This document shows positions 1-29,706 of a DNA stretch of 29,706 nt, one piece after another. The stretch covers positions 1-29,706 of the forward strand of contig JAIRQB010000079.1 of NCBI GenBank assembly GCA_031256695.1. The letters run 5' to 3'. Made by a program: the position numbers and the translations under genes. This DNA comes from Elusimicrobiota bacterium. Its GTDB lineage: Bacteria; Elusimicrobiota; Endomicrobiia; Endomicrobiales; Endomicrobiaceae. Numbering within the stretch: position 1 is the stretch's first letter; every line of letters begins with the position of its first letter. A model generated the notes under the pieces. It ran no database searches. It was not told the origin of the DNA and saw nothing but the letters and a program-made list of their open reading frames with translations.

Positions 1-885
1 TAATCCTTCGGCGCCGCTTAAAAGTTGGATTTTAGATTTTGAAGCGTCAAAACGGACAGCGACTTCAGCCTGTTCTCCATATACAGCGCGCCTTAAATAA
101 AACCCAAAATCTAAATCAGTATTTTCATATTTCTTACCGCTTTCAAAACCTAAAAGAGCGCTAATTCTTATATTTGAAATCCCGTCTATCTCAATTTGTC
201 CCGAGTTTGAAATTTTTTCTTGTGTGTTTTCATTTGTCAAAATGGATAAATCCGCGCCCGTAAAGAATTTTGTTTTACCGCTATAAAAATAATCGGCATA
301 AAAAGCCCCTTGAAATAGAGAAGTCTTCATTGGGCTTTTGAGATTAAAAAAACCGTAAGGCGTATCAATATAATTTCTTTCGCTTTCATAATTTTGAATG
401 CTAAAAGAAGCGTTTCCTTTTAAAAAGACGCTATTTCTATCTATTAAAACTTCTTTCATAGCGTATAGTCCGCCTCCAAAAGAATTTGCAAAAGCGGCAT
501 TAGCGCCTTGTTTTAAATCTCTAAATAAGCAAGAGAAAAATATCCCCATAATACCGCCTGAATTTTTACTCAAATCTGCGCCTGCAAGAATTAGAGAATC
601 TCTCTTTTTAAAAATTTCATCGGCAAAATCTATGCCTTTCTGATTATAATGAGAATCAAAATGAAGCCATATTTTAGAGGCGTTTAAAATAGACAGGATT
701 TCGCCGTCTAATCTGTTTAAAACAGCCTCATTTATGCGGTTTTCCATAGAATCTGAAAAAATATCAGTTATAAAAACTCCCTCAACTTGCATCAATTTAT
801 TCTCTGCAGGTTCTGCCGCTTTTAACAAAACGGCTTTTGACGAAATAATCCCCGCTAAAAAGAAAAAAAACAGTATTTTTTTCAT
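1..885 (-). CDS. Autotransporter-type outer-membrane beta-barrel protein, 3' end beyond window (not in ORF track)
   Basis: Manual translation gives 295 open codons from ATG 885 to the window edge, with RBS AAGGAG upstream. Signal peptide MKKILFFFFLAGIISSKA, then alternating beta-strand patterns (LAGADL, GIFFS, SFGGGLYA, YESERN, RISALLG). Confidence 0.7.
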   Translation of the reverse strand, partial: MKKILFFFFLAGIISSKAVLLKAAEPAENKLMQVEGVFITDIFSDSMENRINEAVLNRLDGEILSILNASKIWLHFDSHYNQKGIDFADEIFKKRDSLILAGADLSKNSGGIMGIFFSCLFRDLKQGANAAFANSFGGGLYAMKEVLIDRNSVFLKGNASFSIQNYESERNYIDTPYGFFNLKSPMKTSLFQGAFYADYFYSGKTKFFTGADLSILTNENTQEKISNSGQIEIDGISNIRISALLGFESGKKYENTDLDFGFYLRRAVYGEQAEVAVRFDASKSKIQLLSGAEGL

Positions 886-1028
886 AATAAAACTCCTTTG
901 GCGCTTCCTTGAAGTAGAAAAGAGCAGTTGCGCGAAAAAAATATAAAAACAGCCGCTTATTTAACGCAAATTTGGAAGATTTTATCGCAAAAAATACGCC
1001 AAAACGGCAAAATCCCCCAATTTTAATC

Positions 1029-1058
1029 TTTAAAACAGGGTCGGAAATATGCTATACT
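1029..1058 (+). promoter_or_regulatory. Putative sigma70 promoter of the yggS operon
   Basis: Extended -10 TGcTATACT at 1050-1058, weak -35 TTTAAA at 1029-1034, 33 nt upstream of the yggS ATG. Confidence 0.5.
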
Positions 1059-1091
1059 CCACCATTATTTTAGGCATATTTGAGGTTTTAG

Positions 1092-1787
1092 ATGAAAACT
1101 GTGTCTGAAAACATCAAAAATATAAAAATGATTGTAAAATCAATGCGAAATGCAGTTGAAGGCATAGAAATTGTCGCTATCAGCAAGACTTTTGGAGCAG
1201 ATTTGGTTTTTGAGGCTTTAAAATGCGGTATAACAGATATAGGAGAGAGCAAAATTCAAGAGGCTTTGCCTAAATTTGAGGCGCTTGGCGATAGTCTTAA
1301 AGGCATAAAAAAGCATTTTATAGGACATTTGCAATCAAATAAAGCAAAAAAAGCAGTTGAAAACTTTGATTTAATTCAATCTCTGGATAGTTTAGGTTTG
1401 GCAAAGGAAATAAATAGGCATTCTTATAATATAGGAAAGAAGCAAAACTGCCTGATAGAAGTAAAAGTTTCAAAAGAAATTTCTAAAACGGGCATTGCGC
1501 AGCAAGACATTGACGGCTTTTATAAAGAATGTCTCAATTTCCCTAACATTCTAATCAGCGGGCTTATGCTGATACCGCCTGCAAATGAGGATATTGAGGC
1601 AGCAAGACCTTATTTTAAAAAAGGTTTTAATGTCTTTAATAGTTTAAAAAGCAGTTTCAAAAATGAAAATTTCAAGGTTTTGTCTATGGGAATGTCAGCA
1701 GACTTTAAAATAGCGCTTGAAGAAGGCTCAAATATGATAAGGATAGGCTCTGCTATTTTTGGAGACAGACAATATGCAAATCAATAG
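1092..1787 (+). CDS. yggS: PLP homeostasis protein (YggS family)
   Basis: VAISKT PLP lysine, HFIGHLQSNK, LSMGMSADF, IRIGSAIFG; sits before proC as usual. Confidence 0.95.
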   Translation: MKTVSENIKNIKMIVKSMRNAVEGIEIVAISKTFGADLVFEALKCGITDIGESKIQEALPKFEALGDSLKGIKKHFIGHLQSNKAKKAVENFDLIQSLDSLGLAKEINRHSYNIGKKQNCLIEVKVSKEISKTGIAQQDIDGFYKECLNFPNILISGLMLIPPANEDIEAARPYFKKGFNVFNSLKSSFKNENFKVLSMGMSADFKIALEEGSNMIRIGSAIFGDRQYANQ

Positions 1788-2592
1788 AATTGCTTTTATA
1801 GGCGCGGGCAATTTAGCAAGCGCCTTAATAGAAGGTATTTTGAAAGGCGGAGCGGTAAAATCCTCTGATATTTTCGTAAACGGCAGGGATTTTCAAAAAA
1901 CCTCTGATTTTGCAAAGAAATTCGGCATTAAAGCAGTATCAGATAAAAAAGAGGCTGTTGAAGGCGCTGAAATTGTCTTTTTAACGGTAAAACCGCAAAT
2001 TTTAACTTCTGTCCTTGTTGAAATAGCGCCTTATACGGCACAAAATCAAATAATTGTCTCTGCCGCAGCAGGCATTTCTATAAAGTATATTGAGGATATT
2101 TTAGGCAAAGATATTCCCGTAATAAGAATTATGCCCAATCTTTGTTTTTCAGAAGGCGCTGGCGCCGCTGTTTTTTGCGGGGGGCAAAATACAGCGCAGC
2201 AAGACTTACAAAAAATTGAGTTTTTGTTTTCAAATACAGGTATAGTAAAAAATATAGATGAAAAGTTTTTTGAAGCGGCAGCCGCTCTTTTAGGCTCTGG
2301 TCCCGCTTATATTTTTTATTTTTGCCAAGCGATGGAAGAAGCGGGCATAAAATTAGGGCTTGCGCCTGATATTTCTAAAACTCTTGCTGCGCAAACTGTT
2401 TTTGGGGCGGGCAAAATGCTTTCTGAAAGCGTTTTGAGCGCTGAAGATTTGCGGAAAAAGGTGACTTCCCCTAATGGAATGACATTAAAAGCAATAGAGA
2501 ATTTCCAAAAAAGAGATTTATTCGGCATTGTTTTTGAAAGTATGCTGAAAGCAAAAGAGAGAAGCGTTGAATTAGGACAAACTAAAAAATAA
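1774..2592 (+). CDS. proC: Pyrroline-5-carboxylate reductase
   Basis: FIGAGN Rossmann motif, VKPQ, RIMPN, GSGPAY, VTSP. ATG 1774 (GGAG at 1761-1764) preferred over TTG 1759. Confidence 0.93.
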   Translation: MQINRIAFIGAGNLASALIEGILKGGAVKSSDIFVNGRDFQKTSDFAKKFGIKAVSDKKEAVEGAEIVFLTVKPQILTSVLVEIAPYTAQNQIIVSAAAGISIKYIEDILGKDIPVIRIMPNLCFSEGAGAAVFCGGQNTAQQDLQKIEFLFSNTGIVKNIDEKFFEAAAALLGSGPAYIFYFCQAMEEAGIKLGLAPDISKTLAAQTVFGAGKMLSESVLSAEDLRKKVTSPNGMTLKAIENFQKRDLFGIVFESMLKAKERSVELGQTKK

Positions 2593-2644
2593 ATAAAGAC
2601 CTTATTTCATAAAAAATTACAAAAGGTTTTATACGGAGGCAAAA

Positions 2645-2908
2645 ATGATCATTAAAGTAAGGGTAATACCAAATGCAAAGAGAAATGAAGTAGTCAGCAG
2701 AATAGGCGCTATTTTGAGAGTAAAGGTTTCCGCCCCCGCTGTTGAGGGACAGGCAAATGAAGAATTATGCGAATTTCTATCTGAATTCTTTGATGTAAAA
2801 CGCAGCGAAGTGTTTTTGAGAAAAGGCGAGCGCGGACGTGAAAAAACTATAGAAATAACAGGACGCTCAGAGGAAGAATTAGAGGAAGTTTTAGACACTG
2901 TTCCCTAA
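2645..2908 (+). CDS. yggU: DUF167 (YggU/UPF0235) family protein
   Basis: IKVRVIPNAK...VKVSAPAVEGQAN...REKTIEI pattern; conserved linkage with yggS-proC. Confidence 0.88.
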   Translation: MIIKVRVIPNAKRNEVVSRIGAILRVKVSAPAVEGQANEELCEFLSEFFDVKRSEVFLRKGERGREKTIEITGRSEEELEEVLDTVP

Positions 2909-2937
2909 ACAAAGTTTTAGTTTTGATATAAAAAAGC

Positions 2938-2972
2938 AAAGCGGCTCGCAATTAGATTGTTTGAGCCGCTTT
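2938..2972 (+). terminator. Stem-loop with short U tract between DUF167 and ileS
   Basis: AAAGCGGCTC (2938-2947) pairs with GAGCCGCTTT (2963-2972), followed by TGTATT. Confidence 0.5.
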
Positions 2973-2992
2973 TGTATTAAAAAGAGAATAAA

Positions 2993-5788
2993 ATGGAAGA
3001 AAATAAAAAAGATTATTCAAAAACAGTCAATTTGCCGAAAACTGATTTTCAGATGAAGGCAAATTTGCCGCAAAGAGAGCCTGCTTTAGTTGAAGAGTGG
3101 GAAAAGAATAAAGTTTATCAGCAAATATGCGAAAAGAATAAAGATAAAGAAAAGTTCATTTTCCACGATGGTCCCCCATATGCCAATGGGCATATACATA
3201 TAGGAACTGCCCTAAACAGAATTCTAAAAGACATCATCATCAAATACCGCTCAATGTCAGGGTATTTTGTTCCCTATATACCGGGCTGGGATTGTCACGG
3301 GCTTCCAATAGAACAGCGCGCTTTAAAAGAGTTAAAAACCGATAAAAACAGAGTTGATAAACTCTTATTCCGCAAGCAAGCGGCTGATTTTGCGCGGAAA
3401 TTTTCTGAGATACAGAAAAGCGAATTCAAAAGACTCGGAACTTTTGCCGATTGGGACAATCCTTATCTGACATTACAGCCTAAATTTGAATACTCAATAA
3501 TAAAAGTTTTCGCTTCTCTTGTAGAGCAAGGCTTTGTCTACCGTAAAAATAAAGCGGTCTATTGGTGTCCAACTTGCGAAACTGCTTTGGCTGATGCGGA
3601 AGTGGAATATGACAATCACAAATCAACATCAATCTACGCCAAATTTCAAATAATATCTCTGCCTCAAAGCGCCCCCGCCTTTTTAAAAGATAAAGAAAAT
3701 GAATTGAAAAATTTCAGCGTTCTAATTTGGACTACTACCCCTTGGACATTGCCTGCAAATACGGGTTTGGCTTTTAGCCCGGAGGCAAATTATATTGCCA
3801 CTGTTTTTGATTGCAATGGACGCAGTGAAAATTTAGTAATTGCTAAACCTTTGCTTGAAAATGTCAGCCAAAAAATAGGAGCGCAATCGTTTAAAATTCT
3901 TTTTGAGGCAAAAGGCAAAGACTTTTTAGATATTTGTTGTAAAAATCCTCTTGTGGATACAAAATCCCGCTGTGTTTTAGCGGATTTTGTCAGTATGGAG
4001 GACGGCAGCGGCATAGTGCATATAGCGCCGGGGCACGGACAAGAGGATTATGCTGTAGGCATAGAATATGGTTTGGATATTCTCTCTCCCGTAAATGACA
4101 AAGGATTATTTACAAAGGAAGTTCCTGAATTTGAAAATATAAATGTCTTTAAGGCTACTCAACTCATAGTTGATAAACTCGTCAAAGAAGGCAAAATCCT
4201 TGCCGTTATAGAATTGGAGCATTCTTATCCGCATTGCTGGCGTTGCAAAAAACCGATTATTTTTAGGGCTACTCCTCAATGGTTTGTAAGCATAGACTGC
4301 AATAATTTGAGAGTAAAACTTTTAGACGAAGTAAAAAAAGTCAACTGGATACCTAAATACGGACAGAATAGAATAGGCGGTATGCTTGAGAGCAGACCTG
4401 ATTGGTGTATAAGCCGTCAAAGGCTGTGGGGCGTCCCGATACCGATTTTTTATTGCAAAGATTGCGGAGAACCTCTTGTAGATTTAAAGGTAATTGACCG
4501 CATAGCGGATATTTTTGGCGAGAAAGGCTCTGACGCTTGGGTAGAGATGAGCGAAGATGAATTGTTAAAAGGCATTGATGTCAAATGTCTCTCTTGCGGC
4601 AAAAGTAATTTCAGAAAAGAAAGCGATATTTTAGACGTATGGTTTGATTCAGGCTCTTCTCAAGAGGCTGTTTTATCAAGCGGAAAATATAAAGACCAAA
4701 GTTTTCCCGCAGATTTATATTTAGAAGGCAGCGACCAGCACCGCGGCTGGTTTCATACATCAATAATTTTATCTGTCGCGCAAAAAGGCATAGCGCCTTA
4801 TAAAAATGTTTTAACGCACGGCTTTGTCGTAGACGGTCAAGGCAAAAAAATGTCTAAATCTTCGGGCAATGGAATAGAGAGCGAAGAGTTGATAAAGCAA
4901 TACGGCGCAGACATTGTCCGTTTTTGGACGGCTTCTTCAGATTATAGAGAGGATATAAGAATCTCAACAGAGATTTTAAAAGGACTTAGCGACGGATATA
5001 GAAAAATCAGAAATACAATCAGGTTTATGCTCGGCAATTTGAGCGGTTTTGACATATCAAAAAAAATAGACTTCAAAGATATGCAAGATATAGATAAATA
5101 TGCTTTAAGCCGTCTAAATATCTTAATTGCCCAAGCGGACGCCTCTTATAAAAATTATGAATTCCATAAAATTACGACTTTAATAAATAACTTTTGCGCC
5201 GTTTTTTTGAGCGGCTTTTATCTTGACGCTTTAAAAGACATACTCTATTGCGATAAAACAGACGGCAAAGCGCGTCTTAGCGCTCAAGCGTCTATGTTTG
5301 AAATAACTTCTTGCCTCGTAAAAATTTTATCGCCTATACTTTCTTTTACAGCAGAAGAAGCCTGGAAAGAAATCTCTAAAATAGCGGGGAAAGATTTTAA
5401 ATCCGTGTTTTTGCAAGATATGCCTGTTGCAAATCCAAAATGCATTTTGCCGCCCGAGCAAGAGCAAATATGGGAAAAACTTCTCTCTATTAGAGAAAAA
5501 GTTTTAGAAAGCAATGAAAAATTGCGGCAGGATAAAATTATAGGGTCAAATTTGGAAAGCGCCTTAGAAATTAAATACGGCGCAGATTTTAAAGAAGTTT
5601 TTGATAATGCCGCTTTATTGAATTTAGTTTTAGGGACTTGGGATATAAAATCCTCTTTTGACGCTTCTCAAAATAGTTTTACCGTTTCGTCTGCAAAAAC
5701 ATCTCATCAAAAATGTTTAAGGTGTTGGCGGCATTTAGAAGATATATGCGGCGGATTATGCCCGCGTTGCCGCGAAGCGCTCAAATAA
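2993..5788 (+). CDS. ileS: Isoleucine--tRNA ligase (bacterial type 1)
   Basis: DGPPYANG, HIGT (HIGH variant), WTTTPWT, WCISRQR, EGSDQHRGWF, KMSKS, C-terminal Zn finger CLRC...CPRC. Confidence 0.98.
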   Translation: MEENKKDYSKTVNLPKTDFQMKANLPQREPALVEEWEKNKVYQQICEKNKDKEKFIFHDGPPYANGHIHIGTALNRILKDIIIKYRSMSGYFVPYIPGWDCHGLPIEQRALKELKTDKNRVDKLLFRKQAADFARKFSEIQKSEFKRLGTFADWDNPYLTLQPKFEYSIIKVFASLVEQGFVYRKNKAVYWCPTCETALADAEVEYDNHKSTSIYAKFQIISLPQSAPAFLKDKENELKNFSVLIWTTTPWTLPANTGLAFSPEANYIATVFDCNGRSENLVIAKPLLENVSQKIGAQSFKILFEAKGKDFLDICCKNPLVDTKSRCVLADFVSMEDGSGIVHIAPGHGQEDYAVGIEYGLDILSPVNDKGLFTKEVPEFENINVFKATQLIVDKLVKEGKILAVIELEHSYPHCWRCKKPIIFRATPQWFVSIDCNNLRVKLLDEVKKVNWIPKYGQNRIGGMLESRPDWCISRQRLWGVPIPIFYCKDCGEPLVDLKVIDRIADIFGEKGSDAWVEMSEDELLKGIDVKCLSCGKSNFRKESDILDVWFDSGSSQEAVLSSGKYKDQSFPADLYLEGSDQHRGWFHTSIILSVAQKGIAPYKNVLTHGFVVDGQGKKMSKSSGNGIESEELIKQYGADIVRFWTASSDYREDIRISTEILKGLSDGYRKIRNTIRFMLGNLSGFDISKKIDFKDMQDIDKYALSRLNILIAQADASYKNYEFHKITTLINNFCAVFLSGFYLDALKDILYCDKTDGKARLSAQASMFEITSCLVKILSPILSFTAEEAWKEISKIAGKDFKSVFLQDMPVANPKCILPPEQEQIWEKLLSIREKVLESNEKLRQDKIIGSNLESALEIKYGADFKEVFDNAALLNLVLGTWDIKSSFDASQNSFTVSSAKTSHQKCLRCWRHLEDICGGLCPRCREALK

Positions 5789-6271
5789 ATGAAAAAATAC
5801 TTTTCTCTTTTCCTCTCTGTTTTGGCACTAGACCAAATCTCAAAATTAGCGATTTACAAACTCCTTCCCTACGGCGCTTCAATACAAATAGTAAAACCCC
5901 TTCATTTTTTCTATTTAACCAAAGTCTACAATACGGGCGGCGCTTTCAGTTTCTTTCAAAATCACAATCTCTTTTTTCTTATTTTTATACCGCTTTTTTT
6001 ATTATCCATCGCCCTATACGCTTATAAAGAAAGAGAGAATTTGTCTAAATTTCAAAAGCATTGCCTCTGCATTTTAATAGCGGGCGGAGCGGGCAATTTG
6101 ACAGATAGGATTTTTAGAGGCGCTGTCATAGATTTTTTAGATTTCGGTATAAATAATTTGAGGTGGCCCTCTTTTAATATAGCAGACTCCGCCGTTTGCA
6201 TTTCTGTCTTTCTGCTCGCTATTGATATGTTAAAAACAGCGCTGAAAGACAAAAAGAACTCCTCAAAATAA
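5789..6271 (+). CDS. lspA: Lipoprotein signal peptidase II
   Basis: DQISK, NTGGAFS, GNLTDR, VIDFLD, FNIADS; abuts the ileS stop. Confidence 0.96.
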   Translation: MKKYFSLFLSVLALDQISKLAIYKLLPYGASIQIVKPLHFFYLTKVYNTGGAFSFFQNHNLFFLIFIPLFLLSIALYAYKERENLSKFQKHCLCILIAGGAGNLTDRIFRGAVIDFLDFGINNLRWPSFNIADSAVCISVFLLAIDMLKTALKDKKNSSK

Positions 6272-6311
6272 AAAAGGCGCAGGGCTTATTCTTGCTAATC
6301 CCGCGCCTTTT
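6272..6311. terminator. Bidirectional intrinsic terminator
   Basis: AAAAGGCGC...GCGCCTTTT between convergent lspA and the activase gene. Confidence 0.75.
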
Positions 6312-6332
6312 AACTTTCCAATTTCATTCCTG

Positions 6333-9300
6333 CTATAAAAATCTCACAAAATGCGAAAAGTCTTGCTCCTTATATTTTCTCCTGCCTGTCATCTGTTCTC
6401 TTGCCACGCTCATCATAAGTTTTATTCTATTTATTTGATTTACTTCGCTGGCTCCCGGGTCATAATCTACTGCGGCTATATTTACATCGGCATAACGCCT
6501 CTTTAATTCTTTCATCACTCCCTTCCCCGTAATGTGATTAGGCAGACAGCCGAAGGGCTGAACGCACACTATATTGTTTGCGCCGCTCTCTATAAGTTCA
6601 AGCATTTCTGCAGTAAGAAGCCAGCCTTCTCCGCTTTGATTGCAAACCGAGACAATCTCTGAAACTTTTTCTGCGAGTTGTTTTGTCCTTTCAGACGATT
6701 CAAAATGGACGCTGTTTTTCAAAAACCTTCTAATCATTCCTCTGTGTATTTCTATGATTTTTATAATTGCGCTTGAAATAATTTTCATTTTAAGAGAGCC
6801 CGCAAGATACTTATGCTTGTAGTTGTCGTCTAAAAGGCAATAGATAAAAAAATCAGTCATATCAGGCACTATTGCTTCCGCTCCTTCCTTTTCTAAAACA
6901 GAGACGAGATTATTATTGGCGTCAGGGTGGAATTTCACCAAAATTTCGCCCACAACTCCCACGCGCGGCTTCTTTATATCCCTTATAGGAATTTCGTCAA
7001 ATTCTTTTATTATTTTTTTAATCGTCCTTTTAAATTCAAAATGCCCCGTTTTTCTAATTCTGTCTGATAAATGAATAAGCCATTTTTCAGTTAAATTTTC
7101 AGTCTGCCCCGTATTTATTTCATATGGTCTCATTCTATTTGAGAGCCGCATAAGAAGGTCGCCGTATAATAGGACGAGCATAACGTCTTTAATTAAACCC
7201 ATAGAAAACCCGAGACTATTGCTGGCAGACGAATTTGTAACCCCCAGCGAAATTATAGGGACATTTTTAAAACCCGCCTTTTCAGCCGCTTTCCTTAAAA
7301 AAGCGCCGTAATTTGTAGCGCGGCAGCCGCCGCCCGTTTGAGAGATAATTAAAGCGGTTTTATTTAAATCATATTTGCCTGATTTTAAAGCATTGATTAA
7401 CTGCCCCACTACCACTATAGTGGGATAGCAAGCGTCATTGTTGACATAGCGCAAACCTTCTTCAATATCCTTTTTGCCCACATTAGGCAAGACTTCTAAA
7501 TTGATTTTGTGTTTTCTCATTACAGCGCCTGCGAGTTTAAAATGCACGGGCGACATTTGAGGGCATAAAATCGTATAGGATTCTTTCATCTCTTTTGTAA
7601 ATTCTTTAAATTCAGAGCCTCTAAAAATTTCTTTTGAAGTCCGCAGCCCCTTCCTTTCCTTTATCGCCGCAAGCAAAGAGCGTATTCTTATCTTTACAGC
7701 GCCTAAATTAGCGCCTTCGTCTATTTTTAAAACTGTATAAATTTTGCCCGACTTTGAAAGGATTTCCTCTGTCTGCTCTGTAGTTATAGCGTCAAGCCCG
7801 CAGCCGAAAGAATTTAATTGAATAAGTTCAACGCTGTCTAAACTTGCCGCCAAAACAGCCGCTCTGTAAAGGCGCGAATGATACATCCATTGGTCAACAA
7901 AATTCAGCGGAGGCAAATGCCCCGCTAAATGAGCGACAGAATCTTCGCTCAAAACAATCATCTGATAAGAGGCTATTAAATCAGCAATGCCGTGGTTTAT
8001 AGCGGGGTCTATGTGATAAGGTCTGCCTGCAAGAATTACGGCAGGCTGCCCTGTTTTCCTTATCTCTTTTATAAGAGCGGCGCCTGTTTTGCGAATATCT
8101 TTTTTGAATAAATTTAAAGCCGCCCGCCCCTTTAAAACGGCAAAAGCGAGTTCTTTTTTTGTGAGTTTATACTCTTTTAATTCTTGATGCAGGCGGAAAA
8201 TCAATCTTTTGAGATTGTCAAAAGGCAAGAAAGGCTCAATGAACTTCACTCCTTGCGTCTCTAAAATATCCATATTTAGCCTAATTACTTCCGGGTATCC
8301 GCCTACGACGGGGCAATTATAATGATTGTCAGCATCTTTAAATTCTCTCACTTCAAAAGGAATACAAGGATAAAAAATGGTTTTAAGACCTTTTTTGACG
8401 AGATTTTCTATATGCCCGTGAACCATTTTCGCGGGGAAACACACAGTTTGCGAAGGTATGCTTTCAAGCCCGCTATTGAAGAGTTCATTTGAGGAAGGGT
8501 CTGACAAAACTACTCTAAAACCCAAAGAGGTAAAAAAGGCAAACCAGAAAGGATAATTTTCATACATATTTAAAGCGCGCGGCATTCCGATTTCTCCGCG
8601 TCGGGCTTTTTCTATAGGCAGAGGCTTATAATAATCAAAAAGCCTTTTGTATTTATAATCAAACATATTGAAGGCGAAATTGTTTATTTTTTTATCTTTC
8701 AAAGCGTTTTCACATCTATTGCCTGATATAAAGGTTTTACCCTCCGGAAATACCGCTATATTTAAAAGACATTTATTTTCACAGCCTTTGCAGCGCGTAT
8801 TTCTCATTTTGAAAGAAAAAGTTTCTAATTTTTCCCGCGATATTAAAGAAGTATTTCCTTTTGTATTTTGCAGCGCTATAAGACTTGCGCCGAAAGCCCC
8901 CATATATCCTGCTATATCAGGGCGCGAAATTTCAGCGTTTAAAAGGATTTCAGCCGCCCGCAAAACTCCATTATTAAAAAAAGTCCCGCCTTGGACTACG
9001 ATATTTTTCCCCAATTCCTCCGCTGTTGAAATTTTTATAACTTTATACAGAGCGTTTTTTATAACGGAATAATCAAGCCCAGCCGATATATCGGCGGCAG
9101 ACGCCCCCTCTTTTTGCGCTTGTTTGATTTTAGAATTCATAAAAACAGTGCAGCGCGAGCCTAAATCTACGGGAGTTTTAGATTTTAAAGCAAGAGTTGC
9201 GAAATCTCTCACATTGTAATTTAGGCTTTTGGCGAAATTTTCAATAAAAGAGCCGCAGCCTGAAGAACAGGCTTCATTTAAAATTATTTTGTCTATCAGC

Positions 9301-10631
9301 CCGTTTTTTACATAAATGCACTTCATATCTTGACCGCCTATGTCTAAAATGAAAGAGACATTTGGGTTAAAATAATGAGCGGCTTTATAATGGGCTATAG
9401 TTTCAACTTCGCCGAAATCAAAACCTAAAGCGGCTTTGATTAAAGACTCTCCATAGCCGGTGGCGCAAGCGCTTACAATTCGGGCTGTCAGCGGAATTTT
9501 TGAATAAATGTCTTTCAAAACATCAACTACAGACATCAATGGATTTCCATTATTTGCCCCATAATAGTCATAGACTATTTCTTTATTTTTTGTAATTAAA
9601 ACCGCCTTTGTAGTAGTTGACCCCGCATCTATGCCTAAAAACAAATCGCCTGAAAAATCTGAAAACTCAAGACGTTTTGCCGCGCTCTTGCCGTGCCTTT
9701 CTAAAAAAGCGGCATATTCTCCATCGTCTTTAAAAAGAGGCGGTAAAGAATCTGGATTTTGCAAAACGCCGCCTTTTTCTTTTAAATACTCAAATCTTTT
9801 ACGCAACTGTTTAAATGAAATTTCAACGGTATTTTTTAATTTAGCGCCTAAAAGAGCGGCGCCGAAAGCGACAAAGAAATGAGCATTGTTGGGGAAAAAG
9901 ATATTTTCTGCGGCAAGATTTAAAGATTTAATAAAACGCTCTCTCAATTCAGACAAGAAAAATAAAGGTCCCCCTAAAAAAGCGACATTGCCTTTTATAG
10001 AGCGTCCGCGCGCCAGCCCCCCTATAGTTTGATTTACCACAGCCTGCAAAATGCTTGCCGCTATATCTTCTCTTGCCGCTCCCTCATTTAAGAGGGGCAT
10101 AATGTCTGTTTTTGCGAAAACTCCGCAACGGGCGGCTATTGGATAAATTGTTTTGTGATTTTTAGCGAGTTCATTTATGCCTGCGGCATCTGTTTTTAGA
10201 GTTTGCGCCATCTGGTCTATAAAAGCGCCGGTCCCGCCCGCGCAAGTCTCATTCATTCTTTGGTCTATTGAAGCGCTGTCAAAAAATGTAATTTTGGCAT
10301 CCTCTCCGCCCAATTCTATAGCCGCATCAATTTTAGGCAAAAATGTCTTTATAGCCTCAGTGCAGGCAATTACTTCTTGCTCAAATTGAATGCCGCTTTT
10401 TTGAGACAGCGTTATAGCGCCTGAACCTGAAGCGCAAATTGTCATTTTCTCATCAATCAAGTCTTGCGGCGCTTCATCTATTAAACTGATTATTGTATTT
10501 AGAAGGTCTAATTGATGCCTTTTATAATTGCAATAGATTGTATTGTTGCCGCCGTCTAAAACGGCAAGTTTTATTGTAGTAGAGCCTATATCTAAACCCG
10601 CTTTTAAGTTATTTTTCATATTGTTTTCCAT
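6333..10631 (-). CDS. 2-hydroxyacyl-CoA dehydratase activator-like fusion: two BadF/BadG/BcrA/BcrD ATPase domains, DUF2229-type and dehydratase-type domains (~1432 aa)
   Basis: GLDIGSTT and GIDAGSTT ASKHA motifs, ELGGED and DIGGQD, CAGGTG/CGVF and CSSGCG/CTVF Fe-S cysteines, CFPAK, SFGCGLD, PFGCLPN. ATG 10631 has GAGGT upstream; the track start 10724 runs through a tandem repeat. Confidence 0.9.
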   Translation of the reverse strand: MENNMKNNLKAGLDIGSTTIKLAVLDGGNNTIYCNYKRHQLDLLNTIISLIDEAPQDLIDEKMTICASGSGAITLSQKSGIQFEQEVIACTEAIKTFLPKIDAAIELGGEDAKITFFDSASIDQRMNETCAGGTGAFIDQMAQTLKTDAAGINELAKNHKTIYPIAARCGVFAKTDIMPLLNEGAAREDIAASILQAVVNQTIGGLARGRSIKGNVAFLGGPLFFLSELRERFIKSLNLAAENIFFPNNAHFFVAFGAALLGAKLKNTVEISFKQLRKRFEYLKEKGGVLQNPDSLPPLFKDDGEYAAFLERHGKSAAKRLEFSDFSGDLFLGIDAGSTTTKAVLITKNKEIVYDYYGANNGNPLMSVVDVLKDIYSKIPLTARIVSACATGYGESLIKAALGFDFGEVETIAHYKAAHYFNPNVSFILDIGGQDMKCIYVKNGLIDKIILNEACSSGCGSFIENFAKSLNYNVRDFATLALKSKTPVDLGSRCTVFMNSKIKQAQKEGASAADISAGLDYSVIKNALYKVIKISTAEELGKNIVVQGGTFFNNGVLRAAEILLNAEISRPDIAGYMGAFGASLIALQNTKGNTSLISREKLETFSFKMRNTRCKGCENKCLLNIAVFPEGKTFISGNRCENALKDKKINNFAFNMFDYKYKRLFDYYKPLPIEKARRGEIGMPRALNMYENYPFWFAFFTSLGFRVVLSDPSSNELFNSGLESIPSQTVCFPAKMVHGHIENLVKKGLKTIFYPCIPFEVREFKDADNHYNCPVVGGYPEVIRLNMDILETQGVKFIEPFLPFDNLKRLIFRLHQELKEYKLTKKELAFAVLKGRAALNLFKKDIRKTGAALIKEIRKTGQPAVILAGRPYHIDPAINHGIADLIASYQMIVLSEDSVAHLAGHLPPLNFVDQWMYHSRLYRAAVLAASLDSVELIQLNSFGCGLDAITTEQTEEILSKSGKIYTVLKIDEGANLGAVKIRIRSLLAAIKERKGLRTSKEIFRGSEFKEFTKEMKESYTILCPQMSPVHFKLAGAVMRKHKINLEVLPNVGKKDIEEGLRYVNNDACYPTIVVVGQLINALKSGKYDLNKTALIISQTGGGCRATNYGAFLRKAAEKAGFKNVPIISLGVTNSSASNSLGFSMGLIKDVMLVLLYGDLLMRLSNRMRPYEINTGQTENLTEKWLIHLSDRIRKTGHFEFKRTIKKIIKEFDEIPIRDIKKPRVGVVGEILVKFHPDANNNLVSVLEKEGAEAIVPDMTDFFIYCLLDDNYKHKYLAGSLKMKIISSAIIKIIEIHRGMIRRFLKNSVHFESSERTKQLAEKVSEIVSVCNQSGEGWLLTAEMLELIESGANNIVCVQPFGCLPNHITGKGVMKELKRRYADVNIAAVDYDPGASEVNQINRIKLMMSVAREQMTGRRKYKEQDFSHFVRFL

Positions 10632-10663
10632 TTTATTTTTTACCTCACTGTCATTTGCAGCGC

Positions 10664-10717
10664 GCGCAAACACATAGCGCTGCGCAAACGCACAGCGCTG
10701 CGCAAACGCATAGCGCT
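10664..10717. repeat. 3 x 18-bp tandem repeat
   Basis: GCGCAAACACATAGCGCT / GCGCAAACGCACAGCGCT / GCGCAAACGCATAGCGCT. Confidence 0.92.
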
Positions 10718-10728
10718 GCCGCAATCCA

Positions 10729-10775
10729 TTTTGCCGTTGTCGTCGTTGTTGAAAAAGAAAAAGACAACGGCAAAA
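10729..10775. repeat. 13-bp perfect inverted repeat
   Basis: TTTTGCCGTTGTC (10729-10741) and GACAACGGCAAAA (10763-10775), 21-nt loop. Confidence 0.8.
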
Positions 10776-10810
10776 GAGGTGAAAATCTTATTTGAGCAAA
10801 AATGTGATTC

Positions 10811-10852
10811 TTGAGTTGCCTTGCTACTTGGGATTGCAACTCCGGAATGACA
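10811..10852 (-). repeat. REP-like palindrome with TGTCATTCCG head and GAGTTGC...GCAACTC hairpin
   Basis: Minus strand reads TGTCATTCCG GAGTTGCAATCCCAAGTAGCAAGGCAACTC AA; 17 nt are identical to 29690-29706. Confidence 0.8.
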
Positions 10853-10906
10853 GCACTGTAGGTTTGCGCCTTTTGCTGTTTTAATATGCCGTTTTCCTTA
10901 ACTCTT

Positions 10907-11053
10907 AAGAGTTATTTGGCGGCGTTTTTTGCCGACTTTATTTCTTGATGTCGGCTTGCTGACAAATTACTCAAGAGTTGTTTGGTGGCGCGGTAGCGCC
11001 GCCAAATTACTCAAGAGTTGTTTGGCAGCGTTTTACGCTGACAAATTACTCAA
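10907..11053 (+). repeat. Tandem array of three hairpin modules (GAGTTRTTTGG...CAAATTACTC) joined by AA
   Basis: Modules at 10909-10972 (64 nt, with a nested 25-bp hairpin), 10975-11012 (38 nt) and 11015-11051 (37 nt), each flanked by AA. Confidence 0.9.
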
Positions 11054-11060
11054 TTAACTT

Positions 11061-11973
11061 TTAATTCTCTATCCTGTCATAAACCAACACTTTTGCGCCG
11101 TAAATATCTTTTGTAAAAGACTGCTTATATTTATCAGATATGTATGTCTCTTTATCATTGGGGTCTATCAAAACATACAATCTTTTAAAAACGGCATTTT
11201 CTAAATCTTCTTGGGCTGCAAATAATACAGGAGTTTTTGCTCCCTTTTGCGAAACATAATAATTTGCAAATACTTTCAAGCCCGCTCCTCTTGTTTTATT
11301 TCTTTTGCTGTCCCAAATAGGCATTCTTATAAAAACAGCCGTTCCTTTATCATAAATATCTTTTTGCGCTATAAGATAATTAGCCCAGTCTTTATACGGT
11401 CCGTCGGGGATATAACGGCTGCGGTTATTTTCGTCAACTTTTATTAGAGTATTAAAGAAAAGAAAAAAGGCAAGGCAGACAATAATAATTGATTTTGCCG
11501 TCATATCTTTGCGGCATAAAAAATCAATGCATTTTATAGCGGAAAAAGCGCAAAGCAAATAAAAATAAGGCAATAATGTAAATAAATACCTATCAACCCA
11601 CAGAGACGCTTGATTTATTCCAAAAGATATTTTGCTGTATTCAAATAAGGCAAAAACAACAAAGACAATCGTCCATAAAATAATAGTTAAAAGACTAAAG
11701 CGCCAATTTATTCGTTTTTTAGACAGAATTTTTTTAAACAAAAACACAATCAGTATAGAGGCGGCAAAAAGGAAAAGAGACGGGTTCTCTCATTGACATC
11801 GTTGCTCTTGCCATATCCATAAAAGGAGCGCTGACCCAAAACAAAGAGCCTATTTCGTCAAACCAAAACCCTTTCATACCGGCATAATTAAGCATAATTG
11901 CAAACATCAAAAGCGATATGAAAAACATAATAATATGAGTCGGCGCGCAAAATTCTTTTGCTCTCTTAATCAT
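11061..11973 (-). pseudogene. Split, shortened GT-C (ArnT/PMT-like) membrane glycosyltransferase
   Basis: 5' piece (11973-11734) has a TM helix and GFWFDE. The 3' frame opens after TGA 11792-11790 and runs to 11061 with TM helices and DRY. Combined ~300 aa. Start overlaps the purB stop (ATGA). Confidence 0.62.
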
Positions 11974-13262
11974 TTTTTCAATTCCCTCCTGAATAAGAAA
12001 TCTATATTTTTGAATTGGCTTTTTAAATTGCAGTTTTCTTTTATTTCAGCCTCAGTTAAGTATTTTGAAATTTCGCTTTTTAGGCAACTCTCCTCTAAAG
12101 AGATTTGATTTTCTTTGGCATAAAAAGCCGCCGTCTGCATTAAGGCATATCCTTCTTCCCTTGAAAGCCCTTTGTCAACTAAAGATAAAAGCAGAGAGCC
12201 TGAGAAAACAACGTCTTTTGTCTTATCTAAATTGTTTTGCATATTTTGAGGATAAACTTTTAACCCGGAAAGCAAATACTGCATTCTAATCAGTATAAAA
12301 TGCGCCGCTATTGAGGCGTCAGGGAGGATAATTCTCTCCGTTGAAGAATGGCTTATATCCCTCTCATGCCAAAGCGCTATATTTTCCATAGCGGTTGCGG
12401 CATAGCCCCGCAAAAGCCTCGCTAAACCGCATATATTTTCAGAAATAATTGGATTTCTTTTATGAGGCATAGCAGAAGATCCCTTTTGCCCTTTTGTAAA
12501 AGGCTCTTCTGCTTCGCAAACCTCAGTCCTTTGCAGATGTCTGATTTCTGTTGCAATTCTCTCTAAACAAGCGCCTAAATGAGCGAGAGTAGAAATATAA
12601 AAAGAATGTCTGTCGCGGGGGATTATTTGAGTTGAAATAGGCTCTTGTTTTAATTTCATTTTTTGACAGACATATTTTTCTACAAAGGGGTCTAAATGCG
12701 CCATAGTCCCCACAGCGCCGCTTATTTTGCCGAAGGCAATATTATCTCTTGCAAATTCAAGTCTTTCTATAGTCCTTTTTATCTCGCTATGCCAAGACAA
12801 AACTTTCAGCCCGAAAGTTATAGGTTCTCCGTGGACGCCGTGCGTGCGCCCTATCATTGCCGTGTTTTTATATTTTTTAGCGAGGCTTTCTGTAATCAAA
12901 AGAAGTTTTTTTGTCTCTTTTATAAGGAGTTCAGCCGCTTCTTTAAGTTGAGCGCCCGTTGCCGTATCTAAAATATCTGAGGAAGTCATACCCAAATGCA
13001 AAAATCTGCCGTCTGAGCCGATGCTCTCAGAGACAGCCGTCAAAAAGGCTATTACATCGTGTTTTACCGTCATTTCTATTTCATTTATTCTATTTATATT
13101 GATTTTTGCTTTTGCCTTGATATTTTCCAGCGATTTTTTAGGGACAGCGCCGAGTTTAGACATAGCCTCTGCCGCAAAAATTTCAATCTCAAGCATTTTT
13201 TGAAATCTGTTTTCATCCGACCAAATTGCCGACATCTCAGGTTTTGCATATCTTGCTATCAT
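11970..13262 (-). CDS. purB: Adenylosuccinate lyase
   Basis: KHDVIAF, HLGMTSSD, GRTHGVHGEP, GSSAMPHKRNP, ERDISHSS. Confidence 0.98.
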   Translation of the reverse strand: MIARYAKPEMSAIWSDENRFQKMLEIEIFAAEAMSKLGAVPKKSLENIKAKAKININRINEIEMTVKHDVIAFLTAVSESIGSDGRFLHLGMTSSDILDTATGAQLKEAAELLIKETKKLLLITESLAKKYKNTAMIGRTHGVHGEPITFGLKVLSWHSEIKRTIERLEFARDNIAFGKISGAVGTMAHLDPFVEKYVCQKMKLKQEPISTQIIPRDRHSFYISTLAHLGACLERIATEIRHLQRTEVCEAEEPFTKGQKGSSAMPHKRNPIISENICGLARLLRGYAATAMENIALWHERDISHSSTERIILPDASIAAHFILIRMQYLLSGLKVYPQNMQNNLDKTKDVVFSGSLLLSLVDKGLSREEGYALMQTAAFYAKENQISLEESCLKSEISKYLTEAEIKENCNLKSQFKNIDFLFRRELKK

Positions 13263-13349
13263 AAAAACTCCTTTTTTACTCTAAAAATCCTTTAAAAATT
13301 CAATTCTGCCGCCGGATTTTATCATAAAAACAAATGCTCAAATTCAATT

Positions 13350-13358
13350 TGCTACAAT
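13350..13358 (+). promoter_or_regulatory. Extended -10 element, putative nfnAB promoter
   Basis: TGcTACAAT in the divergent purB/nfnA spacer. Confidence 0.42.
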
Positions 13359-13439
13359 AATTTTTAAGAATTTAGGCGAATGGACGTTAAATTTTTGATA
13401 AATCAATGCCGATGCGTCTAAAATAAAAGGGAGGTCATT

Positions 13440-14282
13440 ATGTATAGAGTAGTTCTCAAGCAAAAACTTGCCTCAAATATCACAAGTTTTTGGATAGAAG
13501 CGCCCGATATTGCCAGAAACGCTCAAGCGGGACAATTTTTAATTTTTAGGCTTGACGATTACGGCGAAAGAGTTCCTTTAACCGTAGCGGGCATAGATAG
13601 GCAAAAAGGCTTAATCCGCATTATTTTTCAGCACGCGGGCAAAAGCACTACGGCGCTGTCTTTGTTAAAAGAAGGCGACAATATAAAGGATTTACTTGGA
13701 CCTTTGGGACGTCCTACTGAAGTTGAAAAATTCGGAACAGCCTGCATTGTTTCAGGCGGAGTAGGCACTGCTGAAATTTTAACCGTAATTGAGGCTTTGC
13801 GCATAGTGGGCAATAAAGTCATAAGCATTGTAGGCGCAAGGACAAAAGAATTGTTTTTATTAGAGGAAGATATTAGGCGCGCTAGTTCAGAACTTCACAT
13901 AGCCACAGACGACGGCTCATATGGAGTCAAGGGACTTGTCACCGATATTTTAAAAACTCTAATAGCGCGAGAGACAATCAATATAGTCTATGCTATAGGA
14001 CCGGCTCCGATGATGAGAGCGGTGGCTGACCTCACAAAAAAACACAGTATAAAAACCGTCGTCTCTTTAAATCCCATTATGGTTGACGGAACAGGTATGT
14101 GCGGCGCTTGCCGCGTAAGCGTAGGCGGCAAGACAAAATTTGCCTGCGTTGACGGGCCTGAATTTGACGCACATCAAGTCAACTGGGATGAACTTCTTTC
14201 GCGGCTTGGAACATTTAGATATCAAGAAAAAACCTCTTTGGATAGGTTTAATATAAGGAGGAGCGCTTTATGTCAAGAATAG
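13440..14282 (+). CDS. nfnA: NfnA/SudB-type FAD/[2Fe-2S] subunit of ferredoxin:NADP+ oxidoreductase
   Basis: GERVPLT, GPLG, SGGVG, TDDGSYG, MVDGTGMCGACR, CVDGPEFD. Confidence 0.92.
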   Translation: MYRVVLKQKLASNITSFWIEAPDIARNAQAGQFLIFRLDDYGERVPLTVAGIDRQKGLIRIIFQHAGKSTTALSLLKEGDNIKDLLGPLGRPTEVEKFGTACIVSGGVGTAEILTVIEALRIVGNKVISIVGARTKELFLLEEDIRRASSELHIATDDGSYGVKGLVTDILKTLIARETINIVYAIGPAPMMRAVADLTKKHSIKTVVSLNPIMVDGTGMCGACRVSVGGKTKFACVDGPEFDAHQVNWDELLSRLGTFRYQEKTSLDRFNIRRSALCQE

Positions 14283-15646
14283 CAATGCCTCAAAGAGAAG
14301 CAGAGATAAGAAATAAAGATTTTATTGAAGTAAATACAGGATATACCGACGAACAAGCGCTAGCGGAAGCGAAACGCTGTTTAAAATGCCCTAAACCGAT
14401 GTGCGTCCAGGGCTGCCCCGTAGAGATAGAAATTCCCGCTTTTATAGGCGCTTTAAGCGATGACAATCCTTTTAAAGCGGCAAAAATTTTGAAAGGCAAA
14501 AACAGTTTGTCGGCTGTATGCGGCAGAGTTTGCCCTCAAGAAAAACAATGCGAAAAACATTGCATTTTGGGCAAGAAAGACGAGCCGATTGCCATCGGCA
14601 ATTTGGAAAGATATACGGCTGATTGGGCTGCAGAAAATATAAAAGAAAAGAATATTTCAGTAGAGAGCAAGGGCATAAAAGTTGCAGTTATAGGCTCTGG
14701 TCCTGCCGGTCTTACCTGCGCGGGCGATTTGGCAAAAGCGGGTTATGAGACAGTTATTTATGAATCGCTTCACAATAGCGGCGGAGTTTTAAGATACGGA
14801 ATACCTGAATTTAGATTGCCTAAATCTATTTTAGATTATGAAATAGATGCGCTAAAAAAAGCGGGCGTCTCTTTTAAATTCAATACTCTAATAGGGCGGA
14901 CAATCACGATAGATGAATTGTTTAAAGACAATTATAAGGCTATTTTTATAGGCAGCGGCGCGGGGCTTCCCACTTTTATGGGGATTGAAGGCGAAAATTT
15001 AAAAAATATCTATTCGGCTAATGAATTTTTGTCAAGAGTAAATCTTATGAGAGCGGCTGATTTCCCTGAATACGATACTCCCGTTTATAAAGGAAGCAAT
15101 GTCATTGTGGTAGGCGGCGGGAATACCGCTATGGATTCAGTGAGGACTGCCAAAAGATTGGGCGCAGACACGGTGACTCTCGTCTATCCCAGAAGCGAGG
15201 CTGAAATGCCCGATAGGCTTGAAGAAAAAATCCACGCAAAAGAGGAAGGCGTTCAATTTATGCCTTTGACAAATCCTATCCGTTTTATCGGAGACGATAA
15301 GCATTATTTTGTCACTCAAGTTGAATGTTTAAAAATGGAATTAGGAGAGCCCGACGCTTCTGGGCGGCGCAAACCTCAAGAAATAGCAGGCTCAAACTTT
15401 ACAATAGAGGCTGATTGCGTAATTTTGGCTTTGGGTTTAAATCCTAATCCCGTTTTGACTTCTCTTACAAAAGGTCTTAAAACCAATGAGCGCGGACGGA
15501 TTATTATTGACGACAATTTGATGTCTTCAATACCCGGCGTCTTTGCCGGCGGCGATATTGCCGGCGGCTCAACTGTAATAGAGGCTATGGGTATGGGGAA
15601 ACAGGCGGCAAGAAAAATAATGGATTATCTAAATACGTTAAAGTAA
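14270..15646 (+). CDS. nfnB: NfnB/SudA-type (GltD-like) NAD(P)H oxidoreductase subunit
   Basis: RCLKC...CVQGCP, CGRVCPQEKQCE, GSGPAG, GGGNTAMD, AGGD; overlaps the nfnA end. Confidence 0.92.
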   Translation: MSRIAMPQREAEIRNKDFIEVNTGYTDEQALAEAKRCLKCPKPMCVQGCPVEIEIPAFIGALSDDNPFKAAKILKGKNSLSAVCGRVCPQEKQCEKHCILGKKDEPIAIGNLERYTADWAAENIKEKNISVESKGIKVAVIGSGPAGLTCAGDLAKAGYETVIYESLHNSGGVLRYGIPEFRLPKSILDYEIDALKKAGVSFKFNTLIGRTITIDELFKDNYKAIFIGSGAGLPTFMGIEGENLKNIYSANEFLSRVNLMRAADFPEYDTPVYKGSNVIVVGGGNTAMDSVRTAKRLGADTVTLVYPRSEAEMPDRLEEKIHAKEEGVQFMPLTNPIRFIGDDKHYFVTQVECLKMELGEPDASGRRKPQEIAGSNFTIEADCVILALGLNPNPVLTSLTKGLKTNERGRIIIDDNLMSSIPGVFAGGDIAGGSTVIEAMGMGKQAARKIMDYLNTLK

Positions 15647-15654
15647 ATTGAAAG

Positions 15655-15708
15655 CGCCGCTCAAAAAACGATAGGCTTTTTTGCTATTTTTTTGGCGGCG
15701 TTTTTTTT
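15655..15708 (+). terminator. Intrinsic terminator after nfnB
   Basis: CGCCGC-T-CAAAAAA ... TTTTTTG-GCGGCG followed by T8. Confidence 0.75.
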
Positions 15709-15763
15709 ATGCGGCGGGCAAATTAAGTTATTTGCTTTCAAACTTGCAACAATGGAGGCTCAA

Positions 15764-16021
15764 ATGAAAAGTTTTGATTATGTTTTAAAAGACCCCGTAG
15801 GAATTCACGCAAGACCCGCGGGGCTTCTTGTAAAAGAGGCAAAAAAATATCTCTCCGCTATAGAAGTCAAAAGCGGCGGCAAGAGCGGCGATGCAAAAAA
15901 ACTTTTTTCTCTTATGAAATTGTCTGCAAAATGCGGGCAAACTGTGACTTTTGAAATAAGCGGAGAAGATGAAGAAAAAGCCTTTGAGGAATTAAAAGTT
16001 TTTATTGAAGGAAACCTTTAA
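15764..16021 (+). CDS. ptsH: HPr family phosphocarrier protein (85 aa)
   Basis: GIHARPA His15 motif, GEDE C-terminal motif; ATG 15764 follows GGAGG. Confidence 0.92.
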   Translation: MKSFDYVLKDPVGIHARPAGLLVKEAKKYLSAIEVKSGGKSGDAKKLFSLMKLSAKCGQTVTFEISGEDEEKAFEELKVFIEGNL

Positions 16022-16066
16022 AAAGATAATCTTTGACGTTTTAAGAATTAAATAATGGAGGCAAAA

Positions 16067-16891
16067 ATGCGGATTAAATTTTCAAAATTAACTGCGGCGG
16101 GAAATGATTTTGTTTTAATTGACAATAGGAATGCCGTAATCAATAAAGACATTTATCAAAGTCTTGCTGTGAAACTTTGCAATCGCAGATACGGCATTGG
16201 CGGGGACGGGTTGCTTTTTGTTGAAAAAAGTCCAAATCAAAATATTGATTTTAAAATGAAATATCTAAACTCAGACGGCTCTTTTGCCGATATGTGCGGA
16301 AACGGCGGGCGCGCTATTGCGATGTTTGCTTATTCTATAGGAGCGGCGAAAGAAAAAATGACTTTTGAGACCGATGCGGGCATAGTTTCCGCTGAAATTT
16401 TAAGCGAGAGAGAAGTTAAATTAAATATGTTTGACCCCAAAGATTTAAAATGCGGCGTTAAAACAACGCTTGACGGCAGAGATTTTGACATTGACTTTAT
16501 AAATACGGGCGTTCCTCACGCTGTCGTTTTTGTAAACGGCATTGAAAATTTTGATGTCTTTAAATAAGGGCGTCTGATAATAAATGCCGCTGTCTTTGCG
16601 CCTGCAGGGACTAATGCGGATTTTGTGAGCGTCTCAAAAGAAAAAGACAATACAATTTATGTCCGCACTTACGAGAGAGGAGTAGAGGACGAAACGCTTG
16701 CCTGCGGAACGGGCATAATTGCTTCCGCTATAATAGCGGCATTACGTAATTTTGTAAAAGTTCCCGTAAAAATTATAGCGCGCGGCGGCGATGAATTATC
16801 CGTATCTTTTAAACAAGACGGAGAAAAAATCAAATCAGTTGTTTTAGAGGGACCGGCAATTATCGCATTTGAGGGGAATGCGGAGGTATAA
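16067..16891 (+). pseudogene. dapF: Diaminopimelate epimerase interrupted by one in-frame TAA at 16565-16567
   Basis: AGNDF, MCGNGGR, NTGVPHAV, then *GRLIINAAVFAPAGTNADF, RTYERGVEDETLACGTG. The track ORFs 16055 and 16625 are in the same frame. Confidence 0.9.
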
Positions 16892-16974
16892 ATTGGAAAG
16901 TTACGAGCAGGTTATAGGCATTATGCGGAAAACAAGTAAAATTCCGCTAATTTTTATTTATGAAAGGAAAAAAA

Positions 16975-18123
16975 ATGAAAGCATTGACAGCGGCATTTCT
17001 TTTTATATTTCTTGCAAGCGCGCAGGCGGCGGTTTTTGAAAGAATTTTAACCGAAGAAAATTCAATTCAGACCGCTTTGGCTCTAAATTACGATATTCTC
17101 ATACAATCTCAAAAAGCAGAACTATCCAATCAAAAAAGCCGAGAATCAAAAGCGCTGTATTTCCCCATTGTGGATTTAAATATCAATATATCTAAATTCA
17201 GCAACGGCGCTCCCGTCTCGCTGTTTAACAATTTATCGGCTTCGCCCGTGTATTTGCCCGCAGAAAATCCGGAAGGCATCTATTATAATTCGCGTATTTC
17301 GGTTTGGCAGCATCTTTATACGGGCGGGCGCGTCAGAGGCGCCAATAGAATGGCTTTAATAAATATAGAAAAGACTAAAAATGAATTAAATATCATTAAA
17401 AACAAAGTGACATCAGATATAAAAAAGGCTTTTAATGAAACTCTCTATTACAAAACAAAAATAGAGGTTTTGCAATCCTCAAAAAATAAAAAGAATGCAT
17501 CCGAGATAAAATTTAAAATAGACGCCTCTGAAATTGAATATGGAAAGTCCCTCTTAAACCTTCTCTATTTGATAGGGCTGGATTTAAATTCCATCGCAGA
17601 TGTGGAAGGCGCATTTGAGCCTAAAATGAAAGATATTTCTTTGGATAAATGTATGGTTTTGGCATATCAATACAAAGCGGAATTTCAAAGCGCTCTTTAT
17701 CAAGAATCAATGGACGAACTTTCTGTAAATCTTTTGTCCGTTCAGCGTTATCCTGCCGTAGATATAGGCGCCGCTCAAGAGTGGGTAGGCGAAAAAGTGC
17801 TAAACGATAAAAACAATTGGTATGTCTTTTTGAATATCAATTTGCCTGTTTTTGACGGAGGCGCTGTAATATCAAGAGTTGCGCAGGCTAAAGTAAATGC
17901 AAGACAAGCCGCAATAGAGAGAGCAAAAAACAATGAGCAAATCAGGCTTTTTATACATCAATCTTTTCTTGAATACAGTTTTTGGAAACAAAAAGCCGTC
18001 CAAAACAATCTTTTAAGCAAGCGCGGAAGATACGATGAAAACGACTTGGAAATTATTAGAAATTTAAACAGAAGTTATTTTGACCTTGAATTCGCAACGG
18101 GAGTTCAACTTGATAAATTTTAA
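16975..18123 (+). CDS. TolC-family outer membrane protein with short periplasmic helices
   Basis: Signal peptide, ALALN, YFPIVD, QHLYTGG, YPAVD, LPVFDGG two-repeat architecture; ATG 16975 follows AAGGA. Confidence 0.82.
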   Translation: MKALTAAFLFIFLASAQAAVFERILTEENSIQTALALNYDILIQSQKAELSNQKSRESKALYFPIVDLNINISKFSNGAPVSLFNNLSASPVYLPAENPEGIYYNSRISVWQHLYTGGRVRGANRMALINIEKTKNELNIIKNKVTSDIKKAFNETLYYKTKIEVLQSSKNKKNASEIKFKIDASEIEYGKSLLNLLYLIGLDLNSIADVEGAFEPKMKDISLDKCMVLAYQYKAEFQSALYQESMDELSVNLLSVQRYPAVDIGAAQEWVGEKVLNDKNNWYVFLNINLPVFDGGAVISRVAQAKVNARQAAIERAKNNEQIRLFIHQSFLEYSFWKQKAVQNNLLSKRGRYDENDLEIIRNLNRSYFDLEFATGVQLDKF

Positions 18124-19090
18124 GTCCCGCCTTTATAAAAAAATCATTTCTTTTTTTCTCGCCGTTTTTCTGTCTTTTCAAATCCAGCAGGTTTATATTT
18201 GCGCTAAAGAATTTGACGAAGATGAATTCTTGACCGATATTCTATGGAACAAATACGCAAGTTTAAACAAAGACAAAAGACCAACAACGGCTTTGGTTTT
18301 GGGAGGAGGCGGCGCCAGAGGTTTTGCCCACTTGGGAGTTTTAAAAAGTTTTGAAAATGAAAATTTGCCCATAGATTTTGTAGTCGGAGTAAGCATAGGC
18401 TCAATTGCCGGGCTTTTTTATTGCGCTGGTTTTTCTATGGACAGCGCTATAAAACTTGCGGAAAATTTCAAATGGTCGTCTGCTTCAAATTTAAATCCGC
18501 TGTCGCTTTTCAGTATGCTTGTCAGCGACAGTATGCTCTCTAATGAAGAATTGGAATCTTTTTTAAATAAGCAGATAGGAAATATTGATTTAAACGGTTT
18601 GAAAATTCCGCTCATCTGCACCGCTGTGGATTTAAATACGGGAGAGAGAATTTTATTGAGGGAAGGCAATGCCGCTTTTGCCGCAAGAGCCAGCGCCGCT
18701 ATACCGGGCATTTTTAAGCCCGTTGAATACAAACAGAGATTTCTTGTAGACGGCGGTCTTTATGAAAATATACCCGTTGATATAGCCCGCATTTTTGACC
18801 CCGGCATTGTAATAGCGGTGTCAGTATCGGCTGATATTTCTAAAAATTCCACAGACAATATCTTTTTAACTTTAATGCAGGCTATTTATATACAAGGCAA
18901 AGTTTTTGATTTGAAAAATTTGCAAGATGCGGATATTGTTATAAGCCCCGATGTCGGCGATATTTCAGCAATAGATTTGCAAAGGACTTCTGAGGCTGTC
19001 AGAAAGGGTTTTTACGCCTCTCAAACGGGAATGGAAACGTTGAAGAGGAGTTTGATAAATAAAACGCAATGGGAGTTCCTCATTGAATAA
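18110..19090 (+). CDS. Exported patatin-like phospholipase
   Basis: GGGGARG, GVSIG nucleophile elbow, DGG, N-terminal hydrophobic signal. TTG 18110 follows GGAG (track start 18080 is in frame). Confidence 0.9.
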   Translation: MINFKSRLYKKIISFFLAVFLSFQIQQVYICAKEFDEDEFLTDILWNKYASLNKDKRPTTALVLGGGGARGFAHLGVLKSFENENLPIDFVVGVSIGSIAGLFYCAGFSMDSAIKLAENFKWSSASNLNPLSLFSMLVSDSMLSNEELESFLNKQIGNIDLNGLKIPLICTAVDLNTGERILLREGNAAFAARASAAIPGIFKPVEYKQRFLVDGGLYENIPVDIARIFDPGIVIAVSVSADISKNSTDNIFLTLMQAIYIQGKVFDLKNLQDADIVISPDVGDISAIDLQRTSEAVRKGFYASQTGMETLKRSLINKTQWEFLIE

Positions 19091-20114
19091 AACTGCGGCT
19101 GCTCTAATTTTTATTTTGTTTTTGTTGTTTCAATCCGCTTCCGCCGCTCTTACAGAGAGCGCATCCGATGAAGAAATTAGAAATTATTTAGAGCGTCCGC
19201 TTGACAAAGATGGTTTGGAAAATTTGGAAAAACTTGCAGACGTCTTATTTCAGCAAAAAAGATTCCTTGCCGCTTCGGAAATTTATCAAAACCTGCTTTC
19301 TAAATACCCCTCTAAACAAAAGACTTTCCTCTACAATGTAAAATTAGGAGATATTTTTGCAGAGTTGAAAAACTATTCTCAAAGTTTATCCTTTTACAAT
19401 ACGGCTAAAAATTTATACGGAAAAGATATTGAGATTAGGCTTAAAATAGGAAATCTGCTGTTTGAAAACGGCTTGTATAATTTGGCTCAAGAGTCATATT
19501 TGGAAATTTTAAAAATCAATAAAAATTCAGACGAAGCAAAAATAAAACTCGGCGGCATCTTTTTTTTGACGGGGGATTTTCTGTCTGCGGCGGAGTATTA
19601 TGAAAAAATTGACAAGAAGCGTTATGACGAGCCTTTGATAATAAATATCGCAAAAACATACCGCAAAACAGGCGGAGCGGACAAGGCTTTGGTTTTTTTA
19701 AACAATTATCTTAAATCAAGCGATAGCGCCGAAATCTATTTTTTAGCGGGAAAATTTTATTATCAAAAGAAAGACTATCAGAATGCCCAAATCAATTTTC
19801 TGTCGGCGCTAAAACAGAACAATCAATTTTTTGAAGCCTATCTATATCTTGCAGATATAAATATAGAATATGAAAACAATTTGGATTTAGCGGATGCCTT
19901 GCTTGAAAAAGCCTTTGCGCTAAAACCAGACAGCGCCGCAATAGACTTATTGCGTTCTTGCTCCGCATATAAAAGAGGAAATAACAAAATTGCCGAAAAC
20001 TTTGCGGAGTCCGCCTATAAAAAAAGTAAAACCGATTTTACAAGGCAAGAGGCAAAAAGAGCGGCGGATTTTTTTAATAAAGCAAATGCCGTCCAAAAGA
20101 AAAGAAACAGATAG
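19083..20114 (+). CDS. Exported TPR-repeat protein
   Basis: Signal peptide ending SASA, repeated helical LG/AG...Y..A...Y patterns; overlaps the patatin stop. Confidence 0.85.
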   Translation: MNKTAAALIFILFLLFQSASAALTESASDEEIRNYLERPLDKDGLENLEKLADVLFQQKRFLAASEIYQNLLSKYPSKQKTFLYNVKLGDIFAELKNYSQSLSFYNTAKNLYGKDIEIRLKIGNLLFENGLYNLAQESYLEILKINKNSDEAKIKLGGIFFLTGDFLSAAEYYEKIDKKRYDEPLIINIAKTYRKTGGADKALVFLNNYLKSSDSAEIYFLAGKFYYQKKDYQNAQINFLSALKQNNQFFEAYLYLADINIEYENNLDLADALLEKAFALKPDSAAIDLLRSCSAYKRGNNKIAENFAESAYKKSKTDFTRQEAKRAADFFNKANAVQKKRNR

Positions 20115-20147
20115 TTTGCGGCGTAAAATAAATATAAGGAAAAGAAA

Positions 20148-21380
20148 ATGCTGAATTTTAAAAGAAATGATTTGTGCCTTGAAGATGTAAAACTCTCATC
20201 TCTTGCCGAGAAATTTCAAACGGCGCTTTATGTGTATTCTAAAAAACAACTGCTTGAAAATTTTAGAAGTTATAAAGACGCTTGCGGCAAAGAGACGCTT
20301 ATTTGTTTTGCCTGCAAAACAAATTCAAATGCCGCCATTTTGAAACTTTTGGCAAATGAGGGAGCGGGAGCAGACACTACTTCAGGCGGGGAAATTTTTA
20401 GATGTTTATCGGCTGGTTTTTCCCCTTCAAAAATTGTCTATGCAGGCGTCGGAAAGACGGCTGAGGAAATAGAATATGCCTTAAAAAATAAAATTTTTAT
20501 GTTTAATGTTGAATCTTTTGAGGAACTTGCCGCAATAGATAAAATTGCAGCAAAATTAAAAACTAAAACCCGTTTTGCATTTAGAGTAAATCCCGACGTT
20601 GACCCTTCAACGCATTCTTATATAAAAACGGGCAAAAAAGGAACAAAATTCGGCATTCCCATTGAGGATGCCGTCAACGCTTATTTGAACGCTAAAAAAT
20701 ATAAAAATGTTGAAGCGCTTGGCATTCATTCCCATATAGGCTCTCAAATTTTAGACATAAAACCTTTCAAAGAAGCCGCTTTAAAGATAAAAAAAACCAT
20801 CTCTGAAATAGAAAAAAATGGTTTGAGAATTGAATACATAAATTGCGGCGGCGGATTAGGAATTGCTTATCAAAAATCTCAAAAAGCGCCGCTGCCTTCA
20901 AAATTGTTTTCTGAAATTTTTAATGTTTTTAAAGGCGAGAATAGAAAATTTATTTTTGAGCCTGGGCGCTCAATAGCGGCAAATGCCGGTCATCTTTTAT
21001 GCAAGGTAATTTACCGAAAAAAATCAGGCGGAAAGAGTTTTTTAATTACAGACGCCGCTATGAATGATTTAATAAGACCCACTTTATACGAGGCATATCA
21101 CGATATAATCCCCGTAAAAAAGAGCGCGGCAAAAAAAGTTAAAAGCGATATTGTAGGTCCCATCTGCGAAAGCGGCGATTTTTTAGGCAAAGATAGAATG
21201 CTGCCTGTTTTGGCTCAAGGAGAATATTTGCTTATAACTTGCGCCGGCGCCTACGGAGCGGCTATGTCTTCTCAATACAATTCAAGACCAATGCTTGCCG
21301 AGGTTTTAGTTGACGGCGCTTCGGCAAAACTTATAAGGAAAAGAAATTCTTATAAAGATTTATTGTTTAATGAAATGTAA
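20148..21380 (+). CDS. lysA: Diaminopimelate decarboxylase
   Basis: CKTNSN, RVNPDV, TKFG, HSHIGSQ, EPGR, GPICESGD, GAYG. Confidence 0.97.
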   Translation: MLNFKRNDLCLEDVKLSSLAEKFQTALYVYSKKQLLENFRSYKDACGKETLICFACKTNSNAAILKLLANEGAGADTTSGGEIFRCLSAGFSPSKIVYAGVGKTAEEIEYALKNKIFMFNVESFEELAAIDKIAAKLKTKTRFAFRVNPDVDPSTHSYIKTGKKGTKFGIPIEDAVNAYLNAKKYKNVEALGIHSHIGSQILDIKPFKEAALKIKKTISEIEKNGLRIEYINCGGGLGIAYQKSQKAPLPSKLFSEIFNVFKGENRKFIFEPGRSIAANAGHLLCKVIYRKKSGGKSFLITDAAMNDLIRPTLYEAYHDIIPVKKSAAKKVKSDIVGPICESGDFLGKDRMLPVLAQGEYLLITCAGAYGAAMSSQYNSRPMLAEVLVDGASAKLIRKRNSYKDLLFNEM

Positions 21381-21493
21381 GAAAGTTGAAATTTAAGAAT
21401 CGTGAATGCATTGCGCAGACGGCGCTTGATAAAAACAGAAAACAAAAACGGAATATCTGCCGCTGCTAAATCAACAAAATAAAAGGAGAAAAA

Positions 21494-23131
21494 ATGAAAT
21501 CAGACATTGAAATAGCGGCATCTGTAAAATTGAGAAAAATTGAGGAAATCGCCGCAAAAATAGGCATAGAGGAAAAAGACATAATCAAATACGGCTCTTT
21601 TGCCGCAAAAATTTCAGCGCCGATAAAAGAAAACAAAGCAAAAATCATTTTGGTGACGGCAATAAACCCGACCCCTGCGGGCGAGGGGAAAACTACCGTC
21701 AGCATCGGTCTTGCCGACGCGCTCTCTCTAAAAGGCAAGAAAACATCTCTGGCTTTAAGAGAGCCTTCTCTGGGACCTGTTTTCGGCATAAAAGGCGGAG
21801 CGGCAGGCGGCGGTTATGCTCAAATTGCGCCGATGGAAGATATAAATTTGCATTTTACGGGCGACTTTCACGCTATTTCTACCGCTAACAATTTATTGTC
21901 GGCTATGATTGACAATCATATTTTTTGGGGCAATGCCTTAAAAATAAAAAAAGTTTTGTGGCGGCGCTGTATGGATATGAATGACCGCGCCTTGCGCGCA
22001 ATAGTGACGGGTCTCGGATACAATACGAGAGAAGACGGTTTTGACATCACAGCCGCAAGCGAAATTATGGCTATTGCCGCTCTATCAGACGGCATTAGCG
22101 ATTTAAAAATACGGCTTTCAAATATTTTGGCGGCAGAAAATTATGACGGCGCTTTTATAACCGCTAAAGATTTAAAAGCCTCAGACGCTATGGCTGTCAT
22201 TTTAAAAGACGCTATAAAGCCTAATTTGGCTCAAAGTTTAGAGGGAACTCCCGCTTTTGTCCACACTGGACCTTTTGCCAATATAGCGCACGGTTGCAAT
22301 AGCATTATCGCCTCTAAAACTGCGGCAAGTTATTCTGATTTTGTTGTGACAGAAGCGGGTTTCGGCGCGGATTTAGGCGCTCAAAAATTTTTAGATATTA
22401 AATGCCGCATTGCAGGCATAAAGCCTTCTGCAGTTGTAATTGTAGCCACTATCCGCGCTTTAAAGAGTTTAGGCGGCGCTCCAAAAGAGGCTTTGTCTAA
22501 ACCAAATGCGGATTTTCTGCTGAAAGGATTGCCTAATTTAATGAAGCATATTGAAAATATAAAAAATGTCTATGGGCTTCCTTGCGCTGTAGCGGTAAAT
22601 TTATTTTCAAGCGATACTGCCGATGAAATCAAAATATTAAAAGAGGAATGCAAAAAGGCGGGCATTGAAGCGGTAGAAACTGATGTTTGGGCTAAAGGCG
22701 GCAAAGGCGCTTTAGAACTTGCGGATTCCGTTTTAAAACTATGCGAAAGCAAAAGTGAATTGAATTTCTCTTATAGTTTAGAAGACAGCATAGTTGTGAA
22801 AGTCTCTAAAATCTCAAAGAAAATTTACGGCGCTTCGGGAGTTGTATTTTTGCCTAAAGCCGCAAAAGCCGCTGAAAAACTTCAAAATACTCCATTTGCA
22901 AAAATGCCTGTCTGCATAGCCAAAACGCAATATTCTCTTTCAGACAATCCCGCATTGCTCGGCAGACCTGAAAATTTTGATATTACAGTTAGAGATATTT
23001 TGCCAAGGGGCGGGGCGGGTTTTTTAGTTGCGCTCACAGGCGATATTATGCTTATGCCGGGGTTAGGAAAAATGCCAAGCGCCGAAAAAATCGGCATAGA
23101 TGACAGCGGAAAGGTATTTGGATTATTTTAG
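21494..23131 (+). CDS. fhs: Formate--tetrahydrofolate ligase
   Basis: TPAGEGKTT, REPSLGPVFGIKGGAAGGG, HTGPFANIAHGCNS, EAGFGADLG, KTQYS, MPGL. Confidence 0.98.
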   Translation: MKSDIEIAASVKLRKIEEIAAKIGIEEKDIIKYGSFAAKISAPIKENKAKIILVTAINPTPAGEGKTTVSIGLADALSLKGKKTSLALREPSLGPVFGIKGGAAGGGYAQIAPMEDINLHFTGDFHAISTANNLLSAMIDNHIFWGNALKIKKVLWRRCMDMNDRALRAIVTGLGYNTREDGFDITAASEIMAIAALSDGISDLKIRLSNILAAENYDGAFITAKDLKASDAMAVILKDAIKPNLAQSLEGTPAFVHTGPFANIAHGCNSIIASKTAASYSDFVVTEAGFGADLGAQKFLDIKCRIAGIKPSAVVIVATIRALKSLGGAPKEALSKPNADFLLKGLPNLMKHIENIKNVYGLPCAVAVNLFSSDTADEIKILKEECKKAGIEAVETDVWAKGGKGALELADSVLKLCESKSELNFSYSLEDSIVVKVSKISKKIYGASGVVFLPKAAKAAEKLQNTPFAKMPVCIAKTQYSLSDNPALLGRPENFDITVRDILPRGGAGFLVALTGDIMLMPGLGKMPSAEKIGIDDSGKVFGLF

Positions 23132-23180
23132 AGATAAATTGAAAACTAATTAGCGAGCATAAAATTTTACATACAAAAAC

Positions 23181-23220
23181 AAAAAAGGGCTGGCGGCAAA
23201 AATTCCGTCAGCCCTTTTTT
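23181..23220. terminator. Bidirectional intrinsic terminator
   Basis: AAAAAAGGGCTG...CAGCCCTTTTTT between convergent fhs and the aminotransferase. Confidence 0.85.
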
Positions 23221-23242
23221 CATTTTTGTAATAGAGCAAATA

Positions 23243-24439
23243 TCAGTCTTTTATTGTCCTTTCAAATCTGTCTAAACCTTCTTTTATATTGTCCATACTT
23301 GTAGCGTAAGAAAATCTCACATAGCCGTCAGCGCCGAAAGGCGAGCCCGGGACAATGGCAATCTTTGCCTCTTCAAGCATTAAATCTGCAAAATCCATAT
23401 CTGTATTTATTTTTTTGCCTTTAATAGTTTTGCCTAAAAACTCTTTTATATTTGGAAAAACATAAAAAGCGCCTTGCGGCTTTTGACAAGAAATGCCTTT
23501 TATAGCCAGAAGCCTCTCTAAAATATAATTTCTGCGTTTTTCAAATTCAACCCTCATCATTTCTACGCTGTCTTGAGGACCGTTTAAAGCCTCAACTGCG
23601 GCTTTTAGAGAAATAGAAGTCGGATTTGAAGTGGATTGGCTTTGAACTTTAGACATACCTGCAATAATTTCTTTATTGCCTGCCGCAAAACCTATGCGCC
23701 AGCCCGTCATAGAATAAGCCTTTGAAAGCCCATTGACAACTATTGTTTTTTCTTTGATTTTAGGGGATAGAGAAGCGACTGAGGTGAATTTGAAGCCGTC
23801 ATAGACGAGTTTTTCATAAATATCGTCTGCGATAATTAAAATATCTTTTTCTAAACAAATATCCGCTATTTCTTGCAATTCTGCGGCAGTATAGGCGGCG
23901 CCTGTGGGGTTTGACGGCGAATTTATAATTATTGCTTTTGTCTTTTCTGTAACAGCCTCTTTTATTTGTTTGGCATTTACTTTAAAACCGCTTTTATCGT
24001 CTGCTGAAACTATAATGGGTTTGCCGCCCGCTATAATTACCATATCGGGATAAGACACCCAGAAAGGAGCGGGTATTATGACCTCGTCTCCGTCGTCTAT
24101 AATTGTTTGAAGCAAATTATAAATGCTGTGTTTTGCCCCGCAAGAGACAAGTATTTCATTTTGAGCGTATTGCAAATTATTGTCTCTTTCAAACTTTTTA
24201 ATGACAGCGTCTTTTAATTCAGGCGTTCCGCCTACGGGGCAATACTTTGTATATCCGTTAATTATGGCGTGAATGCCTGCATTTTTGATATTTGAAGGCG
24301 TATCAAAATCCGGCTCGCCGGGGGCAAAGTTTAAAATGTCAACACCCTGTTGTTTTAAAGTTTTTGCCTTTGCATCTATTACAAGAGTAGGAGAAGGCTT
24401 AATTGCCGCTACTCTTTTGGAAATCAATTTTGTGTTCAT
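23243..24439 (-). CDS. aspC: Class I PLP-dependent (aspartate) aminotransferase
   Basis: GEPDF, NSPSNPTG, DDIY, SKAYSMTGWRIG, GAFY, VRFSY; RBS AGGAGG. Confidence 0.93.
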   Translation of the reverse strand: MNTKLISKRVAAIKPSPTLVIDAKAKTLKQQGVDILNFAPGEPDFDTPSNIKNAGIHAIINGYTKYCPVGGTPELKDAVIKKFERDNNLQYAQNEILVSCGAKHSIYNLLQTIIDDGDEVIIPAPFWVSYPDMVIIAGGKPIIVSADDKSGFKVNAKQIKEAVTEKTKAIIINSPSNPTGAAYTAAELQEIADICLEKDILIIADDIYEKLVYDGFKFTSVASLSPKIKEKTIVVNGLSKAYSMTGWRIGFAAGNKEIIAGMSKVQSQSTSNPTSISLKAAVEALNGPQDSVEMMRVEFEKRRNYILERLLAIKGISCQKPQGAFYVFPNIKEFLGKTIKGKKINTDMDFADLMLEEAKIAIVPGSPFGADGYVRFSYATSMDNIKEGLDRFERTIKD

Positions 24440-24467
24440 ACTACCTCCTTTTTGATTGCAAGTCCTT

Positions 24468-24847
24468 CGCTCTTACCTTCAAAAATTTCGGGCGCCGCAT
24501 TTGCGGCTGAAATTTTTGAGATTAAGGAATCGGCAAAACTTCAACACGGCTTTCAGTTTTGCCTCTTTTTTATTTAAGACTGCTTACGCTTTTTGCCACA
24601 CTCACGCCCGCTCTTACCTTCAAAAATTTCTGGCGCCGCATTTGCGGCTGAAATTTTTGAGATTAAGGAATCGCAAAACCTTGCGGACAAGCCGCTGTCG
24701 GTTTTGCTCTTTTTTATTAAGCGTTATTTGCGGCGCATTGCCGACTTTACTTCTTGGTGTCGGCTGCCGACTTTACTTCTTGGTGTCGGCTGCGCCGACA
24801 AATTACGCAAGACTGCTTACGCTTTTTGCCACACTCACGCCCGCTCT
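24468..24847. repeat. Mosaic 141-bp-period tandem duplication with an inserted hairpin module
   Basis: A: 24468-24532 vs 24609-24673 (64/65 identical). B: 24576-24614 = 24809-24847 (39/39). Hairpin plus T tract at 24532-24575 and 24673-24718. Module 24721-24808 carries two 25-bp hairpins. Confidence 0.92.
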
Positions 24848-24862
24848 CCCTGCAGTTTGTTT

Positions 24863-25321
24863 TTAATTTTTTTCATATTCATAGATAATTAAATTGATAA
24901 CCATCAGAAAACAACCTATTGGAAAAGACAGATAAGGCAGGAAATAAGGTATTTTTAAAATATCCGTAGAGCGTTCTGTAAGCAGCATTTGTTTTGCAAG
25001 CGCTCCGCCTTGTATGCCGAAATATATAAGTATTAAAGAGGATATTATCAAAATGCCCCATTCAGCCGCTTTTTGCGCTTTTGGGGAAAACTTATCTACT
25101 AAAAAATCTATAGCAATATGGCTTCCATATCTAAAACCGGCTGCTGCTCCAAAAAAAACTACAACTACAATTAAACACAGTTGAACTTCTTCGCCCCAAA
25201 TAATAGGGCTTTGGAAACAATATCTAAAAATTACTCCAAAAAAAGTAATCGCTATCAAAACGAACATAAAAAAACCCGCGATAATCAAATCCATTTCTAA
25301 AACTTTTTTTAACGCTTTCAT
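24863..25321 (-). CDS. dctQ: TRAP transporter small permease (DctQ)
   Basis: Four TM helices, IFRY...WGEEV, GSHIAIDFL; lies downstream of dctP. Confidence 0.88.
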   Translation of the reverse strand: MKALKKVLEMDLIIAGFFMFVLIAITFFGVIFRYCFQSPIIWGEEVQLCLIVVVVFFGAAAGFRYGSHIAIDFLVDKFSPKAQKAAEWGILIISSLILIYFGIQGGALAKQMLLTERSTDILKIPYFLPYLSFPIGCFLMVINLIIYEYEKN

Positions 25322-25349
25322 TTTTCCCCCGCAAAAGCAAACTAAAATA

Positions 25350-25395
25350 AAAAGGCTGTCCTCATTCTTTATAAATGAAATAAGAACAGCCTTTT
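25350..25395 (-). terminator. Stem-loop between dctP and dctQ
   Basis: AAAAGGCTGT (25350-25359) pairs with ACAGCCTTTT (25386-25395). Confidence 0.7.
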
Positions 25396-25406
25396 TTTAA
25401 CCAAAA

Positions 25407-26420
25407 TTATTTCTTTTTTATTTCTTTCGCTTTGCTTACAGTTTGATAGAGACCTTTAGACCATTTTGAAGTGAAATCCTTCAAAGAATAAAAAGCCTGC
25501 GCTTTTGCTTTAAATTTCGCTATATCAACTGTTATAACTTCAACGCCTTCTTTTTTGAACTTCGCTATCATTTCCTCTGCGAGTTTATTTTGCAAATTAT
25601 TGTTAAAAACTCCCGCCTCTTTGCAAGTGTCAATTAAAATTTGCTGTTGCTCAGGGGTTAGAGAATCAAAAAATTTCGTCCCGCAAACTAAAGTTGTGAA
25701 ATTCTTTATATGGGCGTCAAGAGTTAAGTATTTTGCGACTTCTTGGAATTTGCCGTTATAGAGAACGGGCAGCGGATTTTCTAATCCGTCAACTACTCCT
25801 TGTTGAAGAGCCGTATAAACATCTCCAAGCGGAAGCGGAGTAGGCGTTGCGCCCATTACTTCAATTCCCTTCACCTGTATTAAATTGTTAGGCACGCGGA
25901 GTTTTTGCCCTTTAAAGTCTTCAGGAGTTCTGATAGGTTTTTTGCTTAAAGTATGTCTGTCGCCGTAAATCCAATTTGCGCCTACAACTTTTAAGCCTTT
26001 TCCTTCCAAAAGTTTCATCTGCCCTTTCCACCAATCGCTTTCTACAAGAGTCCACGCCTCTTCCCAACTTTCAAATAAATACGGACCAAAAGTGATTCCT
26101 AAATCAGGCACGCCTCTGTCGGCATAAAAAGCGCCGTCGGCAAGAGTTATAACATTCATTCCCGCAAGCATCTGGTCAATGAGTTGATTTTTAGAGCCTA
26201 ATTGGCTTGAAGGATAAATTTTTACAACTATGGTCCCGTTTGAACGTTTTTCTATAAGTCTTTTCCATTCCTTTACAGCCAAATCAAAAGGCTCGCCTGG
26301 GTGATTTTCATAGCCTATTTGAATTTCAACTTTTTTTGCTTTTTGGCTAAAAGCCGAGGAATTGAGCAAAAGAACAATTCCTAAAGCCGCAAACACTGCA
26401 AGACTTAGCAACTTTTTCAT
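25407..26420 (-). CDS. dctP: TRAP transporter substrate-binding protein (DctP family)
   Basis: Signal peptide, YPSSQLG, KLRV with the conserved Arg, YTALQQGVVDGLEN; ATG 26420 follows GGAGAG. Confidence 0.93.
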   Translation of the reverse strand: MKKLLSLAVFAALGIVLLLNSSAFSQKAKKVEIQIGYENHPGEPFDLAVKEWKRLIEKRSNGTIVVKIYPSSQLGSKNQLIDQMLAGMNVITLADGAFYADRGVPDLGITFGPYLFESWEEAWTLVESDWWKGQMKLLEGKGLKVVGANWIYGDRHTLSKKPIRTPEDFKGQKLRVPNNLIQVKGIEVMGATPTPLPLGDVYTALQQGVVDGLENPLPVLYNGKFQEVAKYLTLDAHIKNFTTLVCGTKFFDSLTPEQQQILIDTCKEAGVFNNNLQNKLAEEMIAKFKKEGVEVITVDIAKFKAKAQAFYSLKDFTSKWSKGLYQTVSKAKEIKKK

Positions 26421-26509
26421 ATTCTCTCCCTTTTTGGCGTTGTCAAGCAACGCATTTTATTTACTCTTAAAAACTTTTAGGCTTTTAAGAATTTCTGTTT
26501 TTTTTTGTC

Positions 26510-26783
26510 TATAATCCTTTTAAATTTTTTGGATTTTTTGACGTTTTTTCTGACGACGACGGCATAGTAATAAAAAACAGTTTTAGTGTCAAAAACTCCT
26601 CTTTAAAGTTAAAAGCGAAGTTGAGTTGTCTTGAATACTGTTTTGCAACTTCGCAAAAAGCAGAATTTTCTGCGCGAAGTTTTGCTTACGCGCGAAGCGC
26701 GCTTTAGTCTCATCGTATTCAACGGCAAAAGACGTTCCGCTGTTGGCATACTCGCAAAATGAAGCGACAGAAGCCGCTTCATT
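26510..26783 (+). other. AT-rich promoter (TATAAT 26510-26515) followed by a multi-hairpin leader
   Basis: Inverted repeats at 26615-26623/26646-26654, 26647-26654/26674-26681, 26660-26673, 26720-26745 and 26758-26783. Confidence 0.55.
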
Positions 26784-26813
26784 GTTGTAAATAAAAATAA
26801 AAAGGAGTTTAAG

Positions 26814-27383
26814 ATGAAAAGAGTTTTATTGATGTTTACTTTACTTGCGCTTTCTGTTTTTTTGGAGGGGTGCGGAAAAGATGATAAAACAATAAATTCA
26901 AATCCTACAACTGATGCGAGATTGACTGTTGAAGAAAGTCATAATGGAATTACAGCAAAATTAAAAATTGTTATATCTGGATTTCCGTCAGAGGCAGACC
27001 CGAATTATAATTGGAAGTATGCTGACGATGGAAGTGTTTTGACAAATAATCCATCTCTTGAATTGCTATACGGGGCAATCCTTATTGTAAATATAAACGG
27101 TCAAGAAACGGAATATGGACTTATGCATTTTGGCAATCAAGATGACCCAAACAGGCTTGCGGCTATTCCTTTAAGTAGACTTGAATCTGGATACTATGAC
27201 CCCATAGAAACAGAAATTAACGGTAATTGTATTATTACCGAGATAAACGCCGCTTATCTTTCTAATATCTTAACTGACGGCTCTCTTGCAGAAAAGACGA
27301 AAGAATACACGATAACCAAAATATTCGGCGTTACTTTTAATTTGAAGAAAGTCTTAAGGATTAAATACGTTGAAAGCATATAA
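26814..27383 (+). CDS. Hypothetical lipoprotein (189 aa)
   Basis: MKR, hydrophobic core, lipobox LEG-C, RBS AAGGAG; no recognised domain. Confidence 0.8.
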   Translation: MKRVLLMFTLLALSVFLEGCGKDDKTINSNPTTDARLTVEESHNGITAKLKIVISGFPSEADPNYNWKYADDGSVLTNNPSLELLYGAILIVNINGQETEYGLMHFGNQDDPNRLAAIPLSRLESGYYDPIETEINGNCIITEINAAYLSNILTDGSLAEKTKEYTITKIFGVTFNLKKVLRIKYVESI

Positions 27384-27417
27384 CTTACGGCGTTTATAAG
27401 ACGTTGGGGTAGCCGAC

Positions 27418-27455
27418 TTGAATTATTTGTCAATGCCGGCATTGCCAAATAACTC
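27418..27455 (-). repeat. Single reverse copy of the GAGTTATTTGG hairpin module
   Basis: Minus strand reads GAGTTATTTGGCAATGCCGGCATTGACAAATAATTC AA. Confidence 0.8.
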
Positions 27456-27502
27456 CAAAATTCTTAATTGCCGTTTAATTTTGTCAGATAAAAGGACTCC
27501 CG

Positions 27503-29557
27503 ATGCCTAAACCTCAAAAAGAATGGAAATATAATTTCAACAGCAATTATTCTCTGTATGCGGAGTTATCTCAAGAATTGGGCATAAGTTCTAAAATCGC
27601 TTCTCTTCTTGATGCCCGCGGTATTTCCGATAAAGACGCTATGAAGAAATTTTTATTCGGCGGTTTAGAATATCTGCACAATCCTTTTTTATTTGACGGA
27701 ATGGACAAAGCGGCTGACAGAATTAGAAAAGCGATAGATTTAAGGGAGCAGATTTTAGTCTACGGCGACAGAGATGTGGACGGCATTACTTCTGTAAATA
27801 TAGTCGTCAACACTTTAAAACTTTTAGGCGCAAATATATGGTGGTATGTCCCCGCCGACGAAGGATATAAAGTTCACAAAGATATTCTCACTCAATACGC
27901 GCAAGAAAATGTAAAACTTTTAATCACAGTTGATTGCGGAATTGCGGCGAAAGAAGAAATAGATTATGCGATAACTTTAGGTATGGACGTCATCGTCACA
28001 GACCATCACGAGCCTATAAACGGCGGAATGCCGCGCAATATAACGGCGGTGATAGATTCAAAATTGCCCAATACTCTATATCCTTTCAAAGATATTGCAG
28101 GCTGCGTAGTCGCTTTAAAAACCGTTCAGGCTGCCGCAAAGACTTTTGACAGAGAATACAATAAGAATAATCTTTTGTTTTTGTTTAAAGAAAAAGAAGG
28201 ACAGGCTGAAGGCTTGCAATCAGATTGCGGGGATTTTGCTTTAATCAAAAACGATTTAATCGTCCAATCGGGCAGTTTTGCCTCTTTAGACGAATTGAAA
28301 AAACTTATAAGAGAGTCGTTTAGAGTTTATACTTATAATTCCCCGTCTCTTTCAGAATTGTTGAAAAAAGACATTTTGCTTAAAGATAAAATCTGCATTT
28401 TTGAAAATTCCAAAAAGTATTCCATAGACGATTTGTTTTTCAGCAAGATAGCGCTCTCAAACAGAGACGGGCGTATGAAAGATTTTTTTGAAAATAATTT
28501 AGATTTATGCGCGCTGGGGGTAATAGCGGACTCTATGCCTTTAATTGATGAAAACAAAATAATAGTGCGCGAAGGTTTAAAAGTAATAGAGTCAAATCCT
28601 CACAGCAGACCGGGTTTAGGGCTTCTTATAGAGGATTCTTTAAAGACAAAGGACTCATATAATATCACCGCTCATTCAGTTTCTTGGAATGTCACGCCCG
28701 TTTTAAATTCAGCGGGGCGTTTAGGGCGCGGAATGCTCTCAGTTCAGTTGCTTATGACAAAAGATTCTTATCAAGCGCAAAATCTATATGCGGATATAAT
28801 AAAGTTAAACGGCGAAAGAAAAGACATACAACTTGAAAATACGGGGCAATTTAAATATCTCTTAAAAGAACAATACGATGCGGAAAACGATAAGGCAATC
28901 ATAGTGACCGCTTCAAATTTAGAACACGGGGTTACGGGGATAATAGCCTCTTTGATGCTGAAAGAATACTCTAAACCGGCTTTTTTGCTAATCAGCGACG
29001 GCAATGAGGCTGTAGGCGCAGCGAGAGCCTCTGACAATTTCAGCATAATAAACGCTTTAGAAAATGCAAAACATCTCCTTGAAAAATACGGCGGGCATAG
29101 CCAAGCGGCGGGCTTTACAATTAAGCATTCAAATATAGCGGAGTTTAAGAAAATCACTTTAGAATATGCCGGGCGCTGTCTGCCCGACGCCGAACCTAAA
29201 AATATAATTTCAATAGAGGGCGAATTAAAAATTTCAGATATAAATTTTGATTTTTTCAAGCAAATTGAATCTCTTGCCCCTTTTGGTATGGGCAATGCCC
29301 GCCCGATTTTCTGTATAAGAGGCGCAAATATAACTGAAATTTCAACTTTTGGGATAAAAGAGGAACACATTAAATTCAAAGTTTCTCAAAACGGCAGCAG
29401 AAATGTGCCTGCAGTATTTTGGAATCATTCAAAACTTTGCGATTTTTTAAAGAAAGAAAAGTTTGTTGATATCGCATTTTATTTAGAGAGCGCCGTAGAC
29501 AGAAACGGCGACCCGATAATACAGTTGATTATCGCAGATGTGCAGGAAGCGGCATAA
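27503..29557 (+). CDS. recJ: Single-stranded-DNA exonuclease RecJ with an internal insertion
   Basis: YGDRDVDG, ITVDCG, VTDHH, ALGVIAD, NSAGRL, YGGHSQAAG, APFGMGN. Confidence 0.96.
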   Translation: MPKPQKEWKYNFNSNYSLYAELSQELGISSKIASLLDARGISDKDAMKKFLFGGLEYLHNPFLFDGMDKAADRIRKAIDLREQILVYGDRDVDGITSVNIVVNTLKLLGANIWWYVPADEGYKVHKDILTQYAQENVKLLITVDCGIAAKEEIDYAITLGMDVIVTDHHEPINGGMPRNITAVIDSKLPNTLYPFKDIAGCVVALKTVQAAAKTFDREYNKNNLLFLFKEKEGQAEGLQSDCGDFALIKNDLIVQSGSFASLDELKKLIRESFRVYTYNSPSLSELLKKDILLKDKICIFENSKKYSIDDLFFSKIALSNRDGRMKDFFENNLDLCALGVIADSMPLIDENKIIVREGLKVIESNPHSRPGLGLLIEDSLKTKDSYNITAHSVSWNVTPVLNSAGRLGRGMLSVQLLMTKDSYQAQNLYADIIKLNGERKDIQLENTGQFKYLLKEQYDAENDKAIIVTASNLEHGVTGIIASLMLKEYSKPAFLLISDGNEAVGAARASDNFSIINALENAKHLLEKYGGHSQAAGFTIKHSNIAEFKKITLEYAGRCLPDAEPKNIISIEGELKISDINFDFFKQIESLAPFGMGNARPIFCIRGANITEISTFGIKEEHIKFKVSQNGSRNVPAVFWNHSKLCDFLKKEKFVDIAFYLESAVDRNGDPIIQLIIADVQEAA

Positions 29558-29706
29558 TTGAGTAATTCGGCGGCGCAAAACGCTGCCAAACGAAGTTATG
29601 CCGTCCCGTTGTCATACCCGCGCAAAATTTAGCGCCATTGGCGCTAAATTGCCGGCGGGAGTTGCCATCTGTAATTGGAGGCAACTCAAGAGTTGCAATC
29701 CCAAGT
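29558..29706. repeat. Composite REP-like cluster, truncated by the window end
   Basis: Reverse partial module 29560-29591; TGTCATACCCGC head at 29610; perfect 12-bp palindrome arms 29626-29650; GAGTTGCC...GGCAACTC 29659-29687; AA; next module from 29690. Confidence 0.85.

Follow-up and report, generated by a model that had tools for sequence, protein, structure and literature searches.

The stretch of DNA analysed here (29,706 nucleotides, i.e. 'the window') is contig C92, the longest of the 251 contigs in a fragmented metagenome assembly (1.52 Mb, 38% G+C, 83.6% complete) of an uncultured Endomicrobia bacterium from termite gut. The proteins nearest to its RecJ and adenylosuccinate lyase were Endomicrobium- or Endomicrobia-named, with 62-77% identity. 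An array of three complete hairpins (i.e. modules) in succession was observed on the + strand at positions 10909-11051, with AA at each joint. The left flank of this array (10889-10908, + strand) consists of a conserved block, CCGTTTTCC, one TTAACTC heptamer and then TTAA; the block stands ahead of heptamer tracts at ~50 sites in the genome, with or without hairpin modules behind it. The first module (10909-10972, + strand) is a long form of 64 nt, with an outer stem of GAGTTATTTGG and CAAATTACTC and one nested 25-nt hairpin in its loop (10931-10955); it folded as DNA with -11.5 kcal/mol (z -5.5) and was matched by a covariance model at 10905-10976. This is AA-joined to a short module of 38 nt (10975-11012, + strand; -14.7 kcal/mol, z -6.1), which is a row of the alignment from which that model was built, and then by a further AA to a short module of 37 nt (11015-11051, + strand; z -7.6), which matched the model with 65 bits and carries the non-pairs T.T, G.T and G.A at stem positions 5, 6 and 11. 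The right flank (11052-11072, + strand) reads AA and then TTAACTT TTAATTC, the heptamer tract being in phase again after subtraction of one TTAA. Single-stranded DNA folds of the three modules ranged from -11.5 to -14.7 kcal/mol (z -5.5 to -7.6), and the + strand of the array was 2.7-4.1 kcal/mol more stable as compared to the complement because the T.T and G.T non-pairs turn into A.A and A.C on the other strand.

Further copies are scattered over the window. A module of 88 nt at 24721-24808 (+ strand) belongs to a GCGT/ACGC subfamily and contains two tandem nested hairpins (24740-24764 and 24766-24790); its fold (-28.3 kcal/mol, z -8.4) extends the range of + strand z-scores for this copy and the three array modules to -5.5 to -8.4. 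This module and two 141-bp repeat units make up a 367-bp composite (24474-24840, + strand) that has CGCTCT at both edges and is missing in a 99%-identical strain. On the minus strand, a degenerate single module with a GAAT start (27420-27455; covariance model 42 bits) lies within a strain-specific segment (26597-27502), and the sequence at 29560-29591 is a module that has a truncated 3' arm and is joined to another repeat block; this module is whole in the other strain. Hairpins of a sister class, GAGTTGCC...GCAACTC, were assigned by a genome-wide pattern count and DNA folding at 10813-10842 and, as an AA-joined pair, at 29659-29706, where the first occupies 29659-29687 and the second, from 29690, runs past the contig end. 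Folds were weaker for the degenerate 27420 copy and two sister hairpins (z about -3.1 to -3.4). An earlier note, made from the letters of the window, had placed modules and sister hairpins at these positions, and all of its coordinates hold, including those of the degenerate and the truncated copy.

The unit of the family is an imperfect hairpin of 37-38 nt, GAGT...ACTC, followed by AA, with a 17-bp stem and arms of 16-17 nt that form terminal inverted repeats. Two-arm searches with a strict pattern gave 31 and 34 matches on the two genome strands (65 in all) and 0 for a reversed-pattern control. A looser census, in which one change was allowed per arm and a stem was required, found ~80 GAGT...ACTC modules, which are spread over 39 contigs and form 57 arrays, of which 38 are single, 16 double and 3 triple; this census is incomplete and missed some modules, e.g. 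24721-24808. Fifty modules are short (36-39 nt) and 30 are long, the latter with one nested unit in 25 cases, two in 3 and three in 2. The sister class, GAGTTGC(C/A)...GCAACTC, has ~71 copies in the genome as compared to 0 for its control, and also exhibits AA after ACTC. The covariance model, derived from an alignment of 45 short modules (A1), gave 109 strand hits in the home genome.

In that alignment, 91.6% of stem cells were paired as compared to 83.8% in column shuffles, a level reached by 0 of 500 shuffles, and both-sided changes were present in 10 of the 17 stem pairs. Position 2 divides the modules into subfamilies, namely GAGT/ACTC, GCGT/ACGC (9/80) and GTGT/ACAC (one copy); other compensated pairs include G-C or A-T at position 10 and several alternatives at positions 12-15. 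Non-pairs are kept as T.T at position 5 in 56/80 modules and as G.A at position 11 in 30/80, with G.T at position 6 in 24/80. Compensating changes maintain the stem but leave two fixed positions unpaired, and the unit is therefore a directed imperfect palindrome.

Similar elements were sought outside this genome. The exact arm pattern had no match among 40 relatives up to class level, 88 further species from 14 genera of the same family were without a hit to the covariance model, and blastn against plasmid and phage records gave no module match. No Rfam family was matched at gathering score, with just sub-threshold microRNA noise at E up to 1. A loose two-arm pattern run against 596 Gb of genome contigs is over-degenerate and produced, among the matches listed, lone chance ones in unrelated taxa, and a 22-nt array junction searched against metagenome contigs had a single marine match that lacked a surrounding hairpin and was read as chance. 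Nothing similar is described in the Endomicrobia genome paper or in the REP surveys consulted, and no earlier account of such repeats in Elusimicrobiota was found. The hairpin family is real, abundant and restricted to one Endomicrobia lineage. This bears out the earlier note, by which few copies outside the window would have spoken against the family, in its observations of a kept T.T mismatch and a GAGT/ACTC to GCGT/ACGC double change and in its inference of a lineage-specific, modular repeat. The modularity is seen in the occurrence of a short and a long form, in the number of nested units (1-3 per module), in arrays that hold 1-3 modules and in subfamilies whose stems are compensated. No Rfam match, REP tag or parent IS with the same ends was found that would place the repeat in a catalogued family. 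The flanking AA on which the earlier note had remarked is also a genome-wide bias, being present after 68/80 modules and before 53/80 as compared to a genome AA frequency of 0.13.

Arrays comprise 1-3 modules, and all 19 multi-unit arrays are direct, i.e. head to tail with an AA linker. Within arrays, the 5' arm is almost always GAGTTG and the 3' arm AAATTACTC, so that the junction ACTC-AA-GAGTTG is itself a conserved word. The tetranucleotide preceding a module is TTAA in 29 cases, TCAA in 18 (i.e. the end of the previous unit) and TTGA in 6. Tracts of the heptamer TTAACT(T/C) number 139 in the genome as compared to 44 in the control, and most have no module nearby. Many arrays interrupt such tracts in the form ...TTAACTC TTAA [units] AA TTAA CTT TTAACT..., with the phase of the tract restored once the units and one TTAA are removed; TTAA flanks both sides of 9 arrays. 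The right junction, ACTCAATTAACT, occurs 24 times in the genome and regular tracts 72 times, while the site predicted in the absence of a TTAA repeat, ACTYTTAATTAACT, has 0 genome occurrences. A filled/empty pair is present in the window itself, where a copy of the 141-bp unit around 24570 has no module and reads TTATTTAAGACTG, while the neighbouring copy holds the 24721-24808 module as TTATTAA[module]AAGACTG at 24713. This pair fits either a repeat of AA or insertion just 3' of TTAA by a unit ending in AA. The flanks lean towards a short target duplication without settling it, and the inner junctions of arrays, which are AA alone, are not explained by a simple TTAA target duplication.

The 25-nt hairpin nested in the loops, GCCGAC-N13-GTCGGC, occurs in 72 copies in the genome (with up to 3 mismatches) and in 0 copies in 400 other Elusimicrobiota genomes. 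Catalogued modules account for 36 of the 72, an undercount because the census missed some modules. Relative to the outer stem, nested units are found in both orientations. Many of those remaining occupy the loop of an unrelated hairpin, TCAAAAATTTC...GAAATTTTTGA, of the 141-bp repeat unit, where 1-4 tandem nested units are found with a 26-nt period; GAGT modules hold 1-3. Occurrence in the loops of two unrelated hairpins points to an element that is independent and prefers hairpin loops.

The positions of the modules relative to genes were biased. Seventy of 80 modules lie outside ORFs of at least 110 aa. Among 33 modules with genes on both sides, the gene contexts were ++ for 15, -- for 13, +- for 5 and -+ for 0, i.e. 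28 co-directional, 5 convergent and none divergent, as compared to 11% divergent among background spacers (p 0.045). The end of the upstream gene lay at a median of 87 nt from the module. In 21 of 23 oriented cases between co-directional genes, the more stable strand (i.e. that with T.T and G.T) was antisense to these genes (p 6.6e-5). Heptamer tracts were considered as the source of this strand bias and rejected, since tracts free of modules show no strong bias. Adjoining genes include housekeeping genes (e.g. recJ and feoB), and stacked units have no ORFs between them.

Repeats have also entered genes. A 623-aa ORF on contig C244 matches the two halves of a heptosyltransferase (GT9) with residues 4-198 and 477-598, whereas in six relatives and in the genome's own paralogue the halves lie ~14 codons apart in ORFs of 347-393 aa. 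The intervening ~270 aa are encoded by an in-frame mosaic of two hairpin modules (C244:905-1006), heptamers and other repeat classes. This 795-nt insert contains 0 stop codons in the frame of the gene, while the two remaining sense frames have 13 and 24. A piece of the same mosaic is fused in frame, at gene ends, to a GT2 gene (C38) and a GT92-like gene (C86), with a module content of 102 nt and 39 nt, respectively, both multiples of three. The sense strand of most intergenic copies is closed by a TAA in the loop, and in-gene copies are therefore the stop-free subset, as expected if only those survive. Translation was rejected as a general role of the modules for the same reason, as just the stop-free variants occur within ORFs. 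At least three glycosyltransferase genes have been broken up or extended by repeats, which fits repeat-driven gene decay.

Signs of movement were examined within the genome and between strains. Identical units were found at separate loci, with six occurrences of one 39-nt unit, four of one 38-nt unit and two of each of several others. Logan contigs were examined for four runs from two studies; the run that matches the window best is a termite gut metagenome, and three runs of a separate study labelled 'symbiont metagenome' (i.e. X2, X3 and X4), which stem from symbiont preparations of single host cells, carry the 99%-identical strain. The repeats were found in Logan contigs of all four runs, and the summed word depth over repeat bins was ~40-100x that of unique sequence in the two best-covered runs. 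Short Logan contigs over arrays are a mixture of junctions from many loci and were assigned to no single place. The other strain, known partly from an independently assembled 17-kb contig, differs at every repeat cluster of the window with a resolvable counterpart; its contigs end at 10724 and, opposite, inside a membrane-protein gene, such that the 10.9-kb array lies outside the comparison.

Three differences were resolved. The 367-bp composite is replaced in runs X2, X3 and X4 by an empty joint from 24452 to 24841, and could be either an insertion with a 6-nt duplication or the product of a deletion, in the strain lacking it, between 6-nt repeats (CGCTCT). At 29591 the other strain has a whole module and a second module where the window has a truncated module fused to a repeat block, a difference best read as a deletion in the window strain. 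Where the window has segment 26597-27502, the other strain has about 150-168 nt, which is best read as an accessory-gene indel. The comparison of spacers between strains proposed in the earlier note has thus shown that clusters differ, but the resolved clusters gave no clean gain or loss of a single module, the differences resembling deletions or microhomology indels instead. Its claim of mobility is supported indirectly, by identical dispersed copies, filled/empty pairs, differences between strains and the in-gene mosaic.

Candidates for a mobilising enzyme were sought with protein family models. Y1_Tnp (PF01797; i.e. RAYT/IS200), OrfB_IS605 (PF01385; i.e. TnpB), DDE_Tnp_1 and DDE_3 (PF01609 and PF13358; IS4/5 and IS630 types), IS110 (two models) and PDDEXK_2 had no match in the 83.6%-complete assembly, while control genomes were matched in every one of these searches; these negatives hold for an assembly that breaks at repeats and do not imply absence from the organism. 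An IS481-like (rve) transposase on contig C214, ~130 nt upstream of a module, was rejected as the mover since it is a single copy with no inverted repeats matching the modules. Genes enclosed by arrays (i.e. feoB and those for a TonB-dependent receptor, a heptosyltransferase, a DNA methylase and parA) are ordinary and none is a transposase. No RAYT/IS200-like or DDE transposase bordered by modules, for which the earlier note had suggested looking, was therefore present in the assembly, and no parent IS sharing the module ends was found there. A 95-aa stand-alone GIY-YIG gene (C132:34-321, minus strand) has a repeat mosaic of a different class on both sides; homologues of its family occur, often in multiple copies, in 17 of 30 relatives, all without these hairpins, and both observations led to its rejection as a specific partner. 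The other GIY-YIG match above the family cut-off was the N-terminus of UvrC, and a third match, on contig C251, was sub-threshold and corresponded to no named family.

Several known systems share features with the modules. REP/BIME elements and MITEs are non-autonomous palindromes moved in trans, and REPs are linked to HUH Y1 (RAYT) nucleases that read imperfect hairpins. The REP/BIME/REPIN elements of Proteobacteria are GTAG- or CGTC-tagged palindromes associated with RAYT (PMC3733652, PMC2817692, PMC3116915), an unpaired GTAG or CGTC end tag being the mark of most REPs (PMC3733652). Like REPs, the modules are short (20-40 nt) imperfect palindromes with copy numbers in the tens to hundreds, are mostly extragenic and lineage-specific, cluster in mosaics with other repeats and lie after genes and outside divergent spacers, with some copies in genes. 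Unlike REPs, their ends GAGT and ACTC pair mutually with no unpaired GTAG or CGTC, their flanks are T(T/C)AA and AA, no RAYT gene was found in the assembly, TTAA borders the arrays left and right in heptamer tracts and the loops hold a second hairpin; modules are also stacked directly, head to tail with a 2-nt linker, as compared to the alternating orientation of REP/BIME/REPIN elements. The family is not a member of the tagged REP superfamily, as tests for the tag, a RAYT gene and alternating dimers were each negative. For elements derived from IS200/IS605, the left flank T(T/C)AA fits insertion 3' of a tetranucleotide without duplication, but TTAA at the right flank is at odds with it.

MITEs moved by DDE transposases include the Correia/CREE elements of Neisseria and RUP of Streptococcus pneumoniae. 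The modules resemble them in having terminal inverted repeats and short flanking direct repeats (AA or TTAA), in being non-coding and in lying near or in genes, but are far smaller (37 nt), form one hairpin over the whole unit and have inner junctions of AA only. DDE-type MITE status was not shown, since no parent IS was found in the assembly and the duplication is ambiguous. BOX elements of S. pneumoniae have the structure boxA-boxB(n)-boxC and are likewise modular, with two pairing outer parts and a variable number of inner units; in contrast, the modules described here are much smaller, their inner unit also occurs in unrelated hairpins and their sequence appears unrelated. Rickettsia palindromic elements (RPE) are reportedly palindromic repeats that occur in a host-restricted bacterium and may be located in frame in protein-coding genes. 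In-frame presence within genes is shared with RPE, but consists here of one clear case (GT9, C244) and two gene-end fusions, most copies being intergenic with stops on the sense strand. In Nostocaceae, small dispersed repeats (SDR) are said to be very small and to nest in other repeats, in which they would resemble the nested unit described here. Integron attC sites are imperfect hairpins that follow each cassette ORF in one array adjoining intI, whereas the modules are spread over 39 contigs beside housekeeping genes and are stacked without intervening ORFs.

The modules are probably non-autonomous REP/MITE-like palindromic repeats that have been mobilised in trans and have multiplied in one Endomicrobia lineage, the moving enzyme not having been found. 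They behave like REPs and MITEs in being small, directed, abundant, post-genic, mosaic-clustered, strain-unstable and gene-entering. A trans-acting nuclease or transposase would recognise either the imperfect hairpin or the terminal GAGTT/AACTC heptamer-like ends and, as the flank statistics suggest, would insert new units beside TTAA or TCAA. The unit end ACTCAA recreates a TCAA site, by which arrays may grow head to tail. Such an enzyme might be encoded in the unassembled 16% of the genome or belong to a family outside those searched, and clusters would be reshaped after insertion by deletion and by recombination between repeats. As a counterpoint, hairpins can also spread or persist through recombination and selection for host function.

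A specific form of that counterpoint is that the modules are structural elements selected by the host (e.g. mRNA 3'-end stabilisers, attenuators or protein-binding sites) and spread by duplication, recombination and gene conversion. Their location downstream of genes in co-directional and convergent spacers, their strong orientation bias and the compensating changes that preserve the stem would all be expected of such elements, but the hairpin on the sense strand is the weaker one (A.A and A.C; 2.7-4.1 kcal/mol less stable) and no T run follows it. As the family is missing from every relative searched, there is no conserved function at orthologous sites; copies are also found inside genes and in pseudogene contexts, and copy number varies between near-identical strains, which together make selection by the host an improbable explanation. 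Movement of classical REPs or REPINs by a RAYT (HUH Y1) acting on single-stranded hairpins, with the RAYT gene absent from the incomplete assembly, appears still less probable. Imperfect directed hairpins with fixed unpaired positions, the strand bias relative to genes (21/23) and the placement downstream of genes and never in divergent spacers are as this explanation predicts; an enzyme reading the left flank T(T/C)AA could build arrays on the unit end TCAA, and the assembly is just 83.6% complete and broken at repeats. It is opposed by the lack of a Y1_Tnp match in that assembly and of an unpaired GTAG/CGTC tag, by direct instead of alternating stacking and by the occurrence of TTAA on both sides in tracts with the unrepeated site absent, whereas HUH enzymes make no target duplication. 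A link to RAYT/HUH enzymes, at which the earlier note had hinted, consequently gained no support.

It is very unlikely that loop-seeking and end-seeking mini-hairpins form two tiers moved by an enzyme class not yet tied to repeats with the 95-aa GIY-YIG protein of C132 as one candidate. The 25-nt unit does lie, as 1-4 tandem copies, in the loops of two host hairpins that are unrelated to each other, and the GIY-YIG gene stands alone between repeat mosaics and belongs to a family with a patchy distribution and multiple copies among relatives, a pattern shared with selfish genes. Its flanks, however, are of a different repeat class and not GAGT modules, and the gene is present in 17/30 relatives as compared to none for the hairpin family. 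That the family is an artefact of assembly or binning is scarcely conceivable: the metagenome assembly is fragmented (251 contigs) and repeats lie at contig ends, but the same modules and junctions were present in contigs of four runs from two studies and likewise in the independently assembled 17-kb contig of the 99%-identical strain.

To our knowledge, small palindromic repeats are common and movement is understood for few families. The present family is without both defining marks of RAYT-associated REPs (i.e. the end tag and the enzyme) and yet exhibits signs of recent spread, and any mechanism is constrained by direct stacking with a 2-nt linker, TTAA flanking arrays in heptamer tracts and a loop-seeking second hairpin. 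More tentatively, the modules and the 25-nt loop unit may represent two tiers of an undescribed kind of small-DNA movement, in which folded hairpins would be copied or pasted beside hairpin ends, giving arrays, and into loops, giving nesting. Its enzyme would fall outside both the RAYTs and the classical DDE transposases, and the process would be tolerant enough for in-frame insertions of several hundred bases into genes, with signs of erosion in host genes; we regard this reading as possible but doubtful.

The repeats also bear on the assembly. Some ORF calls extend into repeat DNA and are unreliable in those stretches. Next to the array, the ORF at 11061-11747 is the end portion of a longer gene, in which the window strain has a deletion. 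Within 150 nt of contig ends, 15/80 modules were found as compared to 4 expected (p 8e-6). This excess indicates that the assembly breaks at repeats, which explains its 251-piece state, and that the true number of modules is higher.

The mosaic of hairpin modules, tandem heptamers and other repeat classes was found to extend into glycosyltransferase genes of assembly GCA_031256695.1. A GT9 heptosyltransferase gene (contig C244:75-1946; locus L163) contains ~270 aa of repeat mosaic between its two domains. This insert is in frame and stop-free, while the GT9 orthologues are uninterrupted in six relatives, as is the strain's own paralogue on contig C19. Both a GT2 gene (C38:1345-2565; L002:767-1987) and a GT92-like gene (C86:4824-5528; L164:1325-2029), the latter with a truncated GT92-like domain, read in frame into mosaic shared with the C244 gene. 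The ORFs of these two genes exhibit a peptide motif, ...KMQ(G/S)xLSNLLAL...NNS..., encoded by the hairpin modules.

In the window, the 1463-aa BcrAD/BadFG-type activase ORF (6333-10724) has a listed TTG start that lies within a dispersed repeat, GCGCAAACGCATAGCGCTGCCGCAATCC... (10640-10724), and the real start is probably further downstream. The ORF at 11061-11747 is the 3' remainder of a longer membrane-protein gene (11061-11990, minus strand), which starts directly after the adenylosuccinate lyase gene. Comparison with the 99%-identical strain places a deletion within this gene, near 11766, in the window strain. Two further segments differ between these strains. The other strain lacks the entire block at 24468-24847, which contains two tandem copies of a 141-bp repeat unit, each bounded by CGCTCT; fragments of this unit occur ~5-15 times across the genome. 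The second, at 26597-27502, is strain-specific and contains a degenerate module and a 189-aa ORF (26814-27383) with a hydrophobic N-terminus, for which a family search returned no match; its counterpart in the other strain is 150-168 nt long.

Tandem heptamers, (TTAACT[T/C])n, were present genome-wide as 139 runs of 2-6 units as compared to 44 for a control pattern. Pieces of such tracts are located at 10899-10908 and 11054-11072 of the window. The majority of the tracts in the genome have no adjoining hairpin, and a conserved ~60-nt block ending ...GTTTCTAAACTGCCGTTTTCC is often found 5' of them.

Several other genes lie within or between repeats. An IS481-like gene (rve, rve_3; C214:2979-3971; L120:967-1959), present in single copy and the sole transposase found in this 83.6% complete assembly, is surrounded by repeat mosaic downstream of alaS. 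Two hairpin arrays that point in the same direction enclose a DNA methylase, an unassigned 379-aa ORF and a ParA-like ATPase (C201:1745-5581; L124). A stand-alone GIY-YIG nuclease gene of 95 aa (C132:34-321, minus strand; L173) has repeats of the GTCATTGCGGC...GCCGCAATCC class on either side, and its homologues in relatives are patchy and multi-copy.

Follow-up and report, generated by a model that had tools for sequence, protein, structure and literature searches.

How does a hairpin of 25 nucleotides come to sit, alone or in tandem, in the loop of a larger palindrome, and by which route has it spread through a genome? The question is raised by two loci of the window, that is, the whole stretch of 29,706 nucleotides analysed here, which is contig C92 of a draft assembly (G000; 1.52 Mb in 251 contigs, 38% G+C, 83.6% complete). 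The locus is present in termite-gut and symbiont metagenome runs (runs X1-X4). Neighbours of the RecJ protein of this genome come mostly from Spirochaetota, a lead towards that phylum. A dedicated transposase has been implicated in the multiplication of REP sequences; for the spread of other very small bacterial repeats (20-30 nt) we know of no account. An earlier note on this DNA had viewed the hairpin as an element that targets, or expands within, the loop of another element.

The unit, GCCGAC-N13-GTCGGC, is found at positions 10931-10955, 24740-24764 and 24766-24790, as the earlier note had it, which makes three occurrences in the window against 0.01 expected from window shuffles. Both units at 24.7 kb are identical to the family consensus, and the one at 10.9 kb departs from it at two of its 25 positions, both in the loop, in agreement with the 23/25 identity first given between the loci. 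The T described on each side of the hairpin is present at all three copies and turns out to be nearly invariant genome-wide, preceding 91 of 92 units and following 91 of 92. A Hamming scan of the genome returned 99 units with at most 7 mismatches, among them 92 with at most 6 and 34 identical to the consensus, while the shuffled genome gave one match (at 7 mismatches) and the reversed pattern none. These 99 units form 71 arrays, of one (50 arrays), two (15), three (5) or four units (1). Sixty-seven of the 71 contain units with at most 6 mismatches; they are called good arrays below and were used for the nesting counts. Arrays are intergenic, except for two inside doubtful long ORFs. Features of the window are collected in the table.

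Table. Hairpin units, host palindromes and related features of the window (strand: +, -, or a dot for unstranded features)
Feature	Positions	Strand	Remarks
Type-A host, arms GAGTTATTTG / CAAATTACTC, one unit	10909..10972 (64 nt)	+	inner stem degenerate; composite fold -11.5 kcal/mol, z -5.5
Single hairpin unit with two flanking T, older copy	10930..10956	+	stem GCCGAC/GTCGGC, 13-nt loop; folds as DNA, -6 kcal/mol, z -5.7
Empty type-A module, 38 nt	10975..11012	+	loop GGTA
Empty type-A module, 37 nt	11015..11051	+	loop TTTTA
Repeat mosaic of 388 nt between aspC and dctQ	24453..24840	.	two type-B cassettes and an occupied type-A module; missing as a block from a ~1% divergent strain
Proximal type-B palindrome (24479-24519), empty, with promoter-like motif	24455..24519	-	TTGAAG 24477-24482, 16-nt spacer, TGCAAT 24455-24460
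Distal type-B palindrome (TCAAAAATTTC ... GAAATTTTTGA), empty	24620..24660	-	type B holds 1-4 units at other loci
Type-A host, GCGT-headed variant, two units	24721..24808 (88 nt)	+	fold -28.3 kcal/mol, z -8.4
Tandem pair of identical consensus units	24739..24791	+	direct repeat, period 26, T-hairpin-T-hairpin-T
Divergent empty type-A-like module	27420..27455	.	

The distribution of the family is narrow. Hairpin and type-A module, its host in the window, are both absent from the 40 relatives searched, and a looser hairpin pattern that accepts any loop was found in none of 88 other genomes of the family. An exact-pattern scan gave one stray match in about 185,000 species genomes and none in metagenome contigs. 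Abundant in its genome, the hairpin with its T is restricted to a single uncultured lineage of the termite gut. Its loop is conserved to the same degree as its stem, with variation mostly at positions 7, 10, 11 and 13, and this gives it the look of a young or homogenised family. The sole compensatory stem change, C6:G20 to G:C, is carried by five E-type copies and probably goes back to one event; with this one compensatory pair, covariation in the stem makes no strong case that structure has been selected. Rfam returned no match in the window at gathering thresholds, and a riboswitch or other Rfam reading was rejected on that ground.

The host palindromes are more varied than the window alone suggests. 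All three copies of the window lie inside a type-A palindrome with arms GAGTWRTTTG / CAAAYWACTC, in line with the claim that the hairpin always sits in the loop of a larger element, and the same holds across the genome, where at least 61 of the 67 good arrays are centred in a larger inverted repeat, as judged by host class or flank-pairing score. A majority of free-standing copies with random flanks is not seen: the other six arrays are for the most part degenerate or imperfectly nested, and one, a diverged unit with 4 mismatches (C60:672-696, minus strand), lies directly 3' of a tRNA gene, outside any palindrome. At least five unrelated host types (A-E) can be distinguished, with sharp 25/26-nt unit boundaries in each. 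Type B reads TCAAAAATTYY ... GAAWTTTTTGA and encloses a small inner hairpin followed by one to four units; type C is a long palindrome around CGCAGAC / GTCTGCG; type D has a leader CTTCTGTYTTTAYAAGAG, then GGCGCATT-hairpin-TGCGCC; and type E, ...CGTCGGCTT-hairpin-TTGCCGAYG..., carries the stem-variant hairpin. In A and D hosts the hairpin has the constant flanks GCG(C/T)ATT ... T(G/A)CGC.

Type A offers the best view of empty and filled hosts, since the genome contains 90 such modules, 58 of them empty and 32 occupied. The interiors of occupied modules measure 43, 69 or 95 nt, that is, 17 + n x 26. Excision of 26 nt per unit was held to restore an empty module, and this is so for length (64 to 38 nt for the first locus; 88 minus 52, or 36 nt, for the second) but not for sequence, as the residual loop that would be left, ATT or ATTT, is found in none of the 58 empty modules. 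Likewise, the range of 0, 1 or 2 copies per module is accurate for the window but too narrow for the genome, where a type-A module has three units and another host four. Occupied modules display 16 inner-stem variants, nine of which are also seen empty, and the hairpin is found in both orientations with respect to the asymmetry of the host arms (16 to 5). When the two-unit host of the window is folded as single-stranded DNA, two hairpins stand side by side within the outer stem. Two occupied type-A modules lie in long ORFs, at L034 (C38):1345-2565, beyond the GT2 domain of a glycosyltransferase, and at L033 (C244):75-1946, ahead of a GT9 domain; they may have been inserted in frame, in the manner of Rickettsia RPEs, or the frames may read through them by chance.

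AAAAGTT heptamer tracts make up the outermost tier. There are 88 tracts of at least 3 units in the genome (e.g. C182:2290-2420 and C201:1747-1900), and such a tract is no more than 25 nt away from 15 of 64 type-A clusters but from only 0.46% of the genome, an enrichment of about 50-fold. Modules sit inside such tracts in two strain comparisons.

Are the empty loops targets for the hairpin, or has it been copied along with its hosts? Loop subfamilies bear on this point. The canonical loop TTTACTTCTTGGT is carried by 37 of 44 units in A hosts versus 1 of 18 in B hosts, which have instead TTTGATACTTGGT and relatives. In B hosts, moreover, the hairpin is preceded by the reverse complement of its own first 10 nt, which the G at hairpin position 10 fits. 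Three arrays mix subfamilies (C239, C6 and C46), one B host (C8) has an A-type unit, and one A host has both types. The constant flanks, the lack of a residual loop in all 58 empty modules, the tracking of host by subfamily and the fit within B hosts together argue against 32 independent clean insertions into the present empty loops. That the unit has sharp 25/26-nt boundaries in the centre of no fewer than five unrelated palindromes argues for some apex-directed entry. The mixed arrays and the A-type unit in a B host require that the bare 25/26-nt unit was transferred, as would happen if it inserted like an element or if hairpins converted one another; taken with the 16 stem variants, the two orientations and the boundaries common to five hosts, this means that movement or conversion of the bare unit has occurred on at least a few occasions. 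Overall, the data are better accounted for by co-propagation or gene conversion with the host, plus slippage, than by free transposition.

Type-B hosts have a further peculiarity. Their right arm leads into TTGAAG, which is separated by 16-17 nt from a TACAAT-like hexamer, and an RBS and an ATG come next; this architecture recurs at no fewer than 11 loci. The cassette is upstream of, and co-oriented with, recA, glutamate dehydrogenase (gdh), DctP (dctP), yajQ, cupin, mannitol dehydrogenase and aspC genes, and examples beyond the window are at L028 (C235), L024 (C6), L019 (C201), L020 (C46), L001 (C8) and L009 (C84). In the window, the proximal cassette is followed by an RBS and by the ATG of aspC at 24439. 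A simple promoter consensus scan matched TTGAAG-16-TACAAT in one type-B copy (the paralogue in L028). Type-B arrays are all in one orientation, and some 11 nt lie between their end and the putative -35 box downstream. Judging from these motifs, type B would be a repeated promoter cassette and may be a 'mobile promoter'; the hairpin, being near the putative -35 box, could have an effect on expression there.

Comparison of strains reveals how the arrays change. It relied on Logan contigs from four runs and two studies and on contigs of JGI sample 3300041968; the strain of runs X2-X4 is about 1% divergent from G000 (120 differences in 12.7 kb), and all strain differences are, for want of an outgroup, unpolarised as gain versus loss. 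Upstream of yajQ, G000 has one unit and the sister contig L041 three, with near-identical flanks and a difference of 52 nt. In that sister strain yajQ is called as two ORFs of 41 and 105 aa (L041:258-754) and may be frameshifted. Private variants are common to the units of one array in C16, C205, C212 and C235, and in C205 they are staggered over the three units, which is how slippage or unequal exchange would leave them. The hairpin does expand within the loop, in 26-nt steps, and so this half of the original proposal stands; the other half, the targeting of loops, is plausible but unproven. In six orthologous comparisons, no difference of zero versus one unit within a conserved host was found.

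Larger changes are equally apparent. In contigs of runs X2, X3 and X4, only 14 nt separate 24452 from 24841, and the whole mosaic is thus absent there. The dctQ-aspC region is seen in three states in three strains: no palindrome (X2-X4), one type-B cassette with a different interior (L042), and two cassettes with an occupied type-A module (G000). The block 24453-24840 is bounded by AGAGCG direct repeats. Downstream of a TonB-receptor gene, G000 has two occupied type-A modules where the sister strain has heptamers only, and downstream of a ygiQ-like gene it has three type-A modules (one occupied) in an AAAAGTT tract that is uninterrupted in the sister strain. At the D-type locus (C145:12570-12800 versus L045:1729-1958), the two strains have a common leader (AAAGA..CTTCTGTTTT..), after which G000 continues with GGCGCATT-hairpin-TGCGCC and the sister strain with a perfect hairpin of 20-bp stem; the D-type hairpin 'cassette' appears to have been exchanged between strains. 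Strains thus differ by 26-nt quanta of copy number, by the gain or loss of entire mosaics as blocks, and by exchange of palindrome centres. An X2 contig has its first 531 nt unaligned to the window upstream of 11766 (11235-11765, with a 228-aa ORF next to the 10.9-kb locus), this segment being replaced or strongly diverged. Contigs also break at the 10.9-kb locus, so that within the window the strain comparison of arrays covers the 24.7-kb locus. The sister-strain Logan contigs L035-L039 stop at repeats, 30-70 nt from the flanking genes, and are uninformative on copy number; L043 and L046 end before the arrays and yield no occupancy data. In the draft assembly, 19 of the 67 good arrays are within 300 nt of a contig end, which implies that the assembly breaks at repeats and that the true number of units is higher.

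On balance we favour, as the somewhat more probable reading, a lineage-specific miniature palindromic repeat of the REP or small-dispersed-repeat kind, spread with its host palindrome or by conversion and then subject to copy-number steps of 26 nt. It forms the innermost of three tiers, with AAAAGTT tracts containing 37-38-nt palindromic modules (or other palindromes) that bear the hairpin at their apex. Changes of copy number in 26-nt steps would most simply come from replication slippage or unequal exchange between tandem units. Within a host family, the hairpin would have spread mainly by being copied together with the host palindrome; alternatively, gene conversion between host copies could have carried along the constant flanks (N-ATT ... 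T-N'). To get into a further host family, the hairpin would depend on a rare event directed at the apex, such as insertion or templated repair at the tip of an extruded hairpin.

Other explanations deserve to be weighed against this one. The hairpin could be an active non-autonomous transposon, among the smallest known, which a trans-acting enzyme (e.g. an HUH/Y1 protein of RAYT or IS200/IS605 type) would insert into the single-stranded T-rich loops of extruded palindromes, arrays being in part the outcome of repeated insertion. Sharp boundaries and invariant T flanks in unrelated hosts, the 34 identical copies, the two orientations, the mixed arrays and the A-type unit in one type-B host are what such an element would leave, and there are precedents: REPs lie inside palindromes and REPINs insert into REPINs (PMC3733652, PMC3116915), and REPs are specific insertion targets (Tobes and Pareja, PMC1525189). 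Yet profiles PF01797 (Y1/HUH, including RAYT), PF01609 (DDE_Tnp_1), PF01548 (IS110) and PF01385 (OrfB_IS605/TnpB), each of which matched control genomes, had no match in the 83.6% complete assembly. The GTAG or CGTC tag is absent too, as are residual loops in empty modules and, in the six orthologous comparisons, any zero-versus-one polymorphism, and the strong tie between subfamily and host type is unexpected under free transposition from master copies, so that we see active transposition as possible but rather unlikely. Because the assembly is 84% complete and broken at repeats, a mobilising gene could be missing from it. The only rve-type (DDE integrase/transposase) ORF that it contains, at C214:~3021-3971, was rejected as mobiliser, its flanks being unlike the hairpin and the module arms. 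An empty type-A module is found about 130 nt downstream of this ORF, with no shared ends seen. Spread could also do without any transposase: the palindrome tip would be cut, for instance by an SbcCD-type nuclease, and repaired from a hairpin-bearing palindrome, so that the hairpin 'homes' and then expands by slippage, with copy-number changes in type B acting as a strain-variable promoter modulator. We regard this scheme as unlikely.

A selected functional site is harder still to sustain and, in our view, quite improbable. The hairpin would then be a symmetric site for a dimeric DNA-binding protein, or a DNA or RNA structural element, whose copy number upstream of the type-B promoter tunes expression like a contingency repeat. 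It is true that type-B arrays keep one orientation and a fixed place, ending about 11 nt before the TTGAAG-16/17-TACAAT-like motif that precedes recA, gdh, dctP, yajQ and other genes, that copy number varies between strains at one such putative promoter (yajQ), and that the loop is conserved, with one compensatory stem change in E-type copies. But most copies (type A), which lie between genes or at 3' ends, take either orientation relative to genes (about 11 sense to 17 antisense); the stem lacks a T-run behind it, Rfam is empty for the window at gathering thresholds, and loop conservation is equally explained by the youth of the family. Absence of the hairpin from all 88 other genomes of the family further indicates that its function, if any, is not a conserved one. 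In the favoured reading, the hairpin is more likely to be structural DNA, selfish or neutral, than a dedicated regulator. Mis-assembly of a metagenome bin, finally, is scarcely credible as the source of the repeats or of their copy numbers. The MAG is fragmented into 251 contigs, which often end in repeats, but Logan contigs from four runs and two studies show depth peaks at the repeats, another JGI sample has the same units and hosts, and units lie in unique flanks at more than 60 loci.

The lineage is a compact case: a small genome in which no hairpin transposase was detected, three nested tiers, many empty and filled hosts, and strain polymorphisms (one versus three units; mosaics present or absent). 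It could be used to set transposase-dependent against repair- or replication-based spread. In this termite-gut symbiont of reduced genome, turnover is much faster in intergenic regions than in genes: the genes on either side are about 99% identical where the mosaics differ. Such turnover matters for strain typing of these genomes and for their assembly, since contigs break at repeats.

Where does the hairpin stand among known systems? Like a REP, it is a short, extragenic, high-copy palindrome of 20-40 nt (a 25-nt hairpin in 92 units). It cannot be assigned to GTAG-tagged REPs, as GTAG/CTAC is neither in nor beside the unit, which has T on either side, nor to CGTC-tagged ones, including those of the Rickettsia RPE type, as the consensus ends in TGTCGGC and CGTC occurs only in the E-type flank. 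RAYT-linked REPs were set aside with PF01797 unmatched in the 83.6% complete assembly. REPIN doublets do not apply either: units are direct tandems spaced by 1 nt, and a partial inverted copy lies upstream only in type-B hosts. MITEs have terminal inverted repeats, a target-site duplication of at least 2 nt and a length of about 50-500 nt; the unit has 25-26 nt, 6-nt arms and a single T on each side, common to adjoining tandem units. An intrinsic terminator does not fit a stem followed by T, then by G, A or T and host sequence, without a T-run, and a CRISPR array does not fit units that abut 1-2 nt apart.

Closer parallels exist with composite repeats. BIMEs of enterobacteria are intergenic mosaics of palindromic units and other motifs, in which the units stand side by side. 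Here too, several short repeat families form ordered and strain-variable intergenic mosaics, but nesting of one tier in another's loop takes the place of juxtaposition, and there is no relation in sequence. The small dispersed repeats (SDRs) and the STRR heptamers of Nostocaceae, on which Elhai et al. reportedly wrote in 2008, are of interest in this respect, SDRs being said to measure about 20-27 nt, to be thought mobile, to nest in other repeats and to be linked to heptamer tracts. Going by that description, they and the present units would have in common a very small size, a variable tandem copy number, nesting and a link to heptamers (here in 15 of 64 clusters), whereas the phylum is different and the sequence unrelated. 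PMC2884548 describes small dispersed repeats of about 20 bp that are tandem, variable in copy number and possibly mobile.

The nearest match for the nesting itself comes from A. variabilis (GTAG-15), T. roseum (GTAG-23) and H. neapolitanus (CGTC-1), three species whose REPs are inserted in palindromes; for two of them unlinked target palindromes were not found (Di Nocera et al. 2013, PMC3733652). In both cases a short, high-copy extragenic palindrome is centred in a larger palindromic repeat, and the pairing of inner and outer repeats is family-specific. The present system differs by the lack of a GTAG/CGTC tag, by abundant empty hosts (58 of 90), by at least five host types, by the absence of a RAYT among the genes found, and by units in spacerless tandem arrays of one to four. 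REPINs, inverted REP doublets served by a single-copy RAYT gene, include clusters that arose when one REPIN inserted within or beside another (Bertels and Rainey 2011, PMC3116915). They resemble the present units as hairpin-forming extragenic repeats with tandem clusters, REPINs reaching hundreds of near-identical copies, but here the tandems are direct, with a period of 26, and a Y1 transposase gene was not detected. The hairpin works like the nested REP and SDR kind, and we see in it no new kind of system but a new, lineage-restricted example of the very small nested repeats of bacteria, themselves little understood.

Follow-up and report, generated by a model that had tools for sequence, protein, structure and literature searches.

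A nested-palindrome module with a fixed AA junction in operon spacers of a termite-gut Elusimicrobiota genome

Small palindromic repeats such as REPs and MITEs are common, and the movement of most of them is unexplained. A clean pair of a filled and an empty site is the usual route to the class of the enzyme involved. Such a pair seems to be present in a 29,706-nt stretch of Elusimicrobiota DNA, hereafter the window, which is contig C92 of a metagenome-assembled genome (MAG; 1.52 Mb, 251 contigs, 83.6% complete) originating from termite-gut metagenomes. Two tandem units share their first parts and their tails; the second carries an 88-nt palindromic module with AA on both sides, at a position where the first has a single AA. 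A sequence-only reading of the locus had interpreted this as the insertion or precise excision of the module with duplication of an AA or AAG target, and as a clue to a DDE transposase. Do the two AA dinucleotides record a target-site duplication, and do they designate a class of enzyme? The features of the locus are the following.

23243–24439, minus strand: class I/II aminotransferase gene, whose SD and leader abut unit 1
24468–24608, plus strand: unit 1, 141 nt (CGCTCT, hairpin A, hairpin B type 1, T tract, tail)
24472–24526, 24532–24563, 24564–24575 and 24579–24608, plus strand: hairpin A, terminator-like hairpin B type 1, T tract and tail of unit 1
24576–24577, plus strand: AA occurring once, where unit 1 lacks the module (TTTATTT-AAG-ACTGCT)
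24609–24841, plus strand: unit 2, 233 nt (CGCTCT, hairpin A, hairpin B type 2, T tract, module, tail)
24613–24667, 24672–24707, 24707–24718 and 24812–24841, plus strand: hairpin A, hairpin B type 2, T tract and tail of unit 2
24719–24720, plus strand: left AA junction of the module
24721–24808, plus strand: 88-nt module, with outer hairpin arms at 24721–24737 and 24791–24808 enclosing two 26-nt core hairpin units
24740–24790, plus strand: two tandem core hairpins, GCCGAC-13 nt-GTCGGC, at 24740–24764 and 24766–24790 (period 26)
24809–24810, plus strand: right AA junction of the module
24842–24847, plus strand: third CGCTCT copy, bounding the two units together with those at 24468–24473 and 24609–24614
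24863–25321, minus strand: gene for the TRAP transporter protein DctQ, lying upstream of the block in the sense direction

Both units occupy the spacer between the two minus-strand genes. Unit 1 reads ...TCTTTTTTATTT-AA-GACTGC and unit 2 reads ...CTCTTTTTTATT-AA-[88 nt]-AA-GACTGC. The coordinates, the AA flanks and the 88-nt insert of the earlier description were all reproduced. So were its terminal inverted repeats, though the whole element is palindromic. The arms GCGTTATTTG and CAAATTACGC are complementary at 9 of 10 positions and are continued by CGGCGCA and TGCGCCG after a 1-nt bulge, giving an outer stem of 17–18 nt, with one mismatch and one bulge, around two exact 25-nt core hairpins. 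Folded as single-stranded DNA, the module reaches −29 kcal/mol (z about −8) on either strand. The T tract of hairpin B lies on the plus strand; a scan of the block found terminator-like sites on that strand only and no promoter, and an Rfam scan of the window matched no family.

The two units are nearly identical over the hairpin A segment (64/65) and over the tail including AAG (33/33, the tail itself being 30 nt in each). Their middles are unlike: unit 1 has hairpin B of type 1 and one extra T, and unit 2 has hairpin B of type 2. The difference therefore amounts to about 44 nt exchanged for about 139 nt and not to a clean indel of 90 nt. Both types of hairpin B are found elsewhere in the genome. 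The contrast between the units is one of presence and absence between paralogous mosaic units, not between alleles. Of the proposal that the module was inserted or precisely excised, what stands is that one of two otherwise near-identical neighbours contains a discrete palindromic module; the units being paralogous mosaics, they do not form an allelic pair.

The 141-nt unit, defined by hairpin A and the terminator-like hairpin B, is dispersed. Other copies lie on contigs C38, C156, C53, C244, C58, C8 and C135, and further ones on C79, C235, C6, C16, C46, C27 and C171. They are nearly always located directly upstream of a ribosome-binding site, with the T-tract hairpin antisense. The docking position of the window module, directly after the T tract of the unit, is a recurrent one. 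A leader, AGAGCG-AAGGACTTAC-n-CAA(A)AGGAGG, is conserved upstream of at least 10 genes and connects hairpin A to the ribosome-binding site (examples are window 24440–24473, C53:190–231, C8:820–858 and C27:4560–4610). The 141-nt units may thus supply or duplicate 5' leaders. Runs of 8–13 C or G residues, possibly prone to slippage, abut hairpin A at C38:~2455, C244:~1460 and C135:~560.

The module itself belongs to a lineage-specific, high-copy family of nested palindromic repeats. Used as a BLAST query against its own genome, the 88-nt sequence gave 65 matches, merging into 56 regions, and the exact core occurs in 34 copies. Regular expressions recovered 63–69 modules of 37/38, 62–63 and 88–90 nt, with a few longer ones; as arrays and paralogous contexts contribute to them, these family counts are non-independent. 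The basic module is a hairpin of 37–38 nt, G[A/C]GT-W-R-TTTG followed by a GC stem of 6–7 bp, a loop of 3–6 nt and CAAA-Y-W-AC[T/G]C. Its tip carries zero to four tandem copies of the 26-nt core, one core giving 62–63 nt and two giving 88–90 nt. Since the core is also found at the tip of hairpin A in other copies of the 141-nt unit, the palindromes form a nest of three tiers. Many contigs of the MAG end inside these repeats. Modules also form arrays, one of which lies in the window.

10909–11051, plus strand: three modules of the family, arranged head to tail with AA between them

The stems of adjacent modules in arrays differ in a compensated way, which indicates that arrays are not fresh tandem duplications. 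An 18-nt tandem unit resembling AGCGCTGCGCAAACGCAT, followed by CCGCAATCCATTTTGCC, recurs beside module clusters (window 10659–10724 and C27:~4330–4400).

No copy of the module was detected in 40 relatives of the same family, order or class. Among species representatives, the 23-mer of the junction gave 0 matches, and the arm pattern gave 51 single matches scattered over unrelated taxa, about the number calculated for chance (roughly 26–50). In JGI metagenomes, from which close records may be missing, the tail specific to the locus and the core hairpin each gave 0 matches.

The history of the two units can be followed through their relatives in the genome. The 3' stem of hairpin B, the T tract and the module of unit 2 are a close sister of the copy on C18, with 39/39 identical positions before the core and 19/19 after it; the C18 copy has one core and unit 2 has two. 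Hairpin B and the T tract of unit 1 match the type present on C38, C53 and C156. Segmental exchange among paralogous units, with breakpoints at the boundaries of the module, is more economical than a fresh insertion in situ. The change can be read either as a gain in unit 2 or as a loss in unit 1 that left AAG as a footprint.

Comparison with other strains revealed differences on a larger scale. In Logan contigs, three runs of another study join position 24452 to position 24841 with 14 other letters between them. In one of them, DRR534533, a contig of 17,240 nt (L032) is 98.4–99.3% identical to the window over 20472–29590 and is devoid of the whole 374-nt two-unit block, from the first to the last CGCTCT copy. 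In this strain, 49 nt separate the stop of dctQ from the start of the aminotransferase gene; the leader motif (…GGGAGAGCGGAAGGACTTACC…AGGAGG) is kept and neither unit is present. This block-level allele is the sole orthologous empty allele that we obtained. Filled and empty pairs, which the sequence-only reading had proposed to collect from related genomes, are thus available for the whole block in one strain but not for the module: orthologous pairs were sought in DRR534533 at the positions of C147, C41, C215, C8 and C235, and all contigs end inside repeats. The unit on C27 has an unchanged structure in 5 samples. Relatives from ENA at about 75% identity are free of the units and have compact spacers where the MAG has blocks of several hundred bases or more. 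The repeats are real, strain-variable insertions or deletions in operon spacers.

Other differences from the sister strain were noted. Aligning window 24453–24847 with L032:4003–4051 shows that in DRR534533, too, dctP and dctQ are directly followed by the aminotransferase gene; the lack of dctM therefore predates the repeat block and is independent of it. A 906-nt segment of the window (26597–27502) containing an orphan ORF of 189 aa, with no Pfam match, corresponds to about 150 nt of unrelated sequence in DRR534533, and a module-like hairpin (27420–27455) lies at its right edge. Upstream of the gene for formate-tetrahydrofolate ligase, the spacer has a 16-nt indel (21387–21402). The sister-strain contig L035 joins MAG contigs C14 (4180–5933) and C215 (1–2116). 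Along it, the repeat cluster after an MlaE-like gene differs between strains, the MAG having an additional palindrome of about 140 nt flanked by (AAAAGTT)n.

Could these changes have arisen by rearrangement only? Slippage during replication, template switches at quasi-palindromes and unequal recombination might account for the locus with no transposition at all: unit 1 would derive from a filled unit by a deletion, through slippage between the AAG repeats on either side of the hairpin, and the block-less strain would have lost the block between CGCTCT copies. Both the module and the block are indeed bordered by short direct repeats (AAG and CGCTCT, respectively), the number of cores changes in steps of 26 nt, and the block-less strain retains the leader motif of the family. 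Moreover, AAG or AG before ACTGCT is otherwise found beside modules, so that unit 1 looks like a footprint. Two observations weigh against this explanation. More than 50 loci have different unique flanks and neighbouring modules with differently compensated stems, for which some copy-and-move process is needed, and a simple deletion from a copy resembling unit 2 does not yield unit 1, since hairpin B and its T tract are of different types in the two units. We regard an origin by such rearrangements only as unlikely, although it is the strongest of the alternatives.

The significance of the AA dinucleotides has to be sought in the family. At a single site, the chance of a matching 2-nt flank is about 7% (calculated at 38% GC), so that the regularity of AA is significant only family-wide. 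Between tandem modules, the linker is exactly 2 nt. It is AA for modules reading GAGTT(G/A)TTTG…CAAATTACTC, hence TT on the other strand, and it links unlike modules as well. We defined the polarity of a module by the asymmetry of its arms, a T.T or an A.A mismatch at position 5, and could orient 48 modules in this way. Polarity and dinucleotide are locked: among 19 modules in plus and 29 in minus orientation, the opposite dinucleotide was observed in 0/48. After normalization for polarity, the right flank has A at position +1 in 47/47 and at +2 in 42/47 modules, and the left flank has A at −1 in 42/47 and at −2 in 39/47. Most of these 47 left flanks read T[C/T]AA, a sequence usually contributed by the ACTCAA end of the module or remnant before it. 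Inside the module, orientation is not locked (cores, 12:5; loop TTTTA in 10 and TAAAA in 4). The window copy is a GCGT-type module; the 11 members of this subfamily have AA on the left in 10 cases and, on the right, AA in 7 and AG in 4.

Orientation is also biased relative to genes. Of the 36 clusters that could be assigned, 27 have the AA-flanked polarity antisense to the neighbouring genes and 9 have it in sense (binomial p about 0.004, the clusters being non-independent), and the T-tract hairpins of the units likewise face antisense. Insertion with a strand preference, or selection acting on transcripts, could underlie this bias. As a proxy for the replication strand, GC skew is confounded with the coding strand and did not separate these two readings.

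The right boundary of the window module, ACGC|AA, is a real and recurrent junction, with at least 4 different right-hand contexts in the genome. A block formed by hairpin C, AA and a module recurs with four different right contexts, and its AA is therefore internal to a composite that travels as a whole. Where the T tract and the tail are joined directly, the junction is TTTATTT-TT-ACTG[C/G]T in 7 copies and TTTATTTT-AG-ACTGCT in 1; AAG is present at the module-less junction of unit 1 only. The ragged ends that the sequence-only reading had held to speak against a duplication are thus found among the paralogous empty junctions. Staggered cutting by a symmetric DDE complex would not be expected to leave a constant, non-palindromic and polarity-locked AA. 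The dinucleotide is a fixed junction of the family, and its interpretation as a target-site duplication is not supported. Two readings fit this junction: AA may be part of the repeated unit, or a strand-specific enzyme may insert an element ending in AA beside a fixed …AA.

In the MAG (84% complete), we found no Y1/HUH protein (PF01797), that is, no RAYT or TnpA, and no DDE_Tnp_1 (PF01609), DDE_3 (PF13358), TnpB or IS110 protein, with searches that gave matches in control genomes. One ORF of 330 aa, single copy and IS481-like, contains rve/rve_3 (C214:2979–3971; L036:967–1959). By eye, its flanks showed no resemblance to the arms of the module, the own ends of the ORF being undelimited. About 130 nt downstream of this ORF lie a GTCATTCCCGCG-headed element and a 37-nt module. 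The only ORF of the resolvase family (C217:2094–2522; L037) is small, in an open frame of 221 aa. As the MAG is 84% complete and broken at repeats, the absence of an enzyme is weak evidence.

These data leave little room for a DDE-mobilised MITE that entered, or precisely left, a target of AA or AAG following the T tract and duplicated 2–3 bp. Unit 1 with one AA(G) and unit 2 with AA(G) on both sides of an element with terminal inverted repeats are what such an event would produce; 45/63 modules have the same dinucleotide on both flanks, and a multicopy IS could be missing from an incomplete MAG fragmented at repeats. However, besides the constancy of AA and the 0/48 polarity lock, four GCGT-type copies have AA/AG or A/AG flanks, the naive empty junctions of the unit read TT, and AA is also found between unlike modules that travel together. 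Neither a DDE_Tnp_1 nor a DDE_3 gene was found in the MAG, and the lone rve ORF, whose flanks by eye do not resemble the arms, is single copy. We consider this explanation improbable. The DDE clue drawn from the two units has also lost its force for another reason: a HUH-type insertion of an AA-ended element at …AA likewise gives one AA in the empty site and two in the filled one, so that the pattern does not discriminate between enzyme classes, and no transposase matching the module was found in the MAG.

Taken together, the observations are best accounted for by a copy of a nested-palindrome family with a fixed AA junction, local recombination between units and polar spread of the family; we favor this explanation tentatively, giving it as a whole not quite an even chance. 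Modules are polar: read on the strand with a T.T mismatch at arm position 5, they have AA on both sides, and neighbours of the same polarity share one AA. Unit 2 most likely acquired hairpin B type 2, the T tract and the module as one piece from a C18-like copy, probably by recombination or gene conversion among paralogous units. The family would spread as a polar unit, whose 3' AA would belong either to the element or to a fixed core. A spreading module would land beside T(T/C)AA, a site regenerated by its own 3' end ACTCAA, which would explain the head-to-tail, AA-joined arrays. Such strand-polar behaviour would resemble that of single-strand (HUH-type) elements or elements of core-dinucleotide recombinases more closely than that of DDE MITEs. 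Some data stand against spread as a polar unit: in 7/11 GCGT-type copies the module has AA left and right, and the single AA of unit 1 is what a duplication of 2 bp predicts. The left and right AA are also about equally conserved, so that the assignment of AA to the 3' end is tentative. The polarity lock could, moreover, reflect a conserved 22-nt junction motif copied by duplication and not a polar enzyme.

A bolder form of the favored polar spread may be envisaged. Modules might be moved by a strand-specific mechanism with no recognisable Y1, DDE, TnpB or IS110 enzyme encoded in the genome, each 37-nt hairpin carrying its own target (…CTCAA) at its 3' end. Copies would then dock onto each other, build the arrays and the three-tier nests and remodel operon spacers between strains that are 99% identical. 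This scenario is speculative, and we would be surprised if it held in full.

An assembly artefact, in which the short-read MAG took a chimeric route through the repeats and so gave a false tandem arrangement of the two units or a false number of cores, is very improbable. In its favour, the Logan contigs from the likely source run stop at 24501 and at 24780, with none crossing this interval, so that the internal order of the block is taken from the MAG assembly; the JGI contig of the locus (L031) runs from the dctQ side through the tail into a module with one core and then ends, perhaps on an assembly path shared with C18; and many MAG contigs end in these repeats. Against it, independent assemblies run from the aminotransferase side into unit 1 and from the DctQ side into the tail of the module, and typical reads are longer than the 33-nt tail and the 65-nt hairpin A, so that single reads should be able to resolve the links into and out of them. 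Read support was judged on Logan contigs and not on raw reads, and minor alleles could escape such an analysis.

With respect to known systems, the modules behave like REP/BIME-type or miniature palindromic elements, and they lack defining features of RAYT-associated REPs, DDE MITEs and IS200/IS605 derivatives. Like REPs and BIMEs, they are small (20–40 nt), imperfect, high-copy palindromes, intergenic and clustered. Some REP families are regularly located inside longer palindromes (Di Nocera et al. 2013, PMC3733652), and the present system resembles these. The same article gives the REP tag as GTAG or CGTC at one end, describes CGTC-type REPs as having no known transposase and reports opposite-orientation pairing for many REP families (PMC3733652). 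The modules, in contrast, start with GAGT or GCGT and end with ACTC or ACGC, with no GTAG or CGTC tag; they are arranged head to tail with a fixed AA and in three nested tiers, and the 84%-complete MAG yielded no RAYT/Y1 gene.

Bacterial MITEs with a duplicated dinucleotide are also known, such as the IS630-related elements with TA. The modules agree with the general definition of MITEs (Delihas 2011, PMC3184786) in being short, non-coding and foldable, with terminal inverted repeats and a repeated flanking dinucleotide. They differ in that this dinucleotide is non-palindromic, constant and polarity-locked, whereas a duplication derived from the target would be free of orientation; the entire module is a hairpin, and in the 84%-complete MAG we found no parent IS whose ends match. 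This case is a caution against taking 2-bp flanks as target-site duplications.

Elements of the IS200/IS605 group (HUH Y1) are hairpin-based and strand-polar, and they insert 3' of a short fixed sequence with no true duplication. An insertion of this type would reproduce AA|module-AA|, and the modules have an orientation bias relative to genes. Their ends are symmetric arms and not distinct subterminal hairpins, however, and neither Y1 TnpA nor TnpB was found in the 84%-complete MAG. The pneumococcal BOX is a modular repeat with a variable internal tandem box. In build, the modules can be likened to it, as both have a modular organization with an internal unit in variable number (zero to four for the 26-nt core), but in the module the variable unit forms a hairpin of its own, placed at the tip of the outer one. 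The present analysis contributes the polarity lock, the comparison of paralogous junctions and a block-level empty allele. The outcome is a well-defined system of three hairpin tiers, AA-joined arrays and a strong orientation bias, in which termite-gut strains that are 99% identical differ by the gain or loss of whole blocks within operons.
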